Made by a program: the position numbers and the translations under genes. DNA of 64,000 nucleotides from Acidimicrobiales bacterium (GTDB taxonomy: Bacteria > Actinomycetota > Acidimicrobiia > Acidimicrobiales > DATDAH01): the NCBI GenBank assembly GCA_044221555.1, contig JBGAOY010000004.1, forward strand, positions 185,100 through 249,099. The letters run 5' to 3'. Every line of letters starts with the position of its first letter. Position 1 is the first letter of the stretch. A model generated the notes under the pieces. It searched no databases, was not told where the DNA came from, and saw only the letters and a program-made list of their open reading frames with translations. Below are positions 1-64,000 of the stretch, in pieces.

Positions 1-1098
1 GCCGCCGGGCTCGACGAGCGCCGCCAGTTCCTGCGTCGGCGCCTCGACGAGCTCGAGGAGCGCCTGGCCCGCGATGCCGCCGAGCGGGGCGCGGCCGAGG
101 CCAAGCGGGTCGAGCTCGACCGGCGCCAGAGCGCCCTCGACCGGTTGGCGGCGTTCGTGGCGGAGCGCTCCCGCGTGGTCGAGGCCGGATTGACCGAGCT
201 GCGCGAGCGCCGCCGCCGCCAGTCCGAGGCCGCCCGTGCCGTGGCCAGCCGCCTCGACGGCCTGCGCACCCAGCGGTCCGAGGCCGAGCGCGCGCTGCAG
301 GAGGCCCGTGAGCTGCTGCAACGCGCCGAGCTCGACGACACCGAGACCCGCCTGCGCCTCGAGACCCACGTCGAGACGCTCCGACGCGACCTCGACTGCG
401 ATCCTGATCGGGCCCTCGCCGCCCAGTGCCCGGAGCTGGCCGAGGGCACCACGCCGGCGGCCCGGGCGCGCGACCTCGATCGCGACCTGCGGTTGATGGG
501 GCCCATCAACCCGTTGGCCCTCGAGGAGTACGAGGCCCTGCAGGAGCGCCACGAGTTCCTGCAGGCGCAACTCGACGACGTGAAGTCCAGCCGGCGCGAC
601 CTGGGCAAGGTGATCCGCGCCATCGACAACGAGATCATGAGCGTGTTCGCGTCGGCCTTCGCCGACGTGTCGGCGAATTTCGAGTCCCTGTTCGAGACGC
701 TGTTCCCCGGCGGTCGCGGTCGCCTGCGGCTCACCGACCCCGACGACCTGCTCAACACCGGCATCGAGGTCGAGGCCCGTCCCTCGGGCAAGAACGTCAA
801 GAAGCTCTCGCTGCTGTCGGGTGGTGAGCGCTCCCTCACCGCGCTGGCCTTCCTGTTCGCGGTGTTCCGCAGCCGGCCGTCGCCGTTCTACGTGCTCGAC
901 GAGGTCGAGGCCGCGCTCGACGACATGAACCTGCACCGGTTCCTCGACCTGCTGCACGAGTTCCGCCAGGAGGCGCAACTCCTGGTGGTCAGCCACCAGA
1001 AGCGCACCATGGAGGCCGCCGACGTGCTGTACGGCGTGACGATGCAGCCGGGCGGGTCGTCACGGGTGCTGTCCGAAAAGGTCAGTGCCGGCACCTGA
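1..1098 (+). CDS. smc: Chromosome segregation protein SMC, C-terminal part (5' end lies outside the window)
   Basis: Frame-1 ORF is open from base 1. Coiled-coil-like Glu/Arg/Leu-rich stretch, then ABC signature LSGGERSLTALAFLFA and Walker B FYVLDEVEAALD. Stop at 1096-1098. Confidence 0.93.
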   Translation, partial: AAGLDERRQFLRRRLDELEERLARDAAERGAAEAKRVELDRRQSALDRLAAFVAERSRVVEAGLTELRERRRRQSEAARAVASRLDGLRTQRSEAERALQEARELLQRAELDDTETRLRLETHVETLRRDLDCDPDRALAAQCPELAEGTTPAARARDLDRDLRLMGPINPLALEEYEALQERHEFLQAQLDDVKSSRRDLGKVIRAIDNEIMSVFASAFADVSANFESLFETLFPGGRGRLRLTDPDDLLNTGIEVEARPSGKNVKKLSLLSGGERSLTALAFLFAVFRSRPSPFYVLDEVEAALDDMNLHRFLDLLHEFRQEAQLLVVSHQKRTMEAADVLYGVTMQPGGSSRVLSEKVSAGT

Positions 1099-1633
1099 CG
1101 CCTCGCCATCGTCGAGCGGTGCCGGCCGGCGGTTCCGGGTCGCGCTCGCGATCACGCTCGGCCTACTGGTGGTGCTGATGGTGACCGGCCTGTTCCTCAC
1201 CTGGGCGTACCGCCCGGAACCGGACGCCTCGACGAGCTTCCGAGTGGCCCACCGCGTGGCCTCGGCGCTCCTCATGCCGGCGTCGTGGGCCCTGGCGTTC
1301 ACCATGGTGCAGGCCCGGTGGGGCGCCGGCCGGCGCTCGCCGGCCGTGCGGTGGGCGGTACCGGCCCTGATCGTGCTGGCGGTCCCGGCGGCGGCGTTCA
1401 CCGGGTTCCTCCTGCCGTGGGAGGAGGTGGTCGTGCCGGCGGCCGTGGTGCCGCCTGCGCTGCGGGGCATGGGCGTGGCCTTCGACGCCGGCGTGTCCAC
1501 GGTGAGCTTCGGTGCCGACCCCATCGCCCGCTCCGTCTACCAGCGCTACGTGCTGGCCCACTTCTTCCTCGGCGCGCTGGTGACCGGGCTGGTCCTGCTC
1601 GTCGCCCGCACCGCCGCTCGCCGATCCCGCTGA
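1085..1633 (+). CDS. Cytochrome b N-terminal-domain-like membrane protein (4 predicted TM helices, only 2 His)
   Basis: GTG start overlaps the smc 3' end by 14 nt. Motifs VTGLFLTWAYRP, FRVAHRVAS and FTGFLLPWEE resemble cytochrome b helices A, B and the GYxLPWGQ signature. Paralog of 27259-27870. Confidence 0.6.
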   Translation: MPAPDASPSSSGAGRRFRVALAITLGLLVVLMVTGLFLTWAYRPEPDASTSFRVAHRVASALLMPASWALAFTMVQARWGAGRRSPAVRWAVPALIVLAVPAAAFTGFLLPWEEVVVPAAVVPPALRGMGVAFDAGVSTVSFGADPIARSVYQRYVLAHFFLGALVTGLVLLVARTAARRSR

Positions 1634-1697
1634 CGAACCGGACGACGGCGCCGCGCCGACGAGGAGGAGCCAGCCGGTGTGCTGAGGGGGACGCCGG

Positions 1698-2660
1698 TCA
1701 GGGCAGGCGGGCGAACCAGGCCAGTGAGAGGGAGGCGGCGGCGAGGAACAGCACGAGGGCGGCGCCGACGAACCACGGCGTGATCTCGCGTTGGGTCGTC
1801 TCATGGCCCACCGAGCTGCCGATGTCCTCGAACACCGCGCTCAGCTCCTGCTCGGTGGCCGCCGTGAAGAACGAGCCACCGGTGTCGTCGGCGATCGTCT
1901 GCAGCGACTCCTCGTCGACGGGCACCGGGATGACCGTGGGTGGGGTGGTGGCGTCGGTGTACTCGATGGTCCCGTCGGGGGTACCGAAGGCGATGGTGGA
2001 CACCGGCACCCCCGCCTCGACCGCGGCCGCGGACGCGTCGGCCTCGCTGCGGCCCACCGTCCGGGTGCCGTCGGACATCAAGACGATGCGGGCGGGTGCA
2101 GGGTCGTCCGCCCCGCTGTCGGGCATGTCCTCGATGGCCTGCAGCGCGGTGAAGATGGCCTCGCCGGTCGCGGTGCTCTCGCCCAGCTCCAGGCCGTCGA
2201 CGGCGCGGATGACCGCGTCGCGGTCGGTGGTGGGCGTGACCCGCACCTGCGCGGCGCCGTTGAAGGTGACGAGGCCGAGGTTGATGCGAGGTGGCAACAG
2301 GTCGACGAACCGCTTGGCCGCAGCCTGCGCCGCCTCAAGTCGGGAGGGGGCGACGTCGGTGGCGTCCATGGACAGCGACGTGTCGATCGCCACGATGACC
2401 GTCGCCCGCTCGACCGGCACCTGCACATCGCGGGCGGGGCGGGCCACGGCCACGATCAGGGCGGCCAGCGCCAGCAGGAAGACGCCCGCGGTGACGTGGC
2501 GGCGCCACCCGGGGCGCTTGGGCGCCACCTTGTCGAGCAGCTCGAGGTTGGTGAACCGCACCGCGTAGTCGGGCCGGCGGCGCTGCAGCACCACGTAGAC
2601 GACCAGCATGGCCAGTGGTGCGAGGAGCACGAGGAGCCATGCCGGCTGCAGGAAGCTCAC
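1698..2660 (-). CDS. VWA domain membrane protein (BatA-like)
   Basis: N-terminal TM helix, MIDAS motif DTSLSMD, C-terminal TM helix. GTG start forms a GTGA overlap with the DUF58 stop. Confidence 0.85.
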   Translation of the reverse strand: MSFLQPAWLLVLLAPLAMLVVYVVLQRRRPDYAVRFTNLELLDKVAPKRPGWRRHVTAGVFLLALAALIVAVARPARDVQVPVERATVIVAIDTSLSMDATDVAPSRLEAAQAAAKRFVDLLPPRINLGLVTFNGAAQVRVTPTTDRDAVIRAVDGLELGESTATGEAIFTALQAIEDMPDSGADDPAPARIVLMSDGTRTVGRSEADASAAAVEAGVPVSTIAFGTPDGTIEYTDATTPPTVIPVPVDEESLQTIADDTGGSFFTAATEQELSAVFEDIGSSVGHETTQREITPWFVGAALVLFLAAASLSLAWFARLP

Positions 2661-3586
2661 GGCATCGGCCGGGGCAGGGTCTCGACCCGCTGGCGACGGA
2701 TCGTGACGAAGCGGACGAGGTCGAGCAGCCAGTCGCGGTCGGTGCGCAGCACCAGGTGGTCGGCGCCGGCGCCGCGAATGGCCCGGGCGATGCCCGTTCG
2801 CTGCTCACGGGCGGCATCCGCGTAGCGGCTGCGGAGACGGTGGCTGGTGCGCACCTCCCGCCGCTGGCCGGTCTCGGTGTCGATCAGGTCGAGCACCCCG
2901 ACATCGGGCAGTTCGAGCTCGCGGGGGTCGACCACTTCCACCGCCAGGACCTCGTGGCGGGTCGCCAGCAGCCGCAGGGGATGGTCCCAGCCGTCGGGCG
3001 CGAGGAAGTCGGACACCACCACCACCAGTCCCCGGCGACGGGCCAGGCCGGCGGCGCGCCGCATGGCCGCGCCGAGGTCGGCCGGCTGCGGGGCGCCGCC
3101 CTCGTGGGTCGTCGGCGCGGTGACGAGGCGGTGCAGCACGCCCATCAGGTGGGCCCGGCCGCTGCGGGCGGGCAGGGTGTCGACACCGGTGCCACCCGCA
3201 GCCAGCACGCCGAAGCGGTTGCCGGTGCGCGCGGTGAGGAACCCGATGGCCGCCACTGCGGCGACGGCGAGGTCGCGCTTCTCGCAGGCCGCGGTGCCGA
3301 AGTCGAGGCTCGGCGAGCGGTCGACGACCACCCACGTCTCCAGCTCGCGGTCGGCGATCGTGTCGCGGACGTGGGGCACCTGGGTCCGGGCGGTGACGTT
3401 CCAGTCGATCCGGCGGACGTCGTCACCCGGCTGGTACTCGCGCGTGTCGCCGGGCTCGCTGCCGTGGCCGGGGACCAGTCCCCGGTAGTCGCCCTGGAGC
3501 ATGCCGTCGAGCCGGTGGGTGATGTCGATCTCGAGGCGGCGCAGCACCTGTTCGGGCGCGCCACCGATGGCGGGGGGCGTGTTCAC
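2657..3586 (-). CDS. DUF58 family protein (MoxR-associated)
   Basis: Motif REYQPGDDVRRIDWNVTAR is typical of DUF58. I placed the start at GTG 3586, 13 nt after the moxR stop. The upstream part of the 456-aa track ORF overlaps moxR out of frame and is Pro/Ser/Thr/Arg junk. Confidence 0.8.
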   Translation of the reverse strand: MNTPPAIGGAPEQVLRRLEIDITHRLDGMLQGDYRGLVPGHGSEPGDTREYQPGDDVRRIDWNVTARTQVPHVRDTIADRELETWVVVDRSPSLDFGTAACEKRDLAVAAVAAIGFLTARTGNRFGVLAAGGTGVDTLPARSGRAHLMGVLHRLVTAPTTHEGGAPQPADLGAAMRRAAGLARRRGLVVVVSDFLAPDGWDHPLRLLATRHEVLAVEVVDPRELELPDVGVLDLIDTETGQRREVRTSHRLRSRYADAAREQRTGIARAIRGAGADHLVLRTDRDWLLDLVRFVTIRRQRVETLPRPMP

Positions 3587-3599
3587 GCGGCACCGACCA

Positions 3600-4820
3600 T
3601 CAGGCGGTGATCTGGGCGGCGGGCCCGTCGGGTCTCGCCGACGGACCCGGGACGGTCTGGGGCGCGTGCCCGTGGTGGGGGGTGTGGCCGTGGAGGAGGG
3701 CGGGGTCCTGGCTGGGGGCGATGCGGGGGGCGGGCACCGTGGAGAGGATGCGGGCGAGCAACTGGTCGGCGCTGACCGACTGGGCCAGGGCCTCGTAGGA
3801 CAGCACCAGGCGGTGGCGGAGGATGTCGGGGGCGACGTCGAACACGTCCTGGGGGAGGGCGTAGGTGCGCCCCCGCAGGAGGGCGATGGCCCGACCGGCG
3901 GCCAGCAGGCCGAGGCTGGCGCGGGGACTGGCGCCGTAGGCGATGAACTCGCTGATGTCCGCCAGGCCGTGGGTGGCGGGGTCGCGCGTGGCCAGCACCA
4001 GGCTGACCGCGTAGTCGACCACCGCACGGTCGACGTACACCGTGTCGGCGGCGTCCTGCAGCCGCTTCACCTCGTCGGCGCCCAGCACGGGCACGGGCAC
4101 GGGCGGTGACACGCTCATGCGGTAGACGATCTCGACCTCTTCGGCGGGGGTCGGGTAGCCCAGTACCACCTTCATCAGGAAGCGGTCGCGCTGGGCCTCG
4201 GGCAGGGGGTACACACCCTCCGACTCGATGGGGTTCTGGGTGGCCAGCACCAGGAACGGGTCGGGGGCCGGGAAGGTCTGACCGCCGATCGACACCTGGT
4301 GCTCGGCCATCACCTCGAGCAGGGCCGACTGCACCTTGGCGGGCGCCCGGTTGATCTCGTCGGCCAGCACGAAGTTGGCGAATATGGGCCCCAGCTCGAC
4401 GTCGAACTGCTCGCTCGACGCCCGGTAGATGCGGGTGCCGATGATGTCGGAGGGCAGCAGGTCGGGGGTGAACTGCAGGCGGGTGAACGAGCAGCCCGAC
4501 ACGGTGGCCAGGGTCTCGATGGCAAGGGTCTTGGCCAGGCCCGGCACACCCTCGAGCAGGCAGTGCCCGCGGGCCAGCAGGCACACCACCAGCCGTTCGA
4601 GGGCCCGCTCCTGGCCGACGATGACCTTCTTCACCTCGAAGATCGCCATCTCGAGCAGTTGCGCGGTCTTGGCCGCGGACCGCAGCGCCGCATCGGGGGA
4701 CGTGGTGGGCGCGGCGCCGGTGGTGGCGATGGCCTCGGGCGCGTCGGCGGTGGGGATGTCGGCGGTGGGGATGTCGGCGGGATGGGCGTCGGCGGGTGAC
4801 ACGTCGGGGGAGGGGTCCAT
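3600..4820 (-). CDS. moxR: MoxR-family AAA+ ATPase
   Basis: Walker A GVPGLAKT, Walker B FVLADEINRA, and LVLATQNPIESEGVYPLPEAQRDRF. ATG 4820 has AGGAG 7 nt upstream. An alternative GTG lies at 4853. Confidence 0.9.
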   Translation of the reverse strand: MDPSPDVSPADAHPADIPTADIPTADAPEAIATTGAAPTTSPDAALRSAAKTAQLLEMAIFEVKKVIVGQERALERLVVCLLARGHCLLEGVPGLAKTLAIETLATVSGCSFTRLQFTPDLLPSDIIGTRIYRASSEQFDVELGPIFANFVLADEINRAPAKVQSALLEVMAEHQVSIGGQTFPAPDPFLVLATQNPIESEGVYPLPEAQRDRFLMKVVLGYPTPAEEVEIVYRMSVSPPVPVPVLGADEVKRLQDAADTVYVDRAVVDYAVSLVLATRDPATHGLADISEFIAYGASPRASLGLLAAGRAIALLRGRTYALPQDVFDVAPDILRHRLVLSYEALAQSVSADQLLARILSTVPAPRIAPSQDPALLHGHTPHHGHAPQTVPGPSARPDGPAAQITA

Positions 4821-4947
4821 CGGGGCGCTCCTGTCGGTTCGAACCTGCGTCACCCTAAAGGGTGCGGTCCCCGGGGCATCGTCAGGCGGCCCTGTGGGTG
4901 GCGGGCCCGGCCGGGCGGGGCCCAGGCCCGGGTGGCACGATGGTTAC

Positions 4948-5844
4948 GTGGGGGTGACGAGCGGGCGAGAGGCCCGTGAACTCGACGTGGACGAGGCCGG
5001 CCAGCACGCGGGCGCGGAGCGTGATCTCGCGTCCGCGACCGTGGCGGCGCTCGGTCTGGGCACGGCGGCGGCCGTGGAGCGCCTGGGCGGGATGACCAAC
5101 CGCAACTTCCGGGTGGACACCGACGCCGGCACCTTCCACGTCCGTCTGCCCGGCGCCGGCACCGAGGCCTACATCGACCGTGGCGTCGAGGCCCACAACG
5201 CCCGGCGGGCCGCCGACCTCGGGCTGAACTGCGAGGTGCTGCACCTCGGCGCCGACGGCACCATGGTGTGCACCTTCGTGGAGGGCGAGGTGCTCGCGGC
5301 CGACCGGTTGGCGGCGGCGCCGGGTCGGCTCGAGCAGGTGGCCCGGGTGCTGTGGCGGCTGCACACCGGAGCCGACCGCTTCGCCGGCCGGTTCGACCCG
5401 CTCGAGATGCTCCGGCGCCACCGTGCCGCCCTGGTCGTGCCGCCCGACGGCATCGACGACCTGATCGCCGAGGTGGCCGCGTTCGACCTCGACGGGCCCC
5501 TGGCGCCCTGCCACAACGATCCGTGGCCGCCGAACTTCGTGTGGTTCGACGAGGGCGTGGTCCTCGTGGACTGGGAGTACTCCGCGATGAACGACCCCGG
5601 CTGGGATCTGGCCCACCTGTCGGTGGAGGCGGGTCTCGACGACGACGACCACGAGCGGCTCCTGTGGGCGTACTGCGGCGGCCGGCCGCCAGCCGAGCTG
5701 CGCCGGCGGGTGGCCCTGCTCCGGGGGGTGACCGACGTGGTGTGGGGGCTCTGGGCCCTGGTGCAGCACGCCGACGGCAACGGGGCGACCGACTTCCCCG
5801 CCTACGCCGCCGAGCGTCTCCGCCGCGCGCCGACCTGGTGGTAG
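4948..5844 (+). CDS. Phosphotransferase of the choline/ethanolamine-kinase / APH fold
   Basis: GGMTNRNFRV nucleotide loop, Brenner-like CHNDPWPPNF, and VDWEYSAMNDPGWDLA. Start set at GTG 4948 (or 4954). The upstream part of the track ORF is antisense to moxR. Confidence 0.7.
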   Translation: MGVTSGREARELDVDEAGQHAGAERDLASATVAALGLGTAAAVERLGGMTNRNFRVDTDAGTFHVRLPGAGTEAYIDRGVEAHNARRAADLGLNCEVLHLGADGTMVCTFVEGEVLAADRLAAAPGRLEQVARVLWRLHTGADRFAGRFDPLEMLRRHRAALVVPPDGIDDLIAEVAAFDLDGPLAPCHNDPWPPNFVWFDEGVVLVDWEYSAMNDPGWDLAHLSVEAGLDDDDHERLLWAYCGGRPPAELRRRVALLRGVTDVVWGLWALVQHADGNGATDFPAYAAERLRRAPTWW

Positions 5845-5944
5845 CCCGGTCGCGACGGCCGCGACGGTCGCGACGGCGGCCGCGGTCGACCGTCGTCGGG
5901 GACAGGGGTCGGCAGGCGACCCGCCGCTCCTCCCACGAGCACGG

Positions 5945-6928
<984 letters not shown>

Positions 6929-6978
6929 GGGCTCGTTTTACCTTGGCGTTACAGGTCGCGCCGCTACCGTCGGGTGTG

Positions 6979-7671
6979 ATGCGCGTGCTGGTGGTGGACG
7001 ACGAAGTCGATCTGGCCGAGGCGGTGGCCCTGGGGCTACGCCGGGACGGGTACGCGGTCGACGTCGCCTTCGGTGGCCAGGAGGCGGTCGACAAGCTGCG
7101 GCTGAACGCCTACGACCTGCTGTGTCTCGACCTCACCATGCCCGACCTCGACGGCCTGGAGGTGTGTCGCTGGATCAAGGGCCCTGAGGGGCCCGACACG
7201 TCCCCACGGGTGCTGATGCTCACCGCTCGCGACAGCCTCGGTGACCGGGTGGCCGGTCTCGACGAGGGGGCCGACGACTACCTGGTCAAGCCGTTCGCCT
7301 TCGACGAGCTGCGCGCCCGCGTGCGGTCGCTGCTGCGCCGCGAGGCCGCCCGCAGCGGGTCGGTCCTGACCGTGGGCGACCTGGAGTTGAACGACGCCCG
7401 CCACGAGGCCCGCCGTGCCGGCGCCCTGCTGGAGCTCACCGCCAAGGAGTTCGCGCTGCTGCGCTACTTCATGGCCCACGCCGGCCAGGTGCTGTCGCAG
7501 GAAGACCTGCTCGAGCACGTGTGGGACGAGCACGCCGACCCGTTCACCAACACGGTGCGGGTCACCGTGGGCACGCTGCGGCGCAAGCTCGAGCGTGCCG
7601 CCGACGATGGCTCCGCCCCGATCGAGACCGTGATCGGCAGGGGCTACCGGCTGATCGAGCCGGGCCCGTGA
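6979..7671 (+). CDS. OmpR-family response regulator (MprA/CseB-like)
   Basis: MRVLVVDDE receiver domain with phospho-acceptor Asp in LLCLDLTMPDLDG. Winged-helix output LTAKEFALLRYF...TVIGRGYRL. Confidence 0.92.
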   Translation: MRVLVVDDEVDLAEAVALGLRRDGYAVDVAFGGQEAVDKLRLNAYDLLCLDLTMPDLDGLEVCRWIKGPEGPDTSPRVLMLTARDSLGDRVAGLDEGADDYLVKPFAFDELRARVRSLLRREAARSGSVLTVGDLELNDARHEARRAGALLELTAKEFALLRYFMAHAGQVLSQEDLLEHVWDEHADPFTNTVRVTVGTLRRKLERAADDGSAPIETVIGRGYRLIEPGP

Positions 7672-7675
7672 GCAC

Positions 7676-8902
7676 GTGATGGGCTCGATCCGCGTCCGCC
7701 TCACGCTGCTCTACTCCGTGCTGCTGTTCGGCCTGGCCGCCCTGGTGGTGGCCGGCGTGTACGTGGCCCTGTCGCGCAGCCTCGACGACGAGCCCGTGTC
7801 CCGCACCATCAACGTCACCCGGCTCATGGTCGACCCCTCGGGTCGGGTCATCCGCGAGGAGCAGCCGGTACGGGCCCAGATCAGCGGGCTGGAGCACCTG
7901 GTGAACGAGCGGGCGCTCGAGCAGCTGCGCAACTACTCCTTCGGGGCCCTCGGGGTGCTGTTCGTGGCCAGCCTGGGGGTGGGGTGGTTCGTGGCCGGCC
8001 GGGTGCTGCGCCCGATCGGCCACATCACCGACGTGGCCAACGAGATCCAGGCGACCGACCTGTCACGGCGCATCGACCTGAAGGGCCCCGACGACGAGTT
8101 GAAGCAGTTGGCCGACACCTTCGACGCCATGTTGGGGCGCCTCGACGCGGCCTTCGAGGCCCAGCGCCGCTTCATCCAGGACACCTCGCACGAGCTGCGC
8201 AACCCGCTGGCGGTGATCCGCACCAACCTCGACGTGGCCCTCAGCGACCCCGAGGCCAGTGCCGACGACCTGCGCGAGGCGGGCACCGTCGTCCAGCGCA
8301 CCGTCGATCGCCTGACCCACCTCGTCGACGACCTGCTGCAGTTCGCCCGCCACGGCGCCCCTACGTTCGCGCACGAGCCCGTCGACCTGGCCGACGTGGT
8401 CGCGGAGGTGGCCGCCGAGTTCTCCGGCCCCGCCGACGAGCGTCACCTCACCATCGAGGCGGTGGCACCGACCGGGCTCTGGGTGATCGGCGACCGGGTG
8501 GCGCTCCGCCAGGCGCTGCACAACCTGGTGGGCAACGCGGTCCGGCTGGCCCCCGAGGCGACGACCGTGCGCCTGGCCGCGGGGACCGACCACGGCTGGA
8601 CCTGGATGGCCGTCGAGGACCAGGGGCCCGGCATCCCCGCAGCCGAGCGCGACCTGGTGTTCCAGCGCTTCTGGCGCAAGAGCAGGGAGGGCGGCGAGGC
8701 CGAGCGGGGGAGCGGTCTCGGCCTCACCATCGTGCGCCAGGTGGCCGAGGGCCACAACGGCGAGGTGCGTCTGGCGTCCGAGGAGGGCCGCGGCTCGACC
8801 TTCTCGCTCTGGCTCCCCGCGGCGCCGGCCGACCGCGTGCCGGGCGACCGGGTACCCCCCGACCGGGTGCCGGCCGACGCGGTCGGGTCGCAGTCCGGCT
8901 GA
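7676..8902 (+). CDS. Sensor histidine kinase (HAMP-HisKA-HATPase, MprB/CseC-like)
   Basis: Two TM helices flank a ~60-aa loop. H-box SHELRNPL, N-box LVGNAVR, G-boxes DQGPGI and GSGLGL. The C-terminus carries DRVPx x3. Confidence 0.9.
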   Translation: MMGSIRVRLTLLYSVLLFGLAALVVAGVYVALSRSLDDEPVSRTINVTRLMVDPSGRVIREEQPVRAQISGLEHLVNERALEQLRNYSFGALGVLFVASLGVGWFVAGRVLRPIGHITDVANEIQATDLSRRIDLKGPDDELKQLADTFDAMLGRLDAAFEAQRRFIQDTSHELRNPLAVIRTNLDVALSDPEASADDLREAGTVVQRTVDRLTHLVDDLLQFARHGAPTFAHEPVDLADVVAEVAAEFSGPADERHLTIEAVAPTGLWVIGDRVALRQALHNLVGNAVRLAPEATTVRLAAGTDHGWTWMAVEDQGPGIPAAERDLVFQRFWRKSREGGEAERGSGLGLTIVRQVAEGHNGEVRLASEEGRGSTFSLWLPAAPADRVPGDRVPPDRVPADAVGSQSG

Positions 8903-8964
8903 GCGCACTTATCCTGGCTTTCGGGCGCTCTTACCCCCCTTTTAGGGCACGTGGTGCACCGTGT

Positions 8965-8995
8965 GGTCATCAGCCCCACCGAGGGTCATCAGCCC
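8965..8995 (+). promoter_or_regulatory. Direct repeat GGTCATCAGCCC x2 (19-bp period) upstream of htrA; candidate response-regulator site
   Basis: Exact 12-bp copies at 8965-8976 and 8984-8995, 20-50 bp upstream of ATG 9015. The function is inference. Confidence 0.3.
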
Positions 8996-9014
8996 TGAAG
9001 AGGAACGAGGAAAC

Positions 9015-10262
9015 ATGTCCAACCCCTGGCCCCCCGATCCGACGGCACCGCCCCTGGATCCCGGTGCCGCGCCGGCCGCCCCGCCCTACGCCTACCAGCC
9101 GGCTCCGCCCTATGGTCCCCCGACCAACCCCGGCCAGCCCCCCGCGGGCGGGCCGCCGCTGCCTCCTCCGCCTGCGGCTCCGAGCGCCAAGCCGCCCCGT
9201 CGCGGTCCCTGGTTCTTCGTGCTCGGGCTCGTCGCCGTGCTCGCCCTCATCGCCGCTGGCTTCGGCCTCGGCAAGGTGGTCAGCGACAGCAGCGACGACA
9301 ACGCGTCGGGCTCGTCGCCCAGCCCCGTGCCGACGTCCGACATCAGCCAGGACCGCCCCGCCGACCCCGCCCCGATCGAGGGCAACGGCGACGAGCCCAT
9401 CGCCGATGTGGCCGCCGCGGTGGCGCCCACGGTCGTGCAGATCGAGACCCAGGAAGGCCTGGGCTCGGGCTTCGTGTACGACGAGTCGGGCCTCATCCTC
9501 ACTGCCGCCCACGTGGTGGGCACCGCCGACCAGGTCAACGTCCGCCTGGCCGACGGCACGCTGCTCGACGGCCAGGTGCTCGGCGCCGACGACGGAGTCG
9601 ACGTGGCCGTCGTGAAGGTCGACCCCGCCGACGCCGACCTGCAGGTGGCCGCCCTGGCCACAGGGGTGCCGGTGCAGGTGGGCCAGACCGCCGTCGCCGT
9701 GGGCAGCCCCTTCGGCCTCGACCAGACCGTCACCGCCGGCATCGTGAGCGCCGTCGACCGGTCGTTCCCCACCAGCACCGGTGTGGTGAACGTCATCCAG
9801 ACCGACGCCCCCATCAACTCGGGCAACTCGGGCGGTGCGCTGGCCGATCGCCAGGGCCGGATCATCGGCATCAACGACGCCATCCTCACCGACGGCGCCA
9901 GCACCGGCAACGTCGGCGTCGGCTTCGCCATCCCGATCGACACCGCCTTCGCGGCCGCCGAGCAACTGGCCCAGGGCCTGCCGGTGCAGTTCGGCTTCCT
10001 GGGCGTGGAGAGCCGGCCCGCCACCTCCGGTGACGCCGGTGCCCAGATCGTCAGCGTCAGCGCCGGCAGCCCGGCCGAGGACGCCGGCATCCAGGAGGGC
10101 GACCTGATCACCCAGGTCGGTGACGACGACGTCCAGTCCAACACCGATCTGGCCGCCGCCATCCGGGCCCACCAGCCGGGCGACCAGGTCACCATCACCC
10201 TGGTGCGCGGCGGCGACGAGTTGACCGTCACCGCCACCCTCGTCAGCGCCGACGACCAGTAG
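9015..10262 (+). CDS. htrA: HtrA/PepD-like trypsin-family serine protease with one PDZ domain
   Basis: ATG 9015 is preceded by GAGGAA. Pro-rich N-terminus and one TM helix. Catalytic triad contexts TAAHVV, DVAVVKV and GNSGGAL. C-terminal PDZ domain. Confidence 0.9.
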   Translation: MSNPWPPDPTAPPLDPGAAPAAPPYAYQPAPPYGPPTNPGQPPAGGPPLPPPPAAPSAKPPRRGPWFFVLGLVAVLALIAAGFGLGKVVSDSSDDNASGSSPSPVPTSDISQDRPADPAPIEGNGDEPIADVAAAVAPTVVQIETQEGLGSGFVYDESGLILTAAHVVGTADQVNVRLADGTLLDGQVLGADDGVDVAVVKVDPADADLQVAALATGVPVQVGQTAVAVGSPFGLDQTVTAGIVSAVDRSFPTSTGVVNVIQTDAPINSGNSGGALADRQGRIIGINDAILTDGASTGNVGVGFAIPIDTAFAAAEQLAQGLPVQFGFLGVESRPATSGDAGAQIVSVSAGSPAEDAGIQEGDLITQVGDDDVQSNTDLAAAIRAHQPGDQVTITLVRGGDELTVTATLVSADDQ

Positions 10263-10320
10263 TCCAGCGCACCACCGACTCGGCCGGCGTGGCCGGGACG
10301 GACAACCCACCTCCACACCG

Positions 10321-10360
10321 GCCACACCGGGGACGACTCCACCGCCGTCCCCGGTGTGGC
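10321..10360 (+). terminator. Perfect 15-bp stem / 10-nt loop hairpin downstream of htrA (no U tract)
   Basis: GCCACACCGGGGACG-actccaccgc-CGTCCCCGGTGTGGC, 59 nt after the htrA stop. Confidence 0.5.
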
Positions 10361-10489
10361 GCGTCCGGGCGCCGTCGGGGAGGGCCTCGGCGGTGGCCCG
10401 GTCGGCACCACGGCGACGGTGCGCCGACCTCGGGTGTCGCCCGGTTCGTCCGAGTGAGACACCGAGCGCCCTCCTAGAGTCTGGGCCTC

Positions 10490-11557
10490 ATGGTATTCCT
10501 CATCATCGCCCTCGTCACGCTCGTCCTGCTGGGTGGCGTGGCCACCTACGTCGCCACCCGCAGCCGCCGCCAACTCCCCGGCCCCACCCCGTCCGCGGAG
10601 GTGGGCCCCGCCCCCGGGGCGCCCACGGCGACGCGGGGTGCCGAGGCCCCCACCCTCGCCCCGAGTCGCTGGCGGGACCGCCTCGGGAAGGCCCGTGGCG
10701 CGCTGTCGGGGGCGATCGGCTCGCTGCTGTCCCGTGGCGGCATCGACCAGGAGACGTGGGACGACCTCGAGGCCGGCCTGCTCCAGGCCGACGTGGGGGT
10801 GCCCACCACCACGGCGCTGCTCGAGCGGTTGAAGGCCCAGGTCGCCGAGCAGGGCCTGACCGAGCCCGAGCAGCTGGTCGACGCGCTGAAGGACGACATG
10901 AAGGAACAGCTCGGGGGTGCCGACCGGTCGCTCACGTACGAGCCCGGCCGGCCCAACGTCTGGCTGTTCGTGGGCGTGAACGGGGTGGGCAAGACCACCA
11001 CCATCGGCAAGCTGGCCAAGCGCCAGATGGGCGAGGGCCGGTCGGTCATCCTGGCCGCGGGCGACACCTTCCGGGCCGCCGCGGCCGAGCAGCTGCAGCA
11101 CTGGGCCGAGCGGGCCGGCGCCGACAGCGTGCGGGGCGACGAGGGGGGTGACCCCAGCTCGGTGATCTTCGACGCCGTCCAGCGGGCCGGCGCCCGGGGC
11201 ATCGACCTGGTGCTGGCCGACACCGCCGGCCGCCTGCACACCAAGGTCAACCTGATGGAGGAGCTGCGCAAGGTGCGGCGTGTCGCCGACCGCGACCCCG
11301 GCACGGTCACCGAGGTGCTGCTGGTGCTCGACGCCACCACCGGCCAGAACGGACTCACCCAGGCCCACCAGTTCACCGAGGCGGTGGAGGTCACCGGCGT
11401 GGTGCTCACCAAGCTCGACGGCTCCGCCAAGGGTGGCATCGTGCTGGCCATCCAGGCCGACCTGGGCATCCCCGTGAAGCTGGTCGGTCTGGGCGAGACC
11501 GAGGACGACCTCGTCGAGTTCGACCCCGACGACTTCGTCGACGCGTTGTTCGATTAG
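10490..11557 (+). CDS. ftsY: Signal recognition particle receptor FtsY
   Basis: N-terminal TM helix. SRP GTPase motifs GVNGVGKTTT, DTAGR and TKLDG. Confidence 0.95.
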   Translation: MVFLIIALVTLVLLGGVATYVATRSRRQLPGPTPSAEVGPAPGAPTATRGAEAPTLAPSRWRDRLGKARGALSGAIGSLLSRGGIDQETWDDLEAGLLQADVGVPTTTALLERLKAQVAEQGLTEPEQLVDALKDDMKEQLGGADRSLTYEPGRPNVWLFVGVNGVGKTTTIGKLAKRQMGEGRSVILAAGDTFRAAAAEQLQHWAERAGADSVRGDEGGDPSSVIFDAVQRAGARGIDLVLADTAGRLHTKVNLMEELRKVRRVADRDPGTVTEVLLVLDATTGQNGLTQAHQFTEAVEVTGVVLTKLDGSAKGGIVLAIQADLGIPVKLVGLGETEDDLVEFDPDDFVDALFD

Positions 11558-11852
11558 CCCTCCTTCGTCGGGCGCCTTCGGCATTCGGTTCGCGCTCGTC
11601 GTGGCTCCGCTCCGCTCCGCCACGTCACCCCGGTCGGCGCATCTGCGCCAACTGCGACTCGGGCGCCTTCGGCATTCGGTTCGCGCTCGTCGTGGCTCCG
11701 CTCCGCTCCGCCACCTCACCCCGGTCGGCGCATCTGCGCCAACTGCGGCACGGGCGCCTTCGGCATCACATTGGCCCCTCCTTCGTCGGGGCGGCTTCGC
11801 CATCCGGGTCGCGCTCGACGCGGCTCCGCTCCGCTCCGCCACCTCACCCCGG
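11558..11852 (+). repeat. Tandem array (3 copies, ~91-bp period) of an intergenic repeat element
   Basis: GGGCGCCTTCGGCAT starts at 11570, 11661 and 11752. Shared core is GGCTCCGCTCCGCTCCGCCACsTCACCCCGG. Copies 1 and 2 are near-identical and copy 3 is rearranged at its 5' end. Confidence 0.85.
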
Positions 11853-11934
11853 TGAGCCGCGGGACCCCAGCGTCGTCGAGCGCGACCTGCTAGGAAGTGG
11901 CCGAGGCCGAGGGGCGGTCATCGGGGGTGGACTC

Positions 11935-13827
11935 ATGAAACGACGGCTCATCGTCGCGTTCAGCGCGATCGCGCTGCTCGCGGGAGCGTGCAGCAGCAGT
12001 GGAGGCTCGGGGGGTGACGAGGGCGCGTCGTCCGCCGACGCGGGCAGTTGGACGGTCCTCGTGTACCAGATCGCCGACAACAACCTCGAGCCCTTCGCGC
12101 TCCAGGACCTCCAGGAGATGGCGTCGGTGGGGTCGAACGAGAACCTCGACCTCGTGGTGATGTCCGACCGCTCGGAGGGTGAGGCCACAGGCGGCGTGCT
12201 CAACATCGACGAGTGGGACACGGCCAAGACCTTCGAGGTGGGCCAGGACGAGTTGACGGAGGTCTCCGACAGCGGCGAGGCGGACATGGCCGACCCGGCG
12301 ACGCTCGCCGAGTTCGTGGCCACCGGCTTCGAGGACCACCCGGCCGACAACCACGCCGTGGTGCTGTGGGACCACGGCGCCGGCTGGCCCGGCATGGGCC
12401 CGGACGAGTCGTCCGGTGACCTGCTCACCCTGCCCGAGATCCAGCAGGGGCTGACCGACGGGATGGCCACCGCGGGGGTCGACAAGCTCGACCTCGTCGG
12501 CTTCGACGCCTGCCTGATGGCCACCTACGAGGTGGGCCAGGCCATGGCCCCGCTGGCCGACTACATGCTCGCCTCGCAGGAGACCGAGCCCGGGATCGGC
12601 TGGGACTGGAGCGCGTTCGACGAGCTCTCCGATGGCGGGGCCGACGCCGTGGCCCTCGGCCAGAGGGTCCTGGCCGACTACCAGGCGTTCGCCGACAGCC
12701 AGGACCAGGGCGACGACATCACCCTCTCGCTCACCGACCTCGGCCAGCTCGACGCGGTCGAGACCGACCTGGCCACCATGACCAGCGCGGTCGCCGGCGA
12801 CATCGACAGCTATGCCGGCGTGATCGGCCAGGAGCGCACGCAGAACCTCAGCTTCGGGCGCAGCCCCGACCCGACACAGGACACCGGCCTGACCGACCTC
12901 GGCCAGCTGAGCGAGCGCCTGGGTGGCGCCGACGAGACGATCGCAGCGGCCGCCGGGGACGTGAGCGCCTCGCTCGACGCCGCGGTCGTCGACAGCGTGG
13001 CCGGGCCGGCGCGTGAGGGTGCCTCGGGGCTCTCGGTCTACTTCCCCGAGACGTCCGAGCAGCTCTCGCCGGACTACGTCGCGGTCGAAGACGACACGTG
13101 GGCACCACTGCTCGATGCGTACTACACCGCGGGCGACAACATCCCCGAGGACGAGGTGGTCGCCTTCGACGAGTCGACCTCGGGCGAGTACTTCTTCGAC
13201 GAGAACGGCCTCACCATCAGCGGGACCTTCGCCTCGGGGAACGCCGACAACCTCTCCGAGGCGGTCATCTACTACGGCCTCCCCCAGGACGACGGGTCGA
13301 TCGTCTACGTGGGCGAGGAGCCGGGCACCATCTACGACGACGGCACCGCTGACGCCACCTTCGACCTGACCACGCTCACCATCTCGGATGGCCAGGACAC
13401 CGTCGATGCCTACATCGATCTCGGCTACGACGCGGAGAGTGACACCTTCACCATCGATGTGCCGCTGCAGTACGCCCCCCCCGAGGTGACCTCCGAGGAC
13501 GAGTACCAGGACCTCACCCTGAGCCTCGTCCTCGACCCCGACTTCAACATCCTCTCCGAGACCTACTACGAGTTCCAGGAGGGCGGCACCATGGGTGAGT
13601 TCACCGCCGACCCCGACGGGGTGGTCTTCCCCCTCGTGCAGCTTCAGGGCGCCGACGGCACGCTCGAGTACGTGCCGAACGGCGAGGTGGGCCTCTTCGC
13701 CGACCTGCCGAGCCTCGTCTACGAGTTCGCGCCGCTGCCGTCCGGGACGCCTCTGCACGTGGATCTGACGGTCTACGACTTCGGCGGCAACGCCGCCACG
13801 GTCTCTGCCGACGACGTGGTGCCGTAG
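11935..13827 (+). CDS. Secreted lipoprotein, clostripain-like cysteine peptidase (family C11) with ~300-aa acidic C-terminal region
   Basis: ATG 11935. Lipobox LLAGAC. WTVLVYQIADNNLE, catalytic His context VLWDHGAGW and Cys context GFDACLMA. Confidence 0.75.
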   Translation: MKRRLIVAFSAIALLAGACSSSGGSGGDEGASSADAGSWTVLVYQIADNNLEPFALQDLQEMASVGSNENLDLVVMSDRSEGEATGGVLNIDEWDTAKTFEVGQDELTEVSDSGEADMADPATLAEFVATGFEDHPADNHAVVLWDHGAGWPGMGPDESSGDLLTLPEIQQGLTDGMATAGVDKLDLVGFDACLMATYEVGQAMAPLADYMLASQETEPGIGWDWSAFDELSDGGADAVALGQRVLADYQAFADSQDQGDDITLSLTDLGQLDAVETDLATMTSAVAGDIDSYAGVIGQERTQNLSFGRSPDPTQDTGLTDLGQLSERLGGADETIAAAAGDVSASLDAAVVDSVAGPAREGASGLSVYFPETSEQLSPDYVAVEDDTWAPLLDAYYTAGDNIPEDEVVAFDESTSGEYFFDENGLTISGTFASGNADNLSEAVIYYGLPQDDGSIVYVGEEPGTIYDDGTADATFDLTTLTISDGQDTVDAYIDLGYDAESDTFTIDVPLQYAPPEVTSEDEYQDLTLSLVLDPDFNILSETYYEFQEGGTMGEFTADPDGVVFPLVQLQGADGTLEYVPNGEVGLFADLPSLVYEFAPLPSGTPLHVDLTVYDFGGNAATVSADDVVP

Positions 13828-13898
13828 GGGCCGGGGGTGGCGGGCCGCGTGAGGTCGTCCCGCTGACTGCTGCAACGCGCCGGTAGGCTCAACGGTTC

Positions 13899-15305
<1,407 letters not shown>

Positions 15306-15444
15306 CGGAGGCCGACGGCCTTCAATGGTGTGTTCGCCGGACGCGGGTCACCTCCGAACCCACTGACGACCCGCCGACCGACCAAGCGACACACCGACTT
15401 TCGTACAGCAGCATCCCAACGAGTACCGACAGGAAGACACGAAC

Positions 15445-15741
15445 GTGGCCGTAAGACTCCGCCTCATGCGGATGGGTAAGAAGAAGCAGCCGACCTACCG
15501 GATCGTGGCGGCCGACGCCCGCTCGCCCCGCAACGGGCGTTTCATCGAGATCGTGGGCACCTACGACCCCCGCCCCGACCCCTCCGAGATCAAGGTCGAC
15601 AACGACAAGGCCGTGGACTGGCTGCGCAAGGGCGCCCAGCCCACCGAGCGCGTCGAGAAGCTGCTGAAGGTCTCGGGTGCCTGGGACGAGTTCAAGGGCA
15701 CCGCTCCCGCCGCCCCTGCCACCGCTGAGAGCGACGCATGA
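15445..15741 (+). CDS. rpsP: 30S ribosomal protein S16
   Basis: GTG start. [22 protein letters not shown]. Confidence 0.95.
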
Positions 15742-16142
15742 GCGACGACGAGTACGACGACACGTACGCGGACGACGCCGATGATGCGGACGACACCGAC
15801 GCACCCGACGAGGTGGACCCGAACCGGGTGGACGACGCCGACCTCGACGATGACGACGACGACGACGAGGGCGACGACGACGTCGACTCGGCCAACACCA
15901 TCACCGCGGCCAGCGCCCGCTCGGTGCTCGAGTACCTCGCCCGCGCCGTGGTCGACGACCCCGACGGTGTCGAGGTCGAGGTCGAAGAAGGCCGTCCGGT
16001 CACCCTTTCGGTGCACGTGTCCGACGGCGACATGGGCCGGGTGATCGGCAAGCGGGGCCGGGTGGCCAACGCCATCCGCACCGTGGTGCGGGCGGCCGCC
16101 GCCCGTGACGGCGTCGAGGTCGACGTCGAATTCGTCGACTGA
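15738..16142 (+). CDS. KH-domain RNA-binding protein (YlqC/UPF0109 family) with poly-acidic N-terminal extension
   Basis: ATGA overlap with rpsP. KH core [17 protein letters not shown]. The first ~55 aa are almost entirely Asp, Glu and Ala. Confidence 0.85.
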
Positions 16143-16155
16143 CGCACACGTCCAC

Positions 16156-16617
16156 GTGACCCTCCTCGAGGTGGGCCGGGTCGCCAAGGCCCACGGCCTG
16201 CGCGGCGAGGTGATCGTCAGCCTCAGCACCGACCGCACCGAGCGGCTCGACCCGGGCACGGTGCTGTCCAGCGACGTCGGCGACCTGACCGTGGTCACCG
16301 CGCAACCGCACCAGCACCGCTTCATCGTCCAGTTCGACGGGGTGTACTCGCGCGAGGCGGCCGAGGCCCTGCACGGCGTGGTGCTGCGGGCCGAGCCCCT
16401 CGATGATCCCGACGCGCTCTTCGTGCACGAGCTGATCGGCATGCGGGTGCTCGACACCGCCGGCGTCGAGTTGGGCGTGGTCGAGTCCATCGAGCAGAAC
16501 CCGGCGAGCAACCTGCTGGTGCTCGAGTCGGGCGGTCTCATCCCGCTGCGCTTCCTCGTCGAGCGCCGCGACGACGCGCTCGTCGTCGATCCCCCCGCGG
16601 GCATCCTGGATCTCTGA
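16156..16617 (+). CDS. rimM: 16S rRNA processing protein RimM
   Basis: GTG 16156. VGRVAKAHGLRGEV is a typical RimM N-terminus. PRC-barrel C-terminal part. Confidence 0.85.
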   Translation: MTLLEVGRVAKAHGLRGEVIVSLSTDRTERLDPGTVLSSDVGDLTVVTAQPHQHRFIVQFDGVYSREAAEALHGVVLRAEPLDDPDALFVHELIGMRVLDTAGVELGVVESIEQNPASNLLVLESGGLIPLRFLVERRDDALVVDPPAGILDL

Positions 16618-16630
16618 GCGTGGGCACGGT

Positions 16631-16752
16631 GAAGGACGAGCGAGCCATGACGGGGGTGATGAGGCGTCAGCGGAAGAGCGAGGAACCAGGCGCGGTGAGC
16701 GAGGGACGAGCGAGCCATGACGATGCGATGAGGCGTCAGCCGAAGAGCGATC
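16631..16752 (+). repeat. Tandem duplication (~70-bp period, 2 copies) in the rimM-trmD spacer
   Basis: GGACGAGCGAGCCATGACG...GATGAGGCGTCAGCsGAAGAGCGA at 16634 and 16704. Shares the module GAGGGACGAG-n2-AGCC-ATG with the element at 41210-41283. Confidence 0.8.
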
Positions 16753-16756
16753 CAGC

Positions 16757-17509
16757 ATGCGAATAGACATCTTCACGATCTTCCCCGACATGGTGGGCGA
16801 CTTCGCCGGCCGCAGCCTGCTGGGCAAGGCCGCCGGCGAGGGCGTGCTCGACATCCGGGTGCACGACCTGCGCTCGACCACGACCGATCCGCATCGCTCG
16901 GTGGACGACGCCCCCTACGGCGGTGGCGCCGGCATGGTGCTCATGGCCGAGCCGCTCTTCGGTGCGGTCGAGGCCGTGGCGCCACCGCGGCCCCTGTTCC
17001 TGCTCGGCCCCGGTGGCCGCCGCTTCGACCAGGACATGGCGCGGGAGCTGGCGTCGCTGGACGGCTTCTCGCTGCTGTGCGGCCGCTACGAGGGCGTGGA
17101 CGAGCGGGTGCGCACCGCCCTGGTGGACGGCGAGGTCTCGGTGGGGGACTACGTGCTGGCCGGCGGCGAGGTGGCGTCGATGGTCATCCTCGAAGCCGTC
17201 GGTCGACTGGTGCCCGGCGTGATGGGCAACGACACCTCGGCCGACGACGAGTCGTTCAGCGACGGCCTGCTCGAGTACCCGCAGTACACCCGGCCGGCCG
17301 AGTTCCGGGGCATGGCCGTGCCCGACGTGCTGCGTTCCGGCGACCACGCCCGGGTGGCCCGCTGGCGGCGGGCACAGGCCCTGTTGCGCACCGCGACGCA
17401 CCGGCCGGACCTGCTCGCGGCCCGAGGCGGGTTGTCGCCCGCCGACGAGGAACTGCTCGACGAGTTCGGTCTCGGTGTTGGCCCGGGCGACGGCCCTCAC
17501 GTATCCTGA
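16757..17509 (+). CDS. trmD: tRNA (guanine37-N1)-methyltransferase TrmD
   Basis: [12 protein letters not shown], and [10 protein letters not shown]. Confidence 0.95.
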
Positions 17510-17583
17510 ACGATCCGGCGAACCTGCTCGTCGCCCCACCTTCCCCCTCACGGAAACTCCCCACGCCAGGAGCGTGTAGCGCA

Positions 17584-17931
17584 ATGAACTCCACCGACCT
17601 CGTCGACCACGCCAGCCTGCGTGACGACATCCCCGATTTCGCCGCCGGCGACACCCTCAAGGTGCACGTCCGCGTCGTCGAGGGCACCCGTGAGCGTGTT
17701 CAGATCTTCCAGGGCGTCGTCATCCGGCGCCAGGGCTCGGGCATCCGCGAGACCTTCACCGTCCGCAAGGTGAGCTTCGGCGTCGGCGTCGAGCGGACGT
17801 TCCCCGTCCACTCGCCGATCATCGCCAAGATCGAGGTCCACACCCGCGGCGACGTGCGCCGGGCCAAGCTGTACTACCTGCGCGACCGCGTCGGGAAGGC
17901 CGCGAAGGTCAAGGAAAAGCGCGACTACTGA
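17584..17931 (+). CDS. rplS: 50S ribosomal protein L19
   Basis: ATG 17584. [26 protein letters not shown]. Confidence 0.95.
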
Positions 17932-17935
17932 GTCG

Positions 17936-18280
17936 ATGACCCGCCAACGCCTCGACCTCGGGGCTGCCGGCGAGGCTGCGGTCGCGGACTGGTACCGCGC
18001 CAACGGCTACGAGGTGGTCGAGACCAATTGGCGCTGCCGCCAGGGTGAGCTCGACCTGATCGTGCGCAGGGGCCGCGTCCTCGTGTTCTGCGAGGTCAAG
18101 ACCCGCAGCACCGACGCCTTCGGTGTGCCCGCCGAGGCCGTCACCCGCGACAAGCGCGACCGTATCCGCCGCCTCGCCGCCAGCTACCTGGAGGACGCCC
18201 CCTTCCGCGCCCGCGAGGTGCGCTTCGACGTGGCGGCGGTGCTCGACGGCCAGATCGAGGTCATCGAAGCGGCCTTCTGA
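17936..18280 (+). CDS. yraN: YraN-family (UPF0102) endonuclease-like protein
   Basis: GELDLIV...VFCEVKTR motif. Conserved position after rplS. Confidence 0.85.
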   Translation: MTRQRLDLGAAGEAAVADWYRANGYEVVETNWRCRQGELDLIVRRGRVLVFCEVKTRSTDAFGVPAEAVTRDKRDRIRRLAASYLEDAPFRAREVRFDVAAVLDGQIEVIEAAF

Positions 18281-18423
18281 CCGCGCTCATCGCCGTCGAG
18301 GTCTCGCCGGTCCGCCCGACCGGATGCGTGGGGTGGGGCCGCGGCGCAGAGGTCGGCTGCAGTGGTGATCCGCCTGCCCGTGTGGTGCGAACGACGTCTG
18401 TCCCCGCAATCCAAGGAGGCGGT

Positions 18424-18699
18424 ATGAGCGTCAGCAGCATCGTCACCCACCGGGTCAGCGACTTCGATGCTTGGCACGAGGTCTACAAGTCCGTCGAGGG
18501 GGTCCAGAAGGCCGGCGGGGTCCGCTCCGAGCGCGTCCTGCGGGGCGTCGACGACCCGCAGATGGTCGTGGTCGAGCACGTCTTCGACGATGCCGACACC
18601 GCCCACGCGTTCTTCGACAACGCCGAGTTGCGCCAGGCCATGGCCGACGGTGGCGTCGACCTCGAGTCGCTGCAGCTCACCTTCGCCGAGCCGGTCTGA
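18424..18699 (+). CDS. Small uncharacterized protein (91 aa; possibly a dimeric alpha/beta-barrel fold)
   Basis: ATG 18424 is preceded by AAGGAGG. High GC3. No recognisable catalytic motif. Confidence 0.5.
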   Translation: MSVSSIVTHRVSDFDAWHEVYKSVEGVQKAGGVRSERVLRGVDDPQMVVVEHVFDDADTAHAFFDNAELRQAMADGGVDLESLQLTFAEPV

Positions 18700-18720
18700 G
18701 CCACAGCCGGCCGCCCGCGG

Positions 18721-18936
18721 CTAGCGCCGCGGGCGGCGGGTGGCGCGCCGATCCCAACAGGCCCGGTGCCAGTGGCGGCGCAGGTCGGGGGCGTCGTGAG
18801 GGACCGCCACCAGGTGGCCCGTTCCCTTCGGGATGTCCCTGTTGCACCCGGGGCACAGGTACGTCTTGGCGGCCTGGTACGGCTGCACGAAGCGGGTGTC
18901 GACGGCGTCGTCGGCCCACAGGTCGGGATGGCTCAT
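18721..18936 (-). CDS. Small zinc-ribbon-like protein (71 aa)
   Basis: ATG 18936 is preceded by GGGAGG. CPGC ... HWHRAC provides four potential metal ligands. The longer 109-aa ORF version has a Gly/Pro junk N-terminus. Confidence 0.55.
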   Translation of the reverse strand: MSHPDLWADDAVDTRFVQPYQAAKTYLCPGCNRDIPKGTGHLVAVPHDAPDLRRHWHRACWDRRATRRPRR

Positions 18937-19015
18937 GCCTCCCGCTCCTGGTCCGCTCCCCGCCGGGCCGCTCGGGCCAGGGGCTTGCCCGTCGGGCTCA
19001 CGGTGTGCGTGTCCC

Positions 19016-19126
19016 TCAGCCCAGGAAGGCCCATGCCACCAGCGCGGCACACACCAGTAGCGCGATGACGACCATCACGTAGTCGCTCGTGCGTCGAACC
19101 TGCTTGCGGGTGGCGTCGAACCCCAT
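19016..19126 (-). CDS. Candidate 36-aa single-pass membrane peptide (below the ORF-track size cut-off)
   Basis: My own translation is MGFDATRKQVRRTSDYVMVVIALLVCAALVAWAFLG. High GC3. Lies 79 nt upstream of the zinc-ribbon gene on the same strand. The SD is weak. Confidence 0.3.
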   Translation of the reverse strand: MGFDATRKQVRRTSDYVMVVIALLVCAALVAWAFLG

Positions 19127-19236
19127 GCCCGCAGTGTGCCGGGTATTCCTGTCGTACCCCCTCGGTAGGTTCGACCCACGCTTCGGCGGCCGGCGTCACG
19201 GCCCCTCCCACACTCGCCACGCAGGGAGGGTTCGCC

Positions 19237-20745
19237 GTGCTCGCCATCGTCTCGTCCGCCACCGTGCTCGGGGTCGACGGTCGCCCCGTCACCGTCGAGG
19301 TCCACGTCTCCAGCGGGCTGCCCGCCTTCACCATCGTGGGCCTGCCCGACACCGCCTGCCGCGAGGCCCGTGACCGGGTGCGGGCGGCGATCCTGTCCAC
19401 CGAGCTGCAGTGGCCGATGCGCAGGATCACCGTGAACCTGGCGCCATCGGGCCTGCGCAAGGTCGGCTCAGGGCTCGACCTGGCCATCGCCGTGGGCCTG
19501 CTGCTGGCCTCCGACCAACTCGAGGGCGTGTCGGTGGACGGCATCGGGTTCCTCGGCGAGCTCGGGCTCGACGGAGCGCTGCGGCCGGTGCCGGGCATGG
19601 TGTCGCTGGCCGAGGCGCTGCCCGGCGAGGTGGCGGTGGTGCCCGCCACCGCGGCGGCCGAGGCCCGGCTGGTGGCCAAGCACCAGGTGCGCCCGGTGAC
19701 GTGCCTGCGCGAGGTCGTGCTGGCGCTGTTGGGTGAGGCACCCTGGCCCGACGAGCCGCCGGCCCCGGGGCCGGTCCCACCGGCGCCCGAGCCCGATCTG
19801 GCCGACGTGCGGGGCCAACCGGTTGCCCGCCTCGCTCTCGAGGTGTCGGCCGCCGGCCAGCATCACCTGCTCATGGTGGGGCCGCCCGGCTCGGGCAAGA
19901 CCATGCTCGCCCGCCGGTTGCCCGGTCTGTTGCCGCGGCTCGAGCAGCACCACGCCCTCGAGGCCACCCGCATCCACTCGGCGGCCGGCATCCCCCTGCA
20001 GGCCGACACCCTGATCTGGCGGCCGCCGCTGCGGGCGCCGCACCACGGCGCCTCGCCGGTGTCGATCATCGGCGGCGGCACCGCGGTCATGCGCCCGGGT
20101 GAGGTGTCGTTGGCCCATCGGGGCGTGCTGTTCCTGGACGAGATGGGCGAGTTCGCGCCACAGGTGCTCGACACGCTCCGCCAGCCCTTGGAGGAGGGCG
20201 AGGTGCGGGTGTCCCGCGCCAAGGCCAGCGCCACGTTCCCGGCCCGCTTCCTGCTGGTGGGGGCCATGAACCCTTGCCCCTGCGGTGAGGGCTCGGCGCC
20301 GGGTGCGTGCATCTGCTCGGACGCGGCGCGGGCCCGCTACCGCCGGCGCCTCTCGGGGCCGCTGCTCGACCGGTTCGACCTGCGGGTCGAGGTGCTGCGC
20401 CCCGACGTGGACGACCTGTTGCGCGGCTCGCCGGGGGAGCGCAGCGCGGCGGTCGCCGAGCGGGTGCACGAGGCACGCGAGCGGGCCCACGGCCGGGGGG
20501 TCGGTGCCAACGCCGAGTTGACCCCTGCCGCGCTCGACGAGGTGGCCCCCCTGTCCGACGGCGCCGCCCTGCTCGTCGAGCAGGCGCTCCGATCGGGCCG
20601 GCTGTCAGCGCGGGGGCTGCAACGGGTGCGACGGGTCGCATTGACCCTCGCCGACCTGTGGGGTCACCACGGTCCGCTGGCGTCCGACCAGGTCGCCCTG
20701 GCTCTCAGCCTCCGTGCCGAGCCGGCGGCCTTCTGCCGTGGCTGA
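19237..20745 (+). CDS. comM: YifB/ComM-family Mg-chelatase-like AAA+ ATPase
   Basis: N-terminal Lon-protease-like domain. Walker A GPPGSGKT, Walker B VLFLDEMGEF. Zn-ribbon-like CPCGEGSAPGACIC. Confidence 0.9.
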   Translation: MLAIVSSATVLGVDGRPVTVEVHVSSGLPAFTIVGLPDTACREARDRVRAAILSTELQWPMRRITVNLAPSGLRKVGSGLDLAIAVGLLLASDQLEGVSVDGIGFLGELGLDGALRPVPGMVSLAEALPGEVAVVPATAAAEARLVAKHQVRPVTCLREVVLALLGEAPWPDEPPAPGPVPPAPEPDLADVRGQPVARLALEVSAAGQHHLLMVGPPGSGKTMLARRLPGLLPRLEQHHALEATRIHSAAGIPLQADTLIWRPPLRAPHHGASPVSIIGGGTAVMRPGEVSLAHRGVLFLDEMGEFAPQVLDTLRQPLEEGEVRVSRAKASATFPARFLLVGAMNPCPCGEGSAPGACICSDAARARYRRRLSGPLLDRFDLRVEVLRPDVDDLLRGSPGERSAAVAERVHEARERAHGRGVGANAELTPAALDEVAPLSDGAALLVEQALRSGRLSARGLQRVRRVALTLADLWGHHGPLASDQVALALSLRAEPAAFCRG

Positions 20746-22021
20746 GCACCTGGCGGCCGCACGGGCGCCGAGCGTCGATCGCGCAACGAGCAGCGCCGCC
20801 CGCTCACCGCTCGTGCCCGAGCGCGGTCCGACCATCGCTCCGGCCGGCATGCGGTGCACCGATGCCGACCCACCGAGCCCACCACCGCACTCCGACCTGC
20901 CGCTCGAGGCGTACGGCGCGGCCTTGGCGTCGTTGCCCGGGATGGGCCCCGCCCGGTTGACGGCGCTCGCTCGGTCGTGGCCGCTGGCCGAGGCGTGGGA
21001 CCGTGTGCTGGCGGCCTCGGTGACCGCGTCGGATCTTGTGGCGCGCGCCCTCGGCAGCGATGGCGCCACCCTGCCCGCACGCTGGTCGGCCACGGCACGA
21101 CGAATCGACCCCGGCGCCTGTCTCGCCGCCCACAAGCAGGCCGGGATCGGCGTGTCGGTCCTGGGGTCGCGGTCGTACCCACCGGCGCTGGTCGAGGACG
21201 TCGAGGCGCCCGTCGTGCTCTTCCACCGGGGCCGGCCCGACCTCCTGGCGGGACCCCGTGTGGCGATCGTCGGCACGCGACGCTGCACCTTCTACGGGCG
21301 CGACGTGGCCCGGGCCATGGGCCACGACCTGGCCGCCGCGGGGGTGCGGGTGGTCTCCGGGCTGGCGCTGGGCATCGACGGCGCCGCCCACGAGGGCGCG
21401 CTCTCCGCCGACGCGGCACCACCGGTGGCGGTGGTGGGCAGTGGTCTCGACGTGGTCTACCCGCGGCGGCACGTCGACCTCTGGCGTCGGGTGGAGGAGG
21501 CGGGTGTGGTCCTCTCCGAGGCGCCGCTGGCCGCGGCCCCCGAGAAGTGGCGCTTCCCCTCCCGCAACCGCCTGCTGGCGGCGCTGGCGGACGTGGTGGT
21601 GGTGGTCGAGTCCCACCGCACGGGTGGCTCGATGTACACCGTGGACGAGGCCCTGGCCCGCGACGTCACGGTCATGGCGGTGCCCGGCCCGGTCCACGCC
21701 GCGGCCTCTCGGGGCTGCAACCAACTCCTCGTGGACAACCTGCCCGCGGCGCGAGACGCCGCCGACGTGCTGTCGATGCTGGGGCTGTCGGCCGCGGCGG
21801 CCACCCGGGGTGCCACCGAAGATCCCCGTCCGGCCCCGACCGCGGCCGAGACGGTCGTGCTCGAGGCGTTCGCGTGGCAACCCGCCGCCCTCGAGCAGTT
21901 GGCCGTCCGCACCGGCATGGCGCTGGGCGACCTGGCCGAAGCGCTCCAGGTGCTCGAGGCCGGCGGGTGGATCGAGGGCAACGGCGGCTGGTACGAGCGG
22001 GTCGCCCGCCCCGACCGATGA
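20738..22021 (+). CDS. dprA: DNA processing protein DprA
   Basis: Rossmann core VAIVGTRRCTFYGR...VVSGLALGIDGAAHEGAL. The start is uncertain. GTG 20738 overlaps the comM stop. Confidence 0.88.
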   Translation: MAEHLAAARAPSVDRATSSAARSPLVPERGPTIAPAGMRCTDADPPSPPPHSDLPLEAYGAALASLPGMGPARLTALARSWPLAEAWDRVLAASVTASDLVARALGSDGATLPARWSATARRIDPGACLAAHKQAGIGVSVLGSRSYPPALVEDVEAPVVLFHRGRPDLLAGPRVAIVGTRRCTFYGRDVARAMGHDLAAAGVRVVSGLALGIDGAAHEGALSADAAPPVAVVGSGLDVVYPRRHVDLWRRVEEAGVVLSEAPLAAAPEKWRFPSRNRLLAALADVVVVVESHRTGGSMYTVDEALARDVTVMAVPGPVHAAASRGCNQLLVDNLPAARDAADVLSMLGLSAAAATRGATEDPRPAPTAAETVVLEAFAWQPAALEQLAVRTGMALGDLAEALQVLEAGGWIEGNGGWYERVARPDR

Positions 22022-22083
22022 CCCGATCCGCCTGGTCCAACCCCCGGCGTCCCTGCGCCGGCTCGGAGCCCGTCGGCGCGCCG

Positions 22084-23496
22084 TCAGTCGATGCGGGCGA
22101 TCTTCTTGGTGTACGCCAGTGCCCGTCGCGAGTCGTACGAGCGCAGGATCTGCATCTTCTCGGCCTCGATCGAGCCCTCGGCGTGCACGGCCAGCACGGC
22201 GTGGTAGCCGCCCAGGTCGCGGGCGGTCAGATCGCTGATCACGTGCATCAGCCGCAGCCGGTGCTCGGCCGACCCCGCGCCCTGGAAGTACTTCTCGAGC
22301 ACCGGTCGCACCTCGGGGCTGTCCCAGTCGTCACCGCCCGGGCCCGTCACCAGCAGGCCGCCGGCGCAGTCCTGCACCCACTCGAGGGCCTGGTGGTAGC
22401 CGCTGGCGAAGGTGAACTTGGCCATGTTCGTGGTCATCGGGTCGGGGTAGGCGATGCCGTCCTCCACCCGGGCCCGCAGCGCGGCCATCTCGGTGAGCGC
22501 CCGCACCGTCTCCGAGTACGAGATCAGGTGGGTGAGCTTGTCGCGGATGTGGCCCGCCCTGCCCACGCCGTTCAGCTCGGCGATGAGCGCCGAGGCGCCC
22601 ACGAAGGCGTCGAGCAGGGGCAGCTTGTAGGACACCGCGGTGAAGCGGTGGTACTCCACGAAGGTGAGCGCCACAGCGCCGGCCAACTCGGGCTCGCGGC
22701 ACAGGAACACCCGGTCCCAGGGCACGAACACGTCGTTGAACACGGTGAGGGTCTCGAGCAGCTTGTGGTTGCTCGACAGGGGGAACTCGAACTCGTTGTG
22801 CTCGCGGCCCGAGTACGACGACACGTACAGCTCGAGGCCCGGGGTGTTGACCGGGATCGCGAAGGCCACCGCGTAGTCCGCGTCCTCGGCGCTCATGGCC
22901 CGGGTGGGCAACACGATCAGCTCGTCGGCGTTGGCACTGCTGGTGGTGTGGCACTTGGCGCCCCGCACCACGATGCCGTCGTCGTTCTCGGACACCACGT
23001 GCACGTACAGGTCGGGGTCGGCCTGCTTGCTCGGGCCCAGCGAGCGGTCGCCCTTCACGTCGGTCTGGGCCACGGCCACGGCCAGGTCGTTGTCGCGGCA
23101 GTGGTCGTGGAAGGCCTGCACCCTGTCGCGGGCCTCGCCCGTCAGCTTGCGCAGCAGCGCGAACGTGGCGTCGGTGCCGATCTCCTTGATCAGCGTCACC
23201 ACGGTGCCGCCCTCCGCCGTGCTGGCGTCGATCAGGCGCATGCGCGCCAGCAGGTCCTCGGCGTCGCGGGGGATCTTGTAGTACGCGCTGTGCTCCTGGC
23301 CAGTGTCGGGGTCGGTCACGACCGCCAGCGCGCGGAACGCGGGGTCGTTCACCAGGTCGAAGTCGTGTGCTGCGTGGTCGACCGCCACGGCGAGCGCGGG
23401 CACCTCGTTGATGTCGTCGACGGGCCGGCCTCGGTAGAACAGCGTTCGCCCGTCGACCAACCCGTTGCGGTACTCCTCGGCAGTGCGCAGACCCAT
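22084..23496 (-). CDS. HpaB / 4-hydroxybutyryl-CoA dehydratase superfamily protein (flavin-dependent oxygenase-like)
   Basis: 470 aa. The length and blocks such as VAVAQTDVKGDRS and VVRGAKCHTTSS are typical of the family. No AbfD-type Cys cluster seen. Confidence 0.8.
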   Translation of the reverse strand: MGLRTAEEYRNGLVDGRTLFYRGRPVDDINEVPALAVAVDHAAHDFDLVNDPAFRALAVVTDPDTGQEHSAYYKIPRDAEDLLARMRLIDASTAEGGTVVTLIKEIGTDATFALLRKLTGEARDRVQAFHDHCRDNDLAVAVAQTDVKGDRSLGPSKQADPDLYVHVVSENDDGIVVRGAKCHTTSSANADELIVLPTRAMSAEDADYAVAFAIPVNTPGLELYVSSYSGREHNEFEFPLSSNHKLLETLTVFNDVFVPWDRVFLCREPELAGAVALTFVEYHRFTAVSYKLPLLDAFVGASALIAELNGVGRAGHIRDKLTHLISYSETVRALTEMAALRARVEDGIAYPDPMTTNMAKFTFASGYHQALEWVQDCAGGLLVTGPGGDDWDSPEVRPVLEKYFQGAGSAEHRLRLMHVISDLTARDLGGYHAVLAVHAEGSIEAEKMQILRSYDSRRALAYTKKIARID

Positions 23497-23591
23497 GGGC
23501 CAACCCTAAACCGGAGGTGGTCGGGCAACCGAAGACAGCCGCGCCGACCACGGCCCGGCTGCTCCCTGGACGGCGGGGTTAGCGTGAGGTC

Positions 23592-24467
23592 ATGGCCTGG
23601 GACCTCGACGGCTTCTCGGCGTCACTCACCGGGGTCGCTCCGGCCACTCGCGAGGCCTACGCCCGCGACCTGCGGGCCTTCACCCGCTGGACCGATCGGT
23701 TGGGCCTCGAGGGCCCCGCCGAGGTCGACCGGCGCACGCTGCGGCGCTACCTGGCCTATCTCGCCACGACGGGCAAGGCCCGTCGGTCGATCGCCCGCTC
23801 GGCGTCGTCGATCCGGCGCTACTTCGGCTGGCTGCGCCTCACCGGAGGCATCGCCTCGGATCCCTCCGCAGGGCTCAGCGCGCCGAAGGGTGAGGGGCGC
23901 CTTCCCCGTGTGCTCCCCGAGTCCGAGGTCAACCAGCTGCTGGACGACCCGGTGCGCACCGACGAGGCCCCGGAGATCGCCGCCCGAGACGCCGCCGTCG
24001 TCGAGCTGCTCTACGGGAGCGGGCTGCGGGTGGCGGAGTTGTGCGGGCTGCGCCCGCGCGACCTCGACCTGGCCCAACGCCTCGTGATCGTGTGGGGCAA
24101 GGGCTCCAAGCAGCGCCGGGTACCGCTCAGCCCCCCGGCGGTCGAGGCGTTGCAGCGCTGGCTCGACGACGGCCGCCACCTGCTGGTGGGCCCGGACAGC
24201 CCGGACGACGCGGTGTTCCTGAACCGTCGCGGGCACCGTCTCACGCCGCGGGACGTCCGCCGGATCCTCGACCGGCGCTCGGCCACGCCCGTCCACCCCC
24301 ACGCCCTACGTCACACCTTCGCCACTCATCTTCTCGATGGAGGTGCCGATTTGCGTGCTGTGCAGGAGTTGCTCGGCCACGCCGACCTCGCCACCACGCA
24401 GCTGTACACCCACGTCAGCAAGGAACGGTTGAGAAGCGTGTTCCAGGCCACCCACCCACGAGCGTGA
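23592..24467 (+). CDS. xerC: Tyrosine recombinase XerC
   Basis: R...HxxR...Y catalytic pattern (ELCGLRPRD, HALRHTFATH, LGHADLATTQLYTHV). Confidence 0.92.
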   Translation: MAWDLDGFSASLTGVAPATREAYARDLRAFTRWTDRLGLEGPAEVDRRTLRRYLAYLATTGKARRSIARSASSIRRYFGWLRLTGGIASDPSAGLSAPKGEGRLPRVLPESEVNQLLDDPVRTDEAPEIAARDAAVVELLYGSGLRVAELCGLRPRDLDLAQRLVIVWGKGSKQRRVPLSPPAVEALQRWLDDGRHLLVGPDSPDDAVFLNRRGHRLTPRDVRRILDRRSATPVHPHALRHTFATHLLDGGADLRAVQELLGHADLATTQLYTHVSKERLRSVFQATHPRA

Positions 24468-24479
24468 GACGAGCAACCC

Positions 24480-25256
24480 GTGTCGAATGACGGCGCCCAC
24501 GTGGACGCGCTGTGGGCCAGGTACAAGGCCACTCAAGGTCGCGATGCCCGCGACCAGCTGATCCTTCACTACTCCCCCCTGGTGAAGTACGTCGCCGGTC
24601 GGGTGGGCGTCGGGCTTCCCCAGAACGTCGACCAGGCCGACCTCGTGAGCTACGGCATCTTCGGGTTGATCGACGCGATCGAGAAGTTCGACCCCGACCG
24701 CGGCTTCAAGTTCGAGACCTACGCCATCTCCCGCATCAAGGGCTCGATCCTCGACGAGCTGCGCTCGATCGACTGGGTGCCGCGGTCGGTGCGGGCCAAG
24801 GCCCGTTCGCTCGAGAAGGCCTACGCCAAGCTCGAGGGCATCCTCCATCGCACGCCGACCGACGAGGAACTGGCCCGCGAGCTGGACATGAGCGAGTCGC
24901 AGCTGCAGGCGCTGCTGTCGCAGATCTCGTTCGTGGGCATGGCGGCGCTCGACGAGATGCTCGCCGGGGGCGACCGCGGCGAGTCGATCACGCTCGGCGA
25001 CACGATCGCCGACTCGGGCCGTGGGCCGGTCAGCACCTACGAGGCGGAGGAGACCCGCCAACTGCTGGCACAGACCATCAACCGCATGCCCGAGCGCGAG
25101 AAGCTGGTGCTGACGCTCTACTACTACGAGGCGCTCACCCTCGCCGAGATCGGCGAGGTGCTCAGCGTCACCGAGAGCCGGGTCTGCCAGATCCACACCA
25201 AGGCGGTGCTGCAGCTGCGGTCGCGCATGGCGGCCGCCGAACGCGAGCCGGCCTAG
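24480..25256 (+). CDS. whiG: FliA/WhiG-family RNA polymerase sigma factor
   Basis: Region 2 [20 protein letters not shown]. The DWVPRSVR motif is typical of FliA/WhiG. Region 4.2 [21 protein letters not shown]. Confidence 0.9.
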
Positions 25257-25447
25257 ACAGCCCAAGCCAGCACCGGGCCGCCCTCCACGCCGGCCCGGGA
25301 AGCGGCGACCGCCGAGCGTCCGGACCGCACGCGGGCCGGCGCGGCGATGAGGACCTACGCCTCTACGACGGCGCTCCGCGGTGTGGTCCGCTGATGGTCG
25401 ATGGCGGGCCTCACGTGGAGGCGCACGCCGGAGAGCAGAGGCGAGCC

Positions 25448-26320
25448 ATGAGCGACACACCTGGCCCCGAGGCACCGCCCCCCACGGCGGGCATGCCGTC
25501 GGGCCACGCGGACGGCGAGTGGGTGCCGGATCCGAGCGGGCGCCACGAGTTCCGCTACGTCGTGCACGGGCAGGAGACCGACTGGGTGAGCGACTCGGGG
25601 GTCGAGTCGCTCGATGACCACGCCGAATGGCGCCCCGACCCGACCGGCCGCCATCAATACCGCTACTTCGTCCGGGGCCAGGCCACGCCCGCCGTCAGCG
25701 ACAACGGTGTGCAGGGGACCGACGCGCCCGTGGCCCCGGTGGGTGGGCGCACGATGCCGCTGTGGCCCTTCCTGGTGGGCGGTGCCGTCGTGGCGCTGGT
25801 GCTGATCGTGGTGGCCGCCGTGTTCGTCACCCGCAACGACGACGAGACCTCGACGACGACGACGACCCAACCCGTCACCACCAGCACCGCCGGCCCGACG
25901 ACCTCGTCCCCGACCACGTCGACGCCTCCCACGACGGGGGGCGGCGGGCGGACCGGCCCGATCAGTGTCTTCGACCTCCAGGTGGGTGACTGCATCGACA
26001 CGCCGACGGGGCCGACGGCCACTGGGGTGCCGTGCGCCCAGGCACACGACTTCGAGGTGTTCGCCCTGTTCGACATCGCCGGCGAACCGGGGGCCGCCTA
26101 TCCCGGCGACTCGACCGTCTCCGACCTGGCCAACACCGGCTGCCAGGGCGACCGGTTCACCGAGTACATCGGGGAGGACTACGCCACCTCGTCCATCTAC
26201 GCCACCTCGCTCAACCCGTCCGAGTCGACGTGGACCGAGCAGGACGACCGTGAGGTGGTGTGCCTGGCCATGGCCCAGACCGGGCAACTCACCGGGTCGG
26301 TGCGCGGCATCGGCCGGTAG
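25448..26320 (+). CDS. Membrane protein with 2x DUF2510 repeat, one TM helix, Thr/Ser/Pro linker and a septum-formation-like extracellular Cys domain
   Basis: EWVPDPSGRHEFRY and EWRPDPTGRHQYRY. TM helix LWPFLVGGAVVALVLIVVAAVFV. GDCIDTP...VPCAQAHDFEVF. Confidence 0.75.
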   Translation: MSDTPGPEAPPPTAGMPSGHADGEWVPDPSGRHEFRYVVHGQETDWVSDSGVESLDDHAEWRPDPTGRHQYRYFVRGQATPAVSDNGVQGTDAPVAPVGGRTMPLWPFLVGGAVVALVLIVVAAVFVTRNDDETSTTTTTQPVTTSTAGPTTSSPTTSTPPTTGGGGRTGPISVFDLQVGDCIDTPTGPTATGVPCAQAHDFEVFALFDIAGEPGAAYPGDSTVSDLANTGCQGDRFTEYIGEDYATSSIYATSLNPSESTWTEQDDREVVCLAMAQTGQLTGSVRGIGR

Positions 26321-26537
26321 TTGGCGAGCGGGCATCCGCATCGGGTCGGGCCGCCCGCGGCGCGGGTCGGGCCGACGGCGATCGGGCCTGTGCGACCCCG
26401 CGACATCGGCACGCCCTCGCCGTTGGTGGCGTCTCGCGGACGGGTCCGTCGAGCGGTGCCAACGACCATGGCCGGCGTTATCGTCGGGGCGCTCGACCAC
26501 CTCCCCCTCCGATCCGTTCGACACGAAGGGGGACGCC

Positions 26538-27164
26538 ATGTCCCGCCGCCAGGCCCTCCTGCCCGTCCTGCTCCTCACGATCGCCGTGTGCGGTGTGCTC
26601 CACCCGGCGGCGCCTGCGCTCGGTCAGACGTCGAGCGTCACCTACCGGCCACCCGTCGACGCGCCGGTGGTCGACCCCTTCCGGGCACCGGCGTCGCCCT
26701 ACGGGCCGGGCAACCGGGGCATCGAGTACGCCACGGTCCCCGGCACGACGGTGCGCACCATCGCTCCCGGGACGGTCGTGTTCGCGGGATCCGTGGCCGG
26801 CACCCGCTACGTCACGGTGCTGCACGCCGACGGCCTGCGCAGCAGCTACGGCTTCCTCGAGTCGCTGTCGGTGGCAGCCGGTGCGGTGCTGCGCGCCGGC
26901 GCCGAGGTGGGACGCGCCGGTGATCGCCTCCACCTCGGCGTGCGGCGGGGTGACGAGTACCTCGATCCCGAGACCCTGTTCGCCCAGGCGGCACCCCAGG
27001 TGCGCCTGATTCCGGTCAGTGCCTTCGATGACCCCGGCGACGACGACGAGACCGCGTCGCTCCCGCTCGGCGCCGCGCTCGCCCTCCGGCTTGTCGCCGA
27101 GCCGCGTTCTGGGGCCCGGCGGGTGGGCGGCCCTGGTGCGCCCGGGTGGCGTTCGATGCGTTGA
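26538..27164 (+). CDS. Secreted LytM/M23-domain protein with degenerate catalytic motifs
   Basis: Signal peptide present. M23 fold blocks are present, but HxxxD reads NRGIE and HxH reads RLH. Confidence 0.75.
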   Translation: MSRRQALLPVLLLTIAVCGVLHPAAPALGQTSSVTYRPPVDAPVVDPFRAPASPYGPGNRGIEYATVPGTTVRTIAPGTVVFAGSVAGTRYVTVLHADGLRSSYGFLESLSVAAGAVLRAGAEVGRAGDRLHLGVRRGDEYLDPETLFAQAAPQVRLIPVSAFDDPGDDDETASLPLGAALALRLVAEPRSGARRVGGPGAPGWRSMR

Positions 27165-27258
27165 GGCGGAGGAGCGCCCGCCGAACGGCGGTGCCATCCC
27201 CGGCACGGGTGGTCGGCACGCCGAATCGCGGGCCTGGGGTGTGGCGCGACGGCGTAGG

Positions 27259-27870
27259 TCAGACGCCGACGGCCACCTCAGCCGGACGGGTGGCCTCGTC
27301 CGCCGGTGGGGGCGTGGCACGTGGCCGGCGGCCGCGCCAGGCCAGCACGACGAGCCCGACGACGGCGCCGCCCAGCACCACCGCGTGCAGCACGAGCAAC
27401 TTCAGCACGGTGGCCGGGGCGACCTCGCTGCCGCCCATGAGCACGAAGCGGACGTCGCCGGAACGCAGCCACGTGTACCCGCTGAGGTTGGTCCCGACCG
27501 TGACCGCGAACAGGGCGAGCTGGTCCCAGGGCAGCAGGTACCCCGTGAACAACGCCACCGGCACGGCGATGACCAGTCCGATGCCCAGGGCGAGCCCCGG
27601 GCCAACCGGCTCGGTCGGGCGGGATCGTGCCGCCAGCAGCGCTGCCGCCGCGATGGTGGTGGGCACGGCCAGCCACGCCGCCCATCGGTGCACCTCGCGC
27701 ATGGCGCGGCCGAGGGTGATGTCCCGCGACAGCGACGCGCTGACGTCGGTCCAGGCGTCGGCGGCATCGGGCCGGTAGGCGAAGTACAGCACCACGCCCG
27801 TCACCACCAGCACCGCGACCTCGACGGTCAGCAGTCCCAGCACCATCGAGCGGGCCCGGGCGACGGTCAC
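27259..27870 (-). CDS. Cytochrome b N-terminal-domain-like membrane protein (paralog of 1085-1633)
   Basis: VVTGVVLYFAYRPD, AMREVHRWAAW, FTGYLLPWDQLALFAVTVGTNL and LLVLHAVVLGG. Four TM helices. Only 2 His. Confidence 0.65.
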   Translation of the reverse strand: MTVARARSMVLGLLTVEVAVLVVTGVVLYFAYRPDAADAWTDVSASLSRDITLGRAMREVHRWAAWLAVPTTIAAAALLAARSRPTEPVGPGLALGIGLVIAVPVALFTGYLLPWDQLALFAVTVGTNLSGYTWLRSGDVRFVLMGGSEVAPATVLKLLVLHAVVLGGAVVGLVVLAWRGRRPRATPPPADEATRPAEVAVGV

Positions 27871-28058
27871 GCCGTCACGCTACGCCACCCGGCTCCCGGC
27901 TGGCCTGACGGGGCGGTGTTGCCGGTAGGATCGTCAGCCGACCAGGCGTCCGCCCGGTCGCGTCACACCACACCACACAACTCCCCGGGTCCCCCCACGG
28001 TCGCCGCAAGGTGCAGGGCCCGGGTTCACGACCAACCGTTGGGGAAGGAGTCAGCGCG

Positions 28059-29141
28059 ATGGCGTCTGTCGTCACCATGAAGCAGTTGCTCGAGGCCGGT
28101 GTCCACTTCGGTCACCAGACCCGTCGGTGGAACCCCAAGATGAAGCGGTTCCTGTGGGGCGAGCGCAACGGCATCTACATCATCGACCTCGAAGAGACGC
28201 TGCGGCGCATCGAGACCTCGTACACCTTCGTGCGCGACCTCGTCGCCGACGGTGGCTCACTGCTCTTCGTCGGCACGAAGAAGCAGGCGCAGGACGGGGT
28301 GCAGTCCTACGCCGAGAAGTGCGGGATGCCCTATGTGAACCAGCGCTGGCTGGGCGGGATGCTCACCAACTTCGAGACCATCTCGAAGCGGGTGGGCAAG
28401 ATGCAGGAGTACGGCCGCATGCGCGACTCGGGCGAGTTCGCGGCCATGCCCAAGAAGGAGGCGCTGATCCTCGGCCGAGAGCTCGAGAAGCTCGAGCGCA
28501 ACCTCAGCGGCATCCGCAACATGACCAAGCGCCCGGCGGCGATCTTCGTGCTCGACACCAAGAAGGAGCACATCGCCGTCACCGAGGCCAACAAGCTCGG
28601 CATCCCGATCGTGGCGCTGGTCGACACGAACTGCGACCCGGACGTCATCGACTACGTGATCCCCGGCAACGACGACGCGATCCGATCGGGCAACCTGATG
28701 TGTCGCATCCTCGCCGATGCCGTGCAGGAGGGCCTCTACATCCGCTCGAAGCGCAACCCCGAGGTGGCGCCGGCGGTCGAGCGGTCGGCCGAGCAGGAAG
28801 CCGCAGTGGCCCAGCAGCAGGCCGAGGCCCGCCGCCAGGCCGCCGCCCAGGCCGCCGAGCGCGACGCCCGCCTCGCTGCGGCCAAGGCCGAGCAGGCCGC
28901 CGCCAAGGCGGCACCCGCGTCCGCTCCCGCGGAGGCAGCTGCCCCCGCCGAGACAGCTGCCCCCGTCGAGGTCGAGGCCGAGCCCGCCGCCGCGGAGGCT
29001 GCGGCTGCCCCGGCTGAGGCTGCGACGCCCGCCGAGGCCGAGGCCGTCGCCGACGCGGAGCCCGTCGCCGACGCGGAGCCCGTCGCCGCCGCCGAGGAAG
29101 CCGAAGCCGTCGACGCCGCGGACGCCCCCGCGGCCGAGTGA
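28059..29141 (+). CDS. rpsB: 30S ribosomal protein S2 with ~110-aa Ala/Glu/Pro-rich C-terminal extension
   Basis: [34 protein letters not shown]. Confidence 0.95.
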
Positions 29142-29354
29142 TCGACGCCACCGAACTCGTGGCCGGGCGGCCGATCTCGCCGCCTAGCCTCGAGGGAGGT
29201 GACGACGCCCGAGCGGTCCGTCTGATCGCTCGTCGCCGTGGCCACCACCACGGCGGCGGTGGGCGTCGCCCCGACCTGGACACGACGGTCCCTGGCCCCA
29301 TGCCCGGGCCCCGAACACCGCAACGAGACCACTGAGCCTGAGGAGGCCGACGCT

Positions 29355-30155
29355 GTGCCCGACTTCACCGCGAAAGACGTCCAAGCCCTGCGCCAGGCGA
29401 CCGGCGCCGGGATGATGGACGCGAAGCGCGCGCTGTCCGAGAACGACGGCGACGCCGAGGCCGCGGCCCAGTGGCTGCGCGAGAAGGGCCTGTCGAAGGC
29501 CGCCACCCGGTCGGACCGTGAGAACAACCAGGGCGCGGTGGCCATCGCCGTCGACACCGAGAACGTCGTCGCCACCATCGTCGAGCTCAAGTCCGAGACC
29601 GACTTCGTGGCCAAGTCCGACCAGTTCAAGGACCTCGCCCAGGAGATCGCCACCCTCGTGCTCGCCGACGGTGAGGAGGCCGCCGCTCAGAAGGCCGACG
29701 CCATCGACGAGCTCAAGGTCACGCTGAAGGAGAACATCGAGCTCGGGCGGGTCGTGCGGTTCGCGGCCGCCCCCGGCAACCTGCTCGACACCTACCTGCA
29801 CGTCCAGAGCGAGCGCGGGGTCAACGCCGTCCTGGTCGAGCTGGCCGGGGGCACCCCCGAGCTGGCCCACGACATCGCCGTGCACATCGCGTTCACCAAG
29901 CCCCGCTTCCTGACCCGCGACGAGGTGCCCGCCGACGAGGTCGAGGCCGAGCGCCACAGCCTCGAGGCCATCACCAAGGCCGAGGGCAAGCCCGAGCAGG
30001 CCTGGCCCAAGATCATCGAGGGCCGGCTCAACGGCTGGTACAAAGAGCGGGTGCTCCTCGACCAGGCCTTCGTCCGGGACGAGAAGCAGACCGTCAGCCA
30101 GCATCTCGGCGACGCCTCCATCGTGCGGTACGCGCAGGTCGTGATCGGCGGTTGA
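29355..30155 (+). CDS. tsf: Elongation factor Ts
   Basis: GTG 29355 follows [26 protein letters not shown]. Confidence 0.95.
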
Positions 30156-30243
30156 GCACCGTGGAGCCGGCCGGCGTGGCCCGGACCTACCCGCGGCGGC
30201 ACCGACGTGCCCACGGACTGGCCGGCCACCACGGGCGCGGCGC

Positions 30244-30984
30244 ATGAGCGACGCGGTGGTCGCGGCCGAACCCCGTTGGAAGCGGGTCGTGCTGAAGCTG
30301 TCGGGTGAGGCCTTCGCCGGGAGCGCCGGCTACGGCGTCGACGGCGTGATCGTCAAGCAGATCGCCGAGGAGATCGTCGAGGTCCGGCGCGAGCTGGCCG
30401 TCGACATCGCCATCGTGGTCGGCGGCGGCAACATCTGGCGGGGGATGACCGGCGCCGGCGCCGGGATGGACCGCGCCCAGGCCGACTACATGGGGATGCT
30501 CGCCACGGTGATCAACGCCCTGGCGCTGCAGGACACGCTCGAGCAGCTCGACCAACCCACCCGGGTGCAGACCGCGGTGCACATGTCGCAGATCGCGGAG
30601 CCCTACATCCGGCGCAAGGCCATCCGCCACCTCGAGAAGGGACGGGTCGTCATCTTCGCGGGGGGCACGGGCAACCCGTTCTTCACCACCGACACCACTG
30701 CGGCGCTGCGGGCGGCCGAGATCGATGCCGAGGCCATCTTGCGGGGCACCCACTCGGGCGTGGACGGCATCTACACCGACGACCCGAAGACCAACCCCGA
30801 GGCCACCCTGCTCACCGAGGTCACCTACATCGACGTGTTGAACCAGGGCCTCCGGGCCATGGACTCGACGGCCATCACCCTGTGCATGGACAACTCCATC
30901 CCCATCGTGGTGTTCGACCTGCTGGCGCGCGGCAACGTACGGTCCATCCTCGAAGGTAGGTCGATCGGTACGCTTGTCTCCTAG
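30244..30984 (+). CDS. pyrH: UMP kinase
   Basis: [12 protein letters not shown] and [10 protein letters not shown]. Confidence 0.95.
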
Positions 30985-31053
30985 TGACCTCAACGACCCC
31001 GCCTGCGCCGCAGGCCACGCCGCGCCCGCGCCGACCTGACGAGGGGCCCGACC

Positions 31054-31623
31054 GTGTCTGAGGAGATGGTCGACCTCGTCCTCGACGACGTCACCGAGAA
31101 GATGGCCAAGGCCGTCCACCACGCCCGCCACGAGTTCTCCACGATCCGCACCGGCCGGGCCGCGCCGGCGCTGGTCGAGAAGCTCCCGGTCGACTACTAC
31201 GGCCAGGAGGTCCCGCTGCAGCAGTTGGCCGGCTTCTCGGTGCCCGAGGCGCGCCAACTGCTGATCTCGCCCTACGACAAGGGCTCGATGTCGGCGATCG
31301 AGAAGGCCATCCAGAACTCCGACCTCGGGCTCAACCCGAGCAACGACGGCCATGTCATCCGGCTGAGCTTCCCGCCGCTCACCGCCGAGCGCCGCCAGCA
31401 GCTCGTCAAGGTGGTCAAGCACATGGCCGAGGAGGGCCGGGTCGCCATCCGCAACCTCCGGCGCGCCGCCCGCCACGAGCTCGAGGCGTTCGACAAGGAC
31501 GGCGAGCTCACCCACGACGAGCTGGCCCGGGCGGAGAAGCGCCTCGACGAGATCACACACCGCGAGGAAGCGGCGATCAACAGCGCCCTGGAGCAGAAAG
31601 AGCAGGAGTTGCTCGAGGACTGA
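31054..31623 (+). CDS. frr: Ribosome recycling factor
   Basis: FSTIRTGRAAPALV and PPLTAERRQQLVK. Confidence 0.95.
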   Translation: MSEEMVDLVLDDVTEKMAKAVHHARHEFSTIRTGRAAPALVEKLPVDYYGQEVPLQQLAGFSVPEARQLLISPYDKGSMSAIEKAIQNSDLGLNPSNDGHVIRLSFPPLTAERRQQLVKVVKHMAEEGRVAIRNLRRAARHELEAFDKDGELTHDELARAEKRLDEITHREEAAINSALEQKEQELLED

Positions 31624-31664
31624 TGGGCCGACGACGCGTGACCGACCAGTAGCAGGAGGTTCCG

Positions 31665-33545
31665 GTGGACCAAGACTCCGGCGCACCACCAGAAGGCCAG
31701 GATCCCGAGAAGGTCGTTCGGGAGCCCACCGAGGGGGTGCGCATCATCGGTGCCGAGGAGGCAGCCGAGGCGGCCGGCCGACGTGACGTGGTGTCGCGTC
31801 TACCCGACGATCGCCCCAAGTTCGGCGATCGCCCCTCCACGGGCGCCGACACACCCCCGCCGCTGCGCTTCCCCGCGCCCGAGGCCTCTGATCCCAACTC
31901 GTTCGGTGCGGTGCCGATCATCTCCGCCGACACCCCGCCGCCGCCGGGCATCGGGGGCTCGACCGAGCCGATGCCCGACGAGACCGACGCCTTCGATGGC
32001 GGCGCTGACCGCGATCAGGGGGCGACGCTGGGCGCACCGGCGCCGACGGGGCCCTCCATGGCGTCGGACGAGGACGACCTCGGCCGCATGCTCGGCGGCC
32101 GCCGGGACCGCAAGGACGAACCGTCAGGGCGCCGCTCGCGGCGCGGCCGGCGCCGCTCGCGCCGGGACGAGCCCACCTCGTCGGGCTTCGAGGACCTGCT
32201 TCCCACCGAGGACGACCTGCCGCAGGCCGACGATCACGACCTTCCCCATTGGACCCGGCCGGCCACCGGCGAGGTGCCCAAGGTGCTCGCCACCGAGGGC
32301 GGCGACGAGGAGGTGTGGTCGGGCCTCGGCTCCCAGCCGCGCTGGCGCGACGACCACGGCCACGATGAGGTCGACGACTTCGCCGACCTCACCGACCAGA
32401 CCCACCTCGACACGGCGTCAGCCACACCCGGGGCACCGGCGGCGCCCGTGTTCGACGAGTTCGGCGAGATCCCTCCGCCCCCCGAGCGCCCTGCGCCCGC
32501 GCCGATCCCCACGCCGGCTCCCGGCCCGTCCGTCACCCCCGAGGACAACCTCCCACCACTCGGTGGCGAGGGCCCCGGGTCGTACGCGCCCACGGCCAAG
32601 CGTGGCGCCACCCCCGAACCGGAGCCCGAGCTCGAGCCCAGCCTCACGCCCGGCTCGCCCTATCCCGATGCCCGTCACGAGCCCGAGACCCTCGGCAGCG
32701 AGTTGGGCCACGACAACGGTGGGGGCGCGGGCCGCGATCTGCCGATGGCGGTCGGTGTGGGCGTCGGCCTGTTCCTCGGCTACCTGCTGCTGAACAAGAT
32801 CGGCACCTGGGCGGTCACCCTGCTGGTGCTCGTGGTGATCGTGATGGGTGTCATCGAGTTCTTCAACGCGGTGCGGCGCGTCGGCTACCACCCGGCGGTA
32901 CTGCCGGGCCTGGTCGGCACCGCGGCGATGGTGCTCGCCGTCCACTGGAAGGCCGAGGCCGCGTTCCCGCTGGTCACGTTCCTCACCCTCGTGGTGCTAA
33001 TGCTCTGGTACGTGATCGGGCTGCAGCACGAACGGGCGGTGGCCAACATCGGCATCACCTTCCTCGGCGTCATGTGGATCGGTGGCCTGGGCTCGTTCGC
33101 CGCGCTCATGTTGTCGTTGCCCAACGGGGAGGGGCTCCTGGGTGGCGCGGTGATCGCCACCATCGCCTACGACGTCGGCGCCTACGCGGTGGGCCGCCAG
33201 ATCGGCAAGACGCCGCTGTCGCCGTCGAGCCCGAACAAGACCATGGAGGGCCTGGCCGGCGGCGGCCTGGCCGCCGTGCTGGTGAGCGTGATCGTGCTGG
33301 GGGTGATCGGCGTGTTCCCGTGGCAGGTCAGCGACGCCTTCGTGCTGGGCCTGGCCGTGGCCATCGTGGCGCCACTCGGCGACCTGTGCGAGTCGATGCT
33401 CAAGCGCGACCTGGGCCTGAAGGACATGGGCTCGATCCTGCCGGGCCACGGCGGGCTGCTCGACCGCTTCGACGCGCTGCTGTTCGTGTTGCCCGTCACC
33501 TACTACGTGTACCGGTTGCTCGAGGTCTACACGAACACCAACTAG
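31665..33545 (+). CDS. cdsA: Phosphatidate cytidylyltransferase (CdsA) fused to a ~340-aa low-complexity N-terminal extension
   Basis: GTG 31665 lies 5 nt after AGGAGG. The C-terminal ~285 aa carry CdsA motifs (SPNKTMEGLAGG, ESMLKRDLGLKDMGSILPGHGGLLDRFD). Confidence 0.85.
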   Translation: MDQDSGAPPEGQDPEKVVREPTEGVRIIGAEEAAEAAGRRDVVSRLPDDRPKFGDRPSTGADTPPPLRFPAPEASDPNSFGAVPIISADTPPPPGIGGSTEPMPDETDAFDGGADRDQGATLGAPAPTGPSMASDEDDLGRMLGGRRDRKDEPSGRRSRRGRRRSRRDEPTSSGFEDLLPTEDDLPQADDHDLPHWTRPATGEVPKVLATEGGDEEVWSGLGSQPRWRDDHGHDEVDDFADLTDQTHLDTASATPGAPAAPVFDEFGEIPPPPERPAPAPIPTPAPGPSVTPEDNLPPLGGEGPGSYAPTAKRGATPEPEPELEPSLTPGSPYPDARHEPETLGSELGHDNGGGAGRDLPMAVGVGVGLFLGYLLLNKIGTWAVTLLVLVVIVMGVIEFFNAVRRVGYHPAVLPGLVGTAAMVLAVHWKAEAAFPLVTFLTLVVLMLWYVIGLQHERAVANIGITFLGVMWIGGLGSFAALMLSLPNGEGLLGGAVIATIAYDVGAYAVGRQIGKTPLSPSSPNKTMEGLAGGGLAAVLVSVIVLGVIGVFPWQVSDAFVLGLAVAIVAPLGDLCESMLKRDLGLKDMGSILPGHGGLLDRFDALLFVLPVTYYVYRLLEVYTNTN

Positions 33546-33726
33546 CGGCGCTGGTCCGTGCGCCGTGGAGCGACCTGACCCGTCACCGACCGCCCGCACC
33601 GACACCTGGCCGGCACCTGGCCGGCACCCCGCCGGCGTCCCCGGCTGCCGGCGTGCGGTCGCTCGTCCACAGGGGGCGGGCCGCGCCCGGCCACCCCCGA
33701 CGGCCACCGCGCTCTACCCTGAGGCC

Positions 33727-34890
33727 ATGACGACCCGGGTTGCGGTCATGGGCTCGACGGGGTCGATCGGCACGCAGACCCTCGAGGTCGTGGCCGCCGA
33801 GGCCGGCGACTACGAGGTGGTGGCGCTCGGGGCGTCCTCGTCGGTCGACCTGCTGGTGGCACAGGCCAAGGCCGTGCGCCCGGCGGTGGTGGCCATCGCC
33901 GACGGGTCGCGGGCCGCGGCCGTGGCCGACGGCGTGCCTCCCGGCACCGAAGTGCTGTCCGGGCCCGATGCGCTGGCCGAGGCCTGCCGCGACGCCGACG
34001 TGATCGTGAACGGGGTCGTCGGCTTCGCCGGCCTGTCCGTCACCCTGGCCGCGCTCGAGGGCGGCCGGCGCCTGGCGCTGGCCAACAAGGAGTCGCTCAT
34101 CGCGGCCGGCCCCGTGGTGGCCAGGGCCCGCGCCACGCCGGGGGCCGAGCTGGTGCCCGTCGACAGCGAGCACTGCGCGGTCCACCAGTGCCTCCGGGCC
34201 AACGACAACGCCGACCGGCTCGATCGCATCGTCCTCACCGCCAGCGGCGGGCCCTTCCGTGGGCGGACCCGGGACGAGCTGGCCGACGTCACGATCGACG
34301 ACGCGCTCGCGCACCCCACCTGGAGCATGGGCCCGAAGATCACCGTCGACTCGTCCACGCTCATGAACAAGGGCCTCGAGGTGATCGAGGCCCATGAGCT
34401 GTTCGGCGCCCCCTACGACCGGATCGAGGTGGTGGTGCACCCGCAGTCGATCGTGCACTCGATGGTGGAGTTCACCGACGGCGCCACCATCGCCCAACTG
34501 TCGCTGCCCGACATGCGCCTGCCGATCGGCTACGCGCTGGCCTACCCCGACCGCATCGGCACCCCGTTCGGCCGCATCGACTGGTCGGCGCTCGGCCGGC
34601 TCGACTTCGAGCCCCCCGACCACGAGGCGTTCCCCTGCCTGGGTCTGGCGTACGAGGCGGGCCGGGCCGGCGAGACCGCCCCGGCCTGGCTGAACGCCGC
34701 GAACGAGGTGGCCGTGGCCGCGTTCCTCGACGGCCTCATCCCCTGGTCCGCGATCGCCGACGTTCTCAAAGCGACCCTCGACCGGCATGATGGAACGAAA
34801 GCCACGTCGGTGGACGTTGTGATCGACGTGGACCAGCGGGCCCGCATCGAAGCCCGGCACGTCATCGAGAGGACCTACTGCGCATCATGA
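33727..34890 (+). CDS. dxr: 1-deoxy-D-xylulose-5-phosphate reductoisomerase
   Basis: VAVMGSTGSIGTQTL, LANKESL and DSEHCA. Confidence 0.95.
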   Translation: MTTRVAVMGSTGSIGTQTLEVVAAEAGDYEVVALGASSSVDLLVAQAKAVRPAVVAIADGSRAAAVADGVPPGTEVLSGPDALAEACRDADVIVNGVVGFAGLSVTLAALEGGRRLALANKESLIAAGPVVARARATPGAELVPVDSEHCAVHQCLRANDNADRLDRIVLTASGGPFRGRTRDELADVTIDDALAHPTWSMGPKITVDSSTLMNKGLEVIEAHELFGAPYDRIEVVVHPQSIVHSMVEFTDGATIAQLSLPDMRLPIGYALAYPDRIGTPFGRIDWSALGRLDFEPPDHEAFPCLGLAYEAGRAGETAPAWLNAANEVAVAAFLDGLIPWSAIADVLKATLDRHDGTKATSVDVVIDVDQRARIEARHVIERTYCAS

Positions 34891-36287
34891 GCGCCACGGA
34901 CACCAACCAGGACGAGGGCCCTCCGTCGGGCGACGAGTCCGATCGGGTCGCGTTCGGCCTGAACGACGTGGCCGTGCCCGGCCAGGGTGCGACCCCCAAC
35001 GAGGCGCCCCCCGAGATCGTCCAGGTCGTGCAGTCGAACCCGTTGCGACTGCTCGCGGTGATCGCCGCCGTCGTGGCCCTCGGGGTGTTCGTCAGCCTGC
35101 CGGCGGTCATCGTGGTGCTGGCCCTGGTCTTCATGATCTTCATGCACGAGCTGGGTCACTACCTCACCGCCCGCCGGGCCGGGATGTTGGTGACCGAGTT
35201 CTTCATCGGCTTCGGCCCCCGCATCTGGTCGTTCAAGAAGGGCGAGGTCGAGTACGGCCTGAAGGCCATCCCTGCCGGCGCCTACGTGCGCATCATCGGC
35301 ATGAACAACCTGGAGGAGGTCGACCCGGTCGACGAGCCCCGCACGTATCGCCAGCAGCCGTTCTGGCAGCGGTTCTCGGTGGCGGTCGCGGGCTCGACGA
35401 TGCACTTCCTCATGGCGTTCCTGCTGCTGTTCACGATCTTCGTGGGGTTCGGTGAGCGGAACCTGTCGGTGTGGACGATCGACCAGATCACCCCCTCCGA
35501 GGGCCTCACCCAGGACGGCGAGCCGGTCGAGAGCCCCGCGGTGGTCGCGGGCCTGCAACCGGGCGATCGCATCATCCGGGTCGACGACGACCCCATCGAC
35601 GAGTTCACCGACCTCAAGGACGCGATCGAGTCGCGTCCCGGCGAGACGGTGACCCTGGTCATCCGCCGCGACGGCGAGACCGTCGAGGCCACCACCACCC
35701 TGTTGGCCAACGGCCCCGACGGTGCCGCCGAGGGATTCCTCGGCGTGTCGGGTGACTCGCCCCGTCAGCGCCTCGGCGTGTTGCCGGCGGCCCGGCGGGC
35801 CGGCAGCGAATTCGTGACGATCGCGACGCAGTCGGTGGTCTCCCTCGGCCGGTTCTTCTCGCCCAGCGGCATCTCCAACTTCGTCGACCAGGCCATGAAC
35901 GCGAACGACGCGGAGGAGCCGGCGCCGAGCACGGGTCAGCCGGCGTCGAACGCCGATGACAACCGCATCGTCTCCATCTACGGTGCCGCCCGCATCGGCA
36001 CCCAGGCCACCCAGGCCGGGATCGTCTCGCTGCTGTTCTTCCTGGCGCTCATCAACATCTTCATCGGGGTGTTCAACCTCGTGCCGCTGCTTCCCCTCGA
36101 CGGGGGCCACGTGGCCATCGCCATCTACGAGAAGTTCAAGGAGTGGCGCATCGGCAACCATCGCCGCTACTTCGTCGACGTGGCCAGGCTGCTCCCGGTC
36201 ACCTACGGCGTGGTCGCCGTGCTGATCAGCATCGGTGTGCTGGCGCTGTACCTCGACATCGCCAACCCCATCAACCTGCCCAACTAG
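34887..36287 (+). CDS. M50 site-2 zinc metalloprotease (RseP/Rip1-like) with PDZ domain
   Basis: ATGA overlap with dxr. HELGHY and NLVPLLPLDGGH. Confidence 0.9.
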   Translation: MSATDTNQDEGPPSGDESDRVAFGLNDVAVPGQGATPNEAPPEIVQVVQSNPLRLLAVIAAVVALGVFVSLPAVIVVLALVFMIFMHELGHYLTARRAGMLVTEFFIGFGPRIWSFKKGEVEYGLKAIPAGAYVRIIGMNNLEEVDPVDEPRTYRQQPFWQRFSVAVAGSTMHFLMAFLLLFTIFVGFGERNLSVWTIDQITPSEGLTQDGEPVESPAVVAGLQPGDRIIRVDDDPIDEFTDLKDAIESRPGETVTLVIRRDGETVEATTTLLANGPDGAAEGFLGVSGDSPRQRLGVLPAARRAGSEFVTIATQSVVSLGRFFSPSGISNFVDQAMNANDAEEPAPSTGQPASNADDNRIVSIYGAARIGTQATQAGIVSLLFFLALINIFIGVFNLVPLLPLDGGHVAIAIYEKFKEWRIGNHRRYFVDVARLLPVTYGVVAVLISIGVLALYLDIANPINLPN

Positions 36288-36298
36288 GCCCCGGCGTC

Positions 36299-37606
36299 AT
36301 GCCCGAACCGCAGGCCCACAGTCGCTACCCGCGTCGCGAGACCCGCCAGATCGTCCTGCCCCACCCGTCGCGCCCGGTCGCGGTGGGGGGCGACGCGCCG
36401 ATCACCGTGCAGTCGATGACGATCACCAAGACCGCCGACGTCGAGGGCACCCTGCAGCAGATCTACGCCCTGGCCGGCGCCGGCGCCGACATCGTGCGCT
36501 GCACGTGCAACGAGCTGGAGGCGGCCGAGGGCCTGGCCCAGATCGTGCCCCGCTCGCCGGTGCCGATCGTGGCCGACATCCACCACCAGTACAAGATGGC
36601 CCTGGCTGCCCTCGAGGCCGGCGTGCACTGCCTGCGGCTCAACCCGGGCAACATCCGCAAGCCCACCCACATCAAGCTGGTGGCTCAGGAGTGCAAGGAC
36701 CGGGGCATCCCCATCCGCATCGGGGTGAACGGCGGCTCGCTGCACCCCGACCTGTACAAGAAGTACGGCGACCGCATCGTGCCCGAGGCGCTGGTGGAGT
36801 CGGCCCAGATGGAGCTGGCCTACTTCGACGAGATCGGCTTCGACGACGTGAAGATCTCGGTCAAGGCGTCGAACGTGCCGCTCATGATCGAGGCCTACCG
36901 CCAGCTCTCCGAGGTGACCGACCACCCGCTGCATCTCGGGGTGACGGAGGCGGGGCCGCCGCCGGCGGGCCTCATCAAGGCCACCGCGGGGTTGGCCACG
37001 CTGCTGTCCGAGGGCATCGGCGACACCATCCGCTACTCGCTCACCGCCGACCCGGTGGAGGAGGCCCGCGCCGGCCGCCAGCTGTTGGAGGCCATGGGCC
37101 TGCGTGAGCGCACCGGTCTCGACCTCATCGCCTGCCCGTCGTGCGGCCGGGCCGAGGTGGACGTGATCGCGGTGGCCAAGGCCGCCCAGGACGCCTTCGC
37201 CGACCGCAAGTGGCCCATCCAGGTGGCGGTGATGGGCTGCGTCGTCAACGGCCCGGGCGAGGCCCGCGAGGCCGACCTGGGCATCGCCGCCGGCCGCAAG
37301 CGCGGCCACCTGTTCGTGAAGGGCAACGTGGTGAAGGTGGTGCCCGAGGACGAGATGGTCGACGCGCTGCTCGAGTGGGCCGAGCTCATCGTCACCGACG
37401 GCGTCGAGGCGGCCTTGGCGCAGGCCGACAAGGGTGCCGCCGCCGAGGCCGAGAAGGACCGTCTGTCCCTGCTCGACGAGCAGGGCCTCGACGCCAACGC
37501 CAGCGAGCAGCGCGTCGATCTGATCCACAAGATCACCGATGGTGAGCCGCCGGACGACGACGACGTCGATGGCGGCGACAGTCCCAACGGGCGCCCGACG
37601 GCCTGA
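36299..37606 (+). CDS. ispG: 4-hydroxy-3-methylbut-2-enyl diphosphate synthase (IspG/GcpE) with acidic C-terminal tail
   Basis: APITVQSMT, RLNPGNI, and CPSCGR...GCVVNGPGE. Confidence 0.95.
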   Translation: MPEPQAHSRYPRRETRQIVLPHPSRPVAVGGDAPITVQSMTITKTADVEGTLQQIYALAGAGADIVRCTCNELEAAEGLAQIVPRSPVPIVADIHHQYKMALAALEAGVHCLRLNPGNIRKPTHIKLVAQECKDRGIPIRIGVNGGSLHPDLYKKYGDRIVPEALVESAQMELAYFDEIGFDDVKISVKASNVPLMIEAYRQLSEVTDHPLHLGVTEAGPPPAGLIKATAGLATLLSEGIGDTIRYSLTADPVEEARAGRQLLEAMGLRERTGLDLIACPSCGRAEVDVIAVAKAAQDAFADRKWPIQVAVMGCVVNGPGEAREADLGIAAGRKRGHLFVKGNVVKVVPEDEMVDALLEWAELIVTDGVEAALAQADKGAAAEAEKDRLSLLDEQGLDANASEQRVDLIHKITDGEPPDDDDVDGGDSPNGRPTA

Positions 37607-37837
37607 GCCCGCGCACCCTAGCCATGGCGAGCCACGAGCCGACTCGGTGATCTGCCAAGGCGCTCCAAGCGGCCGGCAAGGATTCGCGTGGAGGACCCTG
37701 GCATGAACGACAACGGCACGCTGATCCGCGCGGCCGCCTTCGCCCACGTCGAGGACCTCGCTGACGCGCGGTCGATCGATCCCTGAGCGCCACGCCGGAG
37801 GCGTGGGCGGGGGCCGTCCGATGTGGTTGTCGGAGCG

Positions 37838-38218
37838 TCAGATCTCGATCAGCGTGAGGGCGGGGTCGAGATGTCGGAGGTCGTCGCCGTCGGAGGTGGC
37901 GACCGCGTGGCCCGAGCGACGGGCACAGACCACCACGTGAGCGTCGGCGATGTCTGCCGAGTCGGTGGTGGCGAGGAGCTGACCGACGAATGACGCATCG
38001 GCGCGGTCAAGCGGAGCGGTCGTGGTGTTCGGTTGGCGCAGGAGGCGCATGAGCCTGGCTTGTCGAGGCGGCGACCGGAGGACCTGGGCCAAGGCGGTTG
38101 CGGGGACGAGCACTTCGTCGCCGGCTTCTCGTGCCCGAGCGATCAGCGCGAGTGCTCGCCGGTCCCCACGCTCGACGCCGATCAGGGCGCCGGCATCGAG
38201 CGTGATGCCGGTGGTCAT
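37838..38218 (-). CDS. vapC: PIN-domain toxin (VapC-like)
   Basis: 126 aa. Acidic residues in LDAGALI (N-terminus), ...DAHVV... and ATSDGDD. ATGA overlap with the upstream antitoxin. Confidence 0.75.
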   Translation of the reverse strand: MTTGITLDAGALIGVERGDRRALALIARAREAGDEVLVPATALAQVLRSPPRQARLMRLLRQPNTTTAPLDRADASFVGQLLATTDSADIADAHVVVCARRSGHAVATSDGDDLRHLDPALTLIEI

Positions 38219-38478
38219 GCGACGGTGCGGCCCGGCGCGCCCAGCGCCGCGTCAGCCCATTGCCGCTCTTCGTCGGTAAGGGGTCCTCCGGTCGCCGCGA
38301 GGGCTTCGTCCAACGTCCGCTCCCAGCCCGCCACGTCGTCGAGCGCCAACGCGATGGCGTGCTGGGTGAAGGCCGACACGGATCTCGTCCGACCGCCGTC
38401 GACGAGGGCGCGGATCGCGGCGAGCTGTTCCTCGGGGACAGTCACCGTGATCTTCCTGGATGCCATATCGAAACCCAT
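38215..38478 (-). CDS. vapB: Ribbon-helix-helix (CopG-like) antitoxin (VapB-like)
   Basis: KITVTVPEEQLAAIRALV is a beta-strand plus helix pattern typical of RHH. ATG 38478 lies 9 nt after AGGAG (alternative ATG at 38466). Locally lower GC. Confidence 0.65.
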   Translation of the reverse strand: MGFDMASRKITVTVPEEQLAAIRALVDGGRTRSVSAFTQHAIALALDDVAGWERTLDEALAATGGPLTDEERQWADAALGAPGRTVA

Positions 38479-38623
38479 ACTAGATCGCTCCTTCGATGCT
38501 GGACCTCGGAAGAAGGTTGCCCCGAGGGTCTGACAGCTCGAGCCGACCTGATCGCCCGCTCTGTCGGTCGTCGTGGACCGCGCCGCTCCCATGGTGCGTT
38601 CCCTCAACGACCGTCGCTGGGGG

Positions 38624-38986
38624 TCAGGTGTCGAGGAGTGTTCGCACCCGGGCCAGGGTGGCCAGTTGATCGGCGGGCCGGTCGGTGTCAACGGCAGCGC
38701 GGATCACATCTGCCAGCTTCGCCGGGAACTGGCACGGCAGGTCGACCGTGATGCCCCAGACCGTGCGGAAGTTGCCCCGGCCGTCGATCAGCGGCACGCG
38801 GTCCGGCCAGCGCATCAAGCGGCACACGGCCTCGTACCCATAGCGGGGATGGATGCCGTGATCGCGCTCTGCGACGGCCAACAACCTGGTGGTGCGCACC
38901 CGCCGCCGGCGGGGGAGCGCCACCGCAGCGGCAGCCGCCCGCAGCACGCCCACCTCGACGACGCCGAGCCCGGTGCGCTCACTCAT
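38624..38986 (-). CDS. 120-aa protein resembling the N-terminal winged-helix (CAP) segment of GyrA/ParC, lacking the catalytic Tyr
   Basis: By-eye alignment: TGLGVVEVGVLRAA vs DGLKPVHRRVLYAM, HPRYGYEAVCRLMRW vs HPHGDSAVYDTIVRMAQ, and PLIDGRGNFRT vs MLVDGQGNFGS. Own ATG and SD 11 nt after the marC stop. High GC3. Confidence 0.55.
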   Translation of the reverse strand: MSERTGLGVVEVGVLRAAAAAVALPRRRRVRTTRLLAVAERDHGIHPRYGYEAVCRLMRWPDRVPLIDGRGNFRTVWGITVDLPCQFPAKLADVIRAAVDTDRPADQLATLARVRTLLDT

Positions 38987-38997
38987 CCGCTCTCCGC

Positions 38998-39624
38998 CTA
39001 CGCCGCCAGGCCGGGGAAGAGGCCACGCAGGCCGGTGGCGAGGACGCCGAAGGCGATGGCCACCAAGACGATGCCGAAGAGGCGGGTGAGCACCTCCATG
39101 CCGGTGACGCCCAGCCGGCGAGCCACGGGCGCGGCGAACACGTAGACCACCCCCGTGAGCACCGCCATGCCCACGCAGATGGCCGACAGGGCGAGTTGGT
39201 CGGCGGTGTCCGAGTTCGTGCTGGACACCGCCACGATGAAGGCGATGGCGCCGCCGCCCACGTTGAGGGGGATGGCGATCGGCACGACCGCCATGGTGCG
39301 CCAGTGGGTCTCGGGGTCGGCGTCGGCGGCGGGCCCCGGCAGCCCGTGGCCCGACACCATCTGCATGCCCGTCACCAAGAGGATGAGACCGCCGGCCGAC
39401 TGCAGCATCGGCACAGTGACGCCGAGCAGGCTCAGCAGTCGCTCGCCGACGAACACCACGATCACCATCGCCACGGCCATGGCCAGTGCCGCCCGCAGCG
39501 CCACCCTCCGCTGCGTGGGGAGCGGGAGGCCCTTCGTGTACGACAGGAAGGCGCCGACGGTCGTGGGCGGGCTCTGGATGGCGAACAGGCCGGTGGCGAA
39601 GAGCAGCAACTCGTGGCCCGTCAC
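38998..39624 (-). CDS. marC: MarC-family (UPF0056) integral membrane protein
   Basis: 208 aa, six predicted TM helices. LFAIQSPPTTVGAFL, and IPLNVGGGAI. Confidence 0.8.
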   Translation of the reverse strand: MTGHELLLFATGLFAIQSPPTTVGAFLSYTKGLPLPTQRRVALRAALAMAVAMVIVVFVGERLLSLLGVTVPMLQSAGGLILLVTGMQMVSGHGLPGPAADADPETHWRTMAVVPIAIPLNVGGGAIAFIVAVSSTNSDTADQLALSAICVGMAVLTGVVYVFAAPVARRLGVTGMEVLTRLFGIVLVAIAFGVLATGLRGLFPGLAA

Positions 39625-39764
39625 GGGTATGGGCTAGCACGCCGAGCGAACTCGGGTGTTCTGGCGCCCGATTCCGTCGCCAGGGCCACCGGATCAGGCG
39701 CCAGTTCGGGGATCTGAGCGGATGTCACGCCGGGGGTGCGCGGTGCCGCCCGTAAGATCAGCCG

Positions 39765-41177
39765 ATGGCCAAGCCCCCCGTGTTGACCCCGCAGGCCGAC
39801 GACTTCCCCCGCTGGTACCAGGACGTCATCGCCAAGGCCGAGCTGGCCGACAACGGACCGGTGCGGGGCACGATGGTCATCCGCCCCTACGGCTACGCCC
39901 TGTGGGAGCGCATGCAGGCCGAGGTCGACCGCCGCATCAAGGACGCCGGCGCGCAGAACGCGTACTTCCCGCTGTTCATCCCCATGGACTACTTCCAGCG
40001 CGAGGCCGAGCACGTCGAGGGGTTCAGCCCCGAGTTGGCGGTGGTCACCATCGGCGGCGGCAAGGAGCTCGAGGAGCCCATCGCCATCCGCCCCACGAGC
40101 GAGACGGTGATCAACCACTTCTTCGCCAAGTGGATCCAGAGCTACCGCGACCTGCCCCTGCTGGTGAACAACTGGTCGAACGTCGTGCGGTGGGAGATGC
40201 GCCCGCGTCTGTTCCTGCGCACCACCGAGTTCCTCTGGCAGGAGGGCCACACCTGCCACGCCAGCCACGAGGACGCCCGCGACTACGCCCGGCGCATCCT
40301 GCACGACGTGTACGAGGACTTCATGGTGAACGTCCTCGCCGTGCCCGTCCACACCGGCCGGAAGTCGGCCAGCGAGCGCTTCGCGGGCGCCATCAACACG
40401 CTGGCCTGCGAGGCGATGATGCGGGACGGCAAGGCCCTGCAGATGGGCACCAGCCACGAGCTGGGCCAGAACTTCGCGAAGGCCTTCGACGTCACCTACC
40501 TCGACGCCGGCGGCGAGCAGCAGCACGCCTGGCAGACCTCGTGGGGTGTGTCCACCCGCATGGTGGGCGGCCTGATCATGACCCACGGCGACGACAAGGG
40601 CCTCAAGGTGCCGCCCGCCCTCGCGCCCGTGCAGGCGGTGGTGCTGGCGGTGCGCGACGACGTGGAGGTCCTGGAGACGACCGCCCGGTTGGCCGCCGAG
40701 CTGCGGGACCACGGGGTCCGTGTCGAGCTCGACCAGCGCACCGACGTGTCGTTCGGCCGTCGCTCGACCGACTGGGAGATCAAGGGCGTGCCGGTGCGCG
40801 TCGAGGTGGGCCCCCGCGACCTCGCGGAGGGCAACGTCACCCTGGTCGATCGCGACCGGGGCGAGAAGACCCCCATCCACCTCGCTGGTGTGCCCGGCGC
40901 GGTCAAGGTGGCGCTCGACACCACCCAGGCCAACCTGCTCCGCGACGCCACCGAGCGGCGCGACACGGCCACAGCCGACGTGGCGGGGGTGGACGAGGCC
41001 CTCGAGGCCGCCGCCACCGGGTTCGCCCGCATCCCGTGGGCGGCCCTCGGGGAGCAGGGCGAGGCCAGGCTGGGGGACAAGGCGGTGACGGTGCGCTGCC
41101 TCCAGCGCGCCGACGGGTCGGTGCCCGACGCCGACGACGAGCCCGACCTGGTCGCCATCGTCGGCCGCTCCTACTGA
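39765..41177 (+). CDS. proS: Prolyl-tRNA synthetase, archaeal/eukaryote-like architecture (no INS editing domain, C-terminal Tyr)
   Basis: 470 aa. FPRWYQDVI..AEL, class II motifs, ends ...GRSY. Confidence 0.93.
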   Translation: MAKPPVLTPQADDFPRWYQDVIAKAELADNGPVRGTMVIRPYGYALWERMQAEVDRRIKDAGAQNAYFPLFIPMDYFQREAEHVEGFSPELAVVTIGGGKELEEPIAIRPTSETVINHFFAKWIQSYRDLPLLVNNWSNVVRWEMRPRLFLRTTEFLWQEGHTCHASHEDARDYARRILHDVYEDFMVNVLAVPVHTGRKSASERFAGAINTLACEAMMRDGKALQMGTSHELGQNFAKAFDVTYLDAGGEQQHAWQTSWGVSTRMVGGLIMTHGDDKGLKVPPALAPVQAVVLAVRDDVEVLETTARLAAELRDHGVRVELDQRTDVSFGRRSTDWEIKGVPVRVEVGPRDLAEGNVTLVDRDRGEKTPIHLAGVPGAVKVALDTTQANLLRDATERRDTATADVAGVDEALEAAATGFARIPWAALGEQGEARLGDKAVTVRCLQRADGSVPDADDEPDLVAIVGRSY

Positions 41178-41209
41178 CCCGCCCAGGGCCGCCAGTGGCC
41201 GCCGTCATC

Positions 41210-41283
41210 TGAGGTGGCGGAGCGGAGCGGAGCCGCGGTGAGGGCGAACCGGATGCCGAAGGCGCTCCGAGGGACGAGGAGCC
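41210..41283 (-). repeat. Solo inverted copy of the ftsY-downstream repeat element
   Basis: The reverse complement reads GGCTCCTCGTCCCTCGGAGCGCCTTCGGCATCCGGTTCGCCCTCACCGCGGCTCCGCTCCGCTCCGCCACCTCA. This matches the core at 11558-11852. Begins 33 nt after the proS stop. Confidence 0.75.
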
Positions 41284-41336
41284 AATGTGGTGCCCCTCCG
41301 CTATACTTTCGCTGTCTTTAGTTCGAGTTTGTCCGG

Positions 41337-41370
41337 AAAGGCGTGGGCTCGGCCCACGCCTTTGGTTTCT
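41337..41370 (+). terminator. Canonical intrinsic terminator (11-12 bp GC stem, 3-nt loop, T-rich tail) just upstream of the rimP SD
   Basis: AAAGGCGTGGGC-tcg-GCCCACGCCTTT followed by GGTTTCT. Confidence 0.6.
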
Positions 41371-41392
41371 CTCCTGGGAGGTGTGTGCGCAA

Positions 41393-41938
41393 GTGAGCTC
41401 CGTCGAACGCCTCCGCGCGCTCATCGTCCCCTTGGTCGACGACGCCGGCCTCGAGCTCTACGACATCGACCAGTCGGGCTCCACCCTGCAGGTGCTGGTC
41501 ACCCGGCCCGGCGGCATCGACGTCGACGCCCTCACCCGGCTGAGCCGGGCGGTCTCACGCACCCTCGACGAGCACGACCCGATCCCCGGGAAGTACCTGC
41601 TCGAGGTCTCCAGCCCCGGGCTCGAGCGTCCGCTACGGCGGCCCGAGCACTACCAGGGGGCCGTCGGCACCGAGGTGACGGTGAAGACCGTGGCCGGCAC
41701 CGAGGGCGACCGGCGGGTGCGGGGTGTGCTGGTCGACGCTGACCACGAGGCGGCCACCGTCGCCCTCGCCGACGGCACCCAGCGCCGGATCGACTATCGC
41801 GACATCGAACGGGCCCGAACCGTCTTCGAGTGGCAGGCCACTCCGAAAGACGCCGCCCGGGCCCACCCCCAGAACCGCCCGACGACCAACGCCAGCCGCG
41901 CCGCCACCGCAGCGCCGACCCAGAGGAGCGGGACATGA
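41393..41938 (+). CDS. rimP: Ribosome maturation factor RimP
   Basis: GTG 41393 lies 11 nt after GGGAGG. YLLEVSSPGLERPL. Confidence 0.85.
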   Translation: MSSVERLRALIVPLVDDAGLELYDIDQSGSTLQVLVTRPGGIDVDALTRLSRAVSRTLDEHDPIPGKYLLEVSSPGLERPLRRPEHYQGAVGTEVTVKTVAGTEGDRRVRGVLVDADHEAATVALADGTQRRIDYRDIERARTVFEWQATPKDAARAHPQNRPTTNASRAATAAPTQRSGT

Positions 41939-43341
41939 GTGAAGCCAACCCAGAGATGATGGACGCCCTCCAGGCGTTGGCGATCGACAAGGGCATCTCG
42001 GTGGAGGTGCTGTTCGGAGCGCTCGCCGACGCCCTGGAATCCGCCTACAAGCGGATGCCCGACGCTCACGAGTACGCCTGGGTGACGATCGACCCCGACA
42101 CCTTCGAGATCAGCGTGTTCGCCCAGGACCTCGACGAAGAGGGCGAGCCGGTGGGGGACGAGTTCGACGTCACCCCCGACGACTTCGGGCGCATCGCCGC
42201 CCAGACGGCGAAGCAGGTGATGCTGCAGCGCATCCGCGAGGCCGAGCGCGAGATGAAGTACGAGGAGTACGCCGGCCGCGAGGGCGACATCGTCACCGGC
42301 ATCATCCAGCAGAGCGACTCGCGCTACACGCTGCTCGACCTCGGTCGGGTGGAGGCACTGCTGCCGCAGGCCGAGCAGGTGCCCTACGAGCGCCCCGAGG
42401 CCAACACCAGGGTGAAGGCCTACATCGTCGAGGTGCGCAAGACCGCCAAGGGCCCCCAGATCGTGGTCAGCCGCACCCATCCCGGCCTCATCAAGCGCCT
42501 GTTCGAGCTCGAGGTGCCCGAGATCGCCGACGGCGTGGTGGAGATCAAGGCCTGCGCCCGCGAGCCCGGGCACCGCACGAAGATCGCGGTGTGGTCGAAC
42601 GACTCCAACGTCGATCCCGTGGGTGCCTGCGTCGGTGCCCGGGGCGCGAGGGTGCGCATGGTGGTCAACGAGTTGCGGGGCGAGAAGATCGACATCGTCC
42701 CGTTCTCGGAGGAGCCTGCCGACCTGGTGATGAAGGCGCTGTCGCCGGCCAAGGTGAAAGAGGTGCGGCTCGACGACGAGACCGGCACGGCCGAGGTGAT
42801 CGTCCCCGACTACCAGCTGTCGCTGGCCATCGGCAAGGAGGGCCAGAACGCCCGCCTGGCCGCCCGTCTCACGGGCTGGCGGGTCGACATCAAGAGCGAG
42901 ACCCAACTGGCCGAGGAAGAGGCCTACGCCAGCGAGGAATGGGCCGAGGGCGAGTGGGTCACCGATCCCACCTCCGGTGAGCAGATGTGGGTGCCCGCCG
43001 AGGGCGGCCCCGCACTGTCCGCCGAGGCGTGGCAGGCCGGCGACGCCGAGCCGGGCGAGGGCGAGGCCGCCGAGGGCGAGGCCGCCCCGGATGAGGGCGC
43101 CCCGGATGAGGCCGCCTCGGATGAGGCTGCCACTGATGAAGCCGCCTCGGGCGAGGCTGCCACTGATGAGGCGGCCACGGACGAGGCCACTGACGCCGAC
43201 GCCGACGCCGGCGAGGGTGGCGCTGCCGAGCCGGCCCCGGAGGCGGCCGAGGCGACCGCCGACACCGCCGAGGGCGACGCCGACACGGCCGGGGGCGACG
43301 CCGCCCCCTCCGAGGCCGACGCCAGCGAGCCGGAGGCCTGA
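41935..43341 (+). CDS. nusA: Transcription termination/antitermination factor NusA with ~120-aa acidic repeat tail
   Basis: ATGA overlap with rimP. S1 plus two KH domains (LSLAIGKEGQNARLAARLTGWRVDI). The tail is rich in DEAA(S/T) repeats. Confidence 0.95.
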   Translation: MSEANPEMMDALQALAIDKGISVEVLFGALADALESAYKRMPDAHEYAWVTIDPDTFEISVFAQDLDEEGEPVGDEFDVTPDDFGRIAAQTAKQVMLQRIREAEREMKYEEYAGREGDIVTGIIQQSDSRYTLLDLGRVEALLPQAEQVPYERPEANTRVKAYIVEVRKTAKGPQIVVSRTHPGLIKRLFELEVPEIADGVVEIKACAREPGHRTKIAVWSNDSNVDPVGACVGARGARVRMVVNELRGEKIDIVPFSEEPADLVMKALSPAKVKEVRLDDETGTAEVIVPDYQLSLAIGKEGQNARLAARLTGWRVDIKSETQLAEEEAYASEEWAEGEWVTDPTSGEQMWVPAEGGPALSAEAWQAGDAEPGEGEAAEGEAAPDEGAPDEAASDEAATDEAASGEAATDEAATDEATDADADAGEGGAAEPAPEAAEATADTAEGDADTAGGDAAPSEADASEPEA

Positions 43342-43379
43342 TCCTGGAGGTCGCGACCACCGCGTCTCGAACCGCGCCC

Positions 43380-43691
43380 GTGCGGACCTGCATCGGGTGC
43401 CGGAGGACGGCGAGCCCTGCCGAGTTGGTGCGGGTCGTCCGCAGGGTGGACGGAACCCTGGCGGTCGGCCGTACACTGTCGGGTCGGGGCGCCTGGCTGT
43501 GCGCCGGGTCCGCCGCCTGCCTGGAGCAGGCCCGGGACCGGAACGCGTTCGGGCGTGCCCTTCGAGGCCCGGTCAGCGAGACCGCTCTCGACGATGTGAC
43601 CGCCGAGCTCCTGCCGGTACCGGTAACAAACTCCTTTCGCGGCGCCGGGATCGGCCGCGCGAGGATTGATCTGAAGCAATCGAAAGGCTGA
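43380..43691 (+). CDS. ylxR: YlxR/DUF448 family RNA-binding protein
   Basis: RTCIGCR...GRGAWLC motif. Conserved position between nusA and infB. Confidence 0.85.
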   Translation: MRTCIGCRRTASPAELVRVVRRVDGTLAVGRTLSGRGAWLCAGSAACLEQARDRNAFGRALRGPVSETALDDVTAELLPVPVTNSFRGAGIGRARIDLKQSKG

Positions 43692-43701
43692 GAGAACCCC
43701 A

Positions 43702-46641
43702 GTGGCGTCAAGTATCCGCGTGTACGAGCTGGCTCGAGAGCTCGGGCTCACCAACAAGGAGACGCTCGACCTCTGCGACGCGCTCGGGATCGGGGTCAAG
43801 AGCCACTCGTCGAGCGTGGTCGAGGCCCAGGCGGACCGTGTCCGGCGCAAGGCCGAACGCGAAGGGCTGATCCGCGAGACCCAACCCGAAGAGCCCGAGG
43901 TCGCCAAGCCCGTCTCGAAGACGGCCAAGGCCGCCGAGGCGGCCAAGTCCACCAAGGCGCCCGCCAAGAAGGCGGCGGCCAAGAAGGTCGCCGCGCCCGA
44001 GGCCCCCGCGGCGGCGGCCCCGCCCGCCGAGGCCCCCGTCGCCGAGAAGGCCGCGCCTGCCGCGAAGGCCGCGCCCGCCGAGATGCCGGCGCCGGCCGAG
44101 CCGGTGGCACCCGCCGCGACGACCGCGCCCGCCCCGGCTGCGGTCGAGCCCGCCGCTGCATCTGTCGAAGCGCCTGCGGCCGCTGCCGAGTCCACGCCCG
44201 ACGCCGCCCCAGAGCCGCCCGCCGCGCCCCGGCGCGTGGTGCGCTCGAGTGGCAGCGAGCACCCGCCCCGCCGCGACGACGAGCCCGGTCTCGGTGCCGC
44301 CGCCGCCGCCCGCCCCACACCCCCCACCCCCGCCGCGCCCTCGGCGCCGCCCGCCGCGGCCTCCCCGCCACCGGTGTCGGTGGGCGCCCCCGCGGCCCAG
44401 CCGCCGGCCAGCGCCGCCGCGGCCCAGCCGCCGGCCAGCGCCGCCGCGGCCGGCGCCGCGTCAGGGCCGGAGGCGCCTGCCCGTCCGCCCACCTCGCCCA
44501 GCGGCAAGCCCATCCCGCCGCCCCCGGGCCCGATCTCGCGTTCGGGCAAGCCCATCCCGCCGCCCCCGGGCGCCGGGGGCCGTGGCCCCGCCGCCGCCCG
44601 TCCGTCCGGTGGGCCCCGCCCCGGTGGTGGCGGCGTCGGCCGTCCGCGTCCGCCCATGGGGGGTCCGCGCCAGTCCGTGCCCGGTGCCGGCCCGGCCCCC
44701 GGCCGCCCCGGTGGCGGGGGAGGCCCCGGCGGTGGCCGTGGCGGCCCGCAGCGCCCGCCGCGCCGTCGCAAGGGGCGTCGTCGCCGCAGCCGTGAGGAGC
44801 TGCAGCCGATCGACATGCCCGTCTACACGCCCACCGATGCGGAGGTGCCCGAGGGCGTCATCGTCATCGAGCGGGCCACCACCCCCATCGAGCTGGGCCC
44901 CAAGATCAACCGCACGGCCGCCGATGTCGTTCGCTTCCTCATGCAGCAGGGCGAGATGGTCACGGCCACCCAGTCGCTGTCCGACGAGATGATCGAGCTG
45001 TTCGCGGCGGAGATCGGCGCCGAGATCCGCCTCGTCGACCCCGGCGAGGAGCAGGAGGTCGAGCTCCAGAAGCTCCTCATGCTGCCCGACGAGGACGAGG
45101 AGGAGGACGACCCCGACGCGGTGGAGCGTCCCCCGGTCATCACCGTGATGGGCCACGTCGACCACGGCAAGACCAAGCTCCTCGACCGCATCCGCTCGGC
45201 CAACGTGGTCGAGGGCGAGGCCGGCGGCATCACCCAGCACATCGGCGCCTACCAGGTCGACCACAACGGCAGGCCGATCACCTTCATCGACACGCCGGGC
45301 CACGAGGCGTTCACCGCCATGCGCTCCCGGGGTGCCAACGCCACCGACATCGTGGTGCTGGTGGTCGCCGCCGACGACGGCGTCATGCCCCAGACCGTCG
45401 AGGCGCTCGACCACGCCCGTGCCGCGGACGTGCCGATCGTGGTCGCGATCAACAAGATCGACCGTGAGAACGCCGACCCCACCCGGGTGATGACCCAGCT
45501 CAGCGAGCGGGGCCTCACCCCCGAGGAGTGGAGCGGCGACACCGTCATGGTGCCCGTCTCCGCGCTCACCGGCGACGGCGTCGACGACCTGATCGAGAAC
45601 CTGCTCGTGGTGGCCGAGGTCGAGGACCTGCGGGCCAACCCCAACGGGCGCGCCCAGGGCGTGGTGCTCGAGGCCAACCTCGACACCGGCCGCGGCCCCG
45701 TTGCCACGGTGCTGGTCCAGCGGGGCACCCTCAAGGTCGGTGACCCGCTCGTCGCCGGCGCCACATGGGGCCGTGTCCGGGCACTCATCGACGACACCGG
45801 CAAGCAGGTCAAGGAGGCCGGCCCCTCGGCCCCCGTCCAGGTGCTGGGCCTCTCCGACGTGGCCGCCGCGGGTGACGACTTCGTGGTCGCCCCCGACGAG
45901 AAGACGGCCCGCAACGTGGCCGACACCCGCGAGCACTGGCACCGGGTCGCCAACATCGGGCGTGAGGCCCACGCGATGAGCGGTGGCGCCAAGCTCGAGG
46001 ACATCTTCCAGCAGATCCAGGCCGGCGAGCCGGCCACCCTCAACCTCATCGTCAAGGCCGACGTGAACGGCTCGCTCGAGGCCCTCACCGGCAGCCTCAA
46101 GAAGCTCGAGCGTGACGAGGTCAAGCTCTCGTTCGTCCTGCGCGGCGTGGGTGGGATCACCATCTCCGACGTGGAGCTGGCCGCCGCGTCCGACGCCACC
46201 ATCATCGGCTTCAACGTGCGACCCGACCGCAAGGGCCGTGAGCTGGCCGAGCACGAGGGCGTCGAGATCCGCACCTACGAGGTCATCTACCAGGTCCTCG
46301 AGGACATCGAGAACGCCATGGTGGGCATGCTCGAGCCCGAGTACGAAGAGGTCGTCACCGGCGACGCCGAGGTGCGCGAGATCTTCCGCGTTCCCCGTAT
46401 CGGCGCGATCGCGGGGTGCATGGTGCAGAACGGCGTCATCACCCGGGGCTCGAAGGTGCGCTTCCTCCGGGAGGGCACCATCATCTGGAAGGGCAGCATC
46501 ACGTCCCTGCGCCGCTTCAAGGACGATGTCCGCGAGGTGGCGGCCGGGTTCGAGTGCGGCATCGGCCTCTCCGACTTCCAGGACCTCAAGCCCGGCGACG
46601 TGATCGAGACCTACGAGGAGCGGGAGATCCCCCGCTCGTAG
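43702..46641 (+). CDS. infB: Translation initiation factor IF-2
   Basis: [11 protein letters not shown]-terminus, Ala/Pro-rich linker, and G domain [22 protein letters not shown] and NKID. Confidence 0.97.
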
Positions 46642-46668
46642 CCTCCGGCCCCGCGGAGCCCCGACGCC

Positions 46669-46959
46669 ATGCACGTCCTCGCGCTGTCCGTCGAGCTCCA
46701 CCTGTCCGAGTGCCGATCGTTGAAGGCCAAGCGGTCGGTGCTCAAGCCCGTGGTGGAGGGCGCCCGCCGGCGCTTCGGGGTGGCCGTGGCCGAGACGGAC
46801 CACCAGAACACGTGGCAGCGGGCCACCATCGGGGTTGCGGCGGTGTCGGGCACGGCGAGCCACGCCCAGGAGTTGATCGACGAGGTGGAGCGGTTCATCT
46901 GGTCGTTTCCCGACCTGCACGTCCTTTCCGCCACGCGCACCTGGATGGAGTTCGACTGA
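46669..46959 (+). CDS. DUF503 family protein
   Basis: 96 aa. SLKAKRSV motif. Conserved infB-rbfA position. Confidence 0.8.
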   Translation: MHVLALSVELHLSECRSLKAKRSVLKPVVEGARRRFGVAVAETDHQNTWQRATIGVAAVSGTASHAQELIDEVERFIWSFPDLHVLSATRTWMEFD

Positions 46960-46960
46960 C

Positions 46961-47413
46961 ATGGCTCGACGACCCCGCTCGCGATCACGCGACTACCCCC
47001 GCACCGCCCGGCTGAACGAGTTGCTCCGCGAGATCATCGCGGAGGCGCTCGAGCGGATCGACGACGATCGCCTGCAGTTGGTGACGGTGATCTCGGTGGA
47101 CGTCGACTCGGACCTGCACCGCGCCGTGGTGTACGTGGCCGGTCTGGACGAGTCCGCCGACGACGAGATGCTCGAGGCCCTTGCCGAGGTGCGCGTGCGG
47201 GTGCAGGGCGCGGTGGCGCGCCAGGCCCGGCTGAAACGCGTGCCCGAGGTGGTGTTCCGCATCGACGAGGTGCTGCGCTCGGCCGCGCGCATCGACGACC
47301 TGTTGCGGGACAACCCCGTCACCGAGTCCCCTGACGGCCCCGGCGAGGTGGGCGGTCCCGGTGGTGCGGGCGGTCCTGACGGCGCGGTCGCCGACGCAGA
47401 GCCTGAGGCGTGA
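46961..47413 (+). CDS. rbfA: Ribosome-binding factor A
   Basis: RLNELLREIIAEAL, and VTVISVDVDSDLHRAVVYV. Confidence 0.9.
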   Translation: MARRPRSRSRDYPRTARLNELLREIIAEALERIDDDRLQLVTVISVDVDSDLHRAVVYVAGLDESADDEMLEALAEVRVRVQGAVARQARLKRVPEVVFRIDEVLRSAARIDDLLRDNPVTESPDGPGEVGGPGGAGGPDGAVADAEPEA

Positions 47414-48297
47414 CCGCGGCGAGACCCCAGGTCGACGGTCTGGCCGTGATCGACAAGGAGGCCGGCTGGACCTCCCACGACGTGGTGGCCAAGGCCCGCG
47501 GCATCGTCGGCCAGACGCGCGTGGGCCACTCGGGCACGCTCGACCCCGACGCCACGGGGGTGCTGTTGCTGGGATTCGGGAAGGTCACCCGGTTGTTGAG
47601 CTACCTCACCGCGCTGTCGAAGTCCTACGTGGGTGAGGTGGTGCTCGGCGTCGAGACCGACACCCTCGACGCGGCCGGCAGCGTGACCGCCACCCATGAC
47701 ATGCGTCAGGTGACCCTCGACGAGGCGCGCGAGGCCGCCAGGGTGTTCGTCGGCGACATCGAGCAGATCCCGCCGATGGTGTCGGCGGTGAAGATCGGCG
47801 GCCGGCGCCTCCACGAGCTGGCGAGGGCGGGCGAGACCGTCGAGCGCCCGCCCCGGCCCGTCACCGTGCACCGACTCCAGATCGACCTGGCCGAGCCCGC
47901 CACCGACACCACCGCCATGGTGCTGCGCATGGAGGTGGACTGCTCGTCGGGCACCTACGTGCGCACCCTGGCCGACGACCTGGGGCATGCGCTCGGCGGT
48001 GGCGCGCACCTGCGTGCCCTGCGGCGGACCGCGATCGGGTCGTTCGGCCTGGACGAGGCCCGCCCGCTCGAGGCCCTCGAGGTGCTGGCCCCGGCCGTGG
48101 CCATGCGGGACTACCCGAGCCTCACCGCCGGCGACGAGGTGGCGTCCCGCATCGCCCACGGCGCGGTGCTGGGCCGCGACGAGCTGGGTGTGGACGCGAG
48201 CGACGGCCCCTGGGCGGTGTTGTCCGCAACGGGCGAGCTCCTGGCCGTCTACCAGGGCCACGGCGTCGACCGGGTGAAGCCGGCGGTCGTACTCTGA
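47410..48297 (+). CDS. truB: tRNA pseudouridine55 synthase TruB
   Basis: GTGA overlap with rbfA. GHSGTLDPDATGVL. Confidence 0.93.
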   Translation: MTAARPQVDGLAVIDKEAGWTSHDVVAKARGIVGQTRVGHSGTLDPDATGVLLLGFGKVTRLLSYLTALSKSYVGEVVLGVETDTLDAAGSVTATHDMRQVTLDEAREAARVFVGDIEQIPPMVSAVKIGGRRLHELARAGETVERPPRPVTVHRLQIDLAEPATDTTAMVLRMEVDCSSGTYVRTLADDLGHALGGGAHLRALRRTAIGSFGLDEARPLEALEVLAPAVAMRDYPSLTAGDEVASRIAHGAVLGRDELGVDASDGPWAVLSATGELLAVYQGHGVDRVKPAVVL

Positions 48298-48309
48298 CCG
48301 GCGGCGACG

Positions 48310-48354
48310 GGAGCCCGCCGACGGCTCCTGGCGGCACCGGTAGCCTCGGTGCCG
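48310..48354 (+). terminator. Two adjacent short hairpins after truB (possible terminator)
   Basis: GGAGCC-cgccgac-GGCTCC, and CGGCACCG-gtagcct-CGGTGCCG. No U tract. The second hairpin touches the next start codon. Confidence 0.3.
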
Positions 48355-50474
48355 TGGGCCGCACGAGGTCTCGAGGCGGCGACGCCACCGCGCCGGTGAG
48401 CCTGGCGTGGCGCGGCGTCCACCTGCTCGCCCTGTCCGCCATCGCCGTGACCGAGCCCGTGCTCGACCTGCTGGGTGGCAGCCCCACGTTCTTCGTGGCC
48501 CACACCGCCGGCCCGTTCCGGGTGCTGCTGGTGTGCCTGTTGACCATCGCGGTGGTGCCGGCCGTCATCATCAGCGCCGAGGTGGTCGTCACCTTGCTGC
48601 ACCGCGGCTGGGGTTGGCGCCTCCATCTGCTGCTCGTGGCGCTGCTCGGCGCGCTCATCGCCGCGCAGTTGCTCGATCGGGTGCCGAGACTCCCGAACGT
48701 GGTGGTGCTGGGCGCTGGTGCGGTCGCCGGCGTCGCCTTGGCGCGCGGGTATCGGCGGCGTGAGCTGGTTCGGTCGGCGCTCTCCGCTCTGGCGCTGACT
48801 CCCGTGCTGTTCGCGGCGGTGTTCGTGTTCGGCTCGCCCGTCCACGGCCTGGTGTTCCCGCCCGACGTGGCCGCGGCCGATGTGCGCGTGCCGGGTGACG
48901 CTCCGCCGGTCGTGGTGCTGGTCCTCGACGAGCTGCCCCTCGCGTCGGTACTCCGACCCGACGGCCGGACCATCGACCGTGATCGGTTCCCCAACCTGGC
49001 CCGCCTGGCCGACGACGGGGTCTGGTTCCCCAACACGACGTCGGTCGCGGGGTTCACCCACGAGGCCGTGCCCGCGATCCTCACGGGCGACCGGGTGCAC
49101 AGCGAGAACGTGCCACCGACCCTCGGCGGCCATCCGCGCAACCTGTTCACGCTGCTGGCGCAGGACTACCGCATCGACGCCCACGAGCAGGTCACCAGCT
49201 TGTGCACGCCGACGTTGTGCGGTGCGGGATCGGCCGGCACCGAACCGGTGCCGGTGAGCGTGCTGCTGCAGGACCTGGCGGTCGTGTCCGGCATCGTGTC
49301 GCTGCCGTCCGGCCTCGACGGGTGGCTGCCTCCGGTCGACGATTCGTGGAGCAACTTCGGTCAGGGGTCGGCGAACCTCGACCAGGAGGCCGATCGGCTC
49401 GGCGGCGCCCGCGACGAGTTCGTCGACGACCTGGGCCGATCCGACCGGGTCGGAGACTTCCGCAGGGCCGTGGCGAGCATCCGCAGGCACCGGCGGCCCA
49501 CGCTCACGTTCATCCACACGGTGTTCCCGCACGTGCCGTGGAGCTACCACGCCGACGGGGAGCGCTACGCCGACCCCGGCTACCCGGGTCGCGACGGCCC
49601 GGGCGTGTGGACCACCGACTTCTCGGCCGACCTGGCCCTGCAGCGCCACCTCCTGCAGGCCGAGTTCGCCGACCACATGCTCGGCGAGCTGCTGGATCGC
49701 CTCGACGCGACGGGCCTCTACGACGAGTCGCTCGTCGTGCTCGCCGCTGACCACGGGGTGTCGCTCGAGGCGGGCACCAACCGGCGGCTGCCCGACGCCG
49801 ACACGTTGCCCGCGCTCATGCCGGTGCCGACCGTGGTGAAGCCCCCGGCGGGGTCGCAGGGCGCCCTCGTCGGTCAGACCGACGATCGCGTGGCGGAGAC
49901 CGTGGACCTCGTGCCCACCATCGCCGACCTGCTGGGCGTCGACATGCCCTGGCCCGTCGACGGCCAGAGCCTCTTCGGCCCGCCTCGCACGAGCACCGAA
50001 CGCGGGATCTACACCCGTGGCCACACGGAGCGCACGGATGCCCCGCGACTCGACGTGCAGCCCATCGTCGACCGCATCGACGCCACGTTCGGTCAGGGCG
50101 ATGGCCTCGTCCTGTACGGCATGGGGCCCGGCCGGCGAACCGTCGGTCATCGGGCCCGGCGGTTCGCGGTGGCCGCGTCGCCGAGCGGGTGTTGGGACCC
50201 CGTAGCCATGGCCACCGGGTCGGTGGGCGAGGTGGGTGGCTCGATCCACACCGATGACGAGGGCGCAGTGCCGTTCGCGGTCGTGGTCGACGGCCGGGTG
50301 GCGGGGACGTCGGTGACCTACGACGACGGCGAAGGGGAGTCCCACCGGGTGGTCGCCCTGGCCGACCCGACGGGATGGCGGGACGCGGGCACGATCGAGC
50401 TCTGGCGGGTCGTCGAGTCGGAGCGTGCCGGGCGCGGTGGGGTGGGGCTGTCACGGCTGCCCGAATGCACCTGA
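48354..50474 (+). CDS. Membrane-anchored sulfatase-fold transferase (LtaS / phosphoglycerol- or phosphoethanolamine-transferase-like)
   Basis: About five N-terminal TM helices. Extracytoplasmic alkaline-phosphatase-superfamily domain (VVVLVLDELP, GFTHEAVPAILTG, VVLAADHG). No CxPxR sulfatase motif. Confidence 0.75.
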   Translation: MGRTRSRGGDATAPVSLAWRGVHLLALSAIAVTEPVLDLLGGSPTFFVAHTAGPFRVLLVCLLTIAVVPAVIISAEVVVTLLHRGWGWRLHLLLVALLGALIAAQLLDRVPRLPNVVVLGAGAVAGVALARGYRRRELVRSALSALALTPVLFAAVFVFGSPVHGLVFPPDVAAADVRVPGDAPPVVVLVLDELPLASVLRPDGRTIDRDRFPNLARLADDGVWFPNTTSVAGFTHEAVPAILTGDRVHSENVPPTLGGHPRNLFTLLAQDYRIDAHEQVTSLCTPTLCGAGSAGTEPVPVSVLLQDLAVVSGIVSLPSGLDGWLPPVDDSWSNFGQGSANLDQEADRLGGARDEFVDDLGRSDRVGDFRRAVASIRRHRRPTLTFIHTVFPHVPWSYHADGERYADPGYPGRDGPGVWTTDFSADLALQRHLLQAEFADHMLGELLDRLDATGLYDESLVVLAADHGVSLEAGTNRRLPDADTLPALMPVPTVVKPPAGSQGALVGQTDDRVAETVDLVPTIADLLGVDMPWPVDGQSLFGPPRTSTERGIYTRGHTERTDAPRLDVQPIVDRIDATFGQGDGLVLYGMGPGRRTVGHRARRFAVAASPSGCWDPVAMATGSVGEVGGSIHTDDEGAVPFAVVVDGRVAGTSVTYDDGEGESHRVVALADPTGWRDAGTIELWRVVESERAGRGGVGLSRLPECT

Positions 50475-50528
50475 GCCGGGGGCGGGTGGAGGCTGCAGCG
50501 TGCAGCGCCGGGTCGGCCTCGGTGTGGG

Positions 50529-51251
50529 CTACTCGAGGCGGCCGTCGAGGATGTGGGCCACCCGGTCGGCGTAGTGCACCATGCGCTCGTCGTGGGTGAC
50601 CACGACCGCCGAGATCCCGCGTGCCTTCATCTCCGAGCGGATCAGCTCCATGACGGCTTCACCCAGCTTGGTGTCGAGCGCCGAGGTGGGCTCGTCGAAG
50701 AGCACCAGTGCCGGGTCGTTCATGAGGGCCCTGCCGATGGCGACGCGCTGGCGCTCACCACCGGACAGTTGCCCGGGCAGGTTCTTGGCCCGGTCGGCGA
50801 GCCCCAACTCGTCGAGCAGTTGGTCGGCCCGGGCCCGTGCCGCCGATCGGCGTCGCCGGCCCAGCTCGTCGACGACCAGCAGGTTCTCCCGGGCGGTCAG
50901 GAAGGGCACCAGGTTGACCGCCTGGAACACGAACCCGACCTTGTCCTGCCGGAAGGCCGTGAGCTGTCTGGCCGAGTAGCCGGTGATGTCGTCGCCGCCG
51001 ACGATCACGCGGCCTTCGGTGGGGGAGAGGATGCCGCCGGCGATCGAACAGAGCGTGGTCTTGCCCGAGCCCGACGGGCCCACGAGGGCCACGATCTCGT
51101 CGTCGGCCACGTCGAGGGTGGCGTGGTCGAGGGCGACGACCTCGCTGTCGCCCATCCGGTACACCTTGCGCACGGCCTCCATGCGCAGGGCGAGGCCGGT
51201 GGCTCGATCGCCGTCGGCAGCCGACGGGGCGGCGGTGGGTCGTGCGGTCAT
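50529..51251 (-). CDS. ABC transporter ATP-binding protein (MacB/LolD type)
   Basis: GPSGSGKTT, LSGGERQRVAIGRAL and LVLFDEPTSALD. ATGA overlap with the upstream permease. Confidence 0.92.
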   Translation of the reverse strand: MTARPTAAPSAADGDRATGLALRMEAVRKVYRMGDSEVVALDHATLDVADDEIVALVGPSGSGKTTLCSIAGGILSPTEGRVIVGGDDITGYSARQLTAFRQDKVGFVFQAVNLVPFLTARENLLVVDELGRRRRSAARARADQLLDELGLADRAKNLPGQLSGGERQRVAIGRALMNDPALVLFDEPTSALDTKLGEAVMELIRSEMKARGISAVVVTHDERMVHYADRVAHILDGRLE

Positions 51252-52360
51252 GTGGAGCTCCCGATGGCGGCGGCAGGGTCGACGCGCAGGACGCGTCGCA
51301 ACGAGAACGAGCACCCGATCACGGACGCGAGCAGCAAGAACGCCACGCTGCTGACGACGCGCGTGGGGGTGAGCGCGAAGGGGATGGCCCCGGCCGGGAT
51401 GGCCAGGTCGAGGGCCACGGCGATGGTGGCGCCGATGGTCGAGGCGATCAGGGTGACCAGGACGGCCTGCAGCACCACCCCGGCGAACAACGTCCGCGAG
51501 CGGGCGCCGATGGCCTTGAGCACCCCGTAGAGCGCCATCCGCTCGACGGTGAGCAGGGCGAAGAACAGGGCGACCACGACGACGGCGACCACGATGGTCA
51601 CCCCGATGATCTGGTTGAACACGGACCGCTGCTGCTCCACGCCGGGAAGGGCGTTGACGGCCTCGTCGACGGTGAGGGTCGCGGTCGCGCCGTCGGTGGC
51701 GGTGTCGATGCGATCGGCCAGGGCGGCCGGGGTCTCGCCGTCACCCTGGACGACCAGTGCCTGGAACACGCCCGGGCCGACCGTGGCGTCGGGACGGTTG
51801 TCATTCTGCACGGCCCGCCACGTGTCGGCCGACACCCACAGCGAGCCCTGACCGGAGAAATTGGTGTCGCTGACGAACCCGATCACCTCGACGGGGGTGC
51901 GGGCCGGGCCCACCAGCACCTCGGTGCCGGTGCGGATGCCCTCGTCGCGCAACACCTCGTCGGCGTAGCCCTGACCCTCGGGCGGCGGGTCGGCGACGCC
52001 CCTGGGAGCGAGCTCGTAGCCGAAGACCGCCAGGTCGGCCAGGTCGCGCGGGCCGTTGCCCGGCACCCGACCGCCCAGCAGTGCCACGCCGATGCCACCG
52101 ACGTCGGCGACGCCGGGCACGCTCTCGACCTCACGGCGCAGCTCGGGGGTGATCCGGCTCCGGAAGAACGAGTCGCGAGCGGTCGCCGAGTAGACGATGA
52201 CGTCGCCGTCCTGGGCCCGGACCGCGCCCGTGCTGTCGCGCAACAGCCCGTCGAGGAGTCCACCGAGGAACATCAACAAGATCGCGATGAGCGTCAGGAT
52301 GATGGTGGCTGTGGCGAAGCGGCTCGGCCGCCGGCGCAGCTCACGCAGGGCGATCCTCAT
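51248..52360 (-). CDS. FtsX-family ABC permease (MacB-type, 4 TM plus extracytoplasmic domain)
   Basis: N-terminal IALRELRRRPSRF, a large loop between TM1 and TM2, and a C-terminal FtsX domain. Confidence 0.85.
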   Translation of the reverse strand: MRIALRELRRRPSRFATATIILTLIAILLMFLGGLLDGLLRDSTGAVRAQDGDVIVYSATARDSFFRSRITPELRREVESVPGVADVGGIGVALLGGRVPGNGPRDLADLAVFGYELAPRGVADPPPEGQGYADEVLRDEGIRTGTEVLVGPARTPVEVIGFVSDTNFSGQGSLWVSADTWRAVQNDNRPDATVGPGVFQALVVQGDGETPAALADRIDTATDGATATLTVDEAVNALPGVEQQRSVFNQIIGVTIVVAVVVVALFFALLTVERMALYGVLKAIGARSRTLFAGVVLQAVLVTLIASTIGATIAVALDLAIPAGAIPFALTPTRVVSSVAFLLLASVIGCSFSLRRVLRVDPAAAIGSST

Positions 52361-53478
52361 ACCTGCACCCCAGCGCCGGTGGTGGCCTCGACCGGGTCGA
52401 TCCGCAGCACGCGTCGGGCCGAGAACAGCGAGCTCACCACGCCGAGCACGAGGAGCAGCACGCCCCAGAACACCACCGCGCCGGTCTCGAACCGAAGGGG
52501 GATGTCACCCACCCGTTGCACAGAGACCGGTGCGTACAGCAGCGTGCCGAGGGCGATCCCGACCGCCATGACGATCACGACCTGCACCAGCAGCGCTTGC
52601 ACCAGGCGCCCCGCGGGCGCGCCGACGGCGCGGAGCAGCGTGAGCGAGTCGGCCTTCTGGAACGTGATGATCAGGAAGAACAGGCCCGTCACCAGCGGCA
52701 CGACCAGGCCGTACAGGAGGAAGATCACCTGGAACGACTGGCGGACCTGGGCCACACCGGGGGTCTCGTCGGCGGCGGTGTCCTTGGGCAGGGCGTCGGC
52801 GTCGGCCGCGGCCGCGTTCACGGCCTCGGACAACGTCTGGGCCGAGGTGCCCTCCTGCGGTTCGAGGGCGATGGCGTTCGGCAACGGCTCGCGGGCGTCA
52901 GGGTTCACCGAGCGCACCGCGGCCACGTAGGTGTCGTAGGTGGTGAACAGCGTGGGCGTGGCCTGCAGGTTGATGTCCTCGGCCAGGCCCACGACCTCGA
53001 TCTCGAGCCCCCCGGGCTCGAGGCGCACCCGGTCGCCGATGGCGAAGCCCAGGTCGACGTCGGCGGCGTTGGCCACGGCCTCCCCGTCACCCCGGGGGAG
53101 ACGGCCGTCGGTGAGCGTCGCCGGTGAGCCCAAGCCCTCCTGCTCGTAGCCGATGATGGCCACATCGGCCAGCTCGCCGTCCACGGTGGCGCTGAACGTG
53201 CCCTGGCCGATCCGGCCGGCCCTGCCCACCCCCTCGGTCGAGGTGATCTGCGCCTCCACCGGGGGGGTGATGACGCTGCCCTGCAGGTTGCGGCGACCAT
53301 CGACGCTGTACACGAGCACCGGTGCCGACTGGTTGCGGATGGCGCCGACGAACGCGGTGAGCAGTCCGTCCTGCAGCGTCTGCTGGAAGAGGATGAGGAA
53401 CACGAGCAGACCGATGGCGGCGGTGACCAACGCGAAGCGCACCACCGTGCGGCGTAGCTCTTTGAGCGCCAGGAACAT
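52357..53478 (-). CDS. FtsX-family ABC permease, second paralog
   Basis: ATG 53478 gives MFLALKELRRTVVRF and a 373-aa length, parallel to its neighbour. ATGA overlap downstream. Confidence 0.85.
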   Translation of the reverse strand: MFLALKELRRTVVRFALVTAAIGLLVFLILFQQTLQDGLLTAFVGAIRNQSAPVLVYSVDGRRNLQGSVITPPVEAQITSTEGVGRAGRIGQGTFSATVDGELADVAIIGYEQEGLGSPATLTDGRLPRGDGEAVANAADVDLGFAIGDRVRLEPGGLEIEVVGLAEDINLQATPTLFTTYDTYVAAVRSVNPDAREPLPNAIALEPQEGTSAQTLSEAVNAAAADADALPKDTAADETPGVAQVRQSFQVIFLLYGLVVPLVTGLFFLIITFQKADSLTLLRAVGAPAGRLVQALLVQVVIVMAVGIALGTLLYAPVSVQRVGDIPLRFETGAVVFWGVLLLVLGVVSSLFSARRVLRIDPVEATTGAGVQV

Positions 53479-53594
53479 GCGGTCTGGAGTGTCGCGCGTC
53501 GCGGCGGCGGGACCATCACCGGGCGGCACCGCGATCGACCGTGGAACCGGACCGGGTGGCCGCGGCGACACGGAACCCGATTAGCCTCGGCTCG

Positions 53595-54533
53595 GTGGAC
53601 GTGTGGCACGACGACGAGGCGTTCCCGCGGCCGACGGAGGGCTCGGCGGTCACCATCGGTGCCTACGACGGCGTGCATCGCGGTCACCAACTGGTGATCG
53701 GCGAGGTACGCCGCTGCGCCCGTGAGCAGGGGTTGCGCTCGGTGGTCGTCACCTTCGACCGCCACCCCGCGAGCGTGGTGCGGCCCGAGTCGGCGCCCAA
53801 GCAGCTCACCGATCCCGAGCAGGAGCTCGAGCTGCTGGCCCGGACCGGCGTCGACGCCACGCTCGTGATCCATTTCGACGAGGCTCGATCGAAGGAGCCC
53901 GCCGAGGAATTCGTGCACGAGATTCTCGTCGGTGCCCTCAACGCCAAGACGATCGTGGTGGGCGAGGACTTCCACTTCGGGCACCAGCGGCGGGGCAACA
54001 ACGCGCTGCTGGCGAGGATGGGTGCCGAGTTGGGCTTCACCGTCGACGGCATCGACCTGCTGCAGGCGGGCCCGGAGGGAGCGGTGTCGTCCACCGCGAT
54101 CCGCGCCGCGCTGGCCGCCGGCGACCTGCGCGCCGCGCACGCGATGCTCGGACGATCCCACGAGGTGCGTGGCGTGGTGGGCCATGGCGACGCCCGGGCG
54201 CGTGACCTGGGATTCCGCACCGCCAACGTGGCCATCGCCGACGACGTGCTGCTGCCCGCCGACGGCATCTACGCGGCGTGGTACGAGCGGCCCGATCGGA
54301 GCGTGCACCCGGCGGCGGTCTCGCTCGGGCGACGGCCCACCTTCTACGAGTTCGCCGACACGTCGCTGCTCGAGGCCCACCTGCTCGACTTCCAGGGCGA
54401 CCTCTACGGCGAGGCGGCGAGGGTCCGCTTCGTCGAACGGCTCCGCGACGAGGTGAAGTTCGACACCATCGACGACCTGGTGGCCCAGATGGGGCGCGAC
54501 TGCGCCCGGGCCCGGGACGTGCTGGGTGCCTGA
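53595..54533 (+). CDS. ribF: Bifunctional riboflavin kinase / FMN adenylyltransferase
   Basis: GAYDGVHRGHQ, GEDFHFGH and a C-terminal kinase domain. GTG 53595 or 53601. Confidence 0.9.
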   Translation: MDVWHDDEAFPRPTEGSAVTIGAYDGVHRGHQLVIGEVRRCAREQGLRSVVVTFDRHPASVVRPESAPKQLTDPEQELELLARTGVDATLVIHFDEARSKEPAEEFVHEILVGALNAKTIVVGEDFHFGHQRRGNNALLARMGAELGFTVDGIDLLQAGPEGAVSSTAIRAALAAGDLRAAHAMLGRSHEVRGVVGHGDARARDLGFRTANVAIADDVLLPADGIYAAWYERPDRSVHPAAVSLGRRPTFYEFADTSLLEAHLLDFQGDLYGEAARVRFVERLRDEVKFDTIDDLVAQMGRDCARARDVLGA

Positions 54534-55704
54534 CCCCGCACCCCCGGGGGGCGTCCATCCCGACGCCGTCGTCGATGATGCCGGTGTTCGTTGGGCCGGC
54601 GAGGTGGAGCCCCTCACCGGGCCCATAACCCAGCCCCTGCGTGAGGGGATCGAGCCGGCCCGGATCGGGTCGGCGGCCCGGCTGGCGCGCCACCGCATCC
54701 GGCTCTCCGACGGCCACGAGGTGGGCCTGGCCGTGTGCGGGCGCGGGATACCCCTGGTGGTGGTGCACGGCTTCTCCGCCGAGGGCTTCCTGTACGCGCA
54801 GACGCTGTCGCGCCTCGTGTCGATGGGCTACAAGGTCATCGCCATCGACACCGCCGGACACGGGGGCACGCAGGGCCTGCCGCGCGGCGGCGGCGACCTG
54901 GCCCGCTACGCCGAGTTGCTGGGCCGGGCCATCCGTGAGCTCGGTGTCCGGCGGGCGGTGCTGGCGGGCCACTCGATGGGCGGGCGGCTGGTGGTGGAGT
55001 TGGCCGCCGACCAGCCCGACCTGGCGATCGCCGTCATCCTGCTCGATGCCATCGTGGGCGACACCTGGGACCGGATGGTCAACGTCTTCCGGGTGATGCC
55101 GCCCCTGCTCAGCCTGGTCGGGGCCGCCCTCGCGGTCGACACGGTGTCGACGGTGCCGCTGTTCAAGGACCGGGGTCAGGCGGCCAAGCTCCTGCGCCTC
55201 GCCGTCCCCATGGGTGCCGGCATCGCCCGCCACCCGTGGCAGCTGCTCGGCCCCAGCATGTCGATCCTGCGCTCGCGGGGCAGCGGTCACCTGCTCGACA
55301 AACTGGCCGAGGAGCGGGTGCCCGTGATCGCGATCCACGGGGACAAGGACGTGGCGGTGCCCATCGCCACCGCCAAGGAGGCGGCCAAGCGGGCCCACGG
55401 CCACTTCGTGGTGGTGCGCGACGCCAGCCACTCGTGGCTCCTCAAGGACCCCGAGACGCTGCCGGCCATCATGTACGAGCTGCTCGGTGACGGCCTGGGC
55501 TCGGCCCAGCGGCGCGCGCTGCGGGCGGCGGGACTGGCGCCCGGCCTCGCCGACGAGGACGCGGTGGAAAGGGCGCTGTACGACCCCGACGCGCTGGTGC
55601 TGCGGCTCACCCCCGAATTCGTGGCGCCCACCCCCGCCGATCGCAAGAAGGTGCATCCCCGCCGCCCCCGCTACCGCTGGAAGGTCCACCCACCCCTCCA
55701 CTGA
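54526..55704 (+). CDS. Alpha/beta-fold hydrolase
   Basis: Oxyanion HGF and nucleophile elbow GHSMGG, with late D/H (HGDKD ... SHSW). GTG start overlaps the ribF end by 8 nt. Confidence 0.8.
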   Translation: MPDPAPPGGVHPDAVVDDAGVRWAGEVEPLTGPITQPLREGIEPARIGSAARLARHRIRLSDGHEVGLAVCGRGIPLVVVHGFSAEGFLYAQTLSRLVSMGYKVIAIDTAGHGGTQGLPRGGGDLARYAELLGRAIRELGVRRAVLAGHSMGGRLVVELAADQPDLAIAVILLDAIVGDTWDRMVNVFRVMPPLLSLVGAALAVDTVSTVPLFKDRGQAAKLLRLAVPMGAGIARHPWQLLGPSMSILRSRGSGHLLDKLAEERVPVIAIHGDKDVAVPIATAKEAAKRAHGHFVVVRDASHSWLLKDPETLPAIMYELLGDGLGSAQRRALRAAGLAPGLADEDAVERALYDPDALVLRLTPEFVAPTPADRKKVHPRRPRYRWKVHPPLH

Positions 55705-55720
55705 CGCGCCCACATCGATC

Positions 55721-55770
55721 GTTCTGGGTACAGATCTCCCGGCTCACCGGTCGATTTCTGCACCCAGAAC
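55721..55770 (+). other. Long-range hairpin (14-bp arms, one mismatch, 22-nt loop) after the hydrolase gene and far upstream of rpsO
   Basis: GTTCTGGGTACAGA ... TCTGCACCCAGAAC. Confidence 0.35.
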
Positions 55771-55956
55771 GAACGGGGTTGGGTTCCCCCGCACGTGGCC
55801 TCGCGGCGAGGAATCGTCGGCTTGTGGACAACCCTGGTACGGTGTGTGGGTTGCACCGAGCGCCCCCGCGCGCCGTGCCTGCTTCCGGTTACGCACTTGC
55901 GGACCATGAGGCCGGGTAGCACACCCACCCACTGAAGAAAGCACAATCACATTTCC

Positions 55957-56232
55957 ATGCCTGACAGCACGGGCCTTCCCCCGAAGGCCGACACGATTGC
56001 CGACAACCGCCTCCACGAGACGGACACCGGCTCTCCCGAGGTCCAGGTGGCGCTGCTCACGGAGCGCATCAACCACCTCACCGAGCACCTCAAGACCCAC
56101 AAGAAGGACCACCACAGCCGCCGGGGCCTGCTCATGCTGGTCGGCCGGCGCCGCCGGTTGCTCGACTACGTGAAGCGCAACGACGTCGAGCGCTACCGCG
56201 CCCTCATCGCGAAGCTGGGCCTGCGCCGCTAG
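55957..56232 (+). CDS. rpsO: 30S ribosomal protein S15
   Basis: [40 protein letters not shown]. Confidence 0.95.
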
Positions 56233-56325
56233 CGCGGCCGGCCTTCCGCGACAGATCTGACATCCAGCGGGCTCTGCCCCGCGAGCACCAACACAACACA
56301 ACCCACGCGGCGTGCTGGTCAGCTG

Positions 56326-56372
56326 CCAGTGGCCGGTCGCCCGATCTCATTCATCGGGCGATCGACCACTGG
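56326..56372 (+). promoter_or_regulatory. 20-bp stem-loop in the rpsO-pnp spacer (candidate pnp leader / RNase III-type processing hairpin)
   Basis: CCAGTGGCCGGTCGCCCGAT-ctcattc-ATCGGGCGATCGACCACTGG. 19 of 20 positions pair, counting one G-U. Confidence 0.6.
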
Positions 56373-56426
56373 GAACTGGCCCCGCCGCTCGAAGGGGCCA
56401 CAAGGGCCCCGAGAGGAGGCATCCCA

Positions 56427-58922
56427 ATGGCGGATGCGACCAACGTCTCCGGTGCGATCACCGGTTCCGAGAACACCCTGTCGTTCGAGACGGGCAAGCT
56501 GGCCGGACTGGCCGACGGCGCCGTCGTCGCCCAGATCGGCGACACCGTGGTGCTGGTGACGGCCACTGCTGCCAAGGGCGTGCGGGAGGGCATCGACTTC
56601 TTCCCGCTCACCGTCGACATCGAAGAGCGCATGTACGCCGCGGGCAAGATCCCCGGCTCGTTCTTCCGTCGTGAGGGCAAGGCCTCCGATCAGGCCATCC
56701 TCACCTGTCGCCTGATCGACCGGCCGCTGCGCCCGTCGTTCCCCGAGGGCTTCCGCAACGAGATCCACATCGTGGGCACCATCCTGGGCGCCGACAAGGT
56801 CAACCCCCACGACGTGCTGGCCATCAACGCCGCCAGCGCGGCGCTGTCCCTGTCGGGTATCCCCTTCGAGGGCCCGATCGGCGCCGTCCGGGTCGCCTTC
56901 GACGCGAGCGGCACCTGGATCCCGCACCCCACCTACCAGGACGGTGACTCCAGCTCGTTCGAGATGGTGGTGGCCGGACGCATCGGTGACGACGGCGACG
57001 TCGCCATCATGATGGTGGAGGCCGGTGGCACCGAGGCGGCCTGGAAGCTGTACGAGGAGGGCGCCCCCAAGGTCACCGAGGCGGTCATCGCCCAGGGCCT
57101 CGAGGCCGCCAAGGCCTGGATCCGCGAGTCGATCGACCTGCAGAACGAGCTCGTCGAGAAGGTCGGGGGCAAGAAGCCGTCGATCACCTTCACGGCCCAG
57201 GTGGACTACAGCGACGACATCTACGCCGCCGTGTCCGCGGCCGGCACCGAGCGCCTCGCCGCGGCGATGGCCATCGCCGACAAGGCCGAGCGTGACGCGG
57301 CCACCGACACCGCCCGCGACGAGATCGTGGACGAGCTCGGCGAGCAGTTCGCCGAGGTCGAGAACGCCACCAAGCAGATCAAGGCCGCCGTCCGGTCGCT
57401 CACCAAGGCCATCGTGCGCAAGCGCATCGTGGAAGAGGGCGTGCGTATCGACGGTCGTGGCGTCACCGACATCCGGCCCCTGTCGGCCGAGGTCGGCGTG
57501 CTGCACGCGGTGCACGGCTCCGGCCTGTTCCAGCGGGGCGAGACGCAGGTGCTCAACGTGGCCACGCTGGGCATGCCCCGTATGGAGCAGATGCTCGACA
57601 CGATCGGCATCGACGACCGCAAGCGCTACATGCACCACTACAACTTCCCGCCCTTCTCCACGGGTGAGACCGGCTTCATGCGGGGCCCCAAGCGCCGAGA
57701 GATCGGTCACGGCCTGCTGGCCGAGCGGGCCCTCGTGCCGGTGATCCCCACCGTCGAGGAGTTCCCCTACACGCTGCGCACCGTGTCCGACGTGCTGTCG
57801 TCCAACGGCTCGACGTCGATGGCGTCGGTGTGCGGCTCGACCCTGTCGCTGATGGACGCGGGTGTGCCGATCAAGGCCCCCGTGGCCGGCATCGCCATGG
57901 GCCTCGTCTACGCCGAGGGCAAGTACACCGCCCTCACCGACATCCTCGGTGCCGAGGACGCCTTCGGCGACATGGACTTCAAGGTGGCCGGTACCTCCGA
58001 GTTCGTCACCGCCCTGCAGCTCGACACCAAGATCTCGGGCCTGCCGGCCGAGGTGCTGGCCAAGGCGCTCGACCAGGCCAAGGACGCCCGCCTCAAGATC
58101 CTTGAGGTGATGCACGAGGCCATCGCCGAGCCCCGTCCCGAGGTCGGCCCCACCGCCCCGAAGATCGTCAGCTTCGAGATCCCGATCGACAAGATCGGCG
58201 AGGTCATCGGTCCCAAGGGCAAGGTCATCAACGCCATCCAGCAGGAGACCGGTGCCGACATCAGCGTCGACGACGACGGCACCGTCGGCACCGTGAGCAT
58301 CGGCTCGAACGACAGCGGCGTGGTGGCCGAGGCCGAGCGCCAGATCCGCCTCATCCTGAACCCGCCCACCGCCGAGGTGGGCCAGGTGTACCAGGGCAAG
58401 GTGGTCAACATCACCAAGTTCGGTGCGTTCGTCAACATCCTCCCGGGCCGCGACGGCCTCGTCCACATCTCCAAGCTCGGCGGTGGCAAGCGCATCGACC
58501 GGGTGGAGGACGTGCTCGACCTCGGCGACGAGATCGAGGTGCGGGTGGACGATGTCGACCCCAACGGCAAGGTGTCGCTCAGCCCCGCCGACGCCCCGCC
58601 CTCCACGGGTGGTGGCGGTGGCGGTGACCGCGGGGGTCGTGACCGCGACGACCGTGGTGGCGCTCGCAGCAGCGACCGTCCCCGTGGCCGTGACCGCGAG
58701 GACCGCCCGGCCCGTGACCGTGACAGCCGCCCGTCGACCGATGCCGAGTCGTCCGACTCGGGCAGCGGCGCGGTGGCCGTGTCCTTCGAGGACGCCTTCG
58801 AGGTCGAGCTCCGCGAGGAGTTCGGCGATCTCGGCCCGGCCGAGACCCCCCGCAGCGGCTCCGGTGGTGAAGGCGGCGGCCGTGGTCGCGGCGACCGTGG
58901 TCGTCGCGGCGGGCGTCGCTGA
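56427..58922 (+). CDS. pnp: Polyribonucleotide nucleotidyltransferase (PNPase) with ~110-aa Arg/Gly/Asp-rich C-terminal tail
   Basis: GAGGAGG SD. Two RNase PH domains, KH, and S1 (GKVVNITKFGAFVNI). Confidence 0.97.
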   Translation: MADATNVSGAITGSENTLSFETGKLAGLADGAVVAQIGDTVVLVTATAAKGVREGIDFFPLTVDIEERMYAAGKIPGSFFRREGKASDQAILTCRLIDRPLRPSFPEGFRNEIHIVGTILGADKVNPHDVLAINAASAALSLSGIPFEGPIGAVRVAFDASGTWIPHPTYQDGDSSSFEMVVAGRIGDDGDVAIMMVEAGGTEAAWKLYEEGAPKVTEAVIAQGLEAAKAWIRESIDLQNELVEKVGGKKPSITFTAQVDYSDDIYAAVSAAGTERLAAAMAIADKAERDAATDTARDEIVDELGEQFAEVENATKQIKAAVRSLTKAIVRKRIVEEGVRIDGRGVTDIRPLSAEVGVLHAVHGSGLFQRGETQVLNVATLGMPRMEQMLDTIGIDDRKRYMHHYNFPPFSTGETGFMRGPKRREIGHGLLAERALVPVIPTVEEFPYTLRTVSDVLSSNGSTSMASVCGSTLSLMDAGVPIKAPVAGIAMGLVYAEGKYTALTDILGAEDAFGDMDFKVAGTSEFVTALQLDTKISGLPAEVLAKALDQAKDARLKILEVMHEAIAEPRPEVGPTAPKIVSFEIPIDKIGEVIGPKGKVINAIQQETGADISVDDDGTVGTVSIGSNDSGVVAEAERQIRLILNPPTAEVGQVYQGKVVNITKFGAFVNILPGRDGLVHISKLGGGKRIDRVEDVLDLGDEIEVRVDDVDPNGKVSLSPADAPPSTGGGGGGDRGGRDRDDRGGARSSDRPRGRDREDRPARDRDSRPSTDAESSDSGSGAVAVSFEDAFEVELREEFGDLGPAETPRSGSGGEGGGRGRGDRGRRGGRR

Positions 58923-60247
58923 GCGCCACCCTGCCCTCGAACACCCTGCCCTCGAACACCCTGCCCTCCAACGGGCACCCGGGCGGTGCGCCGGCCGACG
59001 CCGGCGACACCGTCCGCATCACCACCCTCGACAACGGCCTCCGCGTCGTCACCGAGCGCATGGAGTCCGTGCGCTCGGTGACCACCGGGGTCTGGGTCGG
59101 GGTCGGTGCGCGCGATGAGGACGAGGTGCTCTCCGGCGCCTCCCACTTCCTCGAGCACCTGCTGTTCAAGGGGACGGCCTCACGGTCGGCCCAGGACATC
59201 GCCGAGTCGGTCGATGCGGTGGGCGGCGAGATGAACGCCTTCACCGCCAAGGAGTACACCGCGTACTACACCCGGCTCCCCGCAGCCGAGGTCGACTTCG
59301 GCCTCGACCTGCTGGCCGACGTGGTCTGCGCGCCGGCGTTCCGCCCCGACGAGATCGACGCCGAGCGCCAGGTGATCCTCGAAGAGATCCTGATGAGCGA
59401 GGACACGCCCGACGACCGGGCCCACACGCTGGTGTTCGAGGCGCGGTTCCCCGGTCACCCCCTGGGGCGTGAGGTTCTGGGCAGCCCCGACACCATCGAG
59501 GCCATGACCCGCGAGCAGATCTCCGGGTTCCACGGACAGCACTACCGTCCGGAGAACCTGGTGGTGGCGGCCGCGGGGTTGTTGGACCACGACGCCGTGG
59601 TCGAGCGGGTCGCCGGGGGGTTCGCCGGGCTCGACGCGGGGTCCCGGCCCAATCGGACACCGCCGACCGCAGCGGCGCTCCCGTCGGCGGTGCTTCGTCG
59701 GCCCACCGAGCAGGTCCACCTGGCCATGGCGTGGCCGGGCTTCGACCACGAGGACCCCGATCGGTACGCCCTGTCGGTGGCCAACCACGTGCTGGGGGGC
59801 GGTACCGCCAGCCGGTTGTTCCAGGAGGTCCGCGAGAAGCGGGGCCTGGCCTACTCGGTGTACTCCTCCCCTTCGTCCTACGTGGACACCGGCATCGTCA
59901 TGGTCGAGCTGGGCACGGCGCCGAGCAGGATGGGCGAGGCGGTCGACGTGGTCGACCGGGTGATCGCCGACCTGCTCGCCGATGGCGTCACCGACAAGGA
60001 GCTCGACGTGGCCCGGGGCTACCTCGAGGGCTCGATGGTGCTCGGGCTCGAGGACAGCGGCAGCCGCATGGGCCGCATCGGCAGCAACATGTGCATCCGG
60101 GGCAAGGTCACGCCGCTGGAGGAGCACGTGCGCAAGATCCGCGGCGTCACTCACGACGACGTGCGCCGCGTGCTGCAGCGGGTGTTCGCCGCCGGCCGCA
60201 CGTTGGCCGCCGTCGGCCCGCTCGGCGAGGCCGATCTGCCCGGATGA
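58919..60247 (+). CDS. M16-family (pitrilysin/PepR-like) zinc peptidase; 5' end uncertain
   Basis: HFLEHLLFKGT inverted zincin motif. The conserved N-terminal strand ITTLDNGLRVVTE lies upstream of the first ATG (59060). The frame is open back to 58871 and contains only CTG as a near-cognate start, and CTG 58919 overlaps the pnp TGA. Confidence 0.8.
   Translation: MSATLPSNTLPSNTLPSNGHPGGAPADAGDTVRITTLDNGLRVVTERMESVRSVTTGVWVGVGARDEDEVLSGASHFLEHLLFKGTASRSAQDIAESVDAVGGEMNAFTAKEYTAYYTRLPAAEVDFGLDLLADVVCAPAFRPDEIDAERQVILEEILMSEDTPDDRAHTLVFEARFPGHPLGREVLGSPDTIEAMTREQISGFHGQHYRPENLVVAAAGLLDHDAVVERVAGGFAGLDAGSRPNRTPPTAAALPSAVLRRPTEQVHLAMAWPGFDHEDPDRYALSVANHVLGGGTASRLFQEVREKRGLAYSVYSSPSSYVDTGIVMVELGTAPSRMGEAVDVVDRVIADLLADGVTDKELDVARGYLEGSMVLGLEDSGSRMGRIGSNMCIRGKVTPLEEHVRKIRGVTHDDVRRVLQRVFAAGRTLAAVGPLGEADLPG
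58927..58971 (+). repeat. 15-bp tandem repeat x3 (CACCCTGCCCTCGAA)
   Basis: Units at 58927, 58942 and 58957. The third has one substitution. In the M16 frame they encode TLPSN x3. Confidence 0.9.
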
Positions 60248-60344
60248 TCCACCGCCGTCGGCCGTCGGCCGTCGGCCGGCGGGTGGGGCGGCCCCGCACC
60301 CGGTGCCTCGTCAGGGCGCGAGGGTGGTGGCGCCGGCCGCCGGT

Positions 60345-62930
60345 TCAGCGGCCGAGGCCGGCACTGACGACGGCCGTGGTTCCCGCGCCGACGGCGATGG
60401 GCGTGGCCCCGGCGAAGTCCGTGGCATCGTGCCAGTACTCCTGGCGACGGGCCCCGCTGGGGTCGACGATGGTGACCCGGTAGGTGCCGGGCGGTAGGCC
60501 GTCGATCGTGTAGGTGCCGTCGGCGGCCGAGACGCCTCCACCCGCGGGACCGGTCGGGCCGATGGCGATGACCCACGCGCCGGTCAGCGGGGTGTGGGAC
60601 GGGTCGTCGGTGATCGTGCCGGTGACGGCCCCGGTCGTGGGGTCGAGCGCCGCCGGCGTGCTGGCCGGGGCGGTGACCGACGCGGCGTCGGCGATCCCGT
60701 GGTACGGGCGGCCGTCGTGCCACTCCATGGCGTGGCGCCCGCTGGCGTCGAGGAAGGCCAGCTTGTAGGCGGCGGCGGGCACGTCGATGCGGTAGGTGCC
60801 GCTGGTGCCGGTGACGGTGGCCGCGGCGAGCGTGTAGTCCGAGGCTCGCAGGGCGAGCACGATCACCCCCCTGAGGGGCCGGGCCGTGCCCGACTCGGTG
60901 ACCGTGCCCGTGAGGGGCGCGCTGCCGGGCGTCGCCGCCCGCGCCGGCAGGGCGATGTCGGCCGCCGCCGTCCCGCCGGCGGTCACGGTGACCGACGCGG
61001 CCGAGGTGGGGTCGGGGGTGCCGGCGTAGAACCCCGTCGTGTGCGCACCCGTGGGGTCGAAGTACACGATCTTGTACGCCCCCGCGGCCACGTGGTCGAA
61101 CCGGTAGTGGCCCGTCGCGTCCGCGGCGACGGCCGTCTGCGGCGCACCGGTGGCGGCGTCGAGGGTGACGGCCCAGGCACCCCCTACGGGCGCGCCGCTG
61201 GTGCCGTCGGTGATCACGCCGGTGATCGACCCGCGGGTGGGTGCCATGGGCGTGGTGACGTCGGTGGGGAGACCGCGCTCCACCGTCACCGTGGACGGGG
61301 CACCGAAGAAGGCCGACCGGTGGTCGCCGCTCGAGTCGATGAGGTACAGGTGGTACGAGCCGGGGGCGGCCGGGACTCGGAAGTTGCCGTCGGCGTCGGC
61401 CACGACCGCACCGGCCAGCGACAGGTCGCCGGCCCGCAGCACCGCCACTCCGGCCCACGGCACGGGTGCGCCCGACACGGCGTCGACGACCGTGCCGGTC
61501 AACGCGGGTGCGCTGCCCGCCATCGCGTCCATCCCGGCGCGCATGGCCTCGGCGTCGATCTCGTCGGGCTCGACCGGGACCGCCCGGTAGGTGCTGATGC
61601 CCTCGACCGTCAGCACCGGCTGGCCGTCCGGGCCGAGCTCGGTGAAGAACGTGTTCCAGCCACCCCAGCTGACGACCCAGTTGCCCCCAGAGGTGCGCCG
61701 GGCCGAGCCCAGGCCGAACGAGTAGCCGGCGCGTGCGTCGGTGACGGTCTCGACGAGGGTGGCCCGGCGCGCGGCGGCGTCGATCGTGAAGCGCAGCACC
61801 CGCGGTCGCCGCGCCAGCGCCCTCGTGCCGTTGTCGAACACGCTCACCGTGCCGTCCGCCAGGATGCGGGCGTCGTGCTGGCCGCTGAACAGGCGGAGCA
61901 CCTCGGCCTCGGTCAGTTGCTGCTGGCCGTCGAACACGCTCAGGCTCTGCGGGGTGGTGGTGCCACCGAGCTTCCAGTGGACCCCCCCGGTGGCCATGTC
62001 GATGTCGTAGACGGCGTCGAGGTTGCGGATGGACACGAGCACGCGCCCGTTGCCGTCGGGCTCGACGGAGTTGGCGTGGCCCCAGACCAGCTTGTAGGCG
62101 TCGGGGGCCATCTCGGCCGCGTCGATGTGGTCCTGGGTGCGCCACGACCACACCTCGTGGCCGGCGGCGTCGAGCCGCACGAAGCGGGCCTCCTCCTCGA
62201 GGCCCCGGTCGGAGTCGTAGTACTGGAACCCGACCAGGTCGCCGTCGGGCATCCGCTGCAGGTCGTGATGGTCGAGGCCGTCGTGCACGACACGCGTGGG
62301 CGTGCCGTCCCAGGCCCGCACGTAGTAGTCACCGCCGGGCACCGTGGTGACGATCCGGCCGTCGATGATCTTGGCGTCCACCGGGGCGCCCGGGGCCTCG
62401 TTCAACCACCAGACCGGCGTGCCCTCGGCGTTCAGGACGATGTCCCAGTTGGTGTGGGTGACCACGTAGAAGGCGGCCTGGGGGGTTCCGGTGACGGTCG
62501 TGGTGAGGGTGGGGAAGCCGGACGGGAGGCAACGGATGCGGTAGCGAGTGACCGAGGCGGACGGCTCGGAGGTGGGGGCCACGTCGAAGCGGACGGTCGT
62601 GGTCGCCGGGGGCGTGACCGTGTAGGTGAACGAACCCGCCAGCGTGGATGGGGCCGGTGCGCCGGCCCCGAGCGCGACCGCGCGCACCCGGTAGCCCGGC
62701 GCCGCGGTCCCCGTGAACGTCAGCGCCTGCCCGTCGTGACAGCGGATCACGTAGTCCCGCCGGTCGGGGGCGAACCCCAGGTTCATGGCGTCGGGAGCGA
62801 CCGACAGCGCGGTGAGGCCCGCGGCCGCCGCCGGTGCCACACGGTCGGTGCCGGTGGCCCGGCTCGATCCGGCACGGGCGGGGGCCGCCGTCGTGAGGTA
62901 CGTCGCCACCACCAGCGCGGCCACGCACAC
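60345..62930 (-). CDS. Secreted multidomain protein: beta-sandwich N-domain, arylsulfotransferase (ASST)-like beta-propeller, and four CarboxypepD_reg-like repeats
   Basis: Signal-like N-terminus ...AAPARAGS. ASST-like blocks DHHDLQRMPDGD, WGHANSVEPDGNGRVLVSIRNLDAVYDIDMATGGVHWKLGG and FSGQHDARILADGTVSVFDNG. Four ~90-aa repeats of the type G(T/V)ITD...G.Y.(I/F)...PG.Y. Confidence 0.7.
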   Translation of the reverse strand: MCVAALVVATYLTTAAPARAGSSRATGTDRVAPAAAAGLTALSVAPDAMNLGFAPDRRDYVIRCHDGQALTFTGTAAPGYRVRAVALGAGAPAPSTLAGSFTYTVTPPATTTVRFDVAPTSEPSASVTRYRIRCLPSGFPTLTTTVTGTPQAAFYVVTHTNWDIVLNAEGTPVWWLNEAPGAPVDAKIIDGRIVTTVPGGDYYVRAWDGTPTRVVHDGLDHHDLQRMPDGDLVGFQYYDSDRGLEEEARFVRLDAAGHEVWSWRTQDHIDAAEMAPDAYKLVWGHANSVEPDGNGRVLVSIRNLDAVYDIDMATGGVHWKLGGTTTPQSLSVFDGQQQLTEAEVLRLFSGQHDARILADGTVSVFDNGTRALARRPRVLRFTIDAAARRATLVETVTDARAGYSFGLGSARRTSGGNWVVSWGGWNTFFTELGPDGQPVLTVEGISTYRAVPVEPDEIDAEAMRAGMDAMAGSAPALTGTVVDAVSGAPVPWAGVAVLRAGDLSLAGAVVADADGNFRVPAAPGSYHLYLIDSSGDHRSAFFGAPSTVTVERGLPTDVTTPMAPTRGSITGVITDGTSGAPVGGAWAVTLDAATGAPQTAVAADATGHYRFDHVAAGAYKIVYFDPTGAHTTGFYAGTPDPTSAASVTVTAGGTAAADIALPARAATPGSAPLTGTVTESGTARPLRGVIVLALRASDYTLAAATVTGTSGTYRIDVPAAAYKLAFLDASGRHAMEWHDGRPYHGIADAASVTAPASTPAALDPTTGAVTGTITDDPSHTPLTGAWVIAIGPTGPAGGGVSAADGTYTIDGLPPGTYRVTIVDPSGARRQEYWHDATDFAGATPIAVGAGTTAVVSAGLGR

Positions 62931-63118
62931 GATCCGGGCGCCGCCGACTGTGCGGCGTGGTGCGGTCGTCGGCGAGGGTCCGATGACCGCACGGTAGCCG
63001 CGGGCCCCCGTGGGCGTTCTGGCGGTCGGACCGAGCCGTGCGGCCTCACGGTTCGGGGAGCGGGGGCGGTGCGGCGGTGGGCCGGAGGGTGCCCGCGGCG
63101 TGCCGGTAGGGTGCGGCC

Positions 63119-63886
63119 ATGACGATCCGCGTCGGGGTGTTCGGTGCCGGCGGCCGCATGGGCGCCACGGTCTGTCAGGCGGTGGCCGACGACGACGGGC
63201 TCGAGTTGGTCGCCGCCGTCGACCCCCACCACACGGGCGCGGTGATCGCCGGGGTCACCGTGGCCGACGACGCGCAGGCCCTGGCCGACGCCGGTGCGCA
63301 GGTGGCGGTCGACTTCACCCACCTCGAGGCGTCCCGCGAGAACCTGGCGTGGCTGGCGGGGCACGGTGTGCACGCGGTGGTCGGCACCACCGGGTTCACC
63401 GACGACGACCTCGACCGCTTCCGGGCCACCTTCACCGCCAGCAACTGCCTGATCGCCCCCAACTTCGCCATCGGCGCGGTGCTGATGATGCGCTTCGCCG
63501 AGTTGGCCGCGCCCCACTTCGAGACCGCCGAGATCATCGAGTTGCACCACGACCGCAAGATCGACGCCCCGTCGGGCACGGCCATGCGCACCGCGGAGCG
63601 CATGGCCGCGGCGTCGGCGCAGTGGGGCGACGACCCCACCACGACCACCGTCGTCGCCGGCGCACGCGGGGGCGAGGGCCCCGGCCACATCCGGGTGCAC
63701 TCGGTGCGCCTGCGGGGCGTCGTGGCCCACCAGGAGGTGCTGCTCGGCACCACGGGCCAGACCCTCACCATCCGCCACGACAGCTACGACCGGTCGTCGT
63801 TCATGCCGGGTGTGGTGCTGGCCGCCAGAGAGGTGGCGAACCACCCCGGGGTCACGATCGGCCTCGACCCGCTGCTCGGGCTGTGA
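63119..63886 (+). CDS. dapB: 4-hydroxy-tetrahydrodipicolinate reductase
   Basis: IRVGVFGAGGRMG, and ELHHDRKIDAPSGTA. Confidence 0.95.
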   Translation: MTIRVGVFGAGGRMGATVCQAVADDDGLELVAAVDPHHTGAVIAGVTVADDAQALADAGAQVAVDFTHLEASRENLAWLAGHGVHAVVGTTGFTDDDLDRFRATFTASNCLIAPNFAIGAVLMMRFAELAAPHFETAEIIELHHDRKIDAPSGTAMRTAERMAAASAQWGDDPTTTTVVAGARGGEGPGHIRVHSVRLRGVVAHQEVLLGTTGQTLTIRHDSYDRSSFMPGVVLAAREVANHPGVTIGLDPLLGL

Positions 63887-63907
63887 GCCGAGCCGTCCGG
63901 CCGTAGC

Positions 63908-64000
63908 TCAGCCACCGACGATCCGCACCCTGGACCGTTCGGCGTCGGGGGCCAGGAAGGCCAGCAGGCGCTCACCCTCGGACCGCAGGTCGGCCCGATG
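63908..64000 (-). CDS. 3' end of an unidentified gene entering from the right window edge
   Basis: My translation of the minus strand is ...ADLRSEGERLLAFLAPDAERSRVRIVGG-stop (TGA at 63908-63910). High GC3. Too short to name. Confidence 0.3.
   Translation of the reverse strand, partial: HRADLRSEGERLLAFLAPDAERSRVRIVGG

Follow-up and report, generated by a model that had tools for sequence, protein, structure and literature searches.

Immediately downstream of ftsY, in a 64,000-nucleotide stretch of DNA from an Acidimicrobiales bacterium (the whole stretch is called the window below), lies an array of short repeats that a first-pass annotation described as a REP/MITE-like intergenic element. 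Is this array a local duplication, or is it one member of a dispersed family, and if so, of which kind? Comparison of the repeats within the window and with related sequences shows that they belong to a new, lineage-specific family of non-coding, hairpin-bearing repeats similar to the REP, BOX and MIRU elements.

The repeats in the window

The array occupies positions 11557–11852 and consists of 2.2 copies of a 91-bp unit (98% identical) followed by one diverged full-length copy; the positions of all parts are shown in Table 1. Tandem Repeats Finder reports 11568–11766 with a period of 91, 2.2 copies, 97% matches and a score of 377, and in a self-comparison of the repeats unit 1 (there 11568–11658) and unit 2 (11659–11749) share 98% identity and the third copy, 128 nt further along, shows 75%. 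The sequence GGGCGCCTTCGGCAT recurs at 11570, 11661 and 11752 after the ftsY TAG, as had been reported. The further description of the array as three copies of about 91 bp is correct as to the period, but the copies are not equal, and correspond to unit 1, unit 2 and a 15-nt stub, with a separate full-length copy beyond. A ‘leader’ CCCTCCTTCGTCGGG said to be repeated in that last copy is indeed present, and is hairpin 1 of the element, which unit 2 lacks. The small palindrome GGCGCATCTGCGCC was likewise found, in units 1 and 2, and the tail extension of unit 1 that contains it is common to locus L023 and in part to L068, and lies outside the family-wide core.

A 21-mer from the core, GGCTCCGCTCCGCTCCGCCAC, is present without change in all four window copies, with only 0.02 matches expected in dinucleotide shuffles and none of 100 shuffles reaching four. 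The fourth of these copies is the inverted core noted after proS, which proves to be full-length; in the self-comparison 11762–11846 matches 41210–41294 in inverted orientation (85 nt, 86%). Unit 3 is thus 86% complementary to the proS copy, and it is nearer to this copy and to those of other genomes (L022, 92%; L010, 89%). Judged by these identities, the ftsY array is one recently duplicated unit together with a separate and older full-length copy. A probable fifth copy, eroded and supported by a weak match to the covariance model described below, fills a 64-nt convergent intergenic region near the left end of the window; GGCTCCTCCTCGTCGG and TCCGGTTCGTC are recognizable there and the core is lost.

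Table 1. Repeat copies, their parts and adjoining features in the window. CM, match to the covariance model; H1–H3, hairpins 1–3.
Feature	Position	Strand	Details
Probable eroded fifth copy	1619–1680	-	CM 22.7 bits, E 0.008 (weak)
ftsY stop codon	11555–11557	+	TAG; its G (11557) is base 1 of H1 of unit 1
Unit 1	11557–11629	+	CM 11547–11630, 84.4 bits, E 2e-16
Unit 1, H1	11557–11573	+	GCCC / loop TCCTTCGTC / GGGC
Unit 1, H2	11574–11582	+	GCC TTC GGC; linker 11583–11600
Unit 1, H3	11601–11623	+	GTGGC / loop TCCGCTCCGCTCC / GCCAC; tail GTCACC 11624–11629
Unit 1, tail extension	11630–11658	+	GGCGCATCTGCGCC (11636–11649) and CCAACTGCGAC
Unit 2	11659–11751	+	98% copy of unit 1 without H1; CM 11635–11721, 65.7 bits
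Unit 2, parts		+	H2 11665–11673; H3 11692–11714; palindrome 11727–11740
Stub of third 91-nt period	11752–11766	+	15 nt, GGGCGCCTTCGGCAT, H2 only; abuts next copy
Unit 3, canonical full-length	11764–11852	+	CM 11764–11849, 95.9 bits, E 7e-19
Unit 3, head	11765–11773	+	(AT)CACATTG
Unit 3, H1	11774–11792	+	GCCCC / TCCTTCGTC / GGGGC
Unit 3, H2	11793–11801	+	GGC TTC GCC
Unit 3, H3 and tail	11820–11842	+	Tail CTCACCCCGG 11843–11852
Peptidase_C11 (clostripain family) lipoprotein-like gene	11935–13827	+	Pfam PF03415, E 6e-46; context only
Inverted full-length copy	41207–41292	-	CM 94.7 bits, E 1e-18; site runs from proS stop (41175–41177) to rimP promoter/leader
Inverted copy, H3, as read on +	41214–41236	+	
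Inverted copy, H2, as read on +	41255–41263	+	
Inverted copy, H1, as read on +	41264–41282	+	GCTCC / GAGGGACGA / GGAGC
Inverted copy, head, as read on +	41283–41289	+	CAATGTG; ATG at 41285–41287

Architecture of the unit

A full unit is about 85 nt long and contains three small hairpins, with stems of 5, 3 and 5 bp within about 75 nt. Written in the orientation of the first-pass annotation, the unit starts with a head, (T-N-A)CAYTG, followed by hairpin 1, in which a 5-bp stem of free sequence encloses a conserved 9-nt loop, TCCTTCGTC. Hairpin 2 has a 3-bp stem and a TTC loop and is followed by CATCCGG and a variable segment of about 12 nt, and hairpin 3 reads GCGGC, (TCCGC)n TCC, GCC(A/G)C, with the tail sTCACC behind it.

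The hairpins are supported by covariation. Across 39 copies the paired fraction of cells is 88.9%, compared with 73.4% for shuffles, and the covariation score is 0.362, compared with 0.086 (none of 500 shuffles reaches the observed value, and controls with the pairing slid along score at most 0.10). Hairpins 1 and 2 covary strongly: across 57 copies, pairing reaches 95.8% in hairpin 1, which has 18, 24, 8 and 3 double changes, and 98.8% in hairpin 2, which has 8 and 19. At least ten different versions of the hairpin-1 stem are found, all of them Watson-Crick, and G·U is nearly missing from both hairpins (5 of 312 cells are wobbles); the loops stay conserved, more so than the stems. Covariation and RNA folding had been proposed together as a check on the element, but only the former distinguishes it, since the folding energies of single units and of whole arrays, on both strands, show no gain over shuffles (z −0.42 to +0.34); folding energy by itself gives the hairpins no support and does not show where they are. 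A frequent C·A combination in hairpin 3 was considered as a reverse-strand G·U that could assign the element to a strand, and was rejected as an artefact of the 21-mer, in which the A is fixed; where a copy was identified independently of the 21-mer, this position is mostly C-G. A promoter and terminator consensus scan of 11300–12100 returned no terminator-like site on either strand, and the element’s stems, of only 3–5 bp, differ from the G+C-rich stem and T-run of an intrinsic terminator.

The peptides predicted across the repeats by six-frame translation had been regarded as artefacts, and we agree. A period of 91 nt is not divisible by three, arrays elsewhere have periods of 69, 72, 72, 73 and 83 nt with no bias towards multiples of three, and FtsY ends at a conserved C-terminus, DALF(D/A)*, in every relative, with unit number changing regardless of reading frame.

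Extent of the family

Scanning for the 21-mer core identified 18 loci in 7 Microthrixaceae/Acidimicrobiales MAGs and 28 metagenome contigs, and covariance model R1 gives 58 matches at E ≤ 1e-5 within 372,875 bases. The core is therefore present well beyond the two window loci, and the proposal of a dispersed family stands, with the element recurring at dozens of unrelated intergenic sites. Because the sampling of copies was anchored on the exact 21-mer, the invariance of the core and the hairpin-3 C·A position are ascertainment effects. Among the sequences searched, the family is seen only in Microthrixaceae/Acidimicrobiales MAGs and metagenome contigs; the model finds no copy in 21-kb loci of relatives with FtsY identity of 77–78%, and no family member is present in the plasmid, phage and viral-contig collections searched, where the lone viral match is that of the non-family contig of L027. 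No part of the window matches Rfam at the gathering threshold (best sub-threshold E = 0.59), and literature searches for the core sequence and for REP in Microthrix returned nothing. Copy number per genome is an extrapolation, of roughly one locus per 20–60 kb. Among the loci sampled, no two share an identical copy, and there is therefore no sign of a recent burst.

Association with gene boundaries

The copies are located in short intergenic regions and occur in both orientations. Between co-directional genes there are 12 forward and 10 reverse arrays, with six more in convergent and two in divergent regions (flank-direction test; the genes were called by our own GC3-based scripts, and some of the counted loci are mutual orthologues). 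The head of the element lies flush with an ORF boundary, namely the upstream gene’s stop codon or, for the opposite strand, the point at which the following gene begins. In forward copies the upstream stop overlaps hairpin 1 or precedes it by 5 nt (at 15 of the 18 loci the distance is −1, 0 or 5 nt), and on the tail side the distances spread over 1–41 nt. In reverse copies the hairpin-1 loop reads GAAGGAGG, followed by about 5 nt (N5) and then ATG or GTG, and at several of these loci the downstream gene appears to take its ribosome binding site and start from this arrangement. At L005, L023, L051, L061, L050 and L054, and at L042 by reading of the sequence, no start candidate other than the head ATG/GTG exists or none is better. 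In about 7 of the 15 reverse loci the head Shine-Dalgarno sequence and ATG/GTG coincide with the probable downstream start. The earlier statement that the element inserts just 3′ of genes thus describes some copies, but about half are reversed and abut the start of the next gene.

Variation among relatives

Both window loci retain a copy in close relatives, although the number of units and the hairpin sequences differ. Orthologous copies follow ftsY at L062, L063, L064 and L068, and the prediction that copy number varies here is borne out: there are three units in the window and, in the relatives, one truncated, one full or one eroded unit, or a forward stub with a reverse copy. Orthologues of the proS copy are present at L071 and L073, and L072 is a possible short remnant. 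In the sister genome, whose ProS is 99% identical, the proS locus has a swapped hairpin-1 loop type, an extra hairpin-1 stub and a compensatory G-C to C-G change in hairpin 3. Orthologous sites in different species have kept their copies, with compensatory changes arising in place, and over the segment of hairpins 1 and 2, which is free of ascertainment, orthologous copies are 75–95% conserved compared with 73–96% for flanking coding DNA. Conservation of this kind is equally compatible with gene conversion and with selection for a function in the host.

Comparison with known repeat classes

REP/REPIN families replicate as inverted doublets, which fold into a long hairpin, and clusters and tandem forms of REP repeats also exist (PMC3116915); REPIN-RAYT systems persist vertically in one lineage with slow turnover, and are extragenic and dispersed (PMC3116915; bioRxiv 10.1101/2022.05.22.493013). 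The present family resembles them in that it is short, extragenic, dispersed (its 58 covariance-model matches are at unrelated intergenic sites), found in both orientations, equipped with complementary stems, lineage-restricted and held at the same sites over the long term. It differs in that a unit of about 85 nt has three tiny hairpins of 3–5 bp and conserved loops, whereas a REP is a single 20–40-nt palindrome, and in that its head is flush with stop or start codons. The REP part of the original designation fails because the arrays are direct rather than inverted doublets, the one inverted pair being in L068. The MITE part fails because terminal inverted repeats and target-site duplications are missing. 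Heads compared with reverse-complemented tails give a mean local-alignment score of 6.38, against 5.82 ± 1.17 in shuffles, and at 22 of the 24 loci the two flanks have a longest common word of 5–9 nt, against 5.8 ± 1.1 for the null; the sole exceptions, flanking repeats of 34 nt (L011) and 25 nt (L041), are one orthologous locus. Correia/NEMIS MITEs have a similar size range, are intergenic and can provide expression signals to their neighbors, as the present family may.

MIRUs are tandem units of 40–100 bp, intergenic within operons, whose number varies between strains and whose ends meet the stop and start codons of their neighbors (PMC4473831, PMC12548453), and they share with this family an actinobacterial host, direct intergenic arrays, variable unit number and ends at neighboring stop and start codons. 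In contrast to this family, with its covarying hairpins and both orientations, MIRUs lack dyad symmetry (PMC4473831) and are co-oriented with their neighbors. The BOX, RUP and SPRITE elements of S. pneumoniae are similarly clade-restricted, small, interspersed and structured; they are co-transcribed with their neighbors, show low current transposition, have no transposase of their own and are considered largely parasitic, and BOX has internal modules of variable number (PMC3049150). Our family has no sequence relation to them, unremarkable folding energy and apparently no fixed boxA-boxB(n)-boxC order. What is repeated depends on the locus: hairpin 2 through the tail extension in the window, a segment that begins with the head and stops within the core in L013, and one that spans the hairpin-1 loop through the tail in L001 and L012. 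Integron attC sites were also considered and dropped, as the copies are at housekeeping gene junctions with no cassette arrays and no R″/R′ core sites detected by eye.

Possible mode of evolution and function

We favor, with moderate confidence, a reading in which the family evolves at the level of DNA by local amplification and recombination, in the manner of REP, BOX and MIRU elements. The hairpins would then matter as DNA, either as single-stranded DNA hairpins or in recombination and gene conversion between copies, and the element would not be expected to behave as a strand-specific RNA. Direct arrays may arise locally through slippage or unequal recombination, with breakpoints specific to each locus, and copies may be reshuffled between close relatives. 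The head would fit gene ends by offering a stop codon in one direction and a ribosome binding site with a start codon in the other, and because of this compatibility operons could tolerate the element and the element could persist. In the window, the copy next to ftsY, unit 1, would be ancestral; unit 2 would have arisen from it by a recent duplication, and unit 3 would be a second and older copy. Since neither a mobilizing enzyme (in 0.58 Mb of loci) nor terminal inverted repeats nor target-site duplications were found, mobility is a property that we infer.

The element could instead be a cis-acting RNA of the host, acting at mRNA 3′ ends as a stabilizer, a processing site or a terminator lacking a U-tract and, when reversed, as a portable translation-initiation cassette with the Shine-Dalgarno sequence in the hairpin-1 loop and AUG five nt further on, sometimes in a start-stop AUG-UGA. 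We consider this unlikely, although several observations speak for it: conservation at orthologous sites with compensatory stem changes, loops conserved beyond the stems, and the probable starts at about 7 of 15 reverse loci. Moreover, ftsY and ffh are separate transcription units, ffh having its own −10-like box, and an end-of-transcript element between them would make sense. Yet the orientations are even in co-directional pairs (12 and 10), such that the conserved loops would be pyrimidine-rich in half of the transcripts and purine-rich in the other half; the near absence of G·U is unusual for selected RNA helices; neither folding energy, terminator scan nor Rfam offers support; and some copies are within operons (nuoD-nuoE) where termination is not expected. 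A further and rather unlikely reading is that the element is a maintained, bifunctional gene-boundary cassette whose forward head ends the upstream ORF and whose reverse form presents GAAGGAGG and an AUG. Equally tentatively, the Shine-Dalgarno sequence might be displayed by the hairpin, with the AUG 5 nt later serving as the next start or opening an AUG-UGA mini-ORF, and the hairpins might bind a dedicated factor, which could be a mobilization or recombination enzyme other than RAYT or a Microthrixaceae-specific nucleic-acid-binding protein.

That the hairpins are recognized as single-stranded DNA by a single-copy RAYT encoded elsewhere, as in REP/REPIN systems, where repeats usually flank the cognate RAYT gene, we regard as improbable. 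The strictly Watson-Crick stems, conserved flanking and loop bases, extragenic dispersal, slow vertical persistence in one lineage and scarcity in divergent (promoter) regions are as this would predict, but three short hairpins over about 75 nt replace the single palindrome, tandems are direct, and tblastn with E. coli RAYT and IS608 TnpA found no Y1-transposase homologue in 0.58 Mb of loci (best E = 0.59; this is a weak test, with approximate query sequences run against loci instead of whole genomes). A MIRU-type role, in which small ORFs within the units overlap the flanking stop and start codons and couple the neighbors translationally, is very improbable and is largely refuted. At L013 (nuoD-nuoE, four 72-nt units) an open frame does extend from a TTG overlapping the nuoD stop (TTGA) to a TGA overlapping the nuoE ATG (TGATG), a MIRU-like overlap in an intergenic array of variable unit number, but a G+C content of about 72% would yield such frames by chance, half of the copies are antisense to their neighbors, the element has dyad symmetries, and no coupling ORF was found in the forward co-directional loci L014, L054 and L031 or in the window, with its 91-nt period and 82-nt gap before the next gene. 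Finally, it is hardly conceivable that there is no family at all, and that the data are explained by a local duplication plus a coincidental match, or by a repeat translated within FtsY or the peptidase. Long ORFs do cover the region on both strands, and the low-complexity pentamer-repeat core occurs by chance in unrelated phyla; against this there are 58 high-scoring full-length copies with one architecture at unrelated loci, the FtsY stop is conserved in all relatives, the Peptidase_C11 domain starts at residue 43 behind the protein’s own signal peptide, and changes in unit number disregard the reading frame.

Small dispersed repeats have been characterized in few cultured lineages (REP/REPIN, BOX/RUP, MIRU, Correia), and the family reported here comes from uncultured members of the Microthrixaceae, a group that includes filamentous activated-sludge bacteria. 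In its architecture, three mini-hairpins whose stems are free and whose loops are fixed occur together with direct arrays and with an end that is locked to ORF boundaries, and the failure of the defining tests for REP, MITE and MIRU may indicate a different means of spread or tolerance in compact high-G+C genomes. Should the hairpins prove to be the binding site of a dedicated protein, or to determine translation where genes adjoin, they would constitute a new regulatory or mobile system.

Rearrangement next to the array

The Peptidase_C11 gene beyond the array occupies a variable slot between ftsY and ffh; it is represented by a 133-nt remnant in the sister genome and is absent from other relatives. 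At L062 a 2,084-bp deletion ends in the repeat core, with CTyCGCC microhomology, and we suspect that the element promotes deletions of this kind. The suggestion that the array marks an insertion boundary before a clostripain-like gene is thus sound as to the protein family, the variable slot and the presence of a junction (of a deletion) in the core, but not as to its direction: comparison of the loci indicates that the sister genome lost the gene by deletion, and that no insertion took place in the lineage of the window after the split. A gene of about 630 aa upstream of ffh in distant relatives was considered as the same peptidase and rejected, as BLASTP finds no similarity. The element is a local hotspot of rearrangement, the 2.1-kb deletion of the sister genome having taken the peptidase gene with it, and the arrays could serve as VNTR-type markers for strain typing in metagenomes, as well as being a source of assembly breaks and spurious ORFs.

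The copies after ftsY and proS

Tandem Repeats Finder and a repeat search of the window bear out the first-pass annotation, which had described three tandem copies of about 91 bp after ftsY and an inverted copy after proS. Positions 11568–11766 have a period of 91 with 2.2 copies and 97% matches, the segments 11568–11658 and 11659–11749 are 98% identical, a further copy 128 nt on is 75% identical, and 11762–11846 forms an inverted 85-nt match (86%) with a segment just 3′ of the proS stop codon. All four window copies contain the 21-mer GGCTCCGCTCCGCTCCGCCAC without mismatch (0.02 matches are expected in shuffles), and a covariance model recovers each of them. The post-ftsY array is composite: unit 2 and a 15-nt stub arose from a recent duplication of unit 1, and the distinct full-length copy is nearer to the proS copy and to copies from other genomes than to unit 1. 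The 'leader' CCCTCCTTCGTCGGG noted at first pass is indeed present, but it is a hairpin of the element itself and is absent from unit 2.

Features of the window associated with the repeat family and its flanking genes
Feature	Position	Strand	Remark
Probable eroded copy	1619–1680	-	Covariance model, E = 0.008
Spurious ORF	9110–11842	-	Antisense to ftsY
ftsY stop codon	11555–11557		TAG
Unit 1	11557–11658
Unit 2	11659–11749
Stub	11752–11766		15 nt
Full-length copy (unit 3)	11764–11852
Spurious ORF	11692–13827	+	Through the array
H3-like segment	13830–13852		Just 3′ of the peptidase stop codon
Motif before ffh	13880–13901		8–11 nt before ATG
proS copy	41210–41294		Inverted
rimP-nusA-infB leader	41296–41392
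TATACT box	41302–41307
Leader hairpin	41340–41360		9 bp
Start codon after leader	41393

Architecture and covariation of the hairpins

In the orientation of the first-pass annotation the element consists of a head, (T-N-A)CAYTG; hairpin H1, with a 5-bp stem and a 9-nt loop (TCCTTCGTC, TCCTCCGTC or TCGTCCCTC); hairpin H2, of 3 bp with the loop TTC; a linker of CATCCGG plus a variable stretch of about 12 nt; hairpin H3 (GCGGC, loop TCCGCTCCGCTCC, GCC(A/G)C); and a tail, sTCACC. There are at least ten different H1 stems (GCTCC/GGAGC, GCCCC/GGGGC, GTGGC/GCCAC, GTGCC/GGCAC, GCTGC/GCAGC, GGCCC/GGGCC, GGTCC/GGACC, GGCGC/GCGCC, GTCGC/GCGAC and GCGGC/GCCGC), and the H1 loop is conserved in all.

In the covariation and folding check proposed at first pass, 88.9% of cells pair across 39 copies compared with 73.4% in shuffles, and the covariation score is 0.362 compared with 0.086, a value reached by none of 500 shuffles; sliding the partner by 1–3 columns reduces the score to 0.10 or less. 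Among 57 distinct model-aligned copies, pairing is 95.8% in H1 and 98.8% in H2, with many double substitutions. H3 varies little among copies found by the 21-mer; independently found copies have the perfect alternatives GCGG/CCGC and GCTGC/GCAGC, and the sister genome has GTGCC/GGCGC. On neither strand are units or arrays predicted to fold more stably than shuffles (z from −0.42 to +0.34), and it is covariation rather than stability that argues for the hairpins. Only 5 of 312 cells in H1 and H2 are wobble pairs; such strict Watson-Crick pairing would be expected if the element were a DNA palindrome or had to pair on both strands.

Distribution of the family

Scanning 185,579 species-representative genomes, a collection that lacks the source genome of the window, for the 21-mer gave 24 loci, 18 of which carry the element, in seven Microthrixaceae/Acidimicrobiales MAGs; the other six are bare low-complexity core matches in unrelated phyla. 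The metagenome scan gave 37 contigs, with family members on 28, among them a variant whose first loop is longer, GGTCGGCAAGCCTCCC. Extra copies lacking the exact 21-mer were recovered by an HMM and by the covariance model, which was trained on 39 copies and has 58 matches at E ≤ 1e-5 in 372,875 bases. Because discovery was anchored on the exact 21-mer, conservation of the core is overstated. By extrapolation a genome would hold tens to low hundreds of copies, an estimate based on the window's two to three loci in 64 kb and on six loci, free of ascertainment, in about 0.35 Mb of flanking sequence. No Rfam family matches the element, and none of its copies turned up in the plasmid, phage and viral collections searched.

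The exact 21-mer is also present on 15 contigs from unrelated or unidentified sources (L004, L017, L018, L020, L021, L024, L027–L029, L032, L034, L036, L037, L049 and L056), including Methylobacterium, Soonwooa, Flavobacterium, Curvibacter, Streptomyces, Paenibacillus and contigs with 35–46% G+C. Three of these continue CTC(A), like the family. The 21-mer forms a long hairpin's loop in L037 and comes after CCCTCCTTCG in L017. We assume that these reflect convergence of a pentamer microsatellite.

Placement relative to genes

The coding direction of flanks was assigned by third-position G+C using our own GC3-based gene-calling scripts, and some of the loci are mutual orthologues. Between co-directional genes 12 arrays are forward and 10 reverse, with six in convergent and two in divergent contexts; an earlier, cruder context table gave the same picture. 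The similar numbers of forward and reverse arrays indicate no orientation preference relative to transcription, and the proposal that the element inserts just 3′ of genes does not hold for all copies, since reverse copies abut the start of the next gene.

Of 18 loci at which an ORF enters the element at the head, 15 have a distance of −1, 0 or 5 nt between the end of its stop codon and H1, the junction being TGA or TAA followed by CAYTG and H1, or a TAG sharing its G with the stem (the window case); for ORFs running into the tail the distances are scattered (1 to 41 nt). On the opposite strand the H1 loop and 3′ arm read GAAGGAGG, with an ATG or GTG in the head after about 5 nt. For the downstream gene at six loci (L005, L023, L050, L051, L054 and L061) this codon is the sole start candidate or the best one, as it is, from reading the sequence, at the L023 orthologue L042; in copies away from a start this position is often ATG-TGA. 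At L054 a short-chain-dehydrogenase-like gene runs between two copies: its start codon is in the head of the reverse one, and its stop lies 5 nt before H1, at the head of the forward one. We infer that the element is tolerated within operons because its head suits the ends of genes. The fit of head to boundary may arise from target choice, post-insertion selection or deletion of spacer DNA.

Very long spurious ORFs, expected at about 72% G+C, cover the window array on both strands, and false genes or false N-terminal extensions across these repeats could easily be called by automatic annotation.

Variation among related genomes

The window is collinear with Microthrixaceae MAG contig CAZWMT010000030.1 (FtsY 96%, ProS 99% and DNA about 95% identical). 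Unit number at the ftsY locus differs among relatives, as had been predicted for related strains. The sister genome (L062) has one unit 3′ of ftsY, truncated in the core, and a 2,084-bp gap relative to window 11611–13694 (L062 7431–7436); of the peptidase gene it keeps the final 133 nt, and the deletion junction is a CTyCGCC microhomology between repeat core and peptidase gene. At 90% FtsY identity, L063 has one full unit and L064/L065 an eroded unit without the core, all lacking the peptidase gene, and L068 (84%) has a forward H1 stub and a full reverse copy. No copies were seen in 21 kb of relatives with 77–78% FtsY identity.

The ftsY-ffh slot has no gene in the 84–90% relatives, and in the 77–78% relatives holds a BON-domain gene and an unrelated protein of about 630 aa. 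The window gene, rightly called clostripain-like and non-syntenic at first pass, encodes a Peptidase_C11 protein (E 6e-46); identity with the slot genes of the 77–78% relatives was considered and rejected, as they are unrelated. Beyond its stop codon, GGGGGTGGCGGGCCGCGTGAGG resembles H3 in reverse with the loop missing. This could be an eroded reverse copy, below detection by the covariance model; if so, the peptidase gene would be bracketed by inverted copies, like the L054 gene. In the window, L062–L065 and L068, CCGGTAGG(C/A)TCA lies 8–11 nt before the ATG of ffh; so close a −10-like box suggests that ffh and ftsY are separate transcription units and that the ffh mRNA may be leaderless.

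Between proS and rimP, both the sister genome (L071) and a relative at 90% (L073) have a reverse copy; the covariance model finds none in a relative at 88% (L072), where a short H1-like remnant is possible by reading. Although its ProS is 99% identical, the L071 copy differs from that of the window in H1 loop type and by a compensated H3 change; it also carries an additional H1 stub, and its spacer is unrelated. Just beyond, the rimP-nusA-infB leader is nearly identical in all four genomes, with remodelled DNA immediately upstream. It contains a TATACT box, an AT-rich stretch and a hairpin, GGCGTGGGC-TCG-GCCCACGCC, followed by TTTGGTTTCTCTCC, GGGAGG and the start codon. The hairpin region resembles a terminator or attenuator conserved in the leader, which has no Rfam match. 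Between gcpE and marC, L071 has an annotated HipA-like kinase and HTH gene pair (7619–9138; compare the window upstream of 38998), which may be another strain-variable insertion.

Relationship to known repeats and mode of change

These repeats form a dispersed family of structured, non-coding elements confined to one clade, and the hedged first-pass interpretation holds, with corrections. The element fails the defining tests of MITE, REP/REPIN and MIRU. There are neither terminal inverted repeats nor target duplications, except for a 25–34-nt flanking repeat at one orthologous locus. Unlike REP/REPIN it is not a single palindrome and lacks inverted doublets; no RAYT was seen, a weak test. Its dyad symmetry and its occurrence in both orientations set it apart from MIRU as defined in PMC4473831 and PMC12548453, and a MIRU-like overlapping ORF is present only at nuoD-nuoE (L013). 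Closest in behaviour are pneumococcal BOX-type repeats, which are likewise clade-restricted, structured, slow in turnover and without their own transposase (PMC3049150), and, like REPINs, the element has persisted vertically over long periods (PMC3116915). The family is real and belongs to a known general kind, but its architecture is unusual and its association with ORF boundaries is polar; our literature search found no paper containing the core sequence and no earlier description.

Several observations point to the DNA level: equal orientations, the near lack of wobble, unremarkable folding energy, fast remodelling between near-identical genomes, locus-specific array breakpoints and the core deletion at a microhomology. 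As candidate processes, copies might form hairpins as DNA, change by slippage or unequal exchange, or convert one another. At seven sets of orthologous loci the 40-nt H1–H2 segment, unused in ascertainment, is 75–95% identical (flanking coding DNA, 73–96%), and stem differences are compensatory. A host function under selection, or homogenisation of the copies by gene conversion, could each account for such persistence with compensated stems.

At one orthologous locus (L011, 7600–7800, and L041/L060) the element is bracketed by a direct repeat of 34 nt in one species and 25 nt in the other, identical within each species and different between them. The repeat ends in TACGCT, like a −10 box, and a promoter-like segment appears to have been duplicated there together with the element.
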